From assembly GCA_039811685.1 (NCBI GenBank), contig JBDHZC010000006.1, forward strand, positions 96,001-160,000: 64,000 nucleotides of DNA, in the 5' to 3' direction. This document shows positions 1 through 64,000 of the stretch, one piece after another (position 1 is the first letter of the stretch; the number at the start of each line of letters is the position of its first letter). Under the pieces are notes generated by a model. The model was not told the origin of the DNA and made no database searches. It saw nothing but the letters and a program-made list of their open reading frames with translations. The translations under genes and the position numbers were made by a program. This stretch comes from Armatimonadota bacterium. GTDB taxonomy: Bacteria > Armatimonadota > UBA5829 > DSUL01.

Positions 1-237
1 CTTTTTTGCCTGTCAAGTGCCACTGTCGCAATGAATCAGCGTGGCAAGCGACTGCAAATCGTGGAAGGGTTTCTTTGGAGTGTGAGGCGCCTGCCGAGGA
101 TTTGTGGCGGTGGGCGGTGGGCCACTCCGGAGACGCGGAGAGGGCAGAGTCCCGAAAAAGCTTGTGTGGACCGGACTTCTGATGTATCCTTACTATAGTC
201 ATCCACTAAGCGTAGTCCCTGCTGAAGGAGGTCCCCA

Positions 238-2655
238 CTGAAGTACCTGGCCTGTACCCTCGCACTTTTCTCTCTTCTTGGCATCACTCCCGCCTCGTCG
301 AACCCTTACGGTATCGCCGGAGCAGGGCAACTCTCAAAGCTCGGCATGCCCGCCGGATGTCTTGAATACTCATGGGATTCTCTGGGCCCTTCCTCGCAAA
401 TCGAGATGTGCCGGCCCAATCACTACTACGAATATCTCGGCATTGCGACGCGGTGGTGGGGCTGGAACCAGAATACAGGACAGATCAACAATCCCTCGCA
501 GCTTGCCACATGGATATCCACACATCCGGGCAAGATATGGATCATTGGGAACGAACCTGATCTGAACAGCCAGGACGGCCTGACGCGCGAACAGTACGCG
601 GCGATGTTCAAAACCTACTACGATTTCATTCGACCGCTGGATCCGAGCGCCAGGTTCGCTATTGCCGGAATTACCGGTGGGTCCAACAACTGGTCTCTGA
701 ACTACAGCATCGAGTGGTACGGCTACGTTCTCAACTACTATAAGACTACCTACGGATATCCGATGCCTGTGGACATCTGGAACGTTCACTCCTACGCCGG
801 GGCGATGCAGATTGAAGACCCGGACCAGCCGATTCGCGACTTTGTACAGCCCTTCGTCAACTGGTGTCACACGGTGGACAACGGTCGTTATGCGGGCGCA
901 GAGGTGTGGATCACTGAAATGCCAATCGGTGAGTGGATGGGCGCTCTCAATCAGGAGTGGATCATCTGGTTTGCTGAGCGCTATCTTCCACGCCTGGAAC
1001 AGTCAGGAGTTTCAAGGTGGTTCTGGTTTATCTCACAGGCCTGGGATTCCTACACGAACGTTGGACTGGTAAACTCAAACGGGACAGTGTCTGCGCTTGG
1101 GCAGGCGTACGCAAGCCTCGCAAACAGCTATCCCAACCCTGTTCCACCTGTGGAGCCATTTGTTCCACAACCCGCGCCACAGTACTTTCAGGACAGCTTC
1201 AGTTCCGGAGGACTCAGTGACCCGTGGATGGTCAAGGCGGGCGTCTGGGTGACGCAAGGTGGAGCAATTCGACAACAGCGAGTAAATCCTGAGTTCGAGG
1301 GCGAAACGTGTGTGCTCCAACACCGGTATTCCGATTTCTCAGCGGACCTGGACATGCGTGTCAACAACGCCACTGATACCGCAAACTGGGTTGGCTTCGT
1401 GTTTCGCATGAACGGGCGATTTGAGTCCATTACACGGAGCGGATACCTCGTTTACATGCGGCGCAACGGAGCAATCGGCCTTTATAACATCATTGACCAT
1501 ACCGTGCAGGAGATACCAGCCGCAGTAGCCGACGGATCGCAGTGGCAAAACTTCCGGGTTACCGTGGTTGGCTGGCGCATTCAGATCTGGGTGAACGGCG
1601 CGCTCCTGATAGACTGGACAGATACGAACCACCGCTTCGGTGAAGGGTATCTTGCGCTACAGGTCTACCGCACCGACAGCAGCTACCGCAATGTGCGCGT
1701 GACAAAGCTGCCGAATGGCCCGAGTGTTCTGCAGCCGGCCCTGACAAATAGCCAGGACACCCTTACGGCGTCCTGGGCGCTGGATCAGCCTCCCTGGGGG
1801 ATTACCGAAACGCAGTACGCTGTGGGGACTACTGCGGGAGGAACAGACACGCGGGGCTGGACCAGCGTGACCGGCAACACCCTCACCGCCACCAATCTAA
1901 GTCTGAATGCCGGCGCCAGATACTACGTTTCGGTGCGGTTCAAGGACACGTTCGGACTTTGGAGCAGCGCGGGTACTGGCGGTGGGACAACTGTTCTCCC
2001 GCCAAAGGGACAGCCCTCTCCGGTCGCCGCCGCCAAAATGAAGGCGGACGGGCAGCCCATTGAGCCGTTCATCGGTATTATCAGCGCGGGGACAGACGCT
2101 CTGGGGACCGTGCTTTATGTTCAGGACCTCGACCGCGCCTCTGGGATCCGGGTCGCGACGACAACTCCAATGACCGCAGGAACGGTTGTCAATGTGGCTG
2201 GAAAAGTAAGTAGTGTCGGCCCGGAGCGAACCATACTTCCAACCGGCATTACAGTGCTCGGCAGCTTGCCGCCACCCACCCCTTTACATCTTGCGGTGAT
2301 GAATGTTGGCGGCGCGGACTGGAAGAACAGCTCGGGCGGCGTCTATCAATATGGAGTTCCGCGCAGCCTGGCGCTGAATAACGTGGGTTTGCTCGTGAGT
2401 GTCTCCGGGCGAGTGACGGATTCGCGCGGATTTTCGTTGACGGTCTGGGACGGCTCCGCCTGGGATACCAGCAGTCCTCCGAAAGACATCTTCGGTTCAG
2501 ACGGAGTCCTGGTTGCGACGCGCGGCCTTGTGACGGTACCTCTGGGCGCAATGGTTAGAGTGACAGGAATCTCTTCGCTCAGAACAAGCGTTGCGGGAAT
2601 AGCGCCGCAGCTTCTTATCCGCACAGCCTCAGACGTGGAAGTGCTTACGCCCTAG
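238..2655 (+). CDS. Secreted multidomain glycoside hydrolase (clan GH-A catalytic domain + DUF1080-like beta-sandwich + FN3-like domain + C-terminal OB-fold-like module)
   Basis: WIIGNEPD (acid/base) and VWITEMP (nucleophile) clan GH-A motifs. The ORF track starts at ATG 346, but the frame is open to a CTG at 238 that follows AAGGAGGT (225-232) and adds a signal peptide (KYLACTLALFSLLGITPASS). Confidence 0.8.
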   Translation: MKYLACTLALFSLLGITPASSNPYGIAGAGQLSKLGMPAGCLEYSWDSLGPSSQIEMCRPNHYYEYLGIATRWWGWNQNTGQINNPSQLATWISTHPGKIWIIGNEPDLNSQDGLTREQYAAMFKTYYDFIRPLDPSARFAIAGITGGSNNWSLNYSIEWYGYVLNYYKTTYGYPMPVDIWNVHSYAGAMQIEDPDQPIRDFVQPFVNWCHTVDNGRYAGAEVWITEMPIGEWMGALNQEWIIWFAERYLPRLEQSGVSRWFWFISQAWDSYTNVGLVNSNGTVSALGQAYASLANSYPNPVPPVEPFVPQPAPQYFQDSFSSGGLSDPWMVKAGVWVTQGGAIRQQRVNPEFEGETCVLQHRYSDFSADLDMRVNNATDTANWVGFVFRMNGRFESITRSGYLVYMRRNGAIGLYNIIDHTVQEIPAAVADGSQWQNFRVTVVGWRIQIWVNGALLIDWTDTNHRFGEGYLALQVYRTDSSYRNVRVTKLPNGPSVLQPALTNSQDTLTASWALDQPPWGITETQYAVGTTAGGTDTRGWTSVTGNTLTATNLSLNAGARYYVSVRFKDTFGLWSSAGTGGGTTVLPPKGQPSPVAAAKMKADGQPIEPFIGIISAGTDALGTVLYVQDLDRASGIRVATTTPMTAGTVVNVAGKVSSVGPERTILPTGITVLGSLPPPTPLHLAVMNVGGADWKNSSGGVYQYGVPRSLALNNVGLLVSVSGRVTDSRGFSLTVWDGSAWDTSSPPKDIFGSDGVLVATRGLVTVPLGAMVRVTGISSLRTSVAGIAPQLLIRTASDVEVLTP

Positions 2656-2834
2656 AGCAGTTTTGACAACTCTGGCGAGCTCAGGCAGCGGCGAATCGCC
2701 TGCCTGGAGTGGAGAGAAACTCCGCGCCAAATTGAGAAGCCGGATGCCTGAAGAAATACTTCTTCTGCCCAGACATCGACCAAGGCTCACCCAATGCGTG
2801 TGATGTGAAAGCAGAGAGCGAGCCCTGGAACGAA

Positions 2835-3491
2835 TCAGGAAGGAAGCAGCGTGTAGAACGTATAGTTTTCCGCGCTTTTTAGACGTCCATACGGATAGTA
2901 CTGCACGTGCCCGTCATAGAAGAGGAAGTTCAGTCCTTCTCCATTGTTGTGCGTGTAGTGATCCTGCACTGGCGGGTCGTGATCGTCCTGATAATTGGTG
3001 CTGCCCAGGACGTTTCCGGCAATGTGCCATTCAGTGAGAAGCACCCACTGCGCCGCACTCCCTGGAATTTCCGAAAGTTTGATTCCTCTTCCGTACCTGC
3101 CATCTTTGAGCGCGCGCTGATCGTTCATTGAGTAGCTGCGCGGCAACTTACCAGGTTGGCGCTTCACGCCGTCACTAGGACAGCGAAACAGCTTTTCCGA
3201 CTTGACATACGATTGGATCATCGTATCCCAGCTCGCCCATCCTCCTCCACTCAACGGAGCGGCGCTCGCGGGATAGAAGCCCTGGTTATCATCCGCGTAC
3301 TGCAGAAATGCCAGACCAAGCTGCTTCTCGTTGTTCATACAGGAAGTCCGCCGTGCGGATTCACGGGCCCGGCTGAAAACCGGGAAAAGAATCGCTGCCA
3401 GAATTGCGATAATCGCGATAACGACCAGTAACTCAATGAGCGTAAAGGCGGCCACGCTCCGTCGAGCGCGACCAGTTGCTCTGTGATGCAT
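2835..3491 (-). CDS. Prepilin-type N-terminal cleavage/methylation domain protein, DUF1559 family, with C-terminal H-X-DG motif
   Basis: [46 protein letters not shown]-terminal [16 protein letters not shown]. Start taken at ATG 3491. Confidence 0.9.
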
Positions 3492-3814
3492 GTCAGTGTC
3501 CCCCAATAACAATGACTGTCAACCCGCGTAACAGGTTCCAGTCATATAGCCGAAGGCCTTGCTGTGGCTGCGCCACCTTGTGTCGAAACCAGCTCGTTTG
3601 CACAAGCGGCCGTTCTGGCAGCGCGACTGCTGAAAGCGCAGCGCTACTGCAGTCGAGCCAGAATACCATATCGCCCGGAGAATTTACAAATCCCTTTTCA
3701 TACGCGCCACAGATTCTCACTCTCAACCTCTACCAATTAGCATGCTATCAGCGTAACAGGTTGCGGAACAGTGCCGCCAGGATGGAGAAACGCCCGCCAG
3801 GCGGAGCTTCCGCG

Positions 3815-3843
3815 TTGAAGGCGCCAGGCGCTCATGATATAAT
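3815..3843 (+). promoter_or_regulatory. Sigma-70 promoter of the rpmH operon
   Basis: TTGAAG-17 nt-TATAAT with an extended -10 (TGaTATAAT), 30 nt upstream of the rpmH ATG. Confidence 0.8.
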
Positions 3844-3873
3844 GCGGCACGCGAAAAGTCTTCGGAGACAGGA

Positions 3874-4020
3874 ATGAAAAGAACGTATCAACCCAAGGTG
3901 CGGCGCAAAATGCGTGTGCACGGATTCATGAGCAGAATGTCCACTAAAGGTGGCGTCAACGTTATCAAGCGTCGCAGGCTGCGCGGACGCAAGCGGCTGA
4001 CTGTGCGGCGCATGGGCTAG
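3874..4020 (+). CDS. rpmH: 50S ribosomal protein L34 (48 aa; below the ORF-track cut-off)
   Basis: Hand translation: [48 protein letters not shown]. Lies directly upstream of rnpA. Confidence 0.98.
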
Positions 4021-4046
4021 CGGGAAACCTTCAGGCAAAGAGGCTC

Positions 4047-4511
4047 TTGCTCTCACAAACACACAGGCTGAAGGCTGATCGGGATTTCCGCTTGGTTCAC
4101 GGACGCGGACGCAAGTTCGTCACCCCTTACTTTTTTGCGCGCGCGCTTCAGAGAATGTCCCGGGTGGAGGGAGGCCAGGAGCCTCGCGGAGCGCGTTTTG
4201 GTTTTTCAGCCTCGGAGCGCGTGGGCTCCGCCGTAGTCCGAAACAGAGCCAAGCGCCGGCTCAGGGAAGCAACACGCACATACTTGAGCCAGACGGCGCG
4301 CGGCGGTGGCGAAATAGTCGGGTGTAAAGACTCGATCGCGGGGTGGGACTTCGTCATAAGCGCCCGGGAAGCCGCCGCAACAGCCCCTTTTTCTGACCTG
4401 GTGACTGAGATTGAGCGCGCGATACGCAATCTGAGCTCCGCAAACAAGCCCACGCAACGGCAACCGCGCAGACACTCGTTGCAGAATGGACGCGATGGAG
4501 TCAACACATAA
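4047..4511 (+). CDS. rnpA: Ribonuclease P protein component
   Basis: [36 protein letters not shown] (RNR motif), WDFVISAR; conserved synteny. Confidence 0.95.
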
Positions 4512-4752
4512 CCCGGCCCAGAATGCTGCCCACAGATCGCCTGTGCAATCAGCAGCCCTGTTCGCAATCAGAGGCGTGTACCAGAGGCTCTCTGCAGTTA
4601 CCCCGAAAGTGTGCCGATTCCAACCGTCCTGCTCGGAATACATGGCCCAGGCTATCGAGAAGTATGGCGTGCTCGTCGGATTCTGGATGGGCTTGAAGAG
4701 GCTGCTGAGATGCCATCCTTTTCACGAGGGCGGCTTTGACCCTGTTGAGTAG
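4486..4752 (+). CDS. yidD: Membrane protein insertion efficiency factor YidD
   Basis: [10 protein letters not shown]...[16 protein letters not shown] signature. Confidence 0.96.
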
Positions 4753-4776
4753 GCGGGTCGCCAAGGAGTTTTTTTA

Positions 4777-5994
4777 TTGTTTTTGAGACGCACCGTATCC
4801 ATTGGCGCTGCCGTCGCGAGCGTTCTGCTGGTGTTCATGGCTTCACAATCGGGGCGCGCGGACACCGCGGTGGATTCACAGCTTGCCAGTATACAAAGGT
4901 CCATCTCGGAAGCCGCCGCCAAGCCAGACAAGCCTCGGCGCAAAGCACTGGATGATCTGAACACGAAGCTCCAGAGTATTGTCAAGGCAAACTCGGCGGA
5001 TACGGTTGTGACGCACCACGCGCAGCTTCTTCAAGCCGAGATACTGGAGAAGCGGGACAAAGACCCCGTGAGCGGCTCACAGCACCAGGCGGCCGTAGCG
5101 TACCGCCGGCTGGTAGTGACAGCAGGTCCCGGGGCTATGCAGGGGCATCCGCATGACGGATGGCCTGATGAGTACGTCCAGCAGGCGTATGAACAGTACA
5201 AGCTGAGCGCGACCCGCATCGACAAGGCGAACCAGAGCAAGCTCGAGTACAGATTTCTGGACTTTCTTGTCTCGCTGACAGGCCGGAATAAGCACTACAG
5301 CTACTGGCTGGCGATTTTTGCGGTGACGCTTCTGGTCAAGCTGATTATCACGCCTCTATCTCACATGCAGTTTGAGTCTATGCGCAATATGCAAAGACTC
5401 CAACCGAAGCTGGAGAAGCTGCGCAAGGAGTTGGAAGACGACCCGCGCGAGTTTCAAAAGCAGCAGTGGCAGCTCTTCAAAGACTACAATGCCAATCCCC
5501 TGATGGGGTGTCTGCCGCTGCTTGTCCAGCTTCCTTTTCTGATGCTGCTGTACCGGATGATTCGCGTCTATGAGTTCCAGTTCGCAAAAGGCGACTTTCT
5601 CTGGATCGGCAGCGCTTTATCAATGAAAGTCCCGGGTATAGGAGCGAGCCTGGCAGATCCGGACTGGATTCTGCTGGTGCTCTACGGGGTGAGCATGTAC
5701 ATTTCCACCAAGATGAGCTCAGCGGCAACGGTGGACAAAGCTCAGGCCGACCAGCAGAAGATGATGGCCTTTCTGATGCCTGTCATGCTTTTGTTCTTCT
5801 TCAAAGACTTCGAGTCCGCGTTCATTCTTTACTGGCTCGTTCTGAACATTCTCACGACGACTCAGCAGTATTTTATGCTGAACAAGCCAGTCCCTGCGCT
5901 AGCCCTTGAAGATGAAGAGCCTGTTATCACTCCGGTCCAAGCCACAGCCGCTGTGGCTGCTACTAAGGGGCCACGCCCTCGGAAGAGGAAGTGA
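4777..5994 (+). CDS. yidC: Membrane protein insertase YidC/Oxa1
   Basis: MQRLQPKLEKL, NPLMGCLPLLVQLP, LYW motifs; TTG start after AAGGAG; synteny. Confidence 0.95.
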   Translation: MFLRRTVSIGAAVASVLLVFMASQSGRADTAVDSQLASIQRSISEAAAKPDKPRRKALDDLNTKLQSIVKANSADTVVTHHAQLLQAEILEKRDKDPVSGSQHQAAVAYRRLVVTAGPGAMQGHPHDGWPDEYVQQAYEQYKLSATRIDKANQSKLEYRFLDFLVSLTGRNKHYSYWLAIFAVTLLVKLIITPLSHMQFESMRNMQRLQPKLEKLRKELEDDPREFQKQQWQLFKDYNANPLMGCLPLLVQLPFLMLLYRMIRVYEFQFAKGDFLWIGSALSMKVPGIGASLADPDWILLVLYGVSMYISTKMSSAATVDKAQADQQKMMAFLMPVMLLFFFKDFESAFILYWLVLNILTTTQQYFMLNKPVPALALEDEEPVITPVQATAAVAATKGPRPRKRK

Positions 5995-6117
5995 CCGGCC
6001 CGGACAGATCCCGATGCTCTCGGGCGTGCTGGCGGCGTCGAAGACTGTTCTCGCGCACCTATAGATTGCCGAGAATTGGCGACGCTGCAGCGTGCAGAAA
6101 GGTACACACATAGAAAG

Positions 6118-7431
6118 ATGCGCAGTGTTGAGACAACTGGCAAAACGATTGAAGAAGCAAAGCAGAAGGCCGTTCAAGAGCTGAATGTGCCTGAGCAGGA
6201 GATTGAGTTTGAGGTGCTGGAAGTCGGCGCTAAGGGGCTGTTTGGACTGCTTGGCGGAGCCCCGGCCAGAGTGCGGGCGACGCATTATGAGATCAAGCGC
6301 CACCGCCTCTCCTCAACGCAGGCATCCCCACGCGTAGGCTCTCCCATTGTCGAAGAAGAGGATTCCGGCGCCCGGTCTCACCGGGGAAGGTCCCGATCCA
6401 GCCGATCAGGCGATACCGGAAGGAGCGAAGGACGCGGGCGCAGCCGAGGCGAGGGACGATCCGGCGAACGGCAGTCTGGTGATCGCGCAGACTCAACCCA
6501 GCAGCATTCGGACGACGGACGCGCCCGGCGCGACCGGTCGAGCCAAAGAACGGACCGAGCGGCTTCGAGCAGGACAACTCCTGATCACCCTCAGCCCACA
6601 TCGGCTTCGGAGTCCGAGTCCCGGCCGAAACCGCAGGAGAGCAGTAGAGGTTCTCGAGGCGCTCGCTCGTCGCGGGAGAGTGGCCGCGGCGCAGCAAGAT
6701 CCGGCGCTGACGGCGGGCAAAGGCTTGAGAGCCAACACAGCTCTGACGAACGAAGCGCCGAGCAAGAGTCTTCCCGTGAGCGCAGGCAGTCTGGCGAAAG
6801 ACAGACGTCTTCCACGCGATCTTCGGGGGGTAGGAGATCGTCACGAGCTTCGTCGTCGTCAGAGACGAGGCCGTCAGTCGCAAAGTCATCCGACAAAAAC
6901 AAACAGGAAGCAGGGACGGACAAAGTGAACATTGAGGCGCGTTCGGAAGAGGCGTTGGCGCTTGTGAACAGGATTCTGGATGCTGGAGAGCTGGGCGCCA
7001 GGGCGCAGATCGCCACCGCCAATGCCAGCGGCAATGCCGGTGGCAAGGCCGACGGCAACGGTCACGACGGAATCGACATTGACATTGAAGGCGGTGACAG
7101 CGCCCTGCTGGTCGGGCGTCAGGGACAGTGTCTGGATGCGCTGCAATTTCTGGTAGGCATTATCGTCAACAGACGCAGTGACAGCAGAGTGCGCGTCACT
7201 CTGGACGCAGACGGCTTTCGGCGAAAGCATCGAGAAACGCTCGAAGCAACCGCCCTGGACCTCGCGCAGCAGGTCATCGAGCACAACCAGGAAGCCGAAC
7301 TGGAGCCACTGCCGGCTCGAGATCGACTCATTATTCATAACGTGCTCAAAGGACACGCGGGCGTCTACACGTACAGTGAGGGCGAAGGCGAGGATCGGCA
7401 CGTGATTATCTCGCCGAAAGAGTCCGAGTAG
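6118..7431 (+). CDS. jag: RNA-binding protein Jag/EloR/KhpB (Jag_N - long low-complexity linker - KH - R3H)
   Basis: MRSVETTGKTIEEA...GLFG (Jag_N), LVGRQGQCLDALQ (KH), RLIIH...SEGEGEDRHV (R3H). Confidence 0.93.
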   Translation: MRSVETTGKTIEEAKQKAVQELNVPEQEIEFEVLEVGAKGLFGLLGGAPARVRATHYEIKRHRLSSTQASPRVGSPIVEEEDSGARSHRGRSRSSRSGDTGRSEGRGRSRGEGRSGERQSGDRADSTQQHSDDGRARRDRSSQRTDRAASSRTTPDHPQPTSASESESRPKPQESSRGSRGARSSRESGRGAARSGADGGQRLESQHSSDERSAEQESSRERRQSGERQTSSTRSSGGRRSSRASSSSETRPSVAKSSDKNKQEAGTDKVNIEARSEEALALVNRILDAGELGARAQIATANASGNAGGKADGNGHDGIDIDIEGGDSALLVGRQGQCLDALQFLVGIIVNRRSDSRVRVTLDADGFRRKHRETLEATALDLAQQVIEHNQEAELEPLPARDRLIIHNVLKGHAGVYTYSEGEGEDRHVIISPKESE

Positions 7432-7587
7432 GCATGTGGGCGCGCCTGCTCACGCAGCGCAAATGAGTGTGTTGCCATATCCAGCACCCCCGTCTGACGC
7501 TTGGCGCTGAGGCTGTGAGGCCGTGAACAAGAAGCCTGGTCGCTCCCGGGAGCGCACTGTTTTGTCTCTTTGACTCATCTGTCAGTT

Positions 7588-8943
7588 ATGTCTGCTTCGG
7601 ACACAATCGCGGCACTGGCGACAGCTCCAGGGATGGGGGCTGTCGCCATTGTTCGCATTAGCGGCCCACTGTGCCTGCAAATTGCAGAGTCAGTTGGCAG
7701 GCTGACGCCAGAGACCCTGAAGCCTCGAAGCGCGCGCCTGGCGGGAGTGCGCTCTCGGGACGGCGACGAGGTGGACAGAGCGCTCTACACTTTCTATCCT
7801 CAGCCCGCCAGCTTTACAGGAGAAGACTGTCTGGAGATATCCTGTCACGGCGGGTATGCCGCTGTACAGGCCGTGCTTGCAGCAGTCATGAGCGCAGGAG
7901 CGCGGCCTGCCGAACCGGGTGAGTTTACGCGGCGCGCTTTTGTAAACGGCAAAATGGACCTCGCACAGGCCGAGGCCGTAAACCAGCTTATCAGGGCCAG
8001 AACGCAGACGCAGCGCGCGGCCGCCAAGCACACGCTGGACGGCGCGCTTTCTCACCGCGTGAGAGGTTGCTCAGAAGTTATCACACGCATTGCAGCGACC
8101 CTTGAAGCCAGCATAGACTTTCCGGAAGACGTGGATGAGCCTGATCGCGCGGTGCTAGCAGCCGAGCTCAGCGCGGCGATCGAGTCACTGGAGCGCACAG
8201 TTGAGCTGGCGTCCAGGGGGCGCATGCTCTCTGCGGGCATACGCATGGCTATTGTCGGACGCCCTAACGTCGGAAAGTCCTCACTCCTGAATCTTCTTGC
8301 TACGCGCCCAAGAGCCATCGTGAGCGATATCCCCGGAACAACAAGAGATTTTCTGGAAGAGACTGTAGAGATCGGCGGTCTCTGTGTGCTGGCGATAGAC
8401 ACGGCGGGCATTCGAGACACAGCGGACATTGTTGAACAGGAAGGGGTAAAAAGGGCTCTGGAAACGCTGGAGCAGGCGGACATTGGGCTGATCGTGCTGG
8501 ACGCTTCAGAGGGTTTGAGGCAGGTGGACATCGAGGTTCTGGACAAGGCCGGAGATCGGGCAGTGGCAGTCTGGAACAAGACGGATATCGTGCGCGCCTC
8601 CCCGGACGACCCGCGAATTCCTCCCAGCGTGCCGTGCGTGCGAATGTGCGCCTTGTCAGGCGAAGGGCTCCCTGAACTGGAAGTGGCGGTAATATCCCGG
8701 CTGGGCGCGGGCAGCGGCTTTTTCGACGAGGCTCTGGCGGCCACCCAGCGGCAGGTCGCAGCGCTTGAGCGAGCGCGGGAACATCTGCGTGTAGCGGAAG
8801 AAGCTGTCCGGTCGCCTTACGCGCTGGATCTGGCCGCTATTCAGATTCAGACAGCACGCGGCGCTCTGGCTGAGATTACAGGCGAAAATGTGGTGGACAG
8901 CCTGATTGACACGATCTTCTCGACCTTTTGTATCGGAAAGTGA
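7588..8943 (+). CDS. mnmE: tRNA modification GTPase MnmE
   Basis: DTIAALATAPG, SFTGED, GEFTRRAF, GRPNVGKSS, GTTRD, DTAG, NKTD, C-terminal FCIGK. Confidence 0.98.
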   Translation: MSASDTIAALATAPGMGAVAIVRISGPLCLQIAESVGRLTPETLKPRSARLAGVRSRDGDEVDRALYTFYPQPASFTGEDCLEISCHGGYAAVQAVLAAVMSAGARPAEPGEFTRRAFVNGKMDLAQAEAVNQLIRARTQTQRAAAKHTLDGALSHRVRGCSEVITRIAATLEASIDFPEDVDEPDRAVLAAELSAAIESLERTVELASRGRMLSAGIRMAIVGRPNVGKSSLLNLLATRPRAIVSDIPGTTRDFLEETVEIGGLCVLAIDTAGIRDTADIVEQEGVKRALETLEQADIGLIVLDASEGLRQVDIEVLDKAGDRAVAVWNKTDIVRASPDDPRIPPSVPCVRMCALSGEGLPELEVAVISRLGAGSGFFDEALAATQRQVAALERAREHLRVAEEAVRSPYALDLAAIQIQTARGALAEITGENVVDSLIDTIFSTFCIGK

Positions 8944-9042
8944 GTGAAGGTCTGCTCCAGAGAACAGGCGTTGGAGATATCTTGTGCAGGCGGATGAGTT
9001 ACCCCACCCCGCAAAAAGACAAAGCTACGTGAGAACAGCTCT

Positions 9043-9738
9043 ATGTGCGGACGATACACACTGACCGAAGTCAGCCCGGAGGCGCTTAGGAAGATATTTC
9101 TTCTCCAGCACGTGCCTGAGCTTAGACCGCGCTACAACATCGCTCCCAGCCAGGACATTGCGGTAATCAGAGAAGGCCGCGACACGGGCGCTCGCAACGT
9201 GGAGATGCTGCACTGGGGGCTCATTCCGTCCTGGGCAAAAGAGGAGAAAATCGGCAATCGGATGATCAACTTGCGCGCCGAAACAGTCGCGCAAAAGCCA
9301 GGATTCAAAGGAGCGTTTCGCTACAGGCGCTGCCTGATACCCGCAGACGGCTTTTACGAATGGGCACTACCAGACTCCAGCCCCCGCAAACAGCCCGTGT
9401 ACATCAGGAGAATCGACGCGCAGCCTTTCGCGTTTGGTGGTCTGTGGGATCGGTGGGTGAGCCCGGACGGAGCTGATATCGAGTCCTGCACGATCATTAC
9501 GACACAGCCAAACAACCTCATCAGTCCGCTGCACGACAGGATGCCCGTGATCATTGGGCCACAGAACTACGCGGAGTGGCTCAGCCCGGAAAACCACGAC
9601 ACCCAGACTCTGCTGCGGCTGTTGGCGCCCTCCCCATCAGAGGAGTTGGAAGCGTACCCGGTGAGTCCAATCGTCAACAATCCGCGCAACGAAGACCCCG
9701 CGTGTATCGCACCCTTGGCACAACCGAGCGGCCAGTAA
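9043..9738 (+). CDS. SOS response-associated peptidase (SRAP/YedK/HMCES family; abasic-site processing)
   Basis: N-terminal MCGRY, RYNIAP, WGLIPSW, RRCLIPADGFYEW, HDRMPVI. Confidence 0.95.
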   Translation: MCGRYTLTEVSPEALRKIFLLQHVPELRPRYNIAPSQDIAVIREGRDTGARNVEMLHWGLIPSWAKEEKIGNRMINLRAETVAQKPGFKGAFRYRRCLIPADGFYEWALPDSSPRKQPVYIRRIDAQPFAFGGLWDRWVSPDGADIESCTIITTQPNNLISPLHDRMPVIIGPQNYAEWLSPENHDTQTLLRLLAPSPSEELEAYPVSPIVNNPRNEDPACIAPLAQPSGQ

Positions 9739-9746
9739 GGAATTCG

Positions 9747-10964
9747 CTAAAAAACTTTCTCCATCTGCTGGTTAAGAAGCACCCCGTAAAGCACGTCGTA
9801 AGCCTTCTTTGCTACCTGATCTGCCGGCTGGCCCGCCAGGGTGGTATCCTCCGGCTTGACATCAATGAGCAACTCTCCTCGGGCGGTGACAGTGGCGGGA
9901 TTCGCGCTCTGCCGGACATCCCGCGTGCGCAGATCTTCATTCAGCAGCGCGTTTATGTGTTCAGCGATAGACTTTGCGCGGTCTTCTGAGGACTGATCGG
10001 TCTTTGCGGGGGCAAACATCATCTGCCCATCGAGCCACACTTCAAAGAGGTCTTTGTCCTTTTCGTTCTGCTTGACGGAAGCGACCGGGCCCTTTGTTAC
10101 AGCGCGACGATTGATTGGGATTCCCAGACCAATGAGCCTGGCTTCAAGCTCATGCGCCCGGTCAGCGGCGAAGGGGTGAGTCTGATAGACCCCCCAGTTG
10201 ATGGATGGCCGTAGAATCTCATCGCGCGCCAGACGCTCCATAAAAGTAAGCATGCCAACAGGGTTGTACTTAGACCGTGTGAGCAGCGCAAGACCAGTCA
10301 GATCCGCGTCTTCCTCCGCCTGACGTGAATATCCGTTGAGTCTGGCCAACTGGACAAAGCGCGCGCCCATCAGGACGTTGCCCGTATTCTCCGGCGAAGC
10401 GCGTGCCGCGATCATAGCGACCAGGACCATGGCCAACTGGTTCATCCCTTTGGCCTGCTCCTTGATGAGCGAGAGCATGTGGTGATGGGCAATGTGGGAG
10501 ATTTCATGCGCCAGGACCCCGGCCAGTTCGTCGTCCGACTGGACGTAGTCAATCAACCCTTTGTTGACGTAGACAAATCCCCCCGGCATTGACAGGGCGT
10601 TGACGTCCTTGTCATCCAGCACTTTGAAAGTGTAAGTGAACTTTTTGACCGCGGAAGACCCGTAGGTGGCGGGGAGCTCCTGGGCATTAGCGATATCCGC
10701 CAGTTCCTGACCGATACGCGTCACGCGACCGACGTATGCCTCATCCGTGACCAGTTTGTACTGCTTCTCAAGCTCGGCGGAGGCTTCTTTACCGATTTTG
10801 ACCTCATCCGTGCCTTCTTTGGCCTGAGCAACAGGGGCGAAAGCAAACAAGCAGGTAACAAGAAGCGCGCTCGCCACCAACACAGCGCGAGCGCTAACTC
10901 GGCCTTCTACGATTGCGTTCAGACTGAAGCGCACCGGAATTCTCCTATCACCTGGACTCATCAT
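9747..10964 (-). CDS. Exported M48-family zinc metalloprotease
   Basis: Signal-like N-terminus, NALSMPGG, ELAGVLAHEISH (HExxH), YSRQAEEDAD, THP. Confidence 0.9.
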   Translation of the reverse strand: MMSPGDRRIPVRFSLNAIVEGRVSARAVLVASALLVTCLFAFAPVAQAKEGTDEVKIGKEASAELEKQYKLVTDEAYVGRVTRIGQELADIANAQELPATYGSSAVKKFTYTFKVLDDKDVNALSMPGGFVYVNKGLIDYVQSDDELAGVLAHEISHIAHHHMLSLIKEQAKGMNQLAMVLVAMIAARASPENTGNVLMGARFVQLARLNGYSRQAEEDADLTGLALLTRSKYNPVGMLTFMERLARDEILRPSINWGVYQTHPFAADRAHELEARLIGLGIPINRRAVTKGPVASVKQNEKDKDLFEVWLDGQMMFAPAKTDQSSEDRAKSIAEHINALLNEDLRTRDVRQSANPATVTARGELLIDVKPEDTTLAGQPADQVAKKAYDVLYGVLLNQQMEKVF

Positions 10965-11158
10965 GGACTTTGACGCACAAAGCCAAGCGTACGTTCCTGT
11001 CCACCATTTTGGCGTTTTGGCTCAGATTCTCCCACAAGCCCTATATCGCGTGTGCGCGAGCGCACTTGAGACCGCCATTCCGCCAAAACCCCGTACTCTG
11101 CTGAGGCTCTGTCAAGACGGTAAGGCGGAAGTACACAGTAATTCTGGAGGATGAAACG

Positions 11159-11875
11159 ATGAGTGGTCTGGCACTGGCGGTCTATTTGCTGTATGCGGCC
11201 CAGAGCATTGCTCCGGGCTCCGCGCAGCACACCAGAATCTCCGCCGTAAAACCTGGCATGTCTCAGCTCAGGCTTGCTTCCGATAGCAGCAAGCCCACTC
11301 AGACGGCGCATCTGGTTCTATCTTCCAGTGCTGAATCAAACGCTCAGACGCCAGCGCACAGCGCCTCCCTGACCAGCGCGCCCGCGAATCAGCGAGCGAT
11401 GCCAGCAGCAATGACTGGCGATGAGATACGCTATCTGGAGCTTACAAACAATGAGCGCAGGCGAATTGGGTTGAAGCCGCTCGCTCAGGACCTTCTCCTC
11501 ACCTTCATTGCTCGACGCCACAGCGAAGAGATGCACCGTCTGGACTACTTTTCCCACGAATCTCCCAACAGCGCCGAACGCACGCCTATGCAGCGATATC
11601 TGGCGCAGATCAAAGGTCAGCCCTCCTACGCTCTGGTGGGGGAAAATCTGTTCTACTGCTCGCGTGTGGATGTCAATCGTGGCCACAGGGCCTTTATGAA
11701 CAGCCCCGGACACCGCAGCAATATTTTGGATCCGCGCTTTGAAAATATGGGTGTCGGCATCTTCAAAGCACCGGACGGAAGTTTCTACGTGACCGAGATG
11801 TTTCTGGCCAACCACCAGGCCAGACAGGCCCGGGCGCCCAGCCAGTCCACAGAGCAGCCGCAGCCAGGCGGATGA
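11159..11875 (+). CDS. Secreted CAP/SCP-domain protein
   Basis: TNNERR, ARRHSEEM, YFSH, GENL, FMNSPGHRSNIL, GVG motifs; SD GGAGG. Confidence 0.9.
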   Translation: MSGLALAVYLLYAAQSIAPGSAQHTRISAVKPGMSQLRLASDSSKPTQTAHLVLSSSAESNAQTPAHSASLTSAPANQRAMPAAMTGDEIRYLELTNNERRRIGLKPLAQDLLLTFIARRHSEEMHRLDYFSHESPNSAERTPMQRYLAQIKGQPSYALVGENLFYCSRVDVNRGHRAFMNSPGHRSNILDPRFENMGVGIFKAPDGSFYVTEMFLANHQARQARAPSQSTEQPQPGG

Positions 11876-11886
11876 AAATATAACTG

Positions 11887-12345
11887 TCAGCTGAGCGTGA
11901 AGTCCGCGCCCGCTTTCTGCAGTCCTTCCAGAACCACACGGGCGTTGTCTGAGAGTAAGTACTGTTTGGGCGTGCCGCGATCGCTGTACCCAATAAGCAG
12001 ATCGTCCACCATTGGCCACGGCTGTCGCTTCACAACGACAGTCTTGATGGAATCCAGCGGAATGTCCAGACGGCTGAACGCATTGCGGTAGTTGACGATA
12101 AAGCGGCGGTTGGTGATTATCACTTCCCACGGTGTGAACAGCCACCCAATTAACGGCCCGGATTTACCGAACCTGTGGTGGAGCACGGCCTTCTCCCGCG
12201 GCCGCGGACGCGCTCTGGGCGGTCCAAATCCCCATGCGCGCACGGCTATTCCCAGATAAGCGAAGTCCATCCACGCGCCAAACAGCAAAGCGCCCAGAAC
12301 AAGGACGCCCAGAATCACAAAAACGTAGAGCGGTATTTCTAGCAA
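11887..12345 (-). CDS. Hypothetical membrane-anchored protein with possible PH-like domain
   Basis: N-terminal TM helix, EVIITNRRFIV...LDIPLDSI pattern; TTG start after AGGAAG. Confidence 0.6.
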   Translation of the reverse strand: MLEIPLYVFVILGVLVLGALLFGAWMDFAYLGIAVRAWGFGPPRARPRPREKAVLHHRFGKSGPLIGWLFTPWEVIITNRRFIVNYRNAFSRLDIPLDSIKTVVVKRQPWPMVDDLLIGYSDRGTPKQYLLSDNARVVLEGLQKAGADFTLS

Positions 12346-12505
12346 ATGGTCTTCCTGAAACAGTGAGTGATATGCGGGAAAGCTCAGTCAAATTGCGCCA
12401 ACCCTCAGCACAGGTATTGTAGCCAATACTGCGCTGTCCCTGCCGTCTGTCTCCTCTACGCTCACCCAACTTCGCCCCGGAGGAGCCGCAAGCGGGCTAC
12501 GCGGG

Positions 12506-13408
12506 TCATTTTCCCTCCATCGCCTCCAGCAGACCGCCCGGCCCGGTGTGCGGTATCGTAACATGGTTGACGCCGCGCAGCTCATGAAAACGGATGGACG
12601 GCGACAGCAGTGGGAGCGAGCGCCCCATCGTGACAGGAATGACACGGTCCTGATCGCCGTGCAAGATAACGATGCGGGGAGCTTGGCGGCGCTTCAGCAA
12701 CTGCCTGATACGCGCCCGGTTGTCGTAGCGGTCGCGAAGCAGATGGGAAAGCGGCCAGCCCACGCGGCGCAGGGCCATGTCATACGTGCTGGTGAAGGGA
12801 GAGGCCAGTACGACCCGCTTCACCGGATGACGCATGTCAAAGAGCAGGCTGGTGGCGCAGCCGAGGGAATGTCCCACGCTGCCGATGTTCTGCTCCAGCC
12901 GGGGGACCGGCGTCGCCAGATAGGCAGACAGCGCCTTCAGCGCTCCTTCGCTTCCAGCGAGGATGGTCCCGGGAGAGGGGGTCCCTTCTGAGAAGCCGTA
13001 CCCCGGATAGTCCACCAGAAGAAATCCTGCGAAAGGGTCGCGCCTGCGGGCCTCGTTCACAAGCGGCAACCAGCCGAGAGCGACCGAGCCATTTCCGCCG
13101 AACATCACCCACAGGCGCCTGGGGGCATGGCTCGGCAGAAGAGCGGGTTCCACGTAAAAGGACTTCTGTTGCCAGACCTGGCCATCCGGGGAGATGCTGT
13201 AGGAGAGCGGGACGACTCCGGGCGGAAGCCTATGGAGCGTGCCCGCGGGATAGTGAGCGCGCTGATAGAGGATTCTGCCCTGCGACAGATAGAGTAGCGC
13301 CACCGCCGTCACTGCGGCGAGCAGCAGACTGCGCAAAAAAACAGGCCAGGTGAGTTGCCTGGCGATCAAGCCGCGGAAGCGCGCATGAATCGCATGGGCT
13401 CTACTCAT
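12506..13408 (-). CDS. Membrane-anchored alpha/beta hydrolase
   Basis: FGGNG, DYPGYGFSEG, GHSLG nucleophile elbow, HGDQD, NH; ATG at 13408 overlaps the permease stop region. Confidence 0.88.
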   Translation of the reverse strand: MSRAHAIHARFRGLIARQLTWPVFLRSLLLAAVTAVALLYLSQGRILYQRAHYPAGTLHRLPPGVVPLSYSISPDGQVWQQKSFYVEPALLPSHAPRRLWVMFGGNGSVALGWLPLVNEARRRDPFAGFLLVDYPGYGFSEGTPSPGTILAGSEGALKALSAYLATPVPRLEQNIGSVGHSLGCATSLLFDMRHPVKRVVLASPFTSTYDMALRRVGWPLSHLLRDRYDNRARIRQLLKRRQAPRIVILHGDQDRVIPVTMGRSLPLLSPSIRFHELRGVNHVTIPHTGPGGLLEAMEGK

Positions 13409-14702
13409 ACCGAAGCGCGGCAATCGGGTCCACGTAGGCGGCGCGAATGGCAGGATACAGTCCGAAGATCACGCCCACCCCACTGGCAACCGACAGCGAG
13501 AGCGCAATGGCATGGACGCTGACCACTGTTTTCCACCCTGCGTACTGAGCAATAAGCTGTGCGCCTCCCACGCCCAGTCCCACTCCCAGCACTCCGCCAA
13601 AGATGGTGATGACCAGAGCTTCCAGAAGAAACTGGCGGACGATATCCGGGCGCGTCGCGCCAACGCAGCGCCGAATCCCGATCTCGCGGGTTCTCTGGGT
13701 GACGGTGGCAAGCATGATGTTCATGATGCCGATGCCGCCGACCACCAGCGAAATACCGGCGATAGCCCCCATGACGATGTTGAAGACGCGCTGAGTTTCC
13801 TGGCTCTGACGGATAAGCTCGGAGGGAATTTCTATGGCGTAGTCGTCCACATTGCGGTGCCGGCGCCGGAGAATATCATTAATAACCTCCGCCGTCACCG
13901 GAGCTGCGGCTTCTGAGCCCGCGAGCACCACAACGCCCGACAGCGGCGTGTTGTCACGAGCCTGTCTTGCCGTCATAGCGCGCAGAAGCTGCATGACGGC
14001 GTTTGCATTCGTCGGCACCGGTTGTTCAGAATATATCAGGAAGTCTTTCATAGCGACTTCGATGGGGATGTAGATGTCGAAGTCCTGATCCGGTATCTCG
14101 ACCACAGTGCTGGACGGAACGATTTTCTCCGCCAGAGAGCCGACTACCGTAAACACTTTTCCTGAGAGCTTGACAGTACGTCCTACCGGATTTTCAAAGC
14201 CAAACAGGCGGCGGCGAACTCCAGACCCCAGAACGCACACACTGGCCATTGATATGGAATCATGCTGGGTGAGAAAGCGTCCGGCGGCCAATTCCGATCG
14301 CGTGACATTCCTGTAGCCAGCCGCCGTACCGAGAACCTTCGCCTGAACCGGCGTGCCGACAGTCTGCAACTCCGCCACCACCTGGCGCACAGGCACAACG
14401 TCCACAGCGTACGACAGAACCTGCCTTATCGCCACGACGTCACCGTAGTTAAGACCATACGGGGACTTCTCCTGAGCTTTCTCAAGGGCCAGTCCCGCCA
14501 TGGACTTGCGCTCCACGCGGATAACATCCACTCCGAGCAGCTTGAGCTGAGCCATCGCTTCCAGGCGCGCTCCTTCGCCAATGGACACCATCGCAATAAC
14601 TGCCGCCACACCGAAGATGACTCCCAACATCGTGAGAAACGAGCGCAACTTGTGCGCAAGTATCTCCGATAGCCCGCTGACGACAGCTTCCCAAACGCCC
14701 AT
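13401..14702 (-). CDS. MacB/FtsX-family ABC permease (no nucleotide-binding domain)
   Basis: HKLRSFLTMLGVIFGVAAV, GISLVVGGIGIMNIML, RTREIGIR, GLYPA..A...DPIAALRYE. Confidence 0.93.
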   Translation of the reverse strand: MGVWEAVVSGLSEILAHKLRSFLTMLGVIFGVAAVIAMVSIGEGARLEAMAQLKLLGVDVIRVERKSMAGLALEKAQEKSPYGLNYGDVVAIRQVLSYAVDVVPVRQVVAELQTVGTPVQAKVLGTAAGYRNVTRSELAAGRFLTQHDSISMASVCVLGSGVRRRLFGFENPVGRTVKLSGKVFTVVGSLAEKIVPSSTVVEIPDQDFDIYIPIEVAMKDFLIYSEQPVPTNANAVMQLLRAMTARQARDNTPLSGVVVLAGSEAAAPVTAEVINDILRRRHRNVDDYAIEIPSELIRQSQETQRVFNIVMGAIAGISLVVGGIGIMNIMLATVTQRTREIGIRRCVGATRPDIVRQFLLEALVITIFGGVLGVGLGVGGAQLIAQYAGWKTVVSVHAIALSLSVASGVGVIFGLYPAIRAAYVDPIAALRYE

Positions 14703-14705
14703 AGA

Positions 14706-16112
14706 TCAGGTCTTCTTCACCGAAGGAACAGGTACGTTCGCCTTGCCCGTGGCCGACTTGCCGCCAGGCCGGCTGTTTTCAGAGTCCGCGGGCGTGGCCC
14801 CTCTGGACGGGTCCCGCAGGGCAACCGCCTGACCGGGTCTGAGGCCTTTGGTGACGACGATGAAGCTGTCGTTCCGCTTTCCGACTTCGACAGTGCGCGC
14901 CGAAAACTGCGAGCCGCGTTTGACGTAAACGATCTTTTTCCCATCGCGCTCCTGCACGGCTTCCAGCGGAACATAGCTGCACTTTGGCGCCATGTCGGAG
15001 ATGATCTCGGCGTTAGCAGTCATACCCGGCCGCAGCTTCGAAGGGCCTTTGGTGACGACTTTGACGGTCACCTCAAAGTTTTTTCGTCCTGGAGTTCCCG
15101 AAGACGACTCCCACGGATTGACTTCGGTAGCCAGCGTGGAGATGTCCGTGACACTACCCGAGAACTTCGCCCCGGGCAAGGCATCCACGGTGAGACGCAC
15201 CTTCTGCCCCACCCTGACCCGGGCAATATCAGCTTCATCCACATTCACAGTTACCTGCATATTGGCCAGATCGGGAATCTGAAGCAGCGGTCGGCGCGGC
15301 CCCACAACATCTCCCTCCTTGGGCTTGCGGACGCCGTCTCCCATCCACATTTTGGTCAGGACCACCAACCCATTGCCGGGGGAGAGGACTCGCGCCTGCG
15401 CAAGCTTGCGTTTGGCCTCATCCGCCTGCTGGCGGGCCATAATCATGGCGAACTCGACGTTTTGAAGGTTGGTCTTCTCCTGTTGCTCCTTGTTCTGAAT
15501 CTCCTTCTGTTTGAGCGAAAGGGACGCCTCACCCTTTGTGACCGTCAACTCCTTTGAGCGCACTTCGATGTCCGCCAGGTCCACTTCTGTCTGCGGAATC
15601 AATTTGTCGGCGGCGAGACGCTTTTTCTTCTCCAGTTGTGTCCTGGCGCGTTCAAGCTCCGCCTTATTGAAGTCCAGGTCGGCTGTCTGCTGCTCAAGCT
15701 CGGTCTTGTTGGATTCCCCCAGAATCTCAAAGGCGAGTCTGGCCTTCTCGAGATTGGCCCGCGCGTTGCCATAGGCCAGCGTCTCCTTATTGGCCGCTTC
15801 TTTGAGGGGCTGTTCGTCGAGCTGGATTACCAGATCGCCTTTTGACACTGTCTTGCCCTCCGGGACCAGATACAATATCTTCCCCTCGGTTTCCGGAGAA
15901 ACGGCGACGCTGCTCTGAGACTCAACCGTGCCGAGTTCTTTGACACTGATGACCAGATCGCCAGTCTTTACGAGAGCCGTGGGCACAAAGGCCTCTTTCT
16001 TATCTTCAGGAAACCATTTCCGCCACTGATCGGGCACAGTTCTGTACCCAACCCAGACAACGGCGGCAAACAGCAGCCACTTCACGACAGACCAGAGTAT
16101 GCGATTTTTCAA
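14706..16112 (-). CDS. Efflux periplasmic adaptor (MacA/HlyD-like membrane fusion protein)
   Basis: N-terminal TM helix, lipoyl-like VPEGKTVSKGD, long coiled coil, VDEADIARVRVGQ, LRPGMTA. Confidence 0.92.
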   Translation of the reverse strand: MKNRILWSVVKWLLFAAVVWVGYRTVPDQWRKWFPEDKKEAFVPTALVKTGDLVISVKELGTVESQSSVAVSPETEGKILYLVPEGKTVSKGDLVIQLDEQPLKEAANKETLAYGNARANLEKARLAFEILGESNKTELEQQTADLDFNKAELERARTQLEKKKRLAADKLIPQTEVDLADIEVRSKELTVTKGEASLSLKQKEIQNKEQQEKTNLQNVEFAMIMARQQADEAKRKLAQARVLSPGNGLVVLTKMWMGDGVRKPKEGDVVGPRRPLLQIPDLANMQVTVNVDEADIARVRVGQKVRLTVDALPGAKFSGSVTDISTLATEVNPWESSSGTPGRKNFEVTVKVVTKGPSKLRPGMTANAEIISDMAPKCSYVPLEAVQERDGKKIVYVKRGSQFSARTVEVGKRNDSFIVVTKGLRPGQAVALRDPSRGATPADSENSRPGGKSATGKANVPVPSVKKT

Positions 16113-16121
16113 GGAAACACC

Positions 16122-17693
16122 TTATGACTTCTCAGGCGGCTTCGAGTCGCCTTCGACAGATGTGGACGTTTGCCCGCCCTGCGACGCAGACCCCTCCAGG
16201 CCACCGCCTGACACTTCCGCGGCCAGATCCCGCCCGACGGCCAGGTACAGGTTTATGCGGGAGAGGTAGTAGCTGATTTGCGCTGACAGAAGGCTGCTCT
16301 TTACGCGCGCCAGAGACACCTGCGCATCCAGCAAGTCTCTATTGAGCCGCAAGCCCTCCTCCACCATCCGTTGCGCCGTTGTCAGATTCTTCTGCGCAAC
16401 GTCCAGATTTGCTTCGAGGATGTCAATGGAAGCCTCTGCCGCATCCATCGAACGCGTAGCTTCCAGAACTTCGTTCCTAATCTCCTGGCGCTGAAACTCC
16501 CGCTGCGTCAGGAGCTGATCCAGGCTTCGCGCTGCCATCAGCTTTCGCTCGCGGCGCGAGACGCTGCCCAAGGGCATGGTGTATTCGAGTCCGGCGGTCC
16601 AGCTTGTCGCAGACGTATAGCTGTCTGACCCGCCAAACCCCAGACCGGCTTTCGTGAAGCCCCCAACGGCATTTAACTGTGGCTGAAGTCCGTTCGAGGC
16701 GAGATCTAGATCCAGTCGCTGACGCTTGACGCCAATATCCACGACGGACAGATCTCTGCGCTTCTGGAGGGCTTCCTCTACCAGCTCCGCCGGGTTGAGC
16801 TTCACACGCTCCTGCGGAACCGTATCAATGAGATCGGGCTTTTGTCCCACTTTGAGTCCCATGCCAAGGAGCAGCGCGTCCAGCGCATCCTGATAAGCGC
16901 GCTTGCGCGACACCAGCTCATCCTCACTCTGCGCAAGCTGGATTTCCGCCTGTGAGACTTCGATCTCCGCCACAAGACCCTCTTCCAGTTTCCGCCGGGC
17001 CATACGCACGGTCTCTTTGGAGATTTCTATGTCGGATTCGCTGACCGCGATAAGGTCACGCGCGCGGACGGCCTGGAAATAGTTGCGCACCGTTGTTTGC
17101 ACGAGACTCTGACGCGCGAGAAAAAGTTGATCATCACTCATGAGCACGTCATACTCAGCGTTGGTGATGCCCACGGCCGTATCCGACAGGCTCCCCGCCC
17201 CCTGTATTAGAGGGCGGCGATAGCGAAGCTGCATCGTGGAGGTGTAATTTGAGGTGCTTGCAGGAATGACGGTCGCGCTCAGTGAGTCACCAGAGCGCAA
17301 CTTCCACGCCAGCTCACTGCCCGCGCTGGCGCTCATCTCCGCCGACCCGCCGCCGACTGAGCCTTGTGAGAGACCTGCAAATACGCTGGTAGTCCGCAGC
17401 TCACGCGCGCTCAAAAGTCCGGAGCGCGCTGCCAGATAGCTGACTCGAGACTGCTTGAGCTGAGGGCTGTTCTCAAGAGCCAGACGCACTGCTTCCTGCG
17501 CTGTGAGCTTTTGCGGAACAGGCGCCTGTGACAGTCCAGAGGCTTGTGAGGACTCGGCCACTGGAAAGGATAGGCCCTGCTGTGGTTGAGCATCCGTCGG
17601 CGCCGCCTGCACCGCCGGAGAAAGAAGCAAAAGCGCCAGTGAAATCAGATAAGCCAACGCACGCACTCCCAAAACTGATGCTCGCGCTTCCAC
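16122..17693 (-). CDS. TolC-family outer-membrane efflux protein
   Basis: Signal peptide, LTAQEAVRLALENSPQL, repeated helical OEP pattern (GLVAEIEV / GLRLNRDL). Confidence 0.88.
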   Translation of the reverse strand: MEARASVLGVRALAYLISLALLLLSPAVQAAPTDAQPQQGLSFPVAESSQASGLSQAPVPQKLTAQEAVRLALENSPQLKQSRVSYLAARSGLLSARELRTTSVFAGLSQGSVGGGSAEMSASAGSELAWKLRSGDSLSATVIPASTSNYTSTMQLRYRRPLIQGAGSLSDTAVGITNAEYDVLMSDDQLFLARQSLVQTTVRNYFQAVRARDLIAVSESDIEISKETVRMARRKLEEGLVAEIEVSQAEIQLAQSEDELVSRKRAYQDALDALLLGMGLKVGQKPDLIDTVPQERVKLNPAELVEEALQKRRDLSVVDIGVKRQRLDLDLASNGLQPQLNAVGGFTKAGLGFGGSDSYTSATSWTAGLEYTMPLGSVSRRERKLMAARSLDQLLTQREFQRQEIRNEVLEATRSMDAAEASIDILEANLDVAQKNLTTAQRMVEEGLRLNRDLLDAQVSLARVKSSLLSAQISYYLSRINLYLAVGRDLAAEVSGGGLEGSASQGGQTSTSVEGDSKPPEKS

Positions 17694-17780
17694 TCACCAA
17701 AGATGCGCCATCCACGAAGTTCTCGACACAACAGCGTTCTTCCTGTCACCGATTTGCGTGCAGACAACAGTGCGGCCCAC

Positions 17781-17818
17781 AAAAACAAAGCGGCCAGCAG
17801 TACCCTCGCTGGCCGCTT
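17781..17818 (-). terminator. Intrinsic terminator downstream of the 87-aa gene
   Basis: Minus strand: AAGCGGCCAGC-loop-GCTGGCCGCTT followed by TGTTTTT. Confidence 0.75.
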
Positions 17819-17869
17819 CGAACTCACTATGCACATTTAGGACCCTGATGCTCATCCATGAGAGGGCGC

Positions 17870-18133
17870 CTAGTCCGCCAGCTTCAGCCCTGCCTTTCGA
17901 AGCTGCCTGGCTATCGCGGCGTTGTTTTCAATGATAAGCTGAGCGGCCAGTTCGGCCGAGTAGTCAAACATCCTTGACAGACACTCATTGGCATAGGACG
18001 ACAGAGCTCCTCTCACGTCTCTCGACTGCTGTGTGATGCGGTCGAGATCGGACAGGACAGCTCTGCGGAAGTCTGCCGCCAACGCTAACTTCAGCTCATC
18101 AGCCCGCCGTGTGGCGTCAATGCCCACTTTCAT
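17870..18133 (-). CDS. Hypothetical small helical protein (87 aa), apparently monocistronic
   Basis: ATG after AGGGAG; own promoter upstream and terminator downstream. Confidence 0.7.
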   Translation of the reverse strand: MKVGIDATRRADELKLALAADFRRAVLSDLDRITQQSRDVRGALSSYANECLSRMFDYSAELAAQLIIENNAAIARQLRKAGLKLAD

Positions 18134-18237
18134 GTTTGATGCTCCCTACAACGATTACTCTTTCGGAGTGGGCGGCTCCATATAATGATCTTGAGGAGTT
18201 GGGCGGCTCCTCCTGTTATCTATGAGGAAAGTGCTCT

Positions 18238-18266
18238 ATTATAGATAGAGCCCACGGCGAAGGCAA
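18238..18266 (-). promoter_or_regulatory. Sigma-70 promoter of the 87-aa gene
   Basis: Minus strand TTGCCT-17 nt-TATAAT. Confidence 0.75.
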
Positions 18267-18432
18267 GAGGTTGAGCAAAAAAACTGTGATTCAACAGCAG
18301 ATTTTTTGAGACAGACTGAGAGCCCCTGAGACGAGCCCGATCTGAGCCGGAGCATTTGAGCGCATATGAAGGGCGCCAGAAGCAAGCCCGACACCGACCA
18401 GAGGCGCCGGGCTTCAAAAGCTAATGCAGGAT

Positions 18433-19392
18433 CTACTTTGCGCCCGGGATGACCCAGGTGTGCATGCCTTGTGGCATATGGCATGATGCGCAACTCATCT
18501 CGGGTGTCAGCTTTGGATGCTTAGGACTGGCTACGTCGCTGGCGTGGCAACTGTTGCACAGCTCGGTCTGAGGCTTCTTCAGTTGAGCCGGCTTGTCCGA
18601 GCCTTTCCCGTGCATTTCGTGGCAGGTTATGCAGGTGACGCCCGCACCGGAGTGTTTGCTGTTCACCCACTCGTTGTACTGCTGCTTGTTACCAGGACCG
18701 TTGACCTTGTCCAGAACCAGGTAGCGGCCGAGATCGCTGCCCCACTTGTAACCCTTCGCGTAGCGCACCGTACCGTCAGTGCTTGCTCCGGTCGCGTGGC
18801 ACTGCCCGCAGATCATCGCCTGACGGGCGGGGGCGAGCGTCTTCGGATTTCCGATTTTCGTCCTGTCGGCCGTCTTGGCGTGTGCGCTGCCCGGACCATG
18901 ACATGCTTCGCACGTCACGCCGAGATCCGACCACGCGTGAGTCTGAGGATTGAAGCCTGTGGTATGTTTGGGAATAAGCTCTGTGGTAGCGTCAACGACA
19001 TCCTGCGGCTCCCACTTCGAGGCCGTCTTGTTCCACTTGCCTCTGAGAGTCTTCAGGTCTTTGTCCACGTATATCTGATAGGAGCCGTCGTTGACTATGT
19101 AAGCGACGTCAGCCTGACGGATGGGAGAGTCTTCGTCAAAGGTAGCGAGCATGGCTTTTGGCGTGTCGGCTTTCTGCATGGCATAAGGGTGTTTGGTCTT
19201 CACGAACGCCTCAACAACGGCCGGCGTCTGCACTTTGTGGCAGACCATACACACTTTGTCCATGCCAGCCGTATACGTGGCGTCGGCCGGCGGATCGGCA
19301 ATGGCCATATGCGCAACACCCAGCACAACTGCGCTCAACGTCACGCTACCCGCCACCGCCACTGCAAGCTTTGTCACTGGAGTCAGACCCAC
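18433..19392 (-). CDS. Secreted multiheme c-type cytochrome (6 CxxCH motifs)
   Basis: CMVCH, CEACH, CGQCH, CITCH, CNSCH, CASCH; signal peptide ending AIA-DPP; GTG start after GGAGGAAAGG. Confidence 0.92.
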   Translation of the reverse strand: MGLTPVTKLAVAVAGSVTLSAVVLGVAHMAIADPPADATYTAGMDKVCMVCHKVQTPAVVEAFVKTKHPYAMQKADTPKAMLATFDEDSPIRQADVAYIVNDGSYQIYVDKDLKTLRGKWNKTASKWEPQDVVDATTELIPKHTTGFNPQTHAWSDLGVTCEACHGPGSAHAKTADRTKIGNPKTLAPARQAMICGQCHATGASTDGTVRYAKGYKWGSDLGRYLVLDKVNGPGNKQQYNEWVNSKHSGAGVTCITCHEMHGKGSDKPAQLKKPQTELCNSCHASDVASPKHPKLTPEMSCASCHMPQGMHTWVIPGAK

Positions 19393-19529
19393 TCTGATAA
19401 CCTTTCCTCCGGTTAGAATGACAGGCAGCAAGCCACCCGTCAGAGTACTTTCCCTTTAGCCTTAGACGCTCCCAAACCCTGCTTTCGGCGCGCTTGTATG
19501 TAGCTTTTCTGAGAACAAAATGAGACGGC

Positions 19530-20243
19530 TCAGTGCACTACGCGCAGCCAGTCCGCCAGAAGAAACCAGACACGGCCGATCAAGAGCGACATTCTGGCCA
19601 TAACGGTGGACCCGAACATTGCCCCGAACGCGAACATCAGCATCCAGCGACCAATGCGGGCTGAACCTCCAGCCGCCTTGTGTTTGTTGTAGTCGTAGCT
19701 AAAGAAAAAGTAGCTCAATACTGTGAGCAGCACAAAAACGAACACCGCGTTGTTGAGCGCCCCGGAAACTGAGAGTGACGCTTGCGGTGTGTGGGGCGCG
19801 ATTGAGGCGGCGGTCCCAGCAGCGACGGCGTAGCTGTGATGCGGCCACAAAGGCTTCAGGCTGGCGACAATCTTGGGGAAGTTGTTGCCAGCAAAATCCT
19901 GGAACATGAAGCCAACCGCCAGCCCCATGACAATGCCGAAAGCCAGGCGGCTGATCCAGTTGTGCTTCTGGGAATAGATGAAGTAGAACATCCCGCCCCC
20001 AACAAGCGCAAACGCCCACCACCACTGCCCCTGATCCCACATCGGGACCCACCACTTCGGGATGAGCACCTCCGAGACAATCAGAAACAGCCCATAGCCA
20101 ACCGCCAGCCCCAGATAGAAATGCTCGAAGACGCGATAGACCACGTTTTCGCGGTACAGGAATGTGTAGATCGCCAGCGTGCAAATGGCCCCTGCCCAGA
20201 TGATGGCCCTCTCGCCGGTAAGCAGATGCAGCAGATCGCTCAT
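19530..20243 (-). CDS. Uncharacterised polytopic membrane protein (operon gene 6)
   Basis: About 6 hydrophobic segments; IYTFLYRENVVYRVFEHFYLG, LSYFFFS, GRWMLMFAFGAMFGSTVMARMSLLIGR; ATGA overlap with the upstream gene. Confidence 0.85.
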   Translation of the reverse strand: MSDLLHLLTGERAIIWAGAICTLAIYTFLYRENVVYRVFEHFYLGLAVGYGLFLIVSEVLIPKWWVPMWDQGQWWWAFALVGGGMFYFIYSQKHNWISRLAFGIVMGLAVGFMFQDFAGNNFPKIVASLKPLWPHHSYAVAAGTAASIAPHTPQASLSVSGALNNAVFVFVLLTVLSYFFFSYDYNKHKAAGGSARIGRWMLMFAFGAMFGSTVMARMSLLIGRVWFLLADWLRVVH

Positions 20244-21073
20244 GAGGACGCGCCTTTTGCGGCACGGGAAAGAAAGTAGCCGGCGTTGGCCAAAACGACA
20301 AGCCCAATCATCAATAGCTCGGCAAATGACAGCGAGTTGCTCCAGCGAAGTCCATTGCCTGGAATTCCCAGCAACTTCTCATACTGAGCCGCTCCGACCA
20401 TGCCGGGCAGCATACCGACGATCTGATTGGCGTCCAGAGGATCGTATCCCTGTGCCACCATAACTGCCGTAGGCGCATAACCAAGTGGAACGCCGTAGGC
20501 CTCGTGCGCAAATGCAATCAGGTCGCTGATGCCTCCAACAGGCGTGATGTGCGCAATGAAGCCGACATCGCGAATCGTCTTGATGCCGCGCATAGCCTTG
20601 AGCTTCTCAATCGGCACGCCTTTGTAGTCCTGTTTTACAGTTGCGGGAAGGTTCTTGCCCAACCCCTTGAAAAACGACGGCAGAGGCACGACACGCCAAC
20701 CCCAGTTCACCCAGTCATCTCCGTACTTCTTCCCCTCCTTTTGCGCAATCTTCTCCGCCAGGTTCTCCATCAAAGTGGACGTCTGGGGCGCGAAAGGCAG
20801 GATCGCAAAGGGGATGTTGCGGCGAAAGAGGTGCGTCATCAGAGCTGCTGTCTGCGGCTGGCTTTCGGCAATAGTGCCTGCCCCCCAGTCTCCCGTAAGA
20901 ATGGCGATCTGACCGTGGGGGATGTGCTCAACTGTGTCATAAACGCCCTGGACTTCCGGGTTCACGACTGTGGGCATCTGAAACCGGACAAACATCGGGA
21001 TAGCGACGACGACAACCAGCAGCAGATACATAATCCGCCGGTCAATTGTCTGGATAGCAAGAAGGTATTTCAT
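20240..21073 (-). CDS. Uncharacterised membrane-anchored protein, TM - soluble alpha/beta domain - TM (operon gene 5)
   Basis: IDRRIMYLL N-terminal TM, DWGAGTIAESQP, YGDDWVNWG, GMLPGMVGAAQYE, C-terminal TM. Confidence 0.85.
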   Translation of the reverse strand: MKYLLAIQTIDRRIMYLLLVVVVAIPMFVRFQMPTVVNPEVQGVYDTVEHIPHGQIAILTGDWGAGTIAESQPQTAALMTHLFRRNIPFAILPFAPQTSTLMENLAEKIAQKEGKKYGDDWVNWGWRVVPLPSFFKGLGKNLPATVKQDYKGVPIEKLKAMRGIKTIRDVGFIAHITPVGGISDLIAFAHEAYGVPLGYAPTAVMVAQGYDPLDANQIVGMLPGMVGAAQYEKLLGIPGNGLRWSNSLSFAELLMIGLVVLANAGYFLSRAAKGASS

Positions 21074-21076
21074 CTC

Positions 21077-21994
21077 TTAGACGTCGCGCTCAAAGTAGCT
21101 GCCACGCTCGAGGGAGAGCCAGATGCGAAGGCCAGTCGCCAGCATGCCCACCGCGAGTCCAAAATTGATACCCCTCTGCGCCGCTGCGTTCGGCTGTCTC
21201 AGAACCCATTGCCCAACGCGCTCGATTCTCAGATTTGACAACAGACCATGATCCGGCAGCCAGCTTGTCAGCCATGCGCCGACCGGAATCTGGCTCAGCA
21301 TCACCAGAAGCGCCGCAGCCATCATAATGCTGGCTTCGAAGCTGCGGATGCGAAAGGCGCGGTACGCTGCTGAGATAATAAAGAAGGCAATTAACGAGAA
21401 CATTGCGGCGTCGAGCTGGAAGAACAGCCCGCTCGTCGCGAACGCAAAGAGGTCCGGAATTCCAGAAAATTGCTTGAGATATCCGGCAAAGATCATGAAC
21501 GCCAGCCCGAGAAAGAAGAATGAACTGGCAAATGCGCCCTTGGTGACGTGGACGACGTTTCGGAAGTGAAGGTGGATCAGATTCCACAATCCCAGCGCGA
21601 AAGTAAACGCCCCGATAACCTGCCAGACCGTATTGACATTCTCCAGATACAAAGACAGCCAGTTCTCATCAGGCGCCAGACGCGAGTTGGACGCCAGAGG
21701 GCGCAAGAACCACCCGAACAGAGCGCTCATCGTCCGGTTCCACGGGGAGTGAGAGGCGAGCACCGTCTCTGCAGTTGCTTTCGGTGGCAGGAGAAACTCC
21801 AGGCTGAAGTACAGGCCGGCAATGAACGTGGCGGAGACGATCAGGGGCTTGCGGAAGCGCTTGGGTGTCTGCGTCAACAGAGCTATGAAGAGGCCGCCAG
21901 CGAACAGGCATCCGGCAATGTAGAGCGCGTTGAGTTTGTGATTGGGCTGCGCCTGGAAAAACGCCCCCAGCGGCAGTGCAAGACCTGTGCTCAT
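21077..21994 (-). CDS. Uncharacterised polytopic membrane protein (operon gene 4)
   Basis: About 7 hydrophobic segments; AMFSLIAFFIISAAYRAFRIRS, PNAAAQRGINFG, LRIWLSLERGSY. Confidence 0.85.
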   Translation of the reverse strand: MSTGLALPLGAFFQAQPNHKLNALYIAGCLFAGGLFIALLTQTPKRFRKPLIVSATFIAGLYFSLEFLLPPKATAETVLASHSPWNRTMSALFGWFLRPLASNSRLAPDENWLSLYLENVNTVWQVIGAFTFALGLWNLIHLHFRNVVHVTKGAFASSFFFLGLAFMIFAGYLKQFSGIPDLFAFATSGLFFQLDAAMFSLIAFFIISAAYRAFRIRSFEASIMMAAALLVMLSQIPVGAWLTSWLPDHGLLSNLRIERVGQWVLRQPNAAAQRGINFGLAVGMLATGLRIWLSLERGSYFERDV

Positions 21995-22827
21995 CCGCCC
22001 ACCGGGAGTGAAAAGAATTCGACGACTTTCAGCAGAGCCGCTGGCCAGTGCCGATCAAGCCCGAGCTGCGCTCCCAAAGCTGTGCCACCCGAGATTCCCG
22101 CCACAGTGACCGAGATAACCCCCAGAACGACACATGCGATAAGCACCAGCTTGGCCCAGTCCTGCCCAACGAGGCTTCCGAGCAGGGTCGGCTCTTTGGA
22201 GAGGTAAGCGCTTCCCGCGTAGTACTCATCTCCAATAATTGTGTAATCACATGCGGCGATGAAGAACGGAAGCTGCGCAGTCTCCGGCGTCCCGGCTACC
22301 TGGATCGCGCCCACATGGTGCCCCGTCTCCGCCAGAATGAGCGACTCAGCAAAGAAGTTGCCAAAGTAAAAACAGCTCGCCACACGCTCCCTCGTCATGA
22401 CGCCCACGGAGGCTGACGCATACGCAAACTGCTGGTCGGAGAGAAACTGGATGTCCTGGGGTTCGTACAACTCAGGCGTTCCTTCGTGCGTGTAGGCTTC
22501 CCGCGCGACTTCCTGAGCGATCGTGAAAAGCACCGCATCTGCCAGCGCAACAATAACCCGCGTCCGGAACTTCGCAGCCAGCCGCAAAATGTGCGACAAA
22601 ATGGACATTGACTGCAGCCCGACGATATTGAGTCCCTGAATGCCTGGAGAGTAGAAGATCGCCCGCCCCATTTCAGTCGCGCGCCCGACAGCTTCGTCAA
22701 TGGCCTGCAGCCCCGGAATCTTTCTAATGAACAGCTCCGCGCCGCGACGCGCGGACACAATCTTGTAAAGAATCAAAAAGCACAGAATGAACTCGATCAG
22801 AGCAACAGAGAGATTGGCGTGCTTCAC
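21991..22827 (-). CDS. DUF6754-like uncharacterised membrane-anchored protein (operon gene 3)
   Basis: IRKIPGLQAIDEAVGRATEMGR, QFAYA, FFAESLILAETG, QVAGT, QLPFFIAACDYTIIGDEYYAGSAYLS; family name recalled from these motifs; GTG start after AAGGAAG. Confidence 0.85.
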   Translation of the reverse strand: MKHANLSVALIEFILCFLILYKIVSARRGAELFIRKIPGLQAIDEAVGRATEMGRAIFYSPGIQGLNIVGLQSMSILSHILRLAAKFRTRVIVALADAVLFTIAQEVAREAYTHEGTPELYEPQDIQFLSDQQFAYASASVGVMTRERVASCFYFGNFFAESLILAETGHHVGAIQVAGTPETAQLPFFIAACDYTIIGDEYYAGSAYLSKEPTLLGSLVGQDWAKLVLIACVVLGVISVTVAGISGGTALGAQLGLDRHWPAALLKVVEFFSLPVGG

Positions 22828-23123
22828 GTCGCTTCCTTTACCCGCGCCGCGTGCATCGCTTCGATATGACCGATCAGCCTTTCAGCGCCTCCGTCCTGGT
22901 ACATCAGTCTTGAAAACTCTCCCACACCGTCCAGCCCAAAGACCGGCGCCAGCACGGGTGAGGCCACAAGCAGCGCCTGTCCGGCCAATCGGGATAGGGG
23001 GCGGTGCATATCAAGGAACAGAATTGCCGGTGTGGCCAGGCCAAGCCGGACAACTCTGCGGGCAATCCTGCGGCACAGCTCCTCGGCCTGCTCCGGCGCC
23101 AGCGGCTCATTCAGATCAATCAA
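22824..23123 (-). CDS. Small hypothetical protein (operon gene 2)
   Basis: IARRVVRLGLATPAILFLDMHRPLSRLAGQAL; TTG start at 23123 after AGGAAG, overlapping the upstream stop. Confidence 0.75.
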   Translation of the reverse strand: MIDLNEPLAPEQAEELCRRIARRVVRLGLATPAILFLDMHRPLSRLAGQALLVASPVLAPVFGLDGVGEFSRLMYQDGGAERLIGHIEAMHAARVKEAT

Positions 23124-23586
23124 CGGCGGCCGCTTCCTGACTTCGGCAGCGCTGCACAACATCCAGCACTTCCTGCCGGTTCCCAGCAAACCGAAGAAAA
23201 ACTCCGCGGTAAACCTCCCTGCGAGAGCGAACGCTCAGAGGAGATAGCTTCACGCCATCGCCTGCCAGCCATATTCTGCGCACGTTCTCCCAGCCGATTT
23301 CGCTGCGAGAAAACAGACAGCGAGCGCCCGCGCTCTTCGCGCTGATGAAGTAGTGCACGGGAAATAGATAGTCAGCCACAGAAGCCACAATGGCAGCCCC
23401 CACCACAACCGCAGCGCCCCAGCCGAACATGGAGGCTCCTGCCCAGCCTGCGACCAGAACGCAGCCTATCACCACGGGTAGGCGGCGCGGGTCTTCTCTG
23501 AGCCGGTGCGTACTCCACTGCAGCACAGGCACGTGCGCGCATGGACTAAGGGTTTCTAATTCGAGAGTTGTGTGGCAATCTGACAT
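23116..23586 (-). CDS. Hypothetical two-TM protein with C-terminal PH-like beta domain (operon gene 1)
   Basis: Hydrophobic hairpin, YLFPVHY, IGWENVRR, GVKLSP...RREVYRGVFLRF. Confidence 0.75.
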   Translation of the reverse strand: MSDCHTTLELETLSPCAHVPVLQWSTHRLREDPRRLPVVIGCVLVAGWAGASMFGWGAAVVVGAAIVASVADYLFPVHYFISAKSAGARCLFSRSEIGWENVRRIWLAGDGVKLSPLSVRSRREVYRGVFLRFAGNRQEVLDVVQRCRSQEAAAVD

Positions 23587-23658
23587 AGTCTGAGCAAGAA
23601 GTCAGTAGACCGCGAAAGCGCGTTGGCGCAAATACTCCCGCGTGGTGTTGGACACAGG

Positions 23659-23688
23659 ATTCTATCTGCGCACGCAAAATCCCTGCAA
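23659..23688 (-). promoter_or_regulatory. Putative sigma-70 promoter of the six-gene membrane operon
   Basis: Minus strand TTGCAG-18 nt-TAGAAT in the 128-bp gap after dxs. Confidence 0.6.
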
Positions 23689-23714
23689 TCTCATCCGAGA
23701 CGTTTTGCCAGCCG

Positions 23715-25625
23715 CTAGCGTTTGTGAGAATCGGCGGTGCGAGCGCACAAACTCATCGCCCGATCCACAATCTGCAGGACGCTCAACCCGCATTCCTGTT
23801 TTTGCCTGTCCGGAGAATCGTGCTCGATAAACCGGTCGGGCACGCCAATTCGCGCCACGGAGCAGTGCGGAGAGCTTTCTGACAAGAGTTCGGCCACAGC
23901 ACTGCCAAACCCGCCGACGACGCTGTTCTCCTCCAGCACAACAACGCGTCCACACTTCTGGGCGGCAGCGCGAATCCGCTGCTCATCCAGCGGTTTGACA
24001 AACAGCGCATTGATCACTTCCGAGGAGACTCCACGCGTGGCAAGCTGCTCAGCGGCCTCCTGCGCAAGCGGAACCGTGGACCCTACAGCGACAATAGCAA
24101 GGTCCTCACCAGTTCGCAGAGTCTGACCACGCCCGATCACCAGAGGCCTTGGGACGCGCTTCTCCCACTCCTGCGGGCACGCTCCTCTCGGATAGCGAAT
24201 GGCAATCGGGCCATCGTGCTGCATAGCCGTCAAAAGCATATCCCCGAGTTCGTTCGCCGTGGAGGGCGCCATTATGACCATGCGGGGCATCAGGCGCAGG
24301 TACGAAAGGTCAAATACGCCGTGGTGTGTCGGGCCATCGTCACCCACCAGCCCAGCGCGATCCAGACAGAAGACAACTGGCAGGTTCTGGATGCACACGT
24401 CGTGCAGCACCTGATCAAACGCGCGCTGCAGGAAGGTGGAATAGATAGCGACAACCGGGCGCATGCCCGCTGCAGCCAGCGACCCGGCAAAGGTGACGGC
24501 GTGCTGTTCCGCGATAGCAACGTCAAAAAACCGCTCTGGGAAGCGCTGCGCAAAACCCGTCAGACCCGTTCCATCCGGCATGGCAGCCGTTATCGCGACG
24601 ACGCGCTGATCATCGGCGGCAATATCCTCCAGATACTCGGCAAAAACTTTGGTCCAGGTCGGGTTCCCGGACTTCTTCTCCATCTTCCCGCTTTCGGTGT
24701 CAAAGGGCGTTACGCCGTGGAAGCACCGGGCGTCGTTCTCCGCATACTCACAGCCCTTGCCTTTCACCGTAACCACATGCACCAGCACAGGCCCTTTGAG
24801 CGCCTTGACTCCTTCAAAGACCTCTATCAGCGTTTCCGTGTCGTGCCCATCAATAGGCCCGACATACGTGAAGCCCAGATGCTCAAAGACCGGACCGTCC
24901 TTCGGAGAAACCAGATGCGCCATCCCCAGCTTGAGCCCCTCCGCAGCCTGGTGGATGGCCCGGCTGCCCACTGGCATGTGCTCAACGATGCCTTTCGCCC
25001 GCTGCTCGATCTCTTGCACAAAGGGCCGGGATCGCAGACGGGCAAAGTGTGTTGAGAGCGCACCGACAGCCTCCGCAATGGACATGGAATTGTCGTTGAG
25101 GATCACGGTCATGTCCGTTTTGAGCTGCCCGGCGTGATTGAGCGCCTCTATGGCCATTCCAGAAGTGAGAGCGGAGTCGCCAACGACAGCGACGACATCC
25201 TCGTGAGTGCCCTTGAGGTCGCGGGCCTGGGCGTATCCCAGCGCTGCTGAGATGGCCGTCCCGGCGTGTCCGGCCCCAAAGGCATCGTAGGGACTCTCCT
25301 CCATGCGGCAGAAACCCGAGAGCCCCCCGCCCTGTCGAATCGAGTGGAACTGGTCTCTTCGGCCGGTCAGCAGTTTGTGAGGGTAGGACTGGTGTCCAGT
25401 GTCGAAGATGATGGTGTCTGTGGGCGCATTCCAGACTGTATGGATCGCGATAGTCAACTCTGAGCATCCGAGATTGCTCGCAAGATGGCCGCCGTTCTTG
25501 GAGACGACGCCAAGCACCTGTTCCCGGATCTCCTCAGCCAGTGTTTTCCGCTCCGCTGGCGTCAGCTCTTTGAGATCTGCGGGAGATTCAATCCGTCCCA
25601 AGACACTTTTTCTCTCGTGTGACAT
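23715..25625 (-). CDS. dxs: 1-deoxy-D-xylulose-5-phosphate synthase
   Basis: GGHLASNLG, DTGHQSYPHK, GDSALTSGMAIEALN, ILNDN, YVGPIDGH, DVAIAEQHA, DRAGLVGDDGPTH. Confidence 0.98.
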   Translation of the reverse strand: MSHERKSVLGRIESPADLKELTPAERKTLAEEIREQVLGVVSKNGGHLASNLGCSELTIAIHTVWNAPTDTIIFDTGHQSYPHKLLTGRRDQFHSIRQGGGLSGFCRMEESPYDAFGAGHAGTAISAALGYAQARDLKGTHEDVVAVVGDSALTSGMAIEALNHAGQLKTDMTVILNDNSMSIAEAVGALSTHFARLRSRPFVQEIEQRAKGIVEHMPVGSRAIHQAAEGLKLGMAHLVSPKDGPVFEHLGFTYVGPIDGHDTETLIEVFEGVKALKGPVLVHVVTVKGKGCEYAENDARCFHGVTPFDTESGKMEKKSGNPTWTKVFAEYLEDIAADDQRVVAITAAMPDGTGLTGFAQRFPERFFDVAIAEQHAVTFAGSLAAAGMRPVVAIYSTFLQRAFDQVLHDVCIQNLPVVFCLDRAGLVGDDGPTHHGVFDLSYLRLMPRMVIMAPSTANELGDMLLTAMQHDGPIAIRYPRGACPQEWEKRVPRPLVIGRGQTLRTGEDLAIVAVGSTVPLAQEAAEQLATRGVSSEVINALFVKPLDEQRIRAAAQKCGRVVVLEENSVVGGFGSAVAELLSESSPHCSVARIGVPDRFIEHDSPDRQKQECGLSVLQIVDRAMSLCARTADSHKR

Positions 25626-25631
25626 AAGGCT

Positions 25632-26420
25632 TTAGACTTCTTTATTACCGGAAGGAGAAGGGCGCCGATCAAGCAGAATCCGCTCTGCAAGCGCGAAGTC
25701 GGTCAACTGATCCAAATCTTCACCGATCTCTGGCTCATCACAGACAAGCGCGCGCAGTCTGCCAGGCATCGCTCGCTCAGCCGCCGACTCCAGAGCGCGG
25801 ACACTGACTGCGCCGCTCCATATCTTCTGAGCTGCGATCACTTTCAGCAGCGTCCCGAAACCGACCATTCTCGCCAGCTTCAGCGGCTCTTTCCTGGCTT
25901 TGTAAAGGTCTTGAATGCGGGGCTCGGCGCGAAGGGCAAAATCCTTGTCTATAAGTACTGCATTTCCGCCAGTGAACGTTCCTTCCCTTACTCGAAGAAA
26001 GGTGCGCTTCAGCTCTGGATACCTGGCGTCACAGTCCTGCTTGCGAATGACAGGATAGACAAAGTCTGCGCTCAGTTCAAGCCCCCTGTCCACCAAGCGG
26101 CAAATTGCGGGGCCTTCGATCAGTGGAATGTCAGAGCTGGCCACCAGAATATCCGGCCCGCGCGCCTCGCGCACGCCTCGCATCATATTCTCCAGAAATG
26201 TCTCGCCAGGTTCAATCTGCACATCTCCGTCTCTGGCGTGAGGGCCGACTGTGATAACCCGGCTGATGCGCTGCGAGGACCGCAGAGCCTCCAGAACCCA
26301 GTCAATCATCCGTCGCCCGGCAACTGGCACATCTGATCGCCACTCCACATCGAATGCCTTGCGCACCTCCTCAGTAGCAGGCGCGCCAGCCAGCAGCACG
26401 CATTCAAGTTGAGACGGCAC
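25632..26420 (-). CDS. MobA-like NTP-transferase domain protein
   Basis: VLLAG, VAGRRMIDWV, ASSDIPLI, RTFLRVREGTFTGGN, DLD; GTG start overlaps the ispE stop (TAGTG). Confidence 0.8.
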   Translation of the reverse strand: MPSQLECVLLAGAPATEEVRKAFDVEWRSDVPVAGRRMIDWVLEALRSSQRISRVITVGPHARDGDVQIEPGETFLENMMRGVREARGPDILVASSDIPLIEGPAICRLVDRGLELSADFVYPVIRKQDCDARYPELKRTFLRVREGTFTGGNAVLIDKDFALRAEPRIQDLYKARKEPLKLARMVGFGTLLKVIAAQKIWSGAVSVRALESAAERAMPGRLRALVCDEPEIGEDLDQLTDFALAERILLDRRPSPSGNKEV

Positions 26421-27277
26421 TAAAGGGCGCTCCGCTCTGGCAGGCCTGAAGCCACTGCGCGCCAAACATCCGAGAAGTCTTCCGTAGCGCGCTCTGCTGC
26501 TTCACGAGTCGGGAAAATCCCAAACACCGCAGACCCGCTCCCGCACAAAAGCGCCCCCCGTGCACCGGCCCGCTCCAGACGGGCTTTCAGGTCTGCAATC
26601 TCCGGAAAACGACTGAACACTGCCATCTCGAAGTCGTTGCCCAGGAGACCGGGCACAGCATCGCTATCCCCGCTTTCAAGCGCCTGAGCCATCCGCGCAG
26701 CAAAGTGACCTTTCCTCACGCCGCCCGCTTTGTCCAGCTCGCGATAGGCCCAGCCGGTGGGCACTCCGACATCAGGCTTCACAATGAGAAAGTGCAGCTT
26801 CATCCGCGTGCGGACAGGTGCAAGCTCTTCCCCGCGCCCCCTGCCCCTCGCGCAGCCTCCCTCCAGAAAAAACGCGACATCAGATCCCAGAGTTGCGGCA
26901 AGGTGTCTCAGGTTCTGGCTAGACTGGCTAAAGTGAGCCGCCGCACGCAGAGCCGAGGCAGCATCCGACGAGCCACTGCCCAGGCCAGCCTCCACGGGGA
27001 TGCGTTTCCAGAGCCTTTGACTCACGCCGGAACATCCGGGCAGTGCATGCGCAGCTTTTACGACGAGATTGTCCGCCCCGGACGGCGCAATTCCTTCTTC
27101 CAGTTTGAAGTCAAATGAACCTGGTGTTGAAGCGACTTCCAGCGTATCCGCCAGGTCTATTTCGTAGAAAACAGTATCAATATCGTGGAAGCCGTCCGGA
27201 CGGGTACCGTAAACATCCAGCGCCAGGTTGACCTTGGCATAGCAGGACAGCGTGAGGGGCGTGGCGTTGACATTCAT
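26420..27277 (-). CDS. ispE: 4-diphosphocytidyl-2-C-methyl-D-erythritol kinase
   Basis: AKVNLAL, KRIPVEAGLGSGSSDAA, LGSDVAFF, NDFE, LCGSGSAVF. Confidence 0.97.
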   Translation of the reverse strand: MNVNATPLTLSCYAKVNLALDVYGTRPDGFHDIDTVFYEIDLADTLEVASTPGSFDFKLEEGIAPSGADNLVVKAAHALPGCSGVSQRLWKRIPVEAGLGSGSSDAASALRAAAHFSQSSQNLRHLAATLGSDVAFFLEGGCARGRGRGEELAPVRTRMKLHFLIVKPDVGVPTGWAYRELDKAGGVRKGHFAARMAQALESGDSDAVPGLLGNDFEMAVFSRFPEIADLKARLERAGARGALLCGSGSAVFGIFPTREAAERATEDFSDVWRAVASGLPERSAL

Positions 27278-27325
27278 AGGAGCAGACGCATTATAGCAGT
27301 TGCGCCTGCCACATGGAAACGATCT

Positions 27326-28057
27326 TCAGTACGTCCACGGATAGGTTGCGGCCGGTGAGAACTTCACGTTGCCGCCCTTGATCATCAGCGAAAGCACGCC
27401 CTGGTCGCCTTTCATACTCATCGCATGCAGGAAGTCAGACACAACCGGCCCACCCATCTCCTTGGCTGTCTGCCGGCTCTGGGCGGAAAATTCATTGTTC
27501 AGGACAATGCCCGGATCGTCCAGATCAACGTCCAGCCTGCCCGGGGAGAGGTAGTCGTTTGGACCGTAGATGTGTGGCCAGAAGTGATAACTCGCCTGGA
27601 AGAACTGGGGTGGATTGGTCCCAGGAGTCTGAACAAGAACGTAACCCGTGCCCGGATCGTTGACTTTGCTGGCCTTCACGCACCAGAAGACTTTGCCAGT
27701 CTTGGCATAGGGATAGAGTGGGCCAAGGCCGTCATACTGTTTCTTGAAGTCTGTGGTTCCTGGCCACGATTTGGGAGCGGGAGGCATGAAACCTCTAAAA
27801 TCGTCCGCATACTGAGTGAGGGCGATGTAAATCTGGTGCAGATTGCTGGTACACGTCGCCAACCTTCCCCGCTCTCGCGCCTGGGCAAAGACTGGAAAGA
27901 GAATGGCCGCCAGTATAGCGATGATAGCTATGACAACCAGCAGTTCAATGAGTGTGAACCCTCGCCTGGACTCTCGGAGCGGAATGCGCAGACTGCACGG
28001 CGCGGCTTCTGCGCGAACGAAGATGGCTCGTTTCGCACTTCGCATTTCTTGACTCAT
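27326..28057 (-). CDS. Prepilin-type N-terminal cleavage/methylation domain protein, DUF1559-like
   Basis: [46 protein letters not shown]-terminal H-X-DG motif degenerate. Confidence 0.88.
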
Positions 28058-28087
28058 TTTAATCCCCCTGTGCCCCACCACCTCTTC

Positions 28088-28116
28088 ATACTACTGCTGA
28101 GACTCTGCAAAGTCAA
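28088..28116 (-). promoter_or_regulatory. Putative sigma-70 promoter of the second DUF1559 gene
   Basis: Minus strand TTGACT-17 nt-TAGTAT. Confidence 0.65.
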
Positions 28117-28345
28117 TACAGAGAAAGTCTTGTGAGGGAAGCTTGAAATCTCCGGGCAGAACTTGTGAAATACTGGACAACTTCGACACGGTCCCGGCAA
28201 TCGCATGAGGCGCCGGAAGGCGCCGTCTGGAGGCAACTACTGCGTAGTGGAGACGCCGGTCTAAGCTGCGTGAGAGAGGGTTCACAGGCAAAACAAGCCC
28301 GGCGCGAAGCGCAGAATTTATCACATCTCAGACCCTTGGATTTCA

Positions 28346-28375
28346 TTGGAACTCCTGTGCAGTGTTTGCTATAAT
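28346..28375 (+). promoter_or_regulatory. Putative dnaA promoter
   Basis: TTGGAA-18 nt-TATAAT with an extended -10 (TGcTATAAT). Confidence 0.7.
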
Positions 28376-28466
28376 TGCGGCCGGTGGAGACCATGCCGCC
28401 GCGGCAAAACTTCTCCCTGCCGGACCAAGGGAGAAGGTCTGAGTAGTCGTCAGGAGAGGGGTAGGA

Positions 28467-29861
28467 GTGCGTCAGAAAAACCAGTTGCGATTCGGAGAGG
28501 AAGAGAGTCTGATTGCACTGCGCACAGCCTGGAGCCGGGCGCTTGAGGATCTGGAGCGCCAGATCAACAAGCCTCTTTTCGAAAGCTGTCTCAGCACCGT
28601 TACGCCAATCGCGATGGAAGGGGAAAACGCAGTCCTCAGCGCGACCAGCGAGTTTGCCAAGTACTGGATTGAGAACAAGTATCTCTCGACAATCCAGCAA
28701 GCTCTGAGCGCTCATCTGGGCCTGCCAGTGAGAGTATCTGTACGGCTGGTTCAAGATCAGTCTCAGCAAGGTCCGCTGGACAATCTGGAGGCTCCAGAGC
28801 CCAGAATCGAGCGCAAGCCTGGCAAAGGTGAGCTTGAGTTTGTCCTCAACGAGCACTTCACCTTCGACAACTTTGTTGTGGGCGCATCGAACCGGATGGC
28901 GTTCGCCGCGAGCCAGGCCGTTGCGAAATCTCCTGGCGCCAGCTACAACCCGCTGTTCATCTATGGCGGTCCGGGGCTGGGGAAAACTCATCTCCTTCAA
29001 GCGATCGGGCATTTCGTACGGAAATACCACCCGGACATGGGCATTCAGTACACGAGCGCTGAGACGTTTACGTGTGACTATGTGGCGGCAGTCAGCGACC
29101 GCAAGACCGCACAGTTCCGGCGTCGTTATCGGAACATTGACGTATGGCTGGTGGACGACATACAGTTTCTGGCGGGCAAGGAGCGCACGAAAGAGGAGTT
29201 TTTCCACACTTTCAATTCACTGCACGAAGTCGGACGGCAGATCGTTCTCACCAGCGACAAGCCACCCAAGGAACTGGAGTTGGACTTGCGTCTGTCATCG
29301 CGCTTTGAGGCCGGCCTGGTCGTAGACGTTGCTCCGCCGGACCTCGAGACGCGCATGGCCATCATCCAGTCCAAAGCTCAGAAGCGCGACATGACCATTC
29401 CCAACGATGTTGTGCTTTACATGGCGCGTCTGATCCGCTCCAATATCCGCGCCATCGAGGGCGCTCTGCTGAGGATTCACGCCTACGCGGCGATGATGCA
29501 CGAACCCGTAAGCACCGACATGGCAACGGACATCCTTGCCCGTTATTTTGAAGAACCAAAAGAGAATATCATCACGCCAGACACTGTGCAGGAAGTCGTC
29601 GCGCGGCACTTCAGGGTGGATGTAAAAACCCTTAACAGCCCGTCAAGACAATCCGATGTCGTGATGGCGCGGCAGGTGGCAATGTACCTCATCCGCCAGC
29701 TCACGCAGTCATCGTTGCCCACTATTGGCAAAGCGTTCGGCGGCAAGGATCACTCAACAGTGCTGCACGCCATCAACAAGATCAGCAAGCTGGTGCTGCA
29801 GAACTCTCAGGTTGCGGACGATATCAGCGCTCTCAGCCGCGAGCTTCAGTCCGGCAACTGA
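28467..29861 (+). CDS. dnaA: Chromosomal replication initiator DnaA
   Basis: FTFDNFVVGASN, YNPLFIYGGPGLGKTHLL, DDIQFL, EEFFHTFN, SNIRAIEGAL, ARQVAMYL, FGGKDHSTV. Confidence 0.99.
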   Translation: MRQKNQLRFGEEESLIALRTAWSRALEDLERQINKPLFESCLSTVTPIAMEGENAVLSATSEFAKYWIENKYLSTIQQALSAHLGLPVRVSVRLVQDQSQQGPLDNLEAPEPRIERKPGKGELEFVLNEHFTFDNFVVGASNRMAFAASQAVAKSPGASYNPLFIYGGPGLGKTHLLQAIGHFVRKYHPDMGIQYTSAETFTCDYVAAVSDRKTAQFRRRYRNIDVWLVDDIQFLAGKERTKEEFFHTFNSLHEVGRQIVLTSDKPPKELELDLRLSSRFEAGLVVDVAPPDLETRMAIIQSKAQKRDMTIPNDVVLYMARLIRSNIRAIEGALLRIHAYAAMMHEPVSTDMATDILARYFEEPKENIITPDTVQEVVARHFRVDVKTLNSPSRQSDVVMARQVAMYLIRQLTQSSLPTIGKAFGGKDHSTVLHAINKISKLVLQNSQVADDISALSRELQSGN

Positions 29862-29883
29862 CCTTAGCAGCGTTTCCCCATTC

Positions 29884-29920
29884 AAAAAAAGCGCTGACCG
29901 GAATCTCTCTGGTCAGCGCA
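29884..29920 (-). terminator. Intrinsic terminator of the PEP-CTERM gene (hairpin shared with convergent dnaA)
   Basis: GCGCTGACC-loop-GGTCAGCGC with a T7 tail on the minus strand. Confidence 0.8.
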
Positions 29921-29948
29921 CAGAACTCAGGTTAGCTGTAGAGCTGGA

Positions 29949-30701
29949 CTACTTGCGGCGCCGGAACATTGTCCCGGCAAATCCGACGAGCCCGGCGCCC
30001 AGAGCCAGCATGCTGGCGGGCTCGGGGGTGACGAAGGTGATATCGTCGTAGTACATTCCCGCGCCGTTGTTCGAGAGGCCGCTGCCAATACGAACAAACG
30101 TCAGCGGATAGGTATTTGCGGCAGGCAGAGTAATGTCGGCAAAGAGGTTGCCATCCAGCCACATCTGGAAGTGGCCATCCCCGCCCTGCTTAATACGCGC
30201 TGTATGCCAGCCAACCGAACGTGAGAAGCCGGTGTTGAACCAGCCGGCTGCCGGAGGCGTGCCACCATAGAGAATGCGTGCGTTGTACTGAGCTGTATTG
30301 GCAGGCGCTGCATTGTAGTTGCCAATGGCAAAGAGCTGTTGCAGTGTCCCACTTATGCCGCCACTGGAGTAGCTGCCCAGCTGGATCCAGTTCCTCTGGC
30401 CGGTATTGATGGCGGTGTCGTAGAAGCTCCAGGACAGATCCCAGTCCTTCTCGGCGTTGTTAATCTGATGCCAGATGTAGCCGATTGGTGCAGACCCAGT
30501 AGGAGCAGATGCAATAAGAGCGCTGTGAGTCGGGCTCACAGACTGGTCTGATGATATAGCCACCCCAAACGCACCGGCATTCACCTCGTTCCACGCACCG
30601 AGGCCACTTTCAAAGTCCTCAGTCCACGTGAAGGACGCGGCGCTTGCAGAAACCGCCGAAGCGACTATCAGTGCGGCGCCCAAAGCGAAGAGACGTCTCA
30701 T
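29949..30701 (-). CDS. PEP-CTERM sorting domain protein (LamG/concanavalin-like beta-sandwich)
   Basis: Signal peptide; C-terminal TPEPASMLALGAGLVGFAGTMFRRRK; SD AAGGAG. Confidence 0.93.
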   Translation of the reverse strand: MRRLFALGAALIVASAVSASAASFTWTEDFESGLGAWNEVNAGAFGVAISSDQSVSPTHSALIASAPTGSAPIGYIWHQINNAEKDWDLSWSFYDTAINTGQRNWIQLGSYSSGGISGTLQQLFAIGNYNAAPANTAQYNARILYGGTPPAAGWFNTGFSRSVGWHTARIKQGGDGHFQMWLDGNLFADITLPAANTYPLTFVRIGSGLSNNGAGMYYDDITFVTPEPASMLALGAGLVGFAGTMFRRRK

Positions 30702-31232
30702 AGGTTTTCTCCTTCTACATCAGGGCAGCTTGGTGCCCTTGTTTATTCAGGGCTCCGTTCGCAGCCCCCACATACGGAGAGATCGTTGTCTCTCCTCCGG
30801 GCAGCTCTCAAAGGACGCCACTCCGGTGTTTCCTCATTGAATGCGGCCGGACAATCGGCCTTCGCAGCCGGATTAACGGCCACACGAATCGGGCATGGCT
30901 GGCTTTCTTGCCACCTGCCACGCACCCGGGACTTGCGCCAGCGATCTCCCTCGGCCCGAAAAAGACATCGGAGCCAACCGTGGAAGCTCACACCTCCATG
31001 CGAACTGCTGGAAACCGGGGCGGATGATACAGGCAGGCCTCTCAGGCCACCTTGCCCTGGACCTCTAGCGGGTCTTCTGAAGAGAAACAGATTGGAACAC
31101 GCCGCCGCACATCACTGCGTCACCGGTTCCGCTGATTTTCCCACATTTATTGTCTTATATTCTGCCGGCCTTGTCAACGCATCGCGCCAATTTAGGTATA
31201 TTCTACAGGCTGGCGAGTGTGGTGGTGGGCGT

Positions 31233-31261
31233 TTGACACGATGCGGGCGCATGGCTAAGAT
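31233..31261 (+). promoter_or_regulatory. Sigma-70 promoter of the translin-like gene
   Basis: TTGACA-17 nt-TAAGAT. Confidence 0.7.
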
Positions 31262-31288
31262 GATCGAAAGCGGTTTAGTTTAACGGGT

Positions 31289-31921
31289 ATGGACCAACTC
31301 AGAGCTATTGCAGAGAAGCTCCGGCAGACGCTGGAGGACAAGAATACGGTGCGGGAACAGGCGCTGAAACTCTCTCGCGAGGCTATCCGGTGCTCCGCAA
31401 ACTCCATCCGCGCAACGCACCGCAGCCAGTGGGATGAGGCAGAAACTTTGTTGGCCGAGTCCAGGCGGCGCGTGCGGGAGTGTCAGGAGCTGTTGCAAGA
31501 CCACCAGGACATCTACTACGCGGGTTATACGCAGGATGCTCAGAAAGAGTACGCGGAAGCAGAGCTGGCAATGGCGATAATGCGCGGGAATCCCCTCAAG
31601 AGCGCGGAGGAGCTTGAAGTGGAGGCCGCCCCGTATCTGAACGCGCTTGGAGAGGCGATTGGCGAGACGCGGCGGCATGTGCTGGACGTCATGCGCAAGG
31701 GCGATCTCGCGCGAGCAGAAAAGCTGCTGGATATTATGGATGAAGCGTACTACACTCTTGTGACATTCGACTATCCGGACGCCATTACAAACGGACTGAG
31801 GCGCACGACAGATATGGTGCGCGGTGTGCTGGAGCGCACACGCAGCGATCTAACGGTCAGCATGCAACAGCGGGAGTTGGAGAAGACGATTGCTGAGGCG
31901 GTGAGCAAACTGGAACGCTAG
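31289..31921 (+). CDS. Translin/TRAX-family protein (prokaryotic C3PO-like RNA-binding protein or endoribonuclease)
   Basis: REQALKLSREAIR, QKEYAEA (ExxE), YLNALGEAIGETRR, LRRTTD; all-helical, 210 aa. Confidence 0.85.
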   Translation: MDQLRAIAEKLRQTLEDKNTVREQALKLSREAIRCSANSIRATHRSQWDEAETLLAESRRRVRECQELLQDHQDIYYAGYTQDAQKEYAEAELAMAIMRGNPLKSAEELEVEAAPYLNALGEAIGETRRHVLDVMRKGDLARAEKLLDIMDEAYYTLVTFDYPDAITNGLRRTTDMVRGVLERTRSDLTVSMQQRELEKTIAEAVSKLER

Positions 31922-31952
31922 GTTGCGCTTTGCGCCTGGGCAAGGTTTGGAC

Positions 31953-31999
31953 GGCCGGTTACCGCGCGTGGAAATGACGCCTGGCAGCCGGTCTTTTTT
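31953..31999 (+). terminator. Putative intrinsic terminator between the translin-like gene and cca
   Basis: Imperfect GC-rich hairpin (GGCCGGTTACC...GGCAGCCGGTC) followed by T6. Confidence 0.5.
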
Positions 32000-32039
32000 C
32001 TGCTTTTTCGGCTGAGACAAATACGGCGGCAGAAATGAC

Positions 32040-33419
32040 ATGATCGATCAGACAATCGCGACAATTCGGCAGGCGACAGACAACGATCAGTTACGCGACA
32101 AGCTGTTTCTGGTAGGAGGTTTACTGCGCGACCTTGCTCTGGGACTGACGCCGGAGCAGGACGTGGACATTGTCTGTTTGACTGATGCTCTGGGCGTAGC
32201 TGAGCATCTTTTCAACGCGGGCGTTACAGACCATTCCCCGGTACTGTATCCGCGCTTCGGCACAGCTATGGTCACGGTGAAAGGGATTCCGGTAGAGCTG
32301 GCGACTGCGCGGCGAGAGTCTTACAGCCCACAAAGCCGCAAGCCTGTCGTGGACCCCGCAACGTTGCACGAGGACGTGTTGCGCCGGGACTTCACAGTGA
32401 ACACTCTTCTGCGCAATCTCCACACGCGCGAGGAACTGGATCTGACCGGCAGGGCTTTTGCGGACCTGCAGGCCAGAATCATCCGGACTCCACTGAATCC
32501 GCTGGACACGTTTACTGATGACCCTTTGCGTATGCTGCGGGCAGTCAGGTTTGCGGCAAAACTGGGCTTCGAGATCGAAAAGCAGACCGAAGACGCGCTG
32601 CGGGCATCTGTGGAGAGACTTGCGATTATCAGCAGGGAAAGGATACAGGAAGAGTTCTCGAAGACACTGATGCTGGCTCAGAATACGCGGGGGCTGGAGA
32701 TACTGCGAGAAACGGGACTGCTCCAGGAGTTTGCTCCTGAGCTGGCACAAATGTACGGCGTCACGCAGAACGAGTTTCACCTGTACGACGTGTGGACACA
32801 CACTCTCAAGGCCGTTGACAACCTGCCGGAAAGCGCTGATCTGACACTGAGACTCGGCACGCTTTTTCACGACATCGGCAAGCCTTCAACTCGCACGGAA
32901 GATGACTCTGGCGTCCACTTCTACGGGCATCAGCATGTCGGGGCGGAGATGACGCGCACTGTTTTGCAGCGGCTCAAATACTCCAATGACTTGATCCAGA
33001 AAGTGGAGCGGCTGGTGGACAAGCACATGCGCATCGGCGAATACAACAAAGAGTGGTCGGACTCGGCGGTGCGACGCCTTGTGCGCGATCTGGGCGAGCA
33101 GATGGAGGAGTTGTTCGTCCTCTCTGACGCTGACAAGGCCGCCTGCAACCCGGAACACTTCTATCTCGATTCTTCCGTCGTGCGAGAGCGTGTGGAGCAT
33201 GTGCAGGCAGAACAGGATTACAGACGCGTTCAGAGCCCTCTGGACGGAAGAGAGATTATGCAGCTTGCAGGTATTGGCCCGGGGCCAAAGGTTGGCCAGT
33301 ACAAAGAGGCGCTGATCAATGAGATGCTGGAGGGGCGTCTGTCACCGGATGACACGCCCAAAGCGCGCAGCATCCTGAAGCAACTGGTGGAGAAAGATCA
33401 TGGCGGCCAGGACAACTAA
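32040..33419 (+). CDS. cca: Class II CCA tRNA nucleotidyltransferase with HD domain
   Basis: LVGGLLRD, DVD, ATARRESY loop, EDVLRRDFTVN, DDPLRMLRAVRF, ISRERI, LFHDIGKP. Confidence 0.92.
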   Translation: MIDQTIATIRQATDNDQLRDKLFLVGGLLRDLALGLTPEQDVDIVCLTDALGVAEHLFNAGVTDHSPVLYPRFGTAMVTVKGIPVELATARRESYSPQSRKPVVDPATLHEDVLRRDFTVNTLLRNLHTREELDLTGRAFADLQARIIRTPLNPLDTFTDDPLRMLRAVRFAAKLGFEIEKQTEDALRASVERLAIISRERIQEEFSKTLMLAQNTRGLEILRETGLLQEFAPELAQMYGVTQNEFHLYDVWTHTLKAVDNLPESADLTLRLGTLFHDIGKPSTRTEDDSGVHFYGHQHVGAEMTRTVLQRLKYSNDLIQKVERLVDKHMRIGEYNKEWSDSAVRRLVRDLGEQMEELFVLSDADKAACNPEHFYLDSSVVRERVEHVQAEQDYRRVQSPLDGREIMQLAGIGPGPKVGQYKEALINEMLEGRLSPDDTPKARSILKQLVEKDHGGQDN

Positions 33420-33870
33420 GGCAGCGGCCCGGACGGGCACACCCTCAATTGAAAACCGCAAAGCGCGTCACGAGTATTTCATTGACGACTCTTTTGAGGC
33501 GGGTATCGCGCTGGCGGGCTCGGAGGTCAAATCACTCCGGCAGGGCAACGCCAGCCTGCAGGACAGCTATTGTCAGATCCGAAACGGCGAAATCTGGCTG
33601 GAAAACATGTACATCCAGCCTTACCGGGAAGCGAACCGTTGGAACGTTGAAGAGAGACGACCTCGCAAGTTGCTCGTGCGCAAAGGGGACATCCTGCGCT
33701 GGCAGCAAAAATCGCAGGAGAAGGGCATCGCTCTCATCCCACTCAAACTGTACTTTACGCGCGGATGGGCTAAAGTTCAGATTGGAGTGGCGCGAGGTAA
33801 AAAGCAGTACGACAAACGCGACGCTATCAAGGAGCGCGATATTCAGCGCGACGTGAGATGGGGAGAGTAG
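33400..33870 (+). CDS. smpB: SsrA-binding protein SmpB
   Basis: NRKARHEY, EAGIALAGSEVKSLR, RPRKLL, RGKKQYDKR. Confidence 0.98.
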   Translation: MAARTTKAAARTGTPSIENRKARHEYFIDDSFEAGIALAGSEVKSLRQGNASLQDSYCQIRNGEIWLENMYIQPYREANRWNVEERRPRKLLVRKGDILRWQQKSQEKGIALIPLKLYFTRGWAKVQIGVARGKKQYDKRDAIKERDIQRDVRWGE

Positions 33871-34018
33871 CCAGGCAGGCGGCCTTGAGCATGCAAGAAA
33901 AGCCTGTAAGACGCCCTAATGTCGCACCTGGAGGGCGCGAGGATGTGAGGGCACGCGCATTAGTGGAATACTCTTGTAGCCCGCATTGCTCTGAGAATCC
34001 GCGGGCGCTGGATAGTCT

Positions 34019-34951
34019 ATGAATCATGCACTGGTTACCGGCGGAGCCGGATTTCTGGGATCACATCTGGGGGATTTGCTGCTGGAGCGCGGATGGCGCG
34101 TGACGGTGATGGACAATCTCATCACTGGCGACACTCGCAACATCGCACACAATGTTGACAATCCCAACTTTCGATTTATCCACTACGACGTCACGAACTA
34201 TCTGTTCGTACCGGACAAACTGGATGCGGTGTTCCACTTTGCCTCTCCAGCCAGCCCGATAGACTATCTCCAGCTTCCAATCCAAACGCTCAAAGTAGGC
34301 TCATTGGGAACACACAAAGCGCTCGGGCTGGCGAAAGCTCATGGCGCGCGTTTTCTGCTGGCCTCAACGTCAGAGGTCTATGGTGACCCTCTGGTACACC
34401 CGCAGACAGAGGACTACTGGGGCAATGTTAACCCGGTCGGCCCGCGCGGCGTTTACGATGAGGCCAAGCGCTTCGCCGAAGCCATGACCATGGCGTACCA
34501 CAGGTTTCACGGCGTAGATACCAAGATCGTGCGAATCTTCAACACTTACGGCCCGCGCATGCGCCTCAATGACGGGCGCGTCGTGCCAGCTTTTGTCGGG
34601 CAGGCGCTGCGTGGCGAGGAGTTGACTGTTTTCGGGGACGGCTCTCAGACCCGCAGCTTCTGCTACGTCAGCGACCTGATCGAAGGCATTTACCGCCTGG
34701 CAATGAGCGAAGAAAACAACCCGACCAACATTGGCAACCCCTCTGAGATGACAGTGCTGGATTTCGCCAAAGCCATCAGGAAAGCGACCGGTTCCAATAG
34801 CAATATCATTTTTCAAGAGCTGCCAGTGGATGACCCCAAAGTGCGCCAGCCCGACATCTCCAAGGCGCGCCGGCTACTGGACTGGGAGCCGGAGATACCG
34901 CTGGAAGAAGGCATCCGGCGGACTATCGACTACTTCAGGGACAAGGTCTGA
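34019..34951 (+). CDS. uxs: UDP-glucuronate decarboxylase (NAD-dependent epimerase/dehydratase family)
   Basis: [60 protein letters not shown]. Confidence 0.9.
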
Positions 34952-35069
34952 AGCGCCCGCCTTCGCCGCGCTCGGAAAGCAGGCTGCGGACTTCCGAGCT
35001 CCGAAAACCTTCAGCTCCACGTGTCACGATACACAGGAGTCAGATGAGGCAGTGGCCGAGTCCCGGGAA

Positions 35070-35088
35070 AAGAATGATAATAGTTACT
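35070..35088. promoter_or_regulatory. Fur/Per-box-like operator upstream of the Fur-family gene
   Basis: AAGAATGATAATAGTTACT matches GATAATGATAATCATTATC at 13 of 19 positions, with a perfect TGATAAT half-site. Confidence 0.55.
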
Positions 35089-35120
35089 ACACTCGTAGAG
35101 GAAATCGCCGCAGCACCGAC

Positions 35121-35525
35121 ATGGAACACGATCAAGGGCTTCAGATAACACAACAGCGTCAGGCCGTACTCAGGACGGTTCAGCAGGCGTGCGGGCACAT
35201 AGATGCTGGAGAGGTCTATCAGCGCGTTCGCCGCCTCCTTCCCAGGATCAGCCTGGGCACTGTGTACCGGGCCCTTGGGGCGCTGCGGGACGCGGGTCTG
35301 ATCTATGAGATCGTGAACAGCAGCGGGCCGGCGCTCTACGACGGCAACCTCAACGCACACCAGCACATTATCTGCCGGTCCTGCGGCAAAGTGGAAGACA
35401 TGGATGTGGAGCTTCCAGTTACGCTGTTGGAGCGCTCTGCATCGGCCAGTGGTTTTTCCTCTATTGAGCAGAGCCGGATAGACTTCCACGGCATCTGTCA
35501 GGAGTGCGCATCCGCGCGAAACTGA
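35121..35525 (+). CDS. Fur-family transcriptional regulator (Fur/PerR-like)
   Basis: TQQRQAVL, HIDAGEVY, ISLGTVYRAL, HQHIICRSCG, CQEC; start at ATG 35121 rather than the ORF-track start. Confidence 0.93.
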   Translation: MEHDQGLQITQQRQAVLRTVQQACGHIDAGEVYQRVRRLLPRISLGTVYRALGALRDAGLIYEIVNSSGPALYDGNLNAHQHIICRSCGKVEDMDVELPVTLLERSASASGFSSIEQSRIDFHGICQECASARN

Positions 35526-35592
35526 GGTAGCGGGAAAGGCGCGCAGCACAAGCGCAGAACGCCGCACTGGCGCCTCCCCTCTTTGACAAAGG

Positions 35593-36210
35593 CTACAACC
35601 CTGGATCCGGATCCGGCGCAGCCCCCGGAGGTGGCATTGGGCCACCGGGAGGCGGAGTTCCGGGCTGACCAGGTCCAGGACGTCCCGGGCCCTGCAACGA
35701 TCGCAATGGGCGCCGGGTCCTCTCACGCAGCAGTTCCGTCAGCTTTGCGTTTTGCTCAGGCGTGAGCTGAGCGCGCGCCTGCACCCAAAAGTCGATACCG
35801 ATCTCTGCGACCTTTAGCCTGATACTGTTGATGCGCGCAACGAGGTCTTTTGCCGCAGCGGCGTCAGGTGTGCTCGAAAGCATCGCATCCGCCAGTTGTT
35901 TATGAAGCGGCGGGATCTGCTCCAGAAGCGGACGCGTGGACCCCAGCTTGGAGTTCGCCAGCTTGCGAATGGTCTCTTTTTGCTGGTCGGTCAGATCAAG
36001 CTGCTGCCCGAGCCGCATCAAGTCACCTGGCGGCGCAACAAGCGTCTCCGTATTAATGCCGTCACGGACCGGAGGACGCACGCGGTCTGCGGGCCTTTCA
36101 GGTCGCGGGGAAGCAGCTGGACGCTCTGCAGCTTTAGTTGACAACCCGGAAACAGCCAGCACTACAGCTACTCCCAGTGACAAAGCTGTCAGTCTCACTG
36201 TTGTATTCAT
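35593..36210 (-). CDS. Spy/CpxP-family periplasmic protein
   Basis: Signal peptide, LDLTDQQK and LTPEQ motifs, Pro/Gly-rich tail; SD GAGGAG. Confidence 0.85.
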   Translation of the reverse strand: MNTTVRLTALSLGVAVVLAVSGLSTKAAERPAASPRPERPADRVRPPVRDGINTETLVAPPGDLMRLGQQLDLTDQQKETIRKLANSKLGSTRPLLEQIPPLHKQLADAMLSSTPDAAAAKDLVARINSIRLKVAEIGIDFWVQARAQLTPEQNAKLTELLRERTRRPLRSLQGPGRPGPGQPGTPPPGGPMPPPGAAPDPDPGL

Positions 36211-36285
36211 GTGTTTTGTTCTCCTCAGAACTGTCCGTATCGCTCTGATGCGCGACGGACACTGCAAGCGCTGGACAAACGGCGG

Positions 36286-37365
36286 TCAGCCACCGGCTCG
36301 CAAGCGCGCCAGCGCCTGCTGCGCCTCTTCATAGCCCGGCCTGATTTCCAGCGCACGCCGGTAAAGCCGCTCTGCAGCGCGCCTGTCTCCGATCTTTTCG
36401 TAGACTTCTCCCTGCCGCATCGCCAGACTCGGCCAGCGCTCGCCGCCAAGGTCTGACGCCCGGCTGAAGGCTTTGAGAGCCTTTTCATACTCCGACTGGC
36501 CCTGATAAACACAGCCGATAAAGTAAGAAGGTGTGGCTCGGTCAGGCGCAAGAGCTGCAGCCTGCTCAAACTGAAACAGGGCTTCCTGGTTATCTGAAAC
36601 GCTCATCAGCGCGCGGCCGTACTCCAGCCGCAACCCATAGGCAGCCGGGTCCAGCGCGATGGCAGCTTTCAACTGGGCAACGCGCTCACGCTTCTTGCCG
36701 ATCTTGTCATAGGCTCTGGCCAGAGAAAGCCGCAGAGCAACGGAATCCGGTCTTTTCGTCACCTGGTCCTGCAGCAGCTCAACGGCTTTGTCAGCGCGTC
36801 CACTCTTGAGCAAGTCCTGTGCCTGCCTCGAGACCCGCAACTCTTCTTCGGAGGGCATATTGCGCCCGTGTCCGAGTGAGTGGACAATAACACGCTCCAG
36901 GTCCGGCATCTGGTACAAAGCAACCTGGCCTTCTACCAGAGTTGTCACAGCACCCTTGGAATCCGTGTTGAATGCGAACAGCCACAAGCCGTCAGGCGAG
37001 GTGTAAGCCGCGCCCTGACGAGCGCCGATATCATCCTGAACCAGTGGAACCCACTTGAGAGCCTGCATTTGCGGCGTGTAATGCTCGCGCAAGCTCCGCG
37101 CCAGAGCTTCGCGGTCTATGGGCGGCCTGGATCGACGGGTTGAAGACGGCGCATAGCGGCGGACGACTACGCTTCTTATGCCCTCCAGGCCGGTGTGGCG
37201 CTCGGACATTCGCTCCAGCATAGCGCCCTGCAAACGAAACTCATGCACCTGCGTCAGGCCGGGCGGCGGCGCAATTGCAGGTGGGACGCTTCCGGCAGAA
37301 GATGTGGCCTCAGCGAAAGCGCTGGCAGCGCTGAAAACAACAACGAGAAGCCAGCGCAATCTCAC
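36286..37365 (-). CDS. Exported tetratricopeptide-repeat protein
   Basis: Signal peptide and about 5 TPR-like repeats (AIALDP, AALAPD, ALEIRP). Confidence 0.85.
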   Translation of the reverse strand: MRLRWLLVVVFSAASAFAEATSSAGSVPPAIAPPPGLTQVHEFRLQGAMLERMSERHTGLEGIRSVVVRRYAPSSTRRSRPPIDREALARSLREHYTPQMQALKWVPLVQDDIGARQGAAYTSPDGLWLFAFNTDSKGAVTTLVEGQVALYQMPDLERVIVHSLGHGRNMPSEEELRVSRQAQDLLKSGRADKAVELLQDQVTKRPDSVALRLSLARAYDKIGKKRERVAQLKAAIALDPAAYGLRLEYGRALMSVSDNQEALFQFEQAAALAPDRATPSYFIGCVYQGQSEYEKALKAFSRASDLGGERWPSLAMRQGEVYEKIGDRRAAERLYRRALEIRPGYEEAQQALARLRAGG

Positions 37366-38150
37366 AGCCAGTCCTCCGACCTGATATCCGTGAGCGAACT
37401 CACCGGATCGTCCATTTCAGCAGCAGCCAGCAGAGGCTGCATACCGGTTGAGACGGTCTCTGCAATATCTCTGGTTGTGCTGGCAGGTTCAGAAACCGTG
37501 TCATGCGCAAACGCGGGATCTGGCTCAGAGTAGGCGGTGGAGCCGGCCGGATGTCTGGCTACGCGCCAGTTGTGTCGCAAAGCTGCCGGAGAACCCGGGC
37601 TGCGAGCGACACGTCTGTTGGCGCGCGCTTTGACTGCGACATCCGGAGACACAGCGGGCGCAAGAGCGGGGTTGTCCTGCGCGGAAGCGGAATTGTCTTC
37701 TGCTCCACTGGCTACACGGTTCTGGTTATGAGGCAAAGAGGGCGCCAGCCCGGACGGGGCACTGACAGCAGACCGGGATGACGAAGGTGGCGTCTGTCCA
37801 CTGTCCGCCATATTGACAGGCCGGCTGTGCAGCAAGCTCAGCACTACGCCCGCCACAAGCGCAACACCTCCAACACCGGCCACAACAGGCTTCCAGAGTC
37901 TCCACACTGGTGAAGGCTGTGAACGGGCGGATTCGTTTTCGAGCTGATAACGCAGGCGCTCCCAGCCTCCGGCACGAGGTTCCTGCCGCTCCAGACAGCC
38001 AAGGGCCTCAACAGCGCTCTGCAGGCTCTGATGGCACGTCCGGCATGAAGCGCATGCTTCAAGGTGCTCTTCGACTTGCCGACGCTGACGGCTGTCGAGT
38101 TGGGAGTCAATATAGAGCGAGATATGTTTTCGGACCAGACGGCAGGTCAC
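37362..38150 (-). CDS. Zinc-binding (zf-HC2) transmembrane anti-sigma factor
   Basis: C...SLYID, HLEACASC (HxxxCxxC), single TM helix. Confidence 0.88.
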   Translation of the reverse strand: MTCRLVRKHISLYIDSQLDSRQRRQVEEHLEACASCRTCHQSLQSAVEALGCLERQEPRAGGWERLRYQLENESARSQPSPVWRLWKPVVAGVGGVALVAGVVLSLLHSRPVNMADSGQTPPSSSRSAVSAPSGLAPSLPHNQNRVASGAEDNSASAQDNPALAPAVSPDVAVKARANRRVARSPGSPAALRHNWRVARHPAGSTAYSEPDPAFAHDTVSEPASTTRDIAETVSTGMQPLLAAAEMDDPVSSLTDIRSEDWL

Positions 38151-38757
38151 CGTGGGAATCCTCCGACAGATAGGGTGTCAAGGCCTTTCGAAATGCCTCA
38201 CGCGCCCTGTGTAAGCGAACATTTAGCGAATTGACGGAGCAGCCGACTATGGCGGCAATCTCCTCATACGACCGATCTTCCAGATGCCGCAACACAATCA
38301 ATACCCGATAGTGCGGCGCCACCTTTGACAGAGCAGCCTGCACAGCCTCCTGTGAGAGTTTTCTGCCAAGCTCCTGCTCTGGATGACCTTCAGACGAATC
38401 CTTCACGGGCTCCCAGCTTCCGTCTTCGCCCATCTGTTCAATGGAAGCGGCCGGCTTTCTACGGCGAATTTCATCAAGACAGACATTGGTAGCAATACGA
38501 TACAGCCACGTCGAAAAACGCGCCTCTCCTTTGAAGCCCTTCAGTGATCGATGCGCCTTTAGAAACACTTCCTGCCTGACATCTTCCGCATCTTCCGCGT
38601 TACCCAGCATGCGCAGCACCAGGTTGTAAACGCCGGACCCGTATTCGTCGTAAAGCAGTCCGTAAGCGTCCAGGTCCCCTGCGCGGGCGCGCTCTATTAG
38701 CTGTTTTTCGTCAGACTGCGACTTCGATGCAGGCAGGCTCTTTGCGTTCTGGTGCAA
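38107..38757 (-). CDS. ECF sigma factor
   Basis: DAEDVRQEVFLKA, FSTWLYRIATN, SYEEIAAIVG, RLHRAR. Confidence 0.95.
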   Translation of the reverse strand: MHQNAKSLPASKSQSDEKQLIERARAGDLDAYGLLYDEYGSGVYNLVLRMLGNAEDAEDVRQEVFLKAHRSLKGFKGEARFSTWLYRIATNVCLDEIRRRKPAASIEQMGEDGSWEPVKDSSEGHPEQELGRKLSQEAVQAALSKVAPHYRVLIVLRHLEDRSYEEIAAIVGCSVNSLNVRLHRAREAFRKALTPYLSEDSHGDLPSGPKTYLALY

Positions 38758-38861
38758 GAGTCATTTCCCTCACGATTTTCCCCTGTGGATTTGACGCGTA
38801 CATGCGCGAATCCTTAACACTGCTATCTTGCCGGGATTGCGCAAGAGTCCCTGAAACGCAA

Positions 38862-38890
38862 GCAGGCGAGCGGGAGTCCCGCTCGCCTGC
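38862..38890. terminator. Near-perfect 29-bp palindrome downstream of the LuxR gene (likely terminator)
   Basis: GCAGGCGAGCGGGA-G-TCCCGCTCGCCTGC (14-bp arms); minus strand continues TTGCGTTT. Confidence 0.55.
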
Positions 38891-38922
38891 GCAAAATGCC
38901 GTATCGTCAGTAGGTCTCCGGG

Positions 38923-39186
38923 CTAGTGCGTCATCACGTTAGAGATCAAGCCCAGAGTCGCCGCGCGGCGAACCGCCTGAATCCGGTTATTCACCTGCAG
39001 CTTCTCGTAAATTCTGGCGAGATGAAAATCAACAGTCCGTTTGGAACAGAAGAGCTCAGAGGCCACTTCCTTGTTGGACTTGCCTTCCACCACGAGACCA
39101 AGCACTTCCGATTCGCGCTTAGTCAGTTGAATATCGCGTCCCACCCCCAGTAACGGGGACGCATTGGCCAAAGCTTCGCGTGCCAT
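38923..39186 (-). CDS. Stand-alone LuxR/GerE-type HTH regulator (no receiver domain)
   Basis: LTKRESEVL...GKSNKEVA..LFCSKRTVDFHLARIYEKLQVNNR; ATG 39186 after a purine-rich SD. Confidence 0.9.
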   Translation of the reverse strand: MAREALANASPLLGVGRDIQLTKRESEVLGLVVEGKSNKEVASELFCSKRTVDFHLARIYEKLQVNNRIQAVRRAATLGLISNVMTH

Positions 39187-39467
39187 TCCCTTCACCTTCT
39201 CCTCCGAGAGAAGAGGCCGGTTGCGATGGAGCCAGAGGTCCCCTGCAGGCTGTCCCGATCCTGCCGGGACGCGCCACATCGCGGATGCAGCAGCTTTGAC
39301 GTGGAAATCGAAGCATCACACACACATGTGCTGCGTATGCGAAGCGAGGATAGCCGCCTGGGCGCTGCGACAGCCTCTATCTGTCAGAGCCTACCCCACC
39401 CGCCGGCTTGAGCCTGTTTCTACGCTGGATCGGATATGACTCTCACGGAGATTCTTTGGTGCTAGCA

Positions 39468-39497
39468 ATTATAACAGCTTCGAGCGCTCTGACGCAA
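39468..39497 (-). promoter_or_regulatory. Putative sigma-70 promoter upstream of the LuxR gene
   Basis: Minus strand TTGCGT-18 nt-TATAAT with an extended -10 (TGtTATAAT). Confidence 0.65.
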
Positions 39498-39621
39498 GGT
39501 TTGCAGGGAAACTTTGGCGATTTCTGCTGGAAGAGCCTGGCTGTTGCGACTGGGTCTTAGAACTGCGCCCACAAGACCCGCCGGTGATCGTCAGAAGTCA
39601 CGCGCTCAGCACAGCCAGGCG

Positions 39622-40455
39622 TTATAGGCCCACAGCCGTATAGCGCTTCAGTCCGACGCGCCACAGAATCTGACCCAGCATCGCAGTCACAGCAATCCAG
39701 CAGAGCTGGTAGGCCAGCCCAACAGCAACTGAAGCCTGGGGAACTCTCCCCAGGAAGATGTTCACCGGAAACCAGAGCACGTACGAAAACGGCAACATGT
39801 GGGCGATCTGACTGATGACCTTCGGAAGCATCTGTAAAGGCGCCATCTGCCCTGCCAGAAAACCGCCAATCATATAATAGAACTCAAACAGCCCGCCCAC
39901 TTCCACCAGGAAGAACGCCGACTGCCCGAGACACCAGCTAATCTGGTAGCTGAGAACATGCGCCAGCGCAAGGCTGACCCAGAACGTCCACCCGATATGG
40001 AAATCTTCCCACGCGAGATGACTCCTCAGCACCAGCAGAGCCAGTCCGAAAAACGGCACAAACATCAGCGAGCGCACCAGCCGCCACGAGACGTTGCTGG
40101 CAAAGTTGAACCAGTAGTAGGAGAACGGACGCGTCAGATAGATTGACAATTTGCCGTCTTTGATGTCGTGCGCAATCTCCCAGGGATGTGCCTGAGCCAG
40201 GTTCGCGCACACGCTCATGCACAGATAGTAGGCGACAAGCTCCGTGCGTGTGAACCCGTTGAGGACCTGCCGATTCCCGAACGCTGCCAGCCACATCAAC
40301 GGAAGTGTGATGGTGGGCACAGTATCCGTGAGAATCCAGACGATTCCCTGAGCGCGGTAAGCGAAGGAGTCCTGTAGATGCAGGTTGAACACCGCCCACC
40401 ACTTTCGCCACCGGGGCGGACGGGCAGGCGCCAGCGCAACCGTCTGAGTCACCAT
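39622..40455 (-). CDS. ABC-2 family exporter permease (DUF990-like)
   Basis: 6 TM; IAHDIKDGKLSIYLTRP, GQMAPL..LP, LPF, RYTAVG. Confidence 0.88.
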   Translation of the reverse strand: MVTQTVALAPARPPRWRKWWAVFNLHLQDSFAYRAQGIVWILTDTVPTITLPLMWLAAFGNRQVLNGFTRTELVAYYLCMSVCANLAQAHPWEIAHDIKDGKLSIYLTRPFSYYWFNFASNVSWRLVRSLMFVPFFGLALLVLRSHLAWEDFHIGWTFWVSLALAHVLSYQISWCLGQSAFFLVEVGGLFEFYYMIGGFLAGQMAPLQMLPKVISQIAHMLPFSYVLWFPVNIFLGRVPQASVAVGLAYQLCWIAVTAMLGQILWRVGLKRYTAVGL

Positions 40456-41465
40456 CAGACCGCCTCTTCCTGCGCGACGGTGGGCGCGGTCTCTTTGCGT
40501 TGGAAGATATCGCGAATGACGTCCTCAACATCCGGATCTGTAATCTCAATGTCAACAACCGGAAGCCGTGCGAGCATCTCGGCCGCCACTTTCGGCGCAA
40601 GTTCTCTTGGAATCTCCACGGCTGCGGACAACGCTTCGCGCTGTGTCAGCTTTCCAAAGCAGCTGATTTCCGAATCTTCCACCGGCACACTGAAGGTCAG
40701 CCGGAGCTGCTTGGTGTGCGTGAACTGCGTTACCAGCCGCGACAAAGCATCGTCAAAAATAACCCGTCCGTGGTCTATGATTACGACGCGCTCACACAGC
40801 GCGCGCACGTCGTCCATATAGTGGCTGGTGAGAATGAAGGTCGCCCCTTCCTGCCGGTTTGTCAAAGCGATGAACTCCCGGATACGCTTCTGCGACACGA
40901 CATCCAGCCCGATCGTAGGCTCATCCAGAAAAACCACTCGCGGCCGGTGGAGCAGCGCGGCGACGAGCTCGCACTTCATGCGCTCACCCAGAGACAACTT
41001 TCGCACCTGCGTGGAGAGAAGATGATCAATCTCAAGCATTTTCGTCATCTCGCGCACGCGCTTCTGATAATCAGACTGCGGAATCTCGTAAAGCTCTTTG
41101 AGGAGCAGGAAAGACTCCTCTGCTGGAAGGTCCCACCAGAGCTGATTCTTCTGTCCCATCACCAGAGAAAACTGCTTCTGAAACTCCGGACGCCGCTCCC
41201 AGGGACGGTAGCCGAGGACTTCCGCCCTGCCGGAGGTGGGATGCAGGATTCCGGAGAGCATCTTCAGCGTAGTGGTCTTTCCAGCGCCATTGGGCCCGAG
41301 AAAGCCCACCAACTCACCGCCGTCCACAGACACGTTGATGCGATCTGCGGCCAGGACTTCCTTGTTCCGACGGACAAACAGGCTCTTGACAGCGCCGAGC
41401 ATGCCTGGCTCCCGCTGGTGGGAGACGTAAACTTTGGTTAGATCTTCAGCCAGAATAGCCGGCAC
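40455..41465 (-). CDS. ABC transporter ATP-binding protein
   Basis: GPNGAGKTT, GQKNQLWWDLP, LSLGERMK, FLDEPTIGLD, TSHYM; GTG start at 41465. Confidence 0.95.
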   Translation of the reverse strand: MPAILAEDLTKVYVSHQREPGMLGAVKSLFVRRNKEVLAADRINVSVDGGELVGFLGPNGAGKTTTLKMLSGILHPTSGRAEVLGYRPWERRPEFQKQFSLVMGQKNQLWWDLPAEESFLLLKELYEIPQSDYQKRVREMTKMLEIDHLLSTQVRKLSLGERMKCELVAALLHRPRVVFLDEPTIGLDVVSQKRIREFIALTNRQEGATFILTSHYMDDVRALCERVVIIDHGRVIFDDALSRLVTQFTHTKQLRLTFSVPVEDSEISCFGKLTQREALSAAVEIPRELAPKVAAEMLARLPVVDIEITDPDVEDVIRDIFQRKETAPTVAQEEAV

Positions 41466-41511
41466 GGTCAGATTTCCTCTCGTGAGCAGACCACATCTCC
41501 AGCGGCCGCAT

Positions 41512-42312
41512 TTACCCGCCGGCGCTTGAGTAGTTGCGCACGGCAAACAGCCACAGCCAGCGGCTGGCAATCATCAGGCCCACCGCAAACGCCAGCGCAA
41601 GCGGCAGCATCCATACCTGCATCGTCTGCGCGATGCCTCGCGCCGGCACTGTGGCTATGAACGCCATTGGAATGAAAAACGTGAGAATGTTCTTGAGAAC
41701 CGTACCTCCAAAGATATCCACCGGGTATCGAGCCATCATGCTCACGCTCCAGAACGCAGCATCCAGATTGCGAATACGCACCAACCAGAACGACAGAGTC
41801 ATGATAAGGCTGTCGATACCGAGCAAGATACACAGACTGCACGCCAAGAGGACAACGTAGATAGCAAGTGAGACGGCTGTAACGCTGATGCCCGACACGG
41901 AGACTCCATACGCTATCACGAAAACAGACAGCAGCGCGCGCGAAAACTCGGCAAGATTGATTGTGCGGGCGGAGGCGAGAAACTGGCTGTCCACCGGTTT
42001 GGTGAGCGTCAGATCAAACGTCCCCTTCTGGATATAATCCGGCAGCATAGACAGATTGGGTGTGAACAGCGCGTTCATCAGCCCCCACGTGAGTGAGAAA
42101 CTGCCCGCCAGGACAAGCGCCTGTCCCTTCGTCCACCCGGCTACCGCGTTAGTCTGGCTGTAGACAATTTCGATGAAGAAAATGTAGTACAGAAGCCATG
42201 CGCCAGTTGTAAAAGCGTTGGCAAAGAAGTTGCCGCGAAACTCCATCTCCCGCACAATACAGTTGCGGAAGAACACAAGGTAAAGCCTGAGATAGCGTCG
42301 AGCAGTAACCAT
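41512..42312 (-). CDS. ABC-2 family exporter permease (DUF990-like)
   Basis: EFRGNF, GWT, GTFDLTLTKPVDSQF, RYPVDIF, YSSAGG. Confidence 0.88.
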   Translation of the reverse strand: MVTARRYLRLYLVFFRNCIVREMEFRGNFFANAFTTGAWLLYYIFFIEIVYSQTNAVAGWTKGQALVLAGSFSLTWGLMNALFTPNLSMLPDYIQKGTFDLTLTKPVDSQFLASARTINLAEFSRALLSVFVIAYGVSVSGISVTAVSLAIYVVLLACSLCILLGIDSLIMTLSFWLVRIRNLDAAFWSVSMMARYPVDIFGGTVLKNILTFFIPMAFIATVPARGIAQTMQVWMLPLALAFAVGLMIASRWLWLFAVRNYSSAGG

Positions 42313-42466
42313 AAGAGGGCATGACTGTATAACCGAAAGCGCTCTCGACGGCAGCCCGCGGCGTTCACAGAGCAGGAAAAACAGGCGTTTTCGCTGAAAG
42401 GCTTAAGGAGCGGCAGCGCGCCAAAAGTCTGGCTGGCCCCGACGCCGCGCGCAGAGCAACTATTCA

Positions 42467-43006
42467 ATGAACTTCGTTAGTCATCTGACTCAGACCATTC
42501 AAGACCATCCGGATGCGGTAATCACCACAGCGCTGTACTCACTGCTCGCTCTGATGGTGGTAGTCATCTATCTCATAGCGTCTGTCATCTCTCTCAAGAG
42601 GAGATACAGCTTTTTGCTGCGCAACGAACAGACGCAGGATCTGGGCAACGTGTTCTCTGAGCACAAGCAGCTTCTCGACAGGCTGACAAATGAGCAGAGG
42701 CAGACTGAAGGGCGTGTGACGCGCATCGAGGGGCGGCTGGACAGTACGCTTCAGAAGGTCGGCGTTGTGCGGTTTGATGCTCTTGACGATGTAGGAGGCG
42801 AACTGAGCTTTGCCGTAGCCCTGCTGGATGCGATGGGCAACGGCGTTGTGCTTTCCAGCCTGTACAGCCGCACAGACTGCCGCACTTACGCCAAGGCTGT
42901 GATCGAGGGGAGGTCGGCGCAGTTGCTTTCCGATGAGGAGCAGGCAGCGTTGACTCAGGCGCAGAGCAGTCCGCTCCCTCTTGCCACAAGGGAGCCGGTG
43001 GGCTGA
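42467..43006 (+). CDS. DUF4446-family membrane-anchored protein
   Basis: N-terminal TM, coiled coil, QKVGVVRFDALDDVGGELSFAVALLD..GNGVVLSSLYSR...RTYAK, LSDEE. Confidence 0.85.
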   Translation: MNFVSHLTQTIQDHPDAVITTALYSLLALMVVVIYLIASVISLKRRYSFLLRNEQTQDLGNVFSEHKQLLDRLTNEQRQTEGRVTRIEGRLDSTLQKVGVVRFDALDDVGGELSFAVALLDAMGNGVVLSSLYSRTDCRTYAKAVIEGRSAQLLSDEEQAALTQAQSSPLPLATREPVG

Positions 43007-43052
43007 CTCTCAGCCACGTCTTGAAACAGGGGCTGCCTGAAGAGAGGCTGCC

Positions 43053-43637
43053 ATGAACGAGCACGAAGCGCGTTTGATTGAGCGCTGCAAGTTGCGTGAC
43101 GCAGCGGCCTATAACGAGCTCTACAGCCTTTACGAGCGCAAGATGTACAACTTTGCGCTGCGTATGAGCGGCAATCCGGATGATGCGGAAGACATCGTTC
43201 AGGAGACGTTCATCCGGGTGTTCAACGCAATTCAGAACTTTCGGGGCGAGGCGAACTTCTCGACGTGGGTTTTCAGAATCGCTAACAATGTTTTTCTGGA
43301 TATGCGGAAAAAAGCCAAGGCGCATCCGCAGACATCCCTGCAGGACGCATTGGAACTGGAAGAGTCCGAGGTAACGCGCCAGATTGAAGACCCGTCGCCG
43401 CAGCCTCAGGATGTGGCGCAGCAGGCGGAGTTGAACCGGATCATGCAGAGGGCTATCAACTCTCTGCCGGACTACCAGAAGACGATGGTCATTCTCTATC
43501 ACACGCAGAACAAATCGTATGAAGAGATCGCCGAAATAATGAATCTACCCATAGGGACGGTTAAGAGCCGGCTCAACCGGGCGAGGATTGCACTCAAATC
43601 TAAATTGCAGCCCATCCGGGAACTTTTCGAACAATAG
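43053..43637 (+). CDS. ECF sigma factor (SigW-like)
   Basis: DAEDIVQETFIRV, FSTWVFRIA, SYEEIAEIMNLPIGTVKSRLNRAR. Confidence 0.95.
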   Translation: MNEHEARLIERCKLRDAAAYNELYSLYERKMYNFALRMSGNPDDAEDIVQETFIRVFNAIQNFRGEANFSTWVFRIANNVFLDMRKKAKAHPQTSLQDALELEESEVTRQIEDPSPQPQDVAQQAELNRIMQRAINSLPDYQKTMVILYHTQNKSYEEIAEIMNLPIGTVKSRLNRARIALKSKLQPIRELFEQ

Positions 43638-43764
43638 CGTAGTCACCTAATGGATAAAGACGACGAGACCAGGCGGCGGAAGAGCTATGTCCCTTTGCCG
43701 ACCTGCGCAGTTTGGGCATGGCTGGCCGTGATGGCATGCTCAGATAAGGTTTAGACTTCGCAAG

Positions 43765-44727
43765 ATGAAATGTGAGACAGCCAGAGAACATTTTTCGGAA
43801 CTGGTTGAGGGCTCAATCGACCAGACTTTGAAGTTTGCGATCGAGTCACACCTCGGCGCGTGTCCTGGTTGTACTCAGGAGTTCGAGAGTTTCGGACAGA
43901 CTTGGAGCGTCCTGGAGGCTCTGCCCTCGTTCGAGCCGCCTCCTTATCTTCGGCATCGCGTGATGGATGCGGTATTCACGCAACCGGAACAGACCCGGGC
44001 CTCCCGGTCTATCTGGGACCGGCTCCGCGAGGGCTTCTTTGCTCCGTCCACTATGGGACGCAGACTGGCGTGGAGTGGCGCGGCGCTTGCTGCAGCTCTG
44101 GTTGTTGGCGCTGGCGCGCTGACGATGCACATTCCCGGAGGTACGGTCGCGACGGGAGTGGTGCCCATTCCCGGACAGGTAAGCCGGGTTGGGCTTGCCG
44201 CAGTTGACGTCACTCCGCAGTGGCAGGGCAACGACTGGGCGCTGGCAATCTCCGGGCCATCTGAGTTGATCGGCGTGCGGGTGTTCCCCGCGGAAGAAGG
44301 CTGGAATCCGGCGTCTCTCGCTTCTTCTTCGCCGGTGAGTGAGTTGCGGCTGGCGACGGGCATGGATTTCCGCAACAGCACGGTTTTGAAGCCACACCTG
44401 TCGCCTGTGGAGAGCGGCGTGAGTGTAGCGGTCCTGCAGTTTCATTCCGGTGGGATGAGCCGCCACATTGCAGTGTTTCTGCCCGAGCGTCCTCGCAGTA
44501 TTGCCCAGGCTGTGGCTCAAGGTGTAAGCGTTCGTCCGCTGGAGGAAGCGCTGCTGCAGATTTCGCGAGACTATCAGGTGGCAATCGTGGCTGATACGGG
44601 GTTCTCTGCGACGGTGACTGTGCGGGGAGGCGCCAGCGCAGAGAAAACGCTGGAGAGTATTGCGCAGCAGGCTCGGATGGAGTATCAGAGCCTGGGAGGC
44701 GGCGCATTCCGCCTTACCAAGATTTAG
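43765..44727 (+). CDS. zf-HC2 transmembrane anti-sigma factor with extracytoplasmic domain
   Basis: MKCETAR, HLGACPGC, single TM, C-terminal LEEALLQISRDYQVAI (STN-like). Confidence 0.85.
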   Translation: MKCETAREHFSELVEGSIDQTLKFAIESHLGACPGCTQEFESFGQTWSVLEALPSFEPPPYLRHRVMDAVFTQPEQTRASRSIWDRLREGFFAPSTMGRRLAWSGAALAAALVVGAGALTMHIPGGTVATGVVPIPGQVSRVGLAAVDVTPQWQGNDWALAISGPSELIGVRVFPAEEGWNPASLASSSPVSELRLATGMDFRNSTVLKPHLSPVESGVSVAVLQFHSGGMSRHIAVFLPERPRSIAQAVAQGVSVRPLEEALLQISRDYQVAIVADTGFSATVTVRGGASAEKTLESIAQQARMEYQSLGGGAFRLTKI

Positions 44728-44756
44728 GCGAACAAACAAAGAGTGCAGAGTATGGC

Positions 44757-44800
44757 ACGGCTGGTCCAGCGCTCAGGCGCAGGGCCGGCCGTTTTTGTTT
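44757..44800 (+). terminator. Intrinsic terminator after the anti-sigma gene
   Basis: ACGGCTGGTCC...GGGCCGGCCGT hairpin followed by TTTTGTTT. Confidence 0.7.
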
Positions 44801-44921
44801 GTGATAAAAGCTGCAGCGTAAGCGGGGAGAGTAGAGAGACTGGGACAGGCTTCTGACTCTGGGAACTGCTGAGTGGGTTGTGTCATCATCCGCGCGGGCA
44901 GGAGCATGCCATAATAAAGGG

Positions 44922-45956
44922 ATGGAACTCATCGGCCAGACAACCGGGGAGCTTGAGCAAATTGTCCGTGAGATGGGACACCCGGCCTACCGTGGACGGC
45001 AGCTAGCTGAGTGGATATATAAGCGCGCAGCGCGCTCTACTGAGGAGATGATCAATCTTCCAGAAGCTTTGCGCGCCCAGATACGCGAGCGCTTTACGCA
45101 CCCGTTGACAAACGCAGTGGAAGCTCTGAGATCGGATGACGGAGCCGTCAAATATCTGGTGGAGCTCTGCGACGGGAACCGCGTCGAAAGCGTTTATCTC
45201 CCGTACGAAGACAGAACGTCCGTCTGCATCTCGACAGAAGTCGGCTGTGCGATGAACTGTGCGTTCTGCGCGACAGGCATAGGCGGTCTCACACGCAACC
45301 TCTCAGCCGGTGAGATGGTGGATCAGGTGCTGCTGGCGCAGGCGGATCAGAAGCAGCGCATTTCGCACGTGGTGTATATGGGCATGGGCGAACCACTGGC
45401 CAACTACACGCAGACGGTCAAGAGCCTGCGCCTTCTGACTGGCGAGCTCGGTATTTCCGCGCGCCACCTCACCCTCAGCACTGTTGGACTCGCTCCGGCG
45501 ATCCGCCAGCTTGCCGATGAAGGGTTGCCAATAACTCTGGCGGTTTCTATCCACGCTCCGGACGACGCGCTGCGGGCACAGATCATGCCCATTGCCCGGA
45601 CGCACTCTATGGATGAGCTGCTGGATGCGTGCCGCTACTGGATTGAGAAGACGCACAGGAAGATCACCTTTGAGTACCTGCTGCTGGAAAACGTCAACGA
45701 CTCTCCTGAGCAGGCGCGCGATCTTGCCAGGCGCCTGAAATCTCTTCTGGCGAATGTCAACATCATTCCCTACAACTTTGTCGAAGGGCGTGGAGACTTC
45801 CACCGCCCGAAGCGCCAGCGCATTGATGCCTTCAAGCGGGAACTGGAGCAGCAGCAAATAAACGTAACTGAACGTATGCGCCGAGGCAACACAATCAATG
45901 CTGCCTGTGGTCAGCTAAGACACGAGTCTGAGAAAGGACGTAAGATTTCGGCGTGA
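44922..45956 (+). CDS. rlmN: 23S rRNA/tRNA m2A methyltransferase RlmN
   Basis: CAMNCAFC (radical SAM), RNLSAGEM, MGMGEPL, STVG, FEY, VND, AACGQL. Confidence 0.95.
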   Translation: MELIGQTTGELEQIVREMGHPAYRGRQLAEWIYKRAARSTEEMINLPEALRAQIRERFTHPLTNAVEALRSDDGAVKYLVELCDGNRVESVYLPYEDRTSVCISTEVGCAMNCAFCATGIGGLTRNLSAGEMVDQVLLAQADQKQRISHVVYMGMGEPLANYTQTVKSLRLLTGELGISARHLTLSTVGLAPAIRQLADEGLPITLAVSIHAPDDALRAQIMPIARTHSMDELLDACRYWIEKTHRKITFEYLLLENVNDSPEQARDLARRLKSLLANVNIIPYNFVEGRGDFHRPKRQRIDAFKRELEQQQINVTERMRRGNTINAACGQLRHESEKGRKISA

Positions 45957-45980
45957 GAAAGCCCTGCCACCCAGAGATGA

Positions 45981-47222
45981 ATGCCGGCGGACAAACAGGC
46001 TCCGCTCAAGATACGTACACTGCGGAATAATACAAGCAAGATGATTGACAGTGCCCAGATAAAAACCAAACGCCAACCCAGTGCAGGATTTATTCCGCAG
46101 GAAGAAACGCTGCTGTTTCACTTGAAGCGCGGAATGGATGCGTGGCAGGCGCAGGTTGGCCGGCAGGGCGTCGAGATGACGGAGACGCTGCGGGAGCTTG
46201 TCTGGGAACTTGTTTCTCTGTGCGGTGAAGCGGTGGAAGAGGGTTGTGAGCGTCCTCCGCGCGACGCATACCGCCTGTCAGCCGACATCGGCCGGCGCAT
46301 TACCGGGAAAATGCAGCAGCGAGAAGCTGTCGAAATCTTTCGCGATCAGCTCCTGCGCTGCATCCTCAACGAGTTGTCCGAGTACGAAGCCACCATCCCA
46401 TGCGTCCAGACCTTCTTTTTTGCCGTCGGAGACGCGATCTGGGAAAGCTACGCGGAACAGTTGCGCCGAAACCTGAGGCAGGAGAAACGCCAGCGCCTGA
46501 GCGAGCAGCTAAAAGTAGCCAAACGTATCCAACAGCACCTGCTGCCCAAGACCATTCCAGTCATTCCCGGTTTTGACTTCGCGGGCCGTCTGCGTCCGGC
46601 GGAAGAGGTCGGCGGTGACTACTGGAGCATCAAGTACTACGAGCAGGACGGCGTGGTTACGATGAAGCTGGCGGACATCACCGGGCACGGTCTGGCGGCG
46701 GGCACGCTTGTCGCCGCAGTAAAGTTTATCTCCGGGGGGTTCTACCGCGGGGCTACCAGTCCTGCGGACGTTATGGAGCGCACAAACCGCGTGCTCTTCA
46801 AAGAGACTCCAAGCGATATTCTGGTAACGATGATTTACGGCTGGCTCTACCCAAAGACACGGCGGCTTCGGCTGGTCAACGCGGGTCATTTTCCGGTTTT
46901 CATTGCCAGAGAAGCCGGATTCACCGATATACCGCCAACCGGGAGCCTGCTGGGGCTGCACGAGACCGAGTACGGGGAAATCGAGGAGACGCTAAATCCG
47001 GGAGACATCCTTGTCTTCAGCTCTGACGGCATCATCGAGTCCGGCCTGGACAGGCCCTTTGGCGCAGACAGGCTGAAAGAAGTGGTGTGGGCAAATCGAG
47101 CGCTGAGCGCCGGACAGATTGCGGATTCGGTGATTGACGCAGTGCTCAGCTACGCGAGCTCTCCAACAGACGACCTTTCAGTAGTGGTTATCAAAGGCGT
47201 CGAAGATAAGGTCAACGTCTGA
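45981..47222 (+). CDS. PP2C/SpoIIE (RsbU-like) phosphatase with N-terminal helical domain
   Basis: AKRIQQHLLP, VGGDYW, ADITGHG, NAGH, SDGIIE, DDLS; true start uncertain (possibly 46041). Confidence 0.9.
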   Translation: MPADKQAPLKIRTLRNNTSKMIDSAQIKTKRQPSAGFIPQEETLLFHLKRGMDAWQAQVGRQGVEMTETLRELVWELVSLCGEAVEEGCERPPRDAYRLSADIGRRITGKMQQREAVEIFRDQLLRCILNELSEYEATIPCVQTFFFAVGDAIWESYAEQLRRNLRQEKRQRLSEQLKVAKRIQQHLLPKTIPVIPGFDFAGRLRPAEEVGGDYWSIKYYEQDGVVTMKLADITGHGLAAGTLVAAVKFISGGFYRGATSPADVMERTNRVLFKETPSDILVTMIYGWLYPKTRRLRLVNAGHFPVFIAREAGFTDIPPTGSLLGLHETEYGEIEETLNPGDILVFSSDGIIESGLDRPFGADRLKEVVWANRALSAGQIADSVIDAVLSYASSPTDDLSVVVIKGVEDKVNV

Positions 47223-47229
47223 GATCACC

Positions 47230-47910
47230 TCACACGACGGCTGATATCTCTTTCTTCAAGTCTTCGAATATCTCCGTGACAGACCTGCTGGCGTCAATAG
47301 TGACAAAATCATACTCCTTCGCCATTCGATCCAGTTCGTGAGAGATTCTGGACTGGTACGTCCGAAAGCTGTCGTAAAGATTGTCGGCGATACCCATGTC
47401 CATCCCTGACTCCCAGAAATCGAAGCCGCCGCCAGAGATAACGCGCGGGACCAGGTCGTCCACGCCAATCCGCAGGTACAACACAAGATCGGGCACTAAC
47501 GCAAAGCCGTACACCCGCCTCAGCCACTCCGGGTCTGCGCCGCGCACTATGTCGCGCGCGAAGATCGAATACATGTACCTGTCCGATAGAACGTAGAACC
47601 CGGCTCGTAGCGCCGGAATGATCTGATTCTCCAGCCGATCCGCGAAGTCTGTCGCATAGAACAGGCTCATGGTAGTCTTGTTGAGAGTGTGCCCGGACCT
47701 CCCCTGCTCCAGACCCTTCTGCGTGAGTTGAGACCGGCGAAAGCCCGTATTGGACACACCATGTCCTTCGCTCTCCAGCCATGCGGAGAGCAGGCCAATC
47801 TGTGTAGATCGGCCGACGCCATCGGGCCCCTCAACGACAAACAGCTTGCCCGGCATGTCGGGTATCTTCCGGTACGGAAGCCCCACACCGTAGAATCTTG
47901 AAGACGTCAT
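47230..47910 (-). CDS. Thymidylate-kinase-like protein, variant P-loop (paralogue 2)
   Basis: VEGPDGVGRST, ATDFADRL, LSDRY, PDL. Confidence 0.88.
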   Translation of the reverse strand: MTSSRFYGVGLPYRKIPDMPGKLFVVEGPDGVGRSTQIGLLSAWLESEGHGVSNTGFRRSQLTQKGLEQGRSGHTLNKTTMSLFYATDFADRLENQIIPALRAGFYVLSDRYMYSIFARDIVRGADPEWLRRVYGFALVPDLVLYLRIGVDDLVPRVISGGGFDFWESGMDMGIADNLYDSFRTYQSRISHELDRMAKEYDFVTIDASRSVTEIFEDLKKEISAVV

Positions 47911-48605
47911 ACTGTCTGAGCCTCCAACCAGTCCCGCCGCAGACCGTGATAACTCACCAGCATCTCATCCACAACGCAGCGCATCTGTGTCTGCTGCTCT
48001 TCAATAGGCCGGCTTCCGTCCATAACGGTGAATCCGAACTCTGAGGTCATCTGATCATATTCACTGAGGATGCGTTGTTGAAACAGCTTGAAGCTCTCGA
48101 CCTCATCATTGGAAAGACCCAGATCCATGCCAGCTTCGTAATACTTCAGCTTGGGACGCCCCACCAGAATTCGCTCAATAGAGACGCTGAGAGGAACCCG
48201 GAAGTAGAAGGAAAGATCCGGGCGCGGGGCAAACGAGTAAAGGTCACGCACCCACTGACGGTCGACTCCGCGAGCCGCATCGCGGGCAAACGCGGTAAAC
48301 GCATAGCGATCGGCCAGGACGATCACGCCTGCCTTCAGCAGAGGCGCAATGTGGTTGACCAGCCGATCCGCGAAGTCTGTAGCGTGAATAAGACTGAAGG
48401 TAGCAGGAGTGAGCAGCCTCTTCTTCTTTCCCAGTGACGTTGTGCTCTTTACCATGGGGGATGAGTTCCACTCGCTGAGCGAGACTGTGTAGCCCCTGGA
48501 TAGAAGATATTTGTGAAGCAGCAAAAGCTGCGTGCTCTTACCCGATCCGTCAATACCTTCGACGATAATCAGCCGGCCGGGATAGCTATGACTGTCCATA
48601 CTCAT
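47907..48605 (-). CDS. Thymidylate-kinase-like protein (paralogue 1)
   Basis: VEGIDGSGKST, EWNSS, ATDFADRL, LADRY, YEAGMDLG; start uncertain (ORF open to 48647). Confidence 0.88.
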   Translation of the reverse strand: MSMDSHSYPGRLIIVEGIDGSGKSTQLLLLHKYLLSRGYTVSLSEWNSSPMVKSTTSLGKKKRLLTPATFSLIHATDFADRLVNHIAPLLKAGVIVLADRYAFTAFARDAARGVDRQWVRDLYSFAPRPDLSFYFRVPLSVSIERILVGRPKLKYYEAGMDLGLSNDEVESFKLFQQRILSEYDQMTSEFGFTVMDGSRPIEEQQTQMRCVVDEMLVSYHGLRRDWLEAQTV

Positions 48606-48738
48606 CCTGTCGGAGAAATTCCGCAGCTTCGTTAGCGGTGTTTTCAAGTGTTGTGGGACCGGCGGCTATGATCACTCGCCGGAACCCGTGGGGAACAGCA
48701 GACATGCGGATGCAACAGCTTATCCCAAGGAGCCAGTC

Positions 48739-49464
48739 TTGAGTCTAACCGGAAAAACAGCCATTGTCACCGGAGCCGGAAGAGGCATAGGCGCCGCCAC
48801 CGCCATAGCTCTGGCCGGCAGAAATGTTGCCGTTTCTCTGCTCGCCCGAACGCCCAATGAAATTACGGACGTTGTAAAAACAATCACCGCTGGCGGTGGC
48901 CAGGCACAGCCCGTCCGCTGTGATGTTACCCTGGAACAGCAGGTCCAAAAAGCCTTTGACCAGCACGAAGAGAAGTATGGGCGCACGGACATAGTCATCA
49001 ACAATGCGGGCGCTCTGATTTTGAAATCCATTACGGCAACTTCACTTGAGGAGTGGGAAGATGTTCTGCGCGTCAATCTGACAGGGGCATTTCTCGTAGC
49101 CAGAGAGGCGCTTCGACGGATGGGCGGGCGCGGAGGGACGCTGATCAACGTTGGTTCGATGGCAGGGCGGCGCGGCTATGCGGAGCAAAGCGCCTACTGC
49201 GCGTCCAAGCATGGGTTGGCCGGACTGACCAAGGTGCTGGCCATCGAGGGTCAACCCAAAGGCGTGAGGGTGCATCTGGTTTCTCCCGGCGGAGTGATGA
49301 CGGATCTATCAAAGGAGCTGCGCGCGTCGCGCAACGCAAATGCGGATGAATGGATGAGTCCTGCGGAAGTGGCTGATGCCATCGTGTTCTGCGCTATGCA
49401 GACAGGTGTCGCCGTGTCGGACGAAGTGGCGCTTCGGCGTTTTCAGTCCGAGCCCTGGAGATGA
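48739..49464 (+). CDS. Classical SDR oxidoreductase
   Basis: TGAGRGIG, NNAG, YCASK; TTG start after AAGGAG. Confidence 0.92.
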   Translation: MSLTGKTAIVTGAGRGIGAATAIALAGRNVAVSLLARTPNEITDVVKTITAGGGQAQPVRCDVTLEQQVQKAFDQHEEKYGRTDIVINNAGALILKSITATSLEEWEDVLRVNLTGAFLVAREALRRMGGRGGTLINVGSMAGRRGYAEQSAYCASKHGLAGLTKVLAIEGQPKGVRVHLVSPGGVMTDLSKELRASRNANADEWMSPAEVADAIVFCAMQTGVAVSDEVALRRFQSEPWR

Positions 49465-49534
49465 GCTTCTACGCTTTTCTTAAGGGGAAGACCTGATTTT
49501 TCGGGAGCTTGAGCCTCGGCGCCCTTTGCGGCGT

Positions 49535-49563
49535 TTGAGTCAGGCTTGCGAAGCCTGTATAAT
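49535..49563 (+). promoter_or_regulatory. Sigma-70 promoter of the rhomboid gene, with a palindromic spacer
   Basis: TTGAGT-CAGGCTTGCGAAGCCTG (17 nt)-TATAAT. Confidence 0.7.
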
Positions 49564-49635
49564 AAAGACGCCAGACCGTGTCGAGACACGCAATGGTTCG
49601 AGACTCATCACTGTGGAGGAGGATGGAGAAGCTAC

Positions 49636-50826
49636 GTGGCTCTGCGAAATCCGCTGGCTACAAAGAACTTTCCAGTTGCGACCTACAGCCTTATAGCCTT
49701 CAACGTACTGCTGTGGTGGGGGTTGCTCGGGAGCAATATGCAGGACGAGATTTTTCCTGCGTACGCTCTGACGCCCCGGGATCCCGGGCTGTTGCAGATG
49801 TTCACGTCCATGTTTCTGCATCAGGGATTCGGCCATCTCGCGGGAAACATGTTCTTCCTGTGGCTGTTTGGACGCAGGATCGAACTCGCGCTCGGGTCTG
49901 TTGAGTTTCTGATCTTCTACATTGGAAGCGGCTTTGCCGCCTCCATTATGCACCTCGCCATTGTCTTCGCCTTCCTGCCACCAGACGCTAAAACGCAGCA
50001 TGTCGTCGGCGCTTCCGGCGCGATCGCCGGCATTCTCGGTGTCTATGCCATCCGCTATTACCGGGACTCTTTCAACCTGGGCGGCGTGCGGGTACCGGCA
50101 TCCGTACTTCTGCTGGGCTGGCTTATGATGCAGATGGTGCTCGGGATTTTGAGCCTTTACGTCCCGGAGATCAACCTGGGCATTGTGAAGCCACAGCTTG
50201 CCAGTATTGGTTACTGGGCGCACCTGGGCGGTTTCATCTTCGGAATGGGCTTTGCGCAAATGAGCCAGCTTGGACTGGAGGCGCGCAAAGAGTATCTGTT
50301 GTCCGATGCGCAGGAAGGCATGCGCCGCGGCACGCTGATGGATGTGGCGCGAGACTATGAAGAGTTGCTCGAGTGCGACCCGGAAGACCCGTTTGCCTAC
50401 GCCGAACTTGGGCGCACGTGGTCTCTGCTGGGCGATCCGGAACAGGCTATCCCGTATTACGAGAAGGCTATCCGGCTGTACCTGACTGAGGACCGGACTG
50501 ACCTGGCTGTGGAGCGCTTTCGGGAAATGCGCGCGAGTTGGCCCGAGGCCATCCTGAGTCTCAAGCTACATTTTCGGATGGGGTGCAAGCTGGAAGAGAT
50601 CGGTGAGTACGAAGAGGCTGTCACCGTTCTGGAACAGTTGTCCCACGCTGAAGCGCGCTCTGCGGAAGGGGAGATGGCGGCGCTGCGAGTGGGAGAGATC
50701 TATTTGTCCCGTCTACACCGCACGGACGCTGCGATATCCGCCTTCAGGCGCTTTCTCCGCCTTTACCCCGACAGCCAATGGGCGCACTTTGCGGAGCAGT
50801 CACTCAACAAAGCCGGAGCTGAGTGA
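49636..50826 (+). CDS. Rhomboid intramembrane serine protease with C-terminal TPRs
   Basis: TSMFLH, HLAGNM, GASG, AHLGG motifs followed by TPR repeats; GTG start after GGAG. Confidence 0.92.
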   Translation: MALRNPLATKNFPVATYSLIAFNVLLWWGLLGSNMQDEIFPAYALTPRDPGLLQMFTSMFLHQGFGHLAGNMFFLWLFGRRIELALGSVEFLIFYIGSGFAASIMHLAIVFAFLPPDAKTQHVVGASGAIAGILGVYAIRYYRDSFNLGGVRVPASVLLLGWLMMQMVLGILSLYVPEINLGIVKPQLASIGYWAHLGGFIFGMGFAQMSQLGLEARKEYLLSDAQEGMRRGTLMDVARDYEELLECDPEDPFAYAELGRTWSLLGDPEQAIPYYEKAIRLYLTEDRTDLAVERFREMRASWPEAILSLKLHFRMGCKLEEIGEYEEAVTVLEQLSHAEARSAEGEMAALRVGEIYLSRLHRTDAAISAFRRFLRLYPDSQWAHFAEQSLNKAGAE

Positions 50827-50977
50827 GGCTGCGAGGCGCGCTGCTGGCAGGTTCCTCCTGACCATCTTTCGCGTAGAACGCTCATCAGACGCCAGCGCCT
50901 CTTTTCTGTAGCAGTGCGCCTGACTTCCATGCGGACTCGCAGGAGATTTTTCAGCGCAGGACTAAGCGGCTGACACG

Positions 50978-51784
50978 ATGTCAACAGAAGTCTCTCAGCA
51001 CAGTGTTCTTCAACAGGTTCAGGACACTCTGGACGCGTGTGGCGGCAGATGGTCAATAGCCGCAACTAATCTCTCTACCGGCGAAGAGGTGGCCGTCAGG
51101 GCAGATGAGACCTACTCCGCCGCCAGTGTGATTAAGACCTTTTTGTTGGGAGCGTTGCTGGGTGCGCGGGATGAGCGCCGGCTGGAGCTTTCGGACAAGG
51201 CGCGTCTGATGCCAGAAGACGTTGTGGGTGGCTCTGGAATTCTCTGTGAGCTGGAACCCGGGCACGAGTTCACCCTGCTGGAATTAGCCACGCTCATGAT
51301 CGTGCTGAGCGACAACACTGCCACAAATATGGTGATTGAAGCCGTGAGCCTGCCCTACATCGAGAGCTTCCTCGAGAGCAGCGGATTTTCACACACGAAG
51401 CTGCAGCGTAAGCTCTTCGATATGGAAGCCCGGGCGGCAGGAAGAGACAATCTGATTACGGCGCGTGAATCCGCGCTCATTTTTCAGAAGATCAAAGCGC
51501 ACACGCTCACGCCCCTGTCGCCAGACTCATGCGAGTTAGCGCTCAATATTCTCCGGCGTCAGCAGCACAAGAACAAACTGCCGCACCTGCTGCCAAAGGA
51601 CGCCATCGTCGCCAACAAACCCGGTTGGCTGGATGACGCCAGCCACGACGCGGGACTGGTGGAGTGCCCGAGTGGCTGCGTTTTCAGCCTGGCTATTCTT
51701 ACGGCAGACTGGAACGATTCGGTCCAGGTGGAAAGCGCTATCGCTCACGCTTCCAGGGCGATTTACGACTACTTCGCGAGCTGA
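50978..51784 (+). CDS. Class A beta-lactamase-like serine hydrolase (no signal peptide)
   Basis: ASVIK (SxxK), SDN, KPG, HDAG. Confidence 0.85.
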   Translation: MSTEVSQHSVLQQVQDTLDACGGRWSIAATNLSTGEEVAVRADETYSAASVIKTFLLGALLGARDERRLELSDKARLMPEDVVGGSGILCELEPGHEFTLLELATLMIVLSDNTATNMVIEAVSLPYIESFLESSGFSHTKLQRKLFDMEARAAGRDNLITARESALIFQKIKAHTLTPLSPDSCELALNILRRQQHKNKLPHLLPKDAIVANKPGWLDDASHDAGLVECPSGCVFSLAILTADWNDSVQVESAIAHASRAIYDYFAS

Positions 51785-53127
51785 CTCGTACCGGCGGACT
51801 CGACAGCCCTGCGGCGCACGCCGCCGGTCTGAATATGTTCGAGCACTTCAGCAGCCGCCTTTTCTCCCAGATCAACTGCAAAGTTCGTGCCCCTGTCCCA
51901 CGGGTAAACGTGGCTCATACTGGCCCAGAACAACCCCGCAAGAGGAGTGGAGATGGCCGGGATAGACTGCGAGTGGTTGACTGGAACGATTGGCTGGGCG
52001 TATCTTTCCCGGTGCATCCATGCGCCAAGCAACCAGTCACGATGAAACGCGGGATTTACAGCAGCCAGAGCTGGCAGGAACCGCTCCAGAATCTCTTCGA
52101 GAGTCAGAGTGAAGTACTCGTGGTCGGCAGCGACATAGTCGCCGCAGTAGATCAGGCGCTGGCCGCCGTAATGGTCCGGACTGATGAAGTTGGTGTGCTC
52201 TACAACAGCGAGAAAGGGAAACTGACGCTTGGGAACATTCACCCAGTAGGCTCCGCCGGTAAGCGGACGGTCCAGGGCCAGCGTCACCACCACAGCCCCC
52301 AGAGACTGCAGTTGCCTTATCCCGGAGAGGTAGGCAGTCGGAAGATCCGGAGTCATCCGGCTAAACAACCCTGGAGACGTAGTTGACACCACAGCATCCA
52401 CAGCATGTGAGTCTGTTCCGGCCCTTACCAGCCAGCCGCCATCCGGGCCAGGCCGCAGCTCATCCACCAGCGTCCCCGGGAGCATTCGGGCTCCTTTTTC
52501 TTCTGCCGCACCAGCCAGAGCGTCCACAAAGGCCTGAAAACCACCGGTGAAGTAACCGAGCCTGGGCGTACGCGCTTTGAATCGCGCCCACAACCAGGCC
52601 ATGTTGACGTCCTCGTAGCTCTCGCCGAACTTCCCTTCCAGCAGCGGCTGAAGCAGGGCGTCAGTGGCGCGCGGACCAAACACGCGTCGGCTCCACCGCA
52701 TAGCGGTAGTCTGCTCCAGAGCGCGCCAGTTGTTCACAGAGAACTTGAGGTACGCCAGAACGGCTCCAAAGCGCACCCGGTCAACAAGTGGCATTCCCGG
52801 GTACTTCAGTACGGCCGAGGGAGAATCCAGCGGGTACGTTTTTCCATGCCACCACTGCGTCGTCAATGGGCGGCGAAAAAAGAGGTGATCCGAAAAGCCA
52901 ATCTCCTCCACCAGCCTTCGAATTTCTTTGTCCGATTCAAAAAGGTGGTGATAGAAGCGCTCGAGCGGCCAGTCCCACGACTTCTGCGTGAACCCGGAGG
53001 CCAGCCCTCCCAGAACAGGCGCCGCTTCGAAGACTGTCACGCTGTGTCCTTTTGACGCGAGGCGGTACGCACAGCTTAGCCCAGCAATTCCTCCGCCGAT
53101 GACAGCAATTCGCGCGGGAGCGCTCAA
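51769..53127 (-). CDS. FAD-dependent oxidoreductase (amine oxidase/protoporphyrinogen-oxidase-like fold)
   Basis: GGGIAG, GGLA, ERFYHH, YAQP, YPWDRGTN. Confidence 0.85.
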   Translation of the reverse strand: MSAPARIAVIGGGIAGLSCAYRLASKGHSVTVFEAAPVLGGLASGFTQKSWDWPLERFYHHLFESDKEIRRLVEEIGFSDHLFFRRPLTTQWWHGKTYPLDSPSAVLKYPGMPLVDRVRFGAVLAYLKFSVNNWRALEQTTAMRWSRRVFGPRATDALLQPLLEGKFGESYEDVNMAWLWARFKARTPRLGYFTGGFQAFVDALAGAAEEKGARMLPGTLVDELRPGPDGGWLVRAGTDSHAVDAVVSTTSPGLFSRMTPDLPTAYLSGIRQLQSLGAVVVTLALDRPLTGGAYWVNVPKRQFPFLAVVEHTNFISPDHYGGQRLIYCGDYVAADHEYFTLTLEEILERFLPALAAVNPAFHRDWLLGAWMHRERYAQPIVPVNHSQSIPAISTPLAGLFWASMSHVYPWDRGTNFAVDLGEKAAAEVLEHIQTGGVRRRAVESAGTSQLAK

Positions 53128-54158
53128 GAGGAAACCTCCAACAACTCACCGGATGAAGCCTCTTCAGAGTCGTCCTCTTCACTGAAGGCTGCATCCGGAA
53201 AGGAGCGCGTCAGCACAACCGCCGCTACCCACCCAGCCAGCGTAATCGGCAGCCACAGGACAACGTGCAGCACCAAAGTGAAACCAGCAGCCAGCGCATG
53301 CGCAACCCCAAAAGTCTGTAACAACGCAATCCCTGGCGCGTCGAACGTCCCCACATATCCCGGCGTGGACGGCAGCGTCGTGGCAAAGTTGGTGACAGCG
53401 ACCATCAGCATCATCTGAACGAAGCTGACATGCAAGTCTGAGAAAGCCTGCGAAATAAGAAAATAGGTGCTGGCTTCACACAGCCATGCCCCAAGAGACA
53501 ATCCCAGGGCTGCGGCAATCGCGCCCGGACTCTGCAAAGACTGCAGCCCGGCCACAAACCGTTTTACCACCCCACGCACGCGCTCACGAAGCTTATCCGA
53601 TAACAGAGTTTCGCACGCAATGTGATAGAGGCGGGTTAGAAAAGCTGGCTTTGCCGCTATGAGCACGAACGCAGCAAGCGCCATCACGCAGACCGCCCCG
53701 ATTGCCGCTGCCATGCCCGTCCGATTTCCAAAAGTCGTCACAAGGGTCACAGTTGAGAAGAGAAAGACTATCATCACCAGAGCGTCAAACACCCGCTCCA
53801 GCACGATTGTCGCCAGCGTGGCTGATACAGGCACACCCTCCCGGCGGCGCAGCGCATAGGCGCGCATAAACTCACCGGCTCTGGCGGGAAAAACATTGTT
53901 ACCCATATATCCGAGCAGGAGAAGTCCGAAGATGACACCGACGCCGGGGCGAGTCAGGGGCCGCAGGAGAATCCGCCAGCGCCATGCCCGCAGCAGCATA
54001 CCGCTGAAATAGACTGCCAGCGCCGGCGCGAGCCATACGTAGCGAGCTGTGGAGAGCGCCTCGCTCACCTGTCGCCACTGAAGCCCTCGGGCGGCTATAT
54101 AGAGCATGGCCGCGCTGAGGAAAACGCCAATCCAGAGCTTTAGATGTTTTGCGGGCAT
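53124..54158 (-). CDS. Lysylphosphatidylglycerol-synthase TM domain / flippase-like (UPF0104) protein
   Basis: RAWRW, NNVFPARAGE, ERVFD, PSTPGYVG motifs. Confidence 0.88.
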   Translation of the reverse strand: MPAKHLKLWIGVFLSAAMLYIAARGLQWRQVSEALSTARYVWLAPALAVYFSGMLLRAWRWRILLRPLTRPGVGVIFGLLLLGYMGNNVFPARAGEFMRAYALRRREGVPVSATLATIVLERVFDALVMIVFLFSTVTLVTTFGNRTGMAAAIGAVCVMALAAFVLIAAKPAFLTRLYHIACETLLSDKLRERVRGVVKRFVAGLQSLQSPGAIAAALGLSLGAWLCEASTYFLISQAFSDLHVSFVQMMLMVAVTNFATTLPSTPGYVGTFDAPGIALLQTFGVAHALAAGFTLVLHVVLWLPITLAGWVAAVVLTRSFPDAAFSEEDDSEEASSGELLEVSS

Positions 54159-54437
54159 GATTGACAGAGAGGATCGGACAGCGCCTGCCAGCAGCTTTCG
54201 GGCGCAGCTTGCCTGCGGTCAGGTTAGATCAGAGACAACGATCTCTGACAGCAGATCTCACTCTCACCTTCCCCAGTATGTTGCTCGAATCTACGCATTT
54301 CCGCACCGGCAGATTTCAGCTATGATAGCGGGAGAGTTGCTTTGAGCGCGCGTCTCAATCACAGGAAAGGGTCCGATATCCTCCGCACCTGACGAACAGA
54401 GCGCTCACGATCGCCGCAGCGCCTGAGGGAAAGATGA

Positions 54438-55214
54438 ATGCGACCTGGAGCTTTTACACCGGAGTCTAGACTGACAGAACTCTCGTACTTTTTCCCAGCC
54501 CACAACGAAGAGGCGAACATTGAGGCCATGGTTCGTGCGGCTCTTCTTATCCTTCCCTCAGTCGCCGATGTTTTTGAGGTAATAGTCGTCAACGACGGCA
54601 GTAGCGATCGAACGCTGGAAATCGCCCAGAAGCTCTCTGAACAGCATCCGAATGTGCGCGTAGTCAATCACCCGGTCAATCGCGGCTACGGCGCTGCCCT
54701 GAAAAGCGGTTTTGAAGCTGCAAAGTATGAATGGACTTTCTTCACTGATGGCGACCAGCAGTTTGACCTTTCCGAGCTAAACCACCTGCTGCAAGCCCTC
54801 GGCCCGGGTACGGACGCCGTAGTCGGCTACCGTCTGAAACGGCGTGATCCGCGCCACCGGGCGCTTAACGCTTATCTGTACAAGACGCTCATCCGTATTT
54901 TGTTCGGGTTAAAGATCCGGGATATTGACTGCGCGTTCAAACTCATTCGCACTTCCGCAATCAAGTCCGTGCCTTTGAAGAGCGACGGCGCGTTGATCAG
55001 TGCAGAGCTCCTGATCCGTCTGAAGAAACGGGGCGCTGTCATACGCGAAGTTGGCGTCAACCACTACCCACGCGTCGCCGGTGAACAATCCGGAGCGAAT
55101 CTGAAAGTCATTATGCGCATGTTTCGAGAGCTCTTTGCGCTGGCCGGTGAACTCAAGCGGGAAGAGGCCACGTCAGCGCAGGATTCCTCAACTACCAGCG
55201 CCTCAGACCACTAG
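54438..55214 (+). CDS. GT2 glycosyltransferase (polyprenol-phosphate sugar synthase-like)
   Basis: PAHNEE, VNDGSSD, NRGYGAA, DGDQQ, DIDCAFKL, RVAGEQS. Confidence 0.92.
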   Translation: MRPGAFTPESRLTELSYFFPAHNEEANIEAMVRAALLILPSVADVFEVIVVNDGSSDRTLEIAQKLSEQHPNVRVVNHPVNRGYGAALKSGFEAAKYEWTFFTDGDQQFDLSELNHLLQALGPGTDAVVGYRLKRRDPRHRALNAYLYKTLIRILFGLKIRDIDCAFKLIRTSAIKSVPLKSDGALISAELLIRLKKRGAVIREVGVNHYPRVAGEQSGANLKVIMRMFRELFALAGELKREEATSAQDSSTTSASDH

Positions 55215-56482
55215 GCGCTGATTCCAAGAGCTTTGAGCACAATGTCTTCCGATTTCGCCGTGATCATCTGATAGCCGTAGAGTTTGTAGGCTTCCTCCAC
55301 CTCATAGCCGCCCTCTGGAAACGCTCTGGCATCGGGGAGATATCCGATGTTGCCGTTCGTGTAAGCTGTAACCATCACGGGAGCCGGCCGGCTGTTTTCC
55401 TTGATGTGGCTGGCGTATGTGGAGAAAGCTTCCGCCCCAATCCAGACGATTTCGAAGACGGATTGCTGCGGACTCATCAGACGGACTCCCCCAATCTCCA
55501 TTTCGATTTCCCTGCGCCGCGCATCCCGTGAGTTTTCAAGAACGGCGTTGGACCAGGCGGCATCCAGCTTATCCATCCACTGCCACTCGGATTTGGGACG
55601 GCTCTGAATACGCGCCAGAAGCGCCTGAAGCTCGGCTTCACTCGGAGGCATCTCCACGGGGAGAGCCACTGTCTCACGCCAGTTCTCGAAAGCCCCTTCA
55701 ACCGGACGGGCTTTGGCAAGAGCGGCATGCACGGCATCAGTTGCTTTTGCAGCCACTACATCTACGGTCTCATAGGTGTCGCGCGTGAACGGATTCACGT
55801 CTCCCGAGCACCCCTGCAGAAACAGTGCGGGCGCGTTGAACTCCGCTTCCAGAGAACGCGCGGCGCGGCCAGGCCAGTCCCCTGTTATCAGACGGTTGTC
55901 CGCACCCATGCACACCCCGTGGCAGCCATAGTTGAAGATGGTCGCCATCACTTCCCCGTCAGGGCGCTTCAGTTGAGCGGCGACAAGCTCTGGCTCGGTG
56001 TGACCGTCCGGATTCAGCTCGTGCAGCAGGCCACGAGGGGAAGGTTTACGGCGGTTGACTCCAAGGCCGGACGAAGCGGCGCCGACGGAAAGCAGGCACT
56101 CCTGCCGGCTCTGACCAGCCTCCAGGATACACTGCGAGATCGATTCAATGAGAAAGTCCTGATACTCTGGTGATGGAGTCCCGCAAAGACGGAGATACTG
56201 AACTGCCGGGCCGCCGTGCGTATGAGTGCAACTGAGGATCATATCCTCGGGGCGATAACCGGCGCTTGCGACGCTTTCCCGGATGCGCTGGACCTGATCG
56301 TCCTCCAGACTGAGAATTTCGATAGAGCAGATCGCCACCTGACGCCCGTCCTGCTCCAGGGATACACAGCGCACCCAGATGTCATCGTGCACACCCTGCA
56401 TCGGCTGTTCGCGAAAACCATACCCGGACATCTCCACTGTCCGATCCGGTGTAATCTTGCGCTTTGCCACTCCAGCTTTCAC
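55211..56482 (-). CDS. Neutral/alkaline ceramidase-like hydrolase
   Basis: ITP, GYGFR, GVHD, CTHTHGGP, NYGCH, GDWPG, QGCSGDVNP, GYLP, GGYE; start approximate. Confidence 0.82.
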   Translation of the reverse strand: MKAGVAKRKITPDRTVEMSGYGFREQPMQGVHDDIWVRCVSLEQDGRQVAICSIEILSLEDDQVQRIRESVASAGYRPEDMILSCTHTHGGPAVQYLRLCGTPSPEYQDFLIESISQCILEAGQSRQECLLSVGAASSGLGVNRRKPSPRGLLHELNPDGHTEPELVAAQLKRPDGEVMATIFNYGCHGVCMGADNRLITGDWPGRAARSLEAEFNAPALFLQGCSGDVNPFTRDTYETVDVVAAKATDAVHAALAKARPVEGAFENWRETVALPVEMPPSEAELQALLARIQSRPKSEWQWMDKLDAAWSNAVLENSRDARRREIEMEIGGVRLMSPQQSVFEIVWIGAEAFSTYASHIKENSRPAPVMVTAYTNGNIGYLPDARAFPEGGYEVEEAYKLYGYQMITAKSEDIVLKALGISA

Positions 56483-56489
56483 CGCTGTC

Positions 56490-58184
56490 TCACTTTCCAA
56501 TCTGTCCCAGACCAACCAGTATGCCAAGGACCGCCAGGCATACCAGCGCGGTCACAATGAATCCGCCCCAGTGGACGAGCTTTGGATGCTTCGTCTCCCA
56601 GGGATGCGCCTGTGTCTCACCTGCGTATATCACGGGAACGCCAGCCTCTGTCAAACGGCCTTCCTGCCCCACCGGCGTTGTTATCAGCAGATAGAAGCGG
56701 TCCAGCTTTGAGGCAGGCTCCGGGCGCGTGAGCACGCTCACAATAACAAACACAGCAATGCCAACCGGCAGATAGCGCAGCGCCAGCGCCGGAAGGTTCT
56801 TTGGCCCGGCGAACTGCCCAAGCCACAGGGGCGCATCAGCCATGTGAGAGGCGACCAGCTTTCCCGCCGGTCCCAGAGTTGCCCACAACACCAGCATCAC
56901 GACAAAAGCCGCCCACGCTCCCGGAACGTTGGCGCGCTTCCAGACAGTGCCCCCCCAGATCAGAACACCCGTGAGTGTGGTGACTCCCCAGAACAGCGTG
57001 ACTGCCTGAGCCACGCTTCCGAGAGAACTCGCTACCAGAACACCCGCCGCCACCACTACCAGCCCCGCAAAGCGCCCGACCAGCAAGACCTGCCTGTCCG
57101 ACGCATGGGGGCGCAGGAGAGTTCTGTACAGATTATGAGAAGCAAGCGCGGAAGCGGCCACCATAAACGCGCTCAGACTCGACATTTGCGCAGCGAGAAC
57201 GGCGGCTATCATCAGTCCCGTAAATCCCTCCGGCAGCAGGCGCGCAATCGCCCATCCGAACGCGTTCTCCCGGTGCTGCTGAACGAGACCTCCGACTGCG
57301 GGATCCTGGGCGACTATGGCAGCCACGATCAGGCCGGTGAACACCCAGCCCATCGCGCAGAAGCGTTTGATCATGTTGCCGTAGGTGTAGCCTACGCGCC
57401 CCTCAAACTCGGATTTGCCCGTTGCGAAGACTTCCATAGCGCTCGGCTGAGCGACAATGCCGAGCAGATTCATAACAAAGCCGGCGGCAATCCAGGCGGG
57501 CGTCAACTCCTCCAGAGCCGTGAGGCGGAACATGTGCTCGGGAAGGGCGTGGTGAAGCCCAGAAAACCCGCCTATCTGGTGCAGTCCGAACGGGACCAAC
57601 AGAAGCGACATCACGACAATCAACAGGCCTTGAACAGATTCCGTGACGACCGTGGCGATGAGTCCGCCCGCGAATCCGTAAGCGACAAACACCAGCGTCA
57701 TCACCAGGATTGCGCCCATCTGACTGACGCGGCCGCCCGACACTGCCTCTGCGATGGTTGCCGTACCTTTCAACATAGCCGCGATTGTGACCACGAAGGT
57801 CATCACCCCCATACACGCATACAGCACAGCGAGACCATGGCTGTAGCGCGCGCGAAAGAAGTCGGCCGTGGTAAGAAAGCGGGATCGGCGGAAAAAGGGC
57901 GCCATAATCCAGAAGAACGGGGTAACCAGCAGATAGACGTACGTGTACCATACACCCGAGAGTCCGTGCTGGAAGGATGCGCCTGTGACGTTGACCGGAT
58001 CGTCCGCGTGCGTACCGGTTCCCAGCGCGTGCATCATCATGAAGAACTTATTGAAGCGACGACCACCCGCGAAGTAGTCTCCCGCGCTACGAACCTTGAC
58101 AGCCTGATAGATACCCAGAAAGGCGATGGCTGCAAGATAGAGCACAATGACGGCTATGTCTACAGTGGCGATTCGATAGGTCAC
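56490..58184 (-). CDS. Sodium:solute symporter family protein
   Basis: DYFAGGR, GGLIATVVTE..QG, GLMIAAVLAAQMSS; about 14 TM. Confidence 0.92.
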   Translation of the reverse strand: MTYRIATVDIAVIVLYLAAIAFLGIYQAVKVRSAGDYFAGGRRFNKFFMMMHALGTGTHADDPVNVTGASFQHGLSGVWYTYVYLLVTPFFWIMAPFFRRSRFLTTADFFRARYSHGLAVLYACMGVMTFVVTIAAMLKGTATIAEAVSGGRVSQMGAILVMTLVFVAYGFAGGLIATVVTESVQGLLIVVMSLLLVPFGLHQIGGFSGLHHALPEHMFRLTALEELTPAWIAAGFVMNLLGIVAQPSAMEVFATGKSEFEGRVGYTYGNMIKRFCAMGWVFTGLIVAAIVAQDPAVGGLVQQHRENAFGWAIARLLPEGFTGLMIAAVLAAQMSSLSAFMVAASALASHNLYRTLLRPHASDRQVLLVGRFAGLVVVAAGVLVASSLGSVAQAVTLFWGVTTLTGVLIWGGTVWKRANVPGAWAAFVVMLVLWATLGPAGKLVASHMADAPLWLGQFAGPKNLPALALRYLPVGIAVFVIVSVLTRPEPASKLDRFYLLITTPVGQEGRLTEAGVPVIYAGETQAHPWETKHPKLVHWGGFIVTALVCLAVLGILVGLGQIGK

Positions 58185-58286
58185 GGCAATGCTGAGCAAT
58201 TCTGCACAGCGCAGCGCTGCTCCTCTGTGAACCGTGAGGAGCCAGGTGCCTCTGAAAAGAAGACTCAGAGACAGGAGGATGAGCTT

Positions 58287-59030
58287 TTGGCCGCTATCAT
58301 AGAACTCAGAGGAGCATCAAAGACTTTCGACGATACACCAGCGCTGCACCCAACGGATCTGACCTTTGAGCGGAGCAGGACAACGGCGCTGATTGGGCCG
58401 AGCGGGTGCGGAAAATCCACGCTGTTGCGGCTGATTGTGGGCCTTCTCAGTCCGAGCGCCGGTGATGTTCTGTTCGAGGGAGAACGGCTGTCAGATGACA
58501 ACTTGCTCCAGATACGCCGCAGGATGGGATATGTGATCCAGGACGGAGGACTCTTCCCACACCTCAGCGCGCGCCAGAATGTAATGCTGATGCCCAACCA
58601 TCTTCACCTCGACAGCGCGGAAATGAAGCAGCGCTTAGGTGAGCTTTGCGAACTGACGCATCTCCCAGAAGATGCGCTGGAGCGATATCCGGTGGAGCTA
58701 TCAGGAGGGCAACGGCAGAGGGTGAGCCTGATGAGGGCGCTCATGCTGAAGCCTGACGTTCTGCTTCTGGATGAACCGCTCGCAGCGCTCGATCCACTCG
58801 TGCGCACCTCGCTTCAGACACAACTGAAAGAGATTTTTCAGCGTCTGCGTCAAACTGTGATTATGGTCACTCACGACATGGCGGAGGCTGCGTATCTAGC
58901 AGACACTATCGTGTTACTCGACAGCGGGCGCATTGTTCAGAGCGGATCGTTCCAGGACTTGCGCGAGCGTCCGGCGGCGCCATTCGTCTCCGAGTTCATT
59001 AGCGCTCAGAGAGCTCTGGTGCAGATTTGA
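58287..59030 (+). CDS. ABC ATPase of osmoprotectant/betaine-type importer
   Basis: GPSGCGKST, GYVIQDGGLFPH, YPVELSGGQRQR, LLDEP..ALDP, VTHD; TTG start after AGGAGG (the upstream part of the 728-aa ORF is antisense shadow). Confidence 0.92.
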   Translation: MAAIIELRGASKTFDDTPALHPTDLTFERSRTTALIGPSGCGKSTLLRLIVGLLSPSAGDVLFEGERLSDDNLLQIRRRMGYVIQDGGLFPHLSARQNVMLMPNHLHLDSAEMKQRLGELCELTHLPEDALERYPVELSGGQRQRVSLMRALMLKPDVLLLDEPLAALDPLVRTSLQTQLKEIFQRLRQTVIMVTHDMAEAAYLADTIVLLDSGRIVQSGSFQDLRERPAAPFVSEFISAQRALVQI

Positions 59031-60505
59031 TTCGCCTGCTCCTTCTCACAGCTCTCTTGGTTCTGAGTTGCGAGTTGCACGCGGCTCAGACGGTGGTAGT
59101 AGGATCGAAGAAGTTCACAGAGTCCTACGTGCTCGCGGAGATCGCAAAGCGGAAGCTGACGCAGTCCGGCTTTGATGTCGTCCACAAACAGGGAATGGGT
59201 GGCACGATCATTCTCTGGCAGGCGATCAAAGGCGGTGACATAGACTTCTACCCCGAGTACACCGGCACTATCGTTGAAGAGATTCTGAAATCTCGCGCCA
59301 AGCTCACATCTGCGGACATGCGGCGCGAGCTGCGACGCTTCAAAATCGGCATGACTGAGGAGCTGGGCTTCAACAACACGTATGCGCTGGTTATGCGGCG
59401 CGAGCAGGCGAAGAAGCTGGGGATAGAGTCTATCAGCGATTTGCGCAAGCATCCGGATCTGCAGGTAGGTCTGACTCATGAGTTCCTGAACCGCCAGGAC
59501 GGCTGGGGGCCTCTCAGCCGACGCTACAACCTGCACATGGCCAACGTGCGCGGCGTGGAGCACACTATCGGCTACAGCGCTCTGGCGAATGGTTCTCTGG
59601 ATGTCAAGGACGCGTACTCTACAGACGCAAAAATCGCCGAATACAACCTGATCGTTCTGAAGGACGATCTGGGCTTTTTCCCCCAGTATAAGGCTGTCTT
59701 TCTCTACCGCCTGAGCGCGCCGGAAAAGGCGATCCAGACGGTTGAATCCCTGAGCGGAACAATCAGCGAGGAGAAGATGATTCAGCTCAATGCGGAGGCT
59801 GAGCGCACGAAAAACTACGCGAGGGCGGCAGGGCTTTATTTCGCGGGCGACCACACCGGCAACGTGGCCGATCTTCAACCTTCCGTTGCTTCACAAATAG
59901 GACACTGGACGCTACAGCATCTCAGGCTGGTGGGTATCTCGCTGATTCTTGCCGTTATTGCAGGAATACCGCTAGGGATTGCCGCAAGCCGCCCCGGCCC
60001 TCTCAGCCAGACCATTCTGGGCGTAACGGGAGTCGTTCAGACCATTCCGTCTCTGGCGTTGCTCGCCGTGCTGGTGCCGCTTATGGGCATAAAGCCACAG
60101 ACGGCTATCCTGGCTCTCTTCCTGTACAGCCTGCTGCCGATTGTGCGAAACACTGCGTCCGGCCTTCAGGACATCCCCACGCCGCTGCGTGAGTCCGCCT
60201 CAGCCCTCGGCCTCGAACCGCTCGCATGTCTGAGAAAAGTTCTGCTGCCGATGGCTTCTCGCAGTATCCTGGCTGGTATTAAGACGAGCGCTGTCATCAA
60301 TGTGGGCACGGCGACGCTGGCAGCGTTGATCGGAGCGGGTGGCCTGGGCACACCTATCATCAGCGGGTTGGATCTGGCTGATGCCGGTCTTATTATGCAG
60401 GGCGCCCTGCCAGCAGCCGCTCTGGCGCTGATTGTTCAGTGGGCGTTTGACTTTTGCGACCGCTATCTGATCCCGAAGGGATTGCGACTTCAGCGGGCGA
60501 TCTAA
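59027..60505 (+). CDS. Fused substrate-binding + permease subunit of betaine-type ABC importer (candidate ergothioneine/hercynine transporter)
   Basis: Signal peptide, VGSKKFTESYVL, YPEYTGT, GFNNTYAL, DAYSTD, FFPQY; then TIPSLALL, LYSLLPIVRNT, IGAGGLG. Confidence 0.9.
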   Translation: MIRLLLLTALLVLSCELHAAQTVVVGSKKFTESYVLAEIAKRKLTQSGFDVVHKQGMGGTIILWQAIKGGDIDFYPEYTGTIVEEILKSRAKLTSADMRRELRRFKIGMTEELGFNNTYALVMRREQAKKLGIESISDLRKHPDLQVGLTHEFLNRQDGWGPLSRRYNLHMANVRGVEHTIGYSALANGSLDVKDAYSTDAKIAEYNLIVLKDDLGFFPQYKAVFLYRLSAPEKAIQTVESLSGTISEEKMIQLNAEAERTKNYARAAGLYFAGDHTGNVADLQPSVASQIGHWTLQHLRLVGISLILAVIAGIPLGIAASRPGPLSQTILGVTGVVQTIPSLALLAVLVPLMGIKPQTAILALFLYSLLPIVRNTASGLQDIPTPLRESASALGLEPLACLRKVLLPMASRSILAGIKTSAVINVGTATLAALIGAGGLGTPIISGLDLADAGLIMQGALPAAALALIVQWAFDFCDRYLIPKGLRLQRAI

Positions 60506-60550
60506 CCCGTGAGGCAGGCAATAGAACACATCCCGTAAGAAGGAGCGATT

Positions 60551-61789
60551 GTGGCGGCGGCTGAACATCTTACACGAGAGCAGAAACAAACCTCTGACAT
60601 GAGTCTGGATGTAAAAAAAGCTCGCAAAGAGACTCCGGGAACGCGCAACGTCGCGCACTTCAACAACGCGGGCGCCTCACTCATGCCCTTGCCGGTGACA
60701 GACGCTGTAAAGGCCTATCTTCAGCTTGAATCTGACATCGGCGGCTACGAAGCTGCGGCAAAGAGCGCTGAGCAGATCGGCGCAGTGTATCAGTCGGTAG
60801 CGCGTCTCCTCAATGCCAATCCGGCGGAGATCGCTCTGATGGAAAGCGCAACGCGCGCCTGGGATATGGCCTTTTACGCCCTTGACTTCAAGCCAGGCGA
60901 GCGCATTCTCACCGCGTCAAACGAGTATGCAAGCAACTTTATCGCTTTCCTTCAGGCACGGAAGCGCTATGGTGTGGACATCGGCATCGTTGAGAATGAC
61001 GAGCACGGACAGATATCGCTGGAGGCTCTGCGGGAAGCGATGGATGAGCGTGTGAAGCTGGTGGCGCTGACACACGTGGCGACTAACGACGGCCTTGTGC
61101 AGCCGGCAGAAGAGGTCGGGAAAATTGTGAAAGAGGCGGGCGCCCTTTATCTGCTGGACGCCTGCCAGTCCGCCGGACAACTCTGTCTGGATGTGCGGAA
61201 GATCCAGTGCGACTTTCTCTCAGCGACGGGACGGAAGTACCTGCGCGGGCCGCGGGGCACAGGATTTCTCTACGTGAAGCGTGAGATGATCGAAAAGCTG
61301 GAGCCTCCGCTGCTGGACCTGCAGGCCGCCAACTGGGTCTCACCGGACAGCTACGAGATCAGGGGCGACGCCCGCCGCTTCGAAGCCTTCGAGTCCAGCC
61401 TCGCCTGCCGGATGGGGCTGGGCGCGGCTGTGGATTATGCGCTGGGATGGGGAATGGAAGCGATCCAGGAGCGCATAGCAGAGCTGGCCACCGCCCTGCG
61501 AAGCGAACTGAGCAAGATTCCGGGGATTACCGTCCACGACCGGGGCGAGCGCAAAGGCGGGATTGTCACATTCGCCTCAGACAGGATTTCTCCCTCCGAG
61601 ATTCAGGATAAGCTGCGCAGCCTGTCTATCAACGTCGCTGTAACGCAAGCCCGCCACACGCGGCTGGATATGGAAGCGCGCAGGCTGGACGGACTTGTGA
61701 GGGCCTCTGTTCACTACTTCAACACCGAAGATGAGATCGCCCGGCTTGGGCTCGAGCTGGCCCGCATTCAGACCGCAGCGGCGCTTTAG
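60551..61789 (+). CDS. Class V PLP-dependent enzyme, probable ergothioneine C-S lyase (EgtE/Egt2-like)
   Basis: HFNNAGAS, DACQSAG, SATGRKYLRGPRGTG, RASVHYFN; no SufS/IscS catalytic-cysteine loop; adjacent to egtD. Confidence 0.75.
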   Translation: MAAAEHLTREQKQTSDMSLDVKKARKETPGTRNVAHFNNAGASLMPLPVTDAVKAYLQLESDIGGYEAAAKSAEQIGAVYQSVARLLNANPAEIALMESATRAWDMAFYALDFKPGERILTASNEYASNFIAFLQARKRYGVDIGIVENDEHGQISLEALREAMDERVKLVALTHVATNDGLVQPAEEVGKIVKEAGALYLLDACQSAGQLCLDVRKIQCDFLSATGRKYLRGPRGTGFLYVKREMIEKLEPPLLDLQAANWVSPDSYEIRGDARRFEAFESSLACRMGLGAAVDYALGWGMEAIQERIAELATALRSELSKIPGITVHDRGERKGGIVTFASDRISPSEIQDKLRSLSINVAVTQARHTRLDMEARRLDGLVRASVHYFNTEDEIARLGLELARIQTAAAL

Positions 61790-61792
61790 CTT

Positions 61793-62776
61793 TCAGGACG
61801 CCAAGCGCATCTGGAAATACTGCACACTGAAGTATTTCTTTTCATCCATCCAGATTTTCAGCCTCTCAAAACCCGCTGCGGCCGCAAGGTCTGCGAACTC
61901 CTCCGGAGTGTACTTGTGCGAGTTCTCCGTGTGGATGGTCTCGCCACGCTCAAAGCGCACGATGCAGTCCGCTATGTGTGCGCGCTGCTCAACAGCGCTT
62001 TCAAGGTACATCTCAATACGCCCGCGGCGCTGATTGTACAGAGCGACATGCTCCCATTTCGCCAGATCAAAGTCAGCGTCCAGCTCACTGTTGATGTGCC
62101 TGAGAATGTTCAGATTGAACTCAGCTGTCACGCCCGCAGAATCATTGTACGCGCGACTGAGCACTGCGGGGTCTTTCTTGAGGTCCACGCCAATAAGAAG
62201 AGAGCCATCCTCTCCGCAGACCTGTGCAATCCTGCGTAGAAAACCGAGCGCCTCCTCCTTCTCAAAATTGCCAATAGTGGAGCCAGGGAAATAGACACAT
62301 CTACCACGAGGCTGCTTCTGGCTGCGCGGAAGTGCAAAGCTCTGCGTGTAGTCCGCACAGACGGGAAGCACTTCGATATGAGGATAAGCCTGCGCCAGGC
62401 GCTGTGCTGAGAGCTTCAGGTGCTCTTCGGAGATGTCAATGGGCACATAGCCAGCCGGTTGAACCATTGCATCCAGCAGAATCCGTGTCTTCAGACTGCT
62501 GCCACTGCCGTACTCCACCAGCAGACACTCCTTACCGAGCAATGTGGCCATTTCTCCAGAAAAGCGCCGCATTATGCTCATTTCAGTGCGTGTCGGGTAG
62601 TACTCTTCCAGCTCGCAGATGCGGTCGAACAGCTGCGATCCGCGTTTGTCGTAGAAGAACTTGCACGGAAGAGTCTTTGGGCGATGACCCAGCCCCTGCA
62701 AGACTTCTTCCTGAAAAGATTTTGAGGAAGTCCGCTGTTCAAGGGGCTTCAGCGGAGCCGTTGCTGTCCCGCTCAC
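61793..62776 (-). CDS. egtD: L-histidine N-alpha-methyltransferase
   Basis: KTLPCKFFYD, YYPTRTE, EYGSGSSLKT, FPGSTIGNF, AYNDSAGVTAEFN, TENSHKY; GTG start overlapping the egtB stop (GTGA). Confidence 0.96.
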   Translation of the reverse strand: MSGTATAPLKPLEQRTSSKSFQEEVLQGLGHRPKTLPCKFFYDKRGSQLFDRICELEEYYPTRTEMSIMRRFSGEMATLLGKECLLVEYGSGSSLKTRILLDAMVQPAGYVPIDISEEHLKLSAQRLAQAYPHIEVLPVCADYTQSFALPRSQKQPRGRCVYFPGSTIGNFEKEEALGFLRRIAQVCGEDGSLLIGVDLKKDPAVLSRAYNDSAGVTAEFNLNILRHINSELDADFDLAKWEHVALYNQRRGRIEMYLESAVEQRAHIADCIVRFERGETIHTENSHKYTPEEFADLAAAAGFERLKIWMDEKKYFSVQYFQMRLAS

Positions 62777-64000
62777 AGGTCTTGCGCCAGCCTGATGCCC
62801 ATGAACTGCCACTGGTTCTGCGGGCGGAAGAAGTTGCGGTAGGTGCTGCGAATGTGAGAGCCGGACGTAGCGCACGAGCCGCCGCGCAACACCATCTGCC
62901 CGCTCATGAACTTTCCGTTGTACTCGCCAATCGCCCCTGGCGGTGGCTTGTACCCGTGGTAAGGCAGATAGCCGCTGCGCGTCCACTCCCACACATCTCC
63001 GTACATCTGCTCGGGGTAGTCCTTGTCCGCTTCCTGAGGCGGCTCCGGGTGGAGCAGTCCAGACTCAACGAAGTTACCTTCAATTTCCAGCACTGCCGCC
63101 GCTGTCTCCCACTGCGCTTCACTGGGAAGGCTGGCGCCAGCCCACGCCGCGTAAGCATCCGCCTCGTAGTAGCTCACGTGGCACACCGGTTCACTGTGGC
63201 GCACTGGCTGCATGCCGTGAAGGGTGAACACCTGCCACTCCCCGTCCACCTTTTCCCAGTACAGCGGCGCTTCCCAGTTCTCCTGCTGTACCAGACTCCA
63301 TCCGTCAGACAGCCACAATTCTGGACGGTGGTAGCCACTGTCCTCGATGAACTCGAGAAACTCGCCACAGCTCACCAGGCGGCTGGCCAGCGCAAAAGGT
63401 TCCAGAAACTCCCTGTGACGGGGACCTTCATTGTCGAAAATGAACTCCTGTCCGTCATTGCCGATCTCGACAATGCCGCCCGGATAGTGAATCCACTGCA
63501 GGGGCTGTGTCTGCGTTTCAGGAGTATTCTGAGCAGGGCGATACACCGGCTTCAACGGGTTTTGCGCCAGGACGTGCTTGATATCTGTGAGCAGAAGCTC
63601 CTGATGTTGCTGTTCGTGATTGAGTCCCAACATCAGCACCGGCTTTATCGTTGCCGCAGTCTCTTCGCCTGCGCTATGGATGAGGCGGTCCATTCCTTCG
63701 TCAACGTGGCGGCGGTATTCAAACACCTCTTTCACAGAAGGGCGAGAGAGCAACCCCCGGCGTGGACGCGCGTGCATTTTGCCGACAGCGTTATAGTAAG
63801 AATTGAAAAGGAAGGTGTAAAGCGGGTTGATCGGTTTGTAGTCCGCTTGTAGCCTGCTGAGCAGAAAGGTCTCGAAAAACCAGCTAGTGTGAGCCAGATG
63901 CCACTTTGTCGGGCTCACATCTGTCATAGACTGCACTACGAAATCTTCAGGAATCAGCGTGGCGCATAAATCTTCGGTAAAGCGCCTCACATCCTGGTAG
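62773..64000 (-). CDS. egtB: Ergothioneine sulfoxide synthase (5' end outside the window)
   Basis: QSMTDVSPTKWHLAH, FNSYY, HEQQHQE (HxxxH), FDNEGP, GDVWEW, EYNGKFM, RGGSCAT; frame open to the window edge. Confidence 0.95.
   Translation of the reverse strand, partial: YQDVRRFTEDLCATLIPEDFVVQSMTDVSPTKWHLAHTSWFFETFLLSRLQADYKPINPLYTFLFNSYYNAVGKMHARPRRGLLSRPSVKEVFEYRRHVDEGMDRLIHSAGEETAATIKPVLMLGLNHEQQHQELLLTDIKHVLAQNPLKPVYRPAQNTPETQTQPLQWIHYPGGIVEIGNDGQEFIFDNEGPRHREFLEPFALASRLVSCGEFLEFIEDSGYHRPELWLSDGWSLVQQENWEAPLYWEKVDGEWQVFTLHGMQPVRHSEPVCHVSYYEADAYAAWAGASLPSEAQWETAAAVLEIEGNFVESGLLHPEPPQEADKDYPEQMYGDVWEWTRSGYLPYHGYKPPPGAIGEYNGKFMSGQMVLRGGSCATSGSHIRSTYRNFFRPQNQWQFMGIRLAQDL

What the first reader, a model, noticed from the sequence alone, without database searches (positions are those of the whole stretch)
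18433..23688. Uncharacterised six-gene membrane complex (DUF6754-like core) followed by a secreted multiheme cytochrome
Seen: six minus-strand genes sit under their own putative promoter (TTGCAG-18-TAGAAT). They are joined by overlaps of 8, 4, 4 and 4 nt and one 3-nt gap, as expected for stoichiometric subunits. The four large genes alternate A-B-A'-B'. Two (278 and 277 aa) have a TM - soluble alpha/beta domain - TM layout, and two are 6-7 TM proteins. None has Walker motifs, Fe-S cysteines or a transporter signature I recognise. A six-heme exported cytochrome follows on the same strand 137 bp later, with no visible terminator between them. Recalled but not verified: the 278-aa protein resembles DUF6754, and similar gene sets occur in uncultured lineages. 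Inference: this is an undescribed pseudo-symmetric membrane machine, either an ATP-independent transporter or an ion-coupled/redox complex, possibly partnered by the cytochrome.
Basis: partly seen in the sequence, partly recalled or inferred. Interest (0 to 1): 0.85.

Follow-up and report, generated by a model that had tools for sequence, protein, structure and literature searches.

The report
Two-sided membrane machine, detached ATPase
These six genes are the membrane half of a widespread, unstudied bacterial machine whose actin-fold ATPase sits elsewhere in the genome, probably a new kind of ATP-driven transporter, and the neighbouring cytochrome is not part of it.

Summary
Its four large genes (G3 = DUF6754, G4, G5, G6) recur in the same order across about a dozen phyla. 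Two readings fail. The cytochrome accompanied the module in only 3 close relatives among 301 loci, so the redox link is rejected. 'ATP-independent' is unlikely: a GlmL/MutL-like actin-fold ATPase and its partner often sit inside the operon, co-occur almost perfectly with DUF6754 (132 of 134 in this phylum; 15 of 15 in Nitrospirota), and lie on another contig of this genome. G3 and G5 share one Rossmann-like fold, but charge bias puts G3's domain inside the cell and G5's outside; G4 and G6 also point opposite ways. The pseudo-symmetry is therefore inverted. G4-G6 homology was not detected. One G4-G6 residue pair co-varies above all controls; the complex prediction gave no verdict. Best reading: an ATP-driven importer of small organic solutes with a lid on each face of the membrane (about 0.42); the substrate is unproven. 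No paper names DUF6754 in the library searched. This scan has noted the same module on other DNA at least 21 times.

The parts
23659..23688 (-). Promoter-like TTGCAG-18-TAGAAT; weak (8 of 12), unproven
   Evidence: Present in the sequence; not listed by the consensus scan, whose count is at chance level
23116..23586 (-). G1, 156 aa: hydrophobic hairpin (about 37-73) plus a PH-like domain; accessory subunit
   Evidence: Hydropathy; 6 of 44 homologues hit bPH_6 PF10756, best E 9.6e-06; in 36 of 40 and 63 of 100 loci mostly of this phylum, 8 of 80 loci of the wider search; only one marginal hit in 5 genomes lacking the system
22824..23123 (-). G2, 99 aa: small protein of no known family; likely adaptor that usually sits directly before the ATPase gene
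   Evidence: No Pfam family in 60 homologues; in 46 of 80 ATPase-anchored loci, 33 of 80 and 38 of 40 DUF6754 loci; 0 of 5 genomes lacking the system (no positive control in that call)
21991..22827 (-). G3 (A), 278 aa, DUF6754: TM, cytoplasmic Rossmann-like domain, TM; many orthologues add a signal peptide and an exported Fn3 domain
   Evidence: PF20539 E 2e-97; model pLDDT 92.4; fold search; K/R bias; Fn3 in 4 of 7 long orthologues tested
21077..21994 (-). G4 (B), 305 aa: 6-TM core, both ends cytoplasmic, plus an extra N-terminal TM in this lineage
   Evidence: K/R bias the same way in 98 of 98 rows; no Pfam or PDB sequence match
20240..21073 (-). G5 (A'), 277 aa: TM, extracytoplasmic Rossmann-like domain of the same fold as G3, TM
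   Evidence: Model pLDDT 94.8; shared in-register fold hits; K/R bias in 84% of 99 rows and a natural insertion of this domain into an outer loop of G4 in L126
19530..20243 (-). G6 (B'), 237 aa: about 6 TM, orientation opposite to G4; Gly/Met/Thr/Arg-rich conserved C-terminal hairpin
   Evidence: (87% of 94 rows); co-variation of G6 Y26 with G4 S200; no PDB sequence match. The ATPase (593 aa) and its 375-aa partner lie outside the window at G000:C3:145582-148482
18433..19392 (-). Exported six-haem c-type cytochrome; a family-specific neighbour, NOT part of the system
   Evidence: Pfam and NCBIfam multihaem hits; 3 of 301 loci; relatives have seven haem motifs, this copy has lost the second

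Best explanation
G3-G4-G5-G6 form one cytoplasmic-membrane complex built as an inverted pseudo-repeat. G4 and G6 (about 6 TM each, opposite orientation) make the core. G5 caps it on the outside and G3 caps it on the inside with the same Rossmann-like fold. A separately encoded cytoplasmic module (long GlmL/MutL-like actin-fold ATPase, a 375-aa barrel-sandwich/swivel/KOW partner, the small G2 and often G1) docks on the G3 side. ATP binding and hydrolysis would rock the two lids alternately, moving a small polar or anionic organic solute inward, most likely peptides or amino acids. One ATPase module serves one to three cassettes. Shown: gene set, order, co-occurrence, folds of G3 and G5 (predicted), ATP-site motifs. 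Inferred from sequence statistics: topology and a G4-G6 contact. Inferred only: docking of the ATPase, transport, its direction and the substrate. Confidence that the six genes plus the detached ATPase pair are one system is about 0.9; the figure below is for the whole importer mechanism.
For: Order G3-G4-G5-G6 or all four genes in 39 of 40, 69 of 80 and 92 of 100 loci; many misses are contig ends. ATPase inside the same locus in 40 of 80 loci of the wider search and elsewhere in the genome in 35 of the other 40. Genome co-occurrence: of 151 genomes of this phylum 132 have both, 17 neither, 2 the ATPase only; of 101 Nitrospirota the same 15 have both. This genome has one copy of each gene. ATP-site motifs DCGSTTTK, DIGGATTD and GSGG are invariant in 18 of 18 (motif roles from my own knowledge of the actin/Hsp70/sugar-kinase fold). 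G3 and G5 models have the same order of helices and strands and share in-register fold hits, e.g. 1kjn Z 10.2 rmsd 3.3 over 133 and Z 9.9 rmsd 3.3 over 140. K/R beside the TMs: G3 6.0 on the domain side against 0.3 + 0.2 at the termini; G5 2.4 on the domain side against 4.6 at the termini. Long G3 forms begin with a signal peptide and Fn3. L126 has a G5-type domain inserted in a K/R-poor loop of G4. G4 S200 and G6 Y26 switch together (SY 119, AF 42, SF 28, AL 17 of 232 rows), z 15.3, above all 120 maxima of mispaired controls. 12 of 80 loci hold more than one G3, several as whole tandem cassettes behind one ATPase. Recurrent neighbours point to amino-acid and peptide catabolism: glycine-cleavage P protein in 20 of 201 loci, Opp ATPase 4, OppA 2, M20 peptidase 2, lipoate enzymes 8.
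Against: No call shows the ATPase touching the membrane subunits, and G3's own inter-subunit couplings are at noise level. G3-G5 sequence similarity is not significant (hhalign probability 1.6-3.2%, E 0.033-0.014) and G4-G6 homology is not detected. The fold hits are generic Rossmann folds with no standout (330 chains at Z 8 or more for G3). No riboswitch was found in 25 loci or the window. Glycine cleavage does not track the system: present in 15 of 17 genomes lacking it and 19 of 23 having it, and in 10 of 15 Nitrospirota lacking it. Opp and peptidase neighbours are few, and most neighbours are lineage-specific housekeeping genes. Nitrifying and anammox autotrophs keep the system, which sits awkwardly with peptide feeding. 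Five of 40 genomes showed no ATPase (1.4-2.4 Mb assemblies, completeness not given). Topology rests on charge bias, not experiment.
Confidence: 0.42

Rival explanations
1. Same ATP-driven, two-sided machine, but working outward or on a lipid-linked substrate: an exporter or flippase for the cell envelope.
For: The architecture evidence is the same and does not fix direction. Conserved Arg in G4 (R212, R215, R274, R297) and G6 (R99, R217, R224) would suit a phosphate-bearing substrate. Lipid genes recur nearby: dxs and ispE in the window, PlsY, PlsX in 3 loci and CDP-diacylglycerol-type transferases in 2. Near-universal retention in this phylum suits a housekeeping role.
Against: The lipid neighbours are lineage-specific and never part of the core. 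A whole family (0 of 13) and 86 of 101 Nitrospirota do without it. Tandem diverged cassettes fit several substrates better than one envelope step.
Confidence: 0.2
2. A membrane-bound enzyme or energy converter: the actin-fold protein acts as a kinase or activase (as in hydantoinase/oxoprolinase and acetate kinase, from my own knowledge), G3's domain is a catalytic site, and the reaction is coupled to ion movement or ATP formation during amino-acid breakdown.
For: G3 has many invariant polar residues (R35, R49, E52, E167, Q176, Q185, D194, E201, D223; C193 98%), as an active site would. The ATPase has a weak Hydantoinase_A hit (E 3.2e-05). The partner carries RnfC/NqrA-like barrel-sandwich features and a swivel-like domain. 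Glycine-cleavage genes lie upstream in at least three clades.
Against: No conserved carboxylate within the predicted TM helices of G4 or G6, no conserved His or Cys for a cofactor in G4-G6, and no invariant His, Cys or Lys in the partner for a phospho- or lipoyl-carrier role. An outer copy of the same fold is not explained.
Confidence: 0.15
3. A transmembrane sensor or remodelling device: G5 and the Fn3 head bind something outside, G3 relays it inside, and the ATPase resets or disassembles the complex as GlmL-type proteins are thought to do for B12 mutases.
For: GlmL and Or-4 are the nearest named families. RCK/KTN gating domains are among the tied fold hits for both G3 and G5. The partner ends in a KOW-like domain (weak SPT5/NusG hits, E 0.23-0.74).
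Against: No kinase, cyclase or regulator gene is conserved in the set. Twelve core TM helices with conserved polar residues exceed what a relay needs.
Confidence: 0.11
4. First reader, option 1: an ATP-independent secondary transporter or channel; the ATPase is only a regulator or an assembly factor.
For: Inverted repeats are typical of secondary carriers (own knowledge). In most genomes of this phylum the ATPase is unlinked (6 of 40 loci hold it), and cassettes outnumber ATPases in some genomes.
Against: Near-perfect co-occurrence and frequent co-transcriptional order; no conserved mid-membrane carboxylate for ion coupling.
Confidence: 0.09
5. First reader, option 2: a redox or ion-coupled complex partnered by the multihaem cytochrome.
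For: The cytochrome follows 137 bp downstream with no terminator-like site and is kept in that place in 3 of 3 genomes of the same family.
Against: No multihaem ORF in the other 298 of 301 loci. In the three relatives a promoter-like site precedes the cytochrome, and two have repeat elements between it and G6. No metal ligands in G4-G6, whereas RnfA/E use four conserved Cys (PMC9588780, passages read).
Confidence: 0.03

Closest known systems
Pfam DUF6754 (PF20539)
   Same: G3 is a full member (325.8 bits).
   Different: A domain of unknown function only; it covers one of eight genes and says nothing of the complex.
GlmL/MutL (PF13941; NF040745, TIGR01319) and Or-4 (NF040744), accessory proteins of B12 mutases
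   Same: The detached ATPase matches PF13941 over its first 480 residues (427 bits).
   Different: It is about 130 residues longer, scores far below the GlmL and Or-4 cut-offs, is followed by a fixed partner gene, and this genome has no glutamate mutase E match.
ABC and ECF importers (works like)
   Same: ATP-driven, with an outer capture part and an energising module shared by several substrate modules (family traits from my own knowledge; pattern).
   Different: The ATPase is actin-fold, not a P-loop ABC ATPase; no Walker A in the six genes; no sequence match to any solved structure.
Rnf/Nqr membrane core (RnfA/RnfE, RnfC)
   Same: Two 6-TM subunits of opposite orientation (RnfA/E trait recalled), and a soluble partner with RnfC/NqrA-like barrel-sandwich features.
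   Different: No Cys-ligated iron site (four thiols in RnfA/E, PMC9588780), no flavin or Fe-S subunits, and an ATPase instead.
RCK/KTN-gated K+ systems (KtrAB, TrkAH, Kef) and transhydrogenase domain III
   Same: Membrane-attached Rossmann-like domains; among the tied fold hits (6i8v Z 9.9, 4j16_C Z 9.4 for G3).
   Different: The hits are generic and tied with dehydrogenases, sirtuins and glycosyltransferases; none of these systems has a second copy of the domain on the outer face.

Membership tests
DUF6754 (PF20539) | Score above the Pfam gathering cut-off | tested here: met
   325.8 bits against 27, profile 9-249 of 257
Actin/Hsp70/sugar-kinase (ASKHA) fold ATPase, PF13941 (detached gene) | PF13941 score; phosphate-1, phosphate-2 and adenosine motifs intact | tested here: met
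   427.3 bits; D11-C-G-S-T-T-T-K, D286-I-G-G-A-T-T-D and G420-S-G-G invariant in 18 of 18. ATP hydrolysis itself was not testable.
GlmL / Or-4 mutase accessory proteins | NCBIfam cut-off | tested here: not met
   NF040745 234.9 against 475; NF040744 220.8 against 600; TIGR01319 182.5 against 204.05
GlmL / Or-4 mutase accessory proteins | Client B12 mutase in the genome or operon | tested here: inconclusive
   No PF06368 or PF09043 match in G000, 97% complete, but the controls rang weakly or not at all; no mutase family among conserved neighbours
ABC / ECF transporters | P-loop ABC ATPase in the conserved gene set | tested here: not met
   No Walker A in G1-G6; the conserved ATPase is PF13941; Opp ATPases adjoin only 4 of 201 loci
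Rnf / Nqr | Four conserved Cys binding iron in the two inverted 6-TM subunits | tested here: not met
   No Cys conserved at 90% in G4 or G6 over 232 rows; feature taken from PMC9588780
Rnf / Nqr | Flavin and Fe-S subunits in the operon | tested here: not met
   None among families recurring across 121 loci
RCK/KTN-gated K+ transporters | RCK domain and Trk/Ktr-type pore subunit | tested here: inconclusive
   Tied fold hits only; no Pfam hit for G3-G6 to these families; G4 and G6 were not folded
PTS or lipoyl-carrier systems (detached partner protein) | Invariant phospho-His/Cys or lipoyl-Lys | tested here: not met
   No His, Cys or Lys among invariant or nearly invariant columns of 32 rows
Inverted-repeat membrane transporter (general class) | Homologous halves of opposite orientation | tested here: inconclusive
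   Met for G3/G5 by predicted fold and charge bias; G4/G6 are opposite in orientation but homology was not detected
Any transporter | Measured solute flux | not testable with these tools
   Needs reconstitution or genetics
Multihaem c-type cytochrome | Several CxxCH motifs and an export signal | tested here: met
   Six CxxCH and a hydrophobic leader; PF09699, PF13435, PF14522 above cut-off

The most novel reading that the evidence does not exclude
A new class of primary active transporter, alongside ABC, P-type and rotary ATPases: an actin-fold ATPase drives a membrane core that is gated on both faces by homologous Rossmann-fold lids of opposite orientation, and one ATPase module serves several substrate cassettes across many uncultured phyla, nitrifiers and anammox bacteria.
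Probability: 0.5. Interest if true: 0.92.

Novelty: categorically new. Interest (0 to 1): 0.78.

Why it matters
I know of no solute transporter powered by an actin/Hsp70-fold ATPase (own knowledge, not a search result), nor of one with the same soluble fold on both faces of the membrane. The set is nearly core in this phylum (132 of 151 genomes) and is kept in Nitrospira, anammox bacteria, Methylomirabilis, Poribacteria, WOR-3, Zixibacteria and others, with the ATPase 56-62% identical across the 18 rows aligned. That level of conservation points to a missing piece of basic physiology. It also means that 'glutamate mutase L' labels in these genomes mislead metabolic reconstructions. The topology result gives direct, cheap tests: which domain faces out, which residues line the path, and where the ATPase should dock. 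Within this scan the module itself is not a first sighting; what this locus adds is the detached ATPase in a genome with a single copy of every part, the rejection of the cytochrome link, and the inverted architecture.

Tried and rejected
Complex prediction of G4+G5+G6 with G3 as partner: no verdict (score 0.54, control with G5 replaced 0.55), so it counts neither way. Profile comparisons: G3/G5 weak though in register, G4/G6, G3/G6, G4/G5 and partner/ATPase nothing. Sequence searches of solved structures: nothing significant for G3, G4, G5, G6 or the ATPase; only weak RraA and KOW hits for the partner. Foldseek on G3: best E 9.9e-04 with TM-score 0.30, uninformative. Atlas look-ups returned only the families' own clusters. 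Co-variation: only one inter-subunit pair beats every control; G4 Y211-G5 I10 (z 10.2) is reached by 3 of 120 control maxima and G5 A215-G6 A127 (z 9.0) by 7 of 120; all G3 pairs are at noise level; intra-chain predictions are noisy at an effective depth of 150. Riboswitch search for a substrate clue, including cobalamin: none in 25 loci or the window, one rRNA hit only. Glycine cleavage as an obligate partner: rejected. Co-transcription with the cytochrome: contigs from four RNA runs cover fragments of G1-G6 and the cytochrome at 99% or better, and one covers 19387-19537, but with under 31 letters in either gene it bridges nothing; contigs cannot show strand or level and no silent control stretch was laid. 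I first read L126 as an end-to-end G4-G5 fusion; it is a domain insertion. Fusion search: three long G6 forms, two with an insertion in the predicted outer loop, no Pfam domain; none for G5 (weak test). Plasmids: no G3 match. G4, G6, G1, G2, the ATPase and its partner were not folded, the two jobs having gone to G3 and G5. Papers: DUF6754 0 hits; 0 hits; one unrelated listing each; one search gave PMC9588780 (passages read); listings only, and PMC3958899 held the term only in its reference list. The library lacks most subscription journals, and no supplements were opened, so an unseen description cannot be excluded.

Full report
OBSERVATION. I call the six G1 to G6 in reading order: 156, 99, 278, 305, 277 and 237 aa. 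The junctions are overlaps of 8, 4 and 4 nt, a 3-nt gap and a 4-nt overlap, and the cytochrome starts 137 bp after G6. G3 is DUF6754; the other five have no family above cut-off. The proposed promoter exists but matches 8 of 12 bases, and promoter-like sites in the region are at chance level. Names given to close homologues of G3 point to Armatimonadota.

THE GENE SET IS CONSERVED AND LARGER THAN SIX. DUF6754 is in 132 of 151 genomes of the phylum. In 40 loci picked across families, all four large genes were present in 39 and all six in 35. In 100 further loci (97 of this phylum, 3 Nitrospirota) the order G3-G4-G5-G6 held in 92, with G2 in 77 and G1 in 63. Where G3 stands apart, G4 and G6 were elsewhere in the genome in 5 of 5 cases. 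Twelve of the 80 loci hold more than one G3, several as two or three whole cassettes, so the four large genes are the repeating unit.

THE MISSING ATPASE. In many loci two more genes sit between G2 and G3: a 600-aa PF13941 (GlmL/MutL-like) protein and a 375-aa protein with lipoyl-like barrel-sandwich features. The full order is G1-G2-ATPase-partner-(G3-G4-G5-G6) x n. This genome has both genes, adjacent, on contig C3, and one copy of each of the eight genes. Across the phylum 132 genomes have both families, 17 neither and 2 the ATPase only. In 101 Nitrospirota the same 15 have both. Of 40 loci without the ATPase, 35 have it elsewhere in the genome. Starting from the ATPase, 80 metagenome loci gave the partner in 50, G2 in 46 and G3 in 24, many being short contigs. 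Five near-closed genomes that lack G3 and the ATPase also lack G2 and show only one marginal G1 hit. Kin are not independent, so these are patterns, not statistics. The ATP-site motifs are invariant. The protein scores below the GlmL and Or-4 cut-offs and no glutamate mutase was found in this genome.

THE CYTOCHROME IS A PASSENGER. It occurs beside the module in 3 of 301 loci examined (40 + 81 + 80 + 100), all three from the window's own family; the last 100 loci reach only about 1.4 kb past G6. In those relatives it has a promoter-like site of its own, and two carry repeat elements between it and G6. They have seven haem motifs; the window's copy has lost the second. RNA contigs neither show nor exclude read-through.

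ANATOMY. G3 and G5 both fold with high confidence (pLDDT 92.4 and 94.8) into TM, helix, six- to seven-stranded alpha/beta domain, helix, TM, with the same order of elements. Both return Rossmann-like hits, several shared and in register: 1kjn (Z 10.2, rmsd 3.3, 133 aligned; Z 9.9, rmsd 3.3, 140), SIRT1 4i5i (9.6, 3.9, 141; 9.2, 4.6, 152), transhydrogenase domain III 4j16_C (9.4, 3.5, 139; 7.7, 3.9, 142) and RCK domains. None stands out, so the fold gives no function. Sequence similarity between G3 and G5 is weak but in register. The positive-inside rule separates them: G3 has its Lys and Arg on the domain side, G5 on the terminal side. Long G3 forms start with a signal peptide and Fn3, which puts G3's N-terminus outside and its domain inside. 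In L126 a G5-type domain is inserted in a K/R-poor loop of G4, which puts that domain outside. G4's core has both ends inside (98 of 98 rows) and G6 is the other way round (87% of 94 rows). So the A-B-A'-B' pattern is an inverted repeat, shown at fold level for A/A' and only by orientation for B/B'. In G3 the conserved polar residues follow the strand ends (G62, Q133, E161, T180, Q185, E201) and the foot of TM2 (D223, K226); that this edge faces the membrane is my inference from the order of elements, not from coordinates.

IS IT ONE COMPLEX? The complex prediction gave no verdict and is not used. Co-variation over 232 cassettes (effective depth 150) gave one pair above all 120 control maxima: G4 S200 with G6 Y26, both in TM helices. 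Two weaker pairs agree with the topology (G4 Y211 with G5 I10 inside; G5 A215 with G6 A127 outside) but lie within the control range overall. Couplings to G3 are noise. Complex formation therefore rests on fixed order, translational coupling, joint duplication and this one pair.

MECHANISM. A core with a lid on each face and a cytoplasmic ATPase module is most simply an alternating-access transporter driven by ATP. No conserved carboxylate lies inside the predicted TM helices of G4 or G6; the conserved residues are Arg, Met, Thr, Ser and aromatic, which suits a polar or anionic organic substrate more than H+ or Na+ pumping. Neighbours give a modest lean to amino-acid and peptide use: glycine-cleavage P protein in 20 of 201 loci from at least three clades whose relation is unresolved, and a few Opp, peptidase and lipoate genes. 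Against this, glycine cleavage does not track the system, no riboswitch was found, and autotrophs keep it. The peptide reading came to me from earlier notes of this scan. I put the importer at 0.42, an exporter or flippase at 0.20, an enzyme or energy converter at 0.15, a sensor at 0.11, an ATP-independent carrier at 0.09 and the cytochrome-redox model at 0.03.

COMPARISON AND NOVELTY. It would work like an ABC or ECF importer but is not one; it resembles the Rnf core in layout but lacks its iron ligands (PMC9588780, passages only); its ATPase is a relative, not a member, of GlmL. No subunit has a sequence relative among solved structures. DUF6754 appears in no paper of the library, and five further searches found nothing relevant; subscription journals are mostly missing. 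This scan has reported the module on other genomes (21 findings in at least 20 genomes); I had found the ATPase link, before reading them. A word search of those notes for inverted topology returned nothing, which does not prove that none mentions it.

VERDICT. Interest 0.78.

Noticed in passing
window 18433-19392 (-), residue 139: The cytochrome has lost its second haem motif (LIPKH where three relatives have CVPCH), so it is a six-haem variant of a seven-haem family.
   Followed up: partly
window 17870-18133 (-), promoter-like site 18266-18238: An 87-aa ORF with no Pfam family above cut-off follows the best promoter match of the region (10 of 12) and is covered by a contig in all four RNA runs laid.
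   Followed up: no
L126:1255-2598: A Planctomycetota G4 carries a G5-type soluble domain inserted between TM3 and TM4, while a separate full G5 follows.
   Followed up: partly
L105, L106, L124, L149, L173, L175, L177, L179-L184, L186, L191, L200, L206, L209, L225, L233: The glycine-cleavage P protein gene lies within 3 kb on the same strand, in at least three clades of the ATPase tree; lipoate ligase or synthase genes adjoin 8 loci. Not an obligate partner.
   Followed up: partly
L203 and L212: Two diverged ATPase genes, each with its own partner gene, in tandem behind an M20 peptidase.
   Followed up: no
L056, L252, L266, L278 (family f20) and L307: The operon is split after G3; G4 and G6 lie on other contigs. 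The L056 G3 begins with a CxxC...CxxC zinc-ribbon-like stretch.
   Followed up: partly
Nitrospira-type loci, e.g. L084, L088, L089: A Memo-like gene follows G6 in 25 loci, all in the Nitrospirota clade; probably lineage synteny.
   Followed up: no
family f7 of the window's phylum: All 13 genomes lack both DUF6754 and the ATPase; comparing this family with its sisters could reveal the lost function.
   Followed up: partly
proteins P0128, P0129: Long G6 forms with about 180-200 extra residues between TM4 and TM5, the predicted outer loop; no Pfam domain on record.
   Followed up: partly
window 12506-17693 (-): Outer-membrane efflux protein, HlyD-type adaptor, a probable MacB-type permease and an alpha/beta hydrolase: an ordinary export operon downstream (the permease was not scanned).
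   Followed up: no
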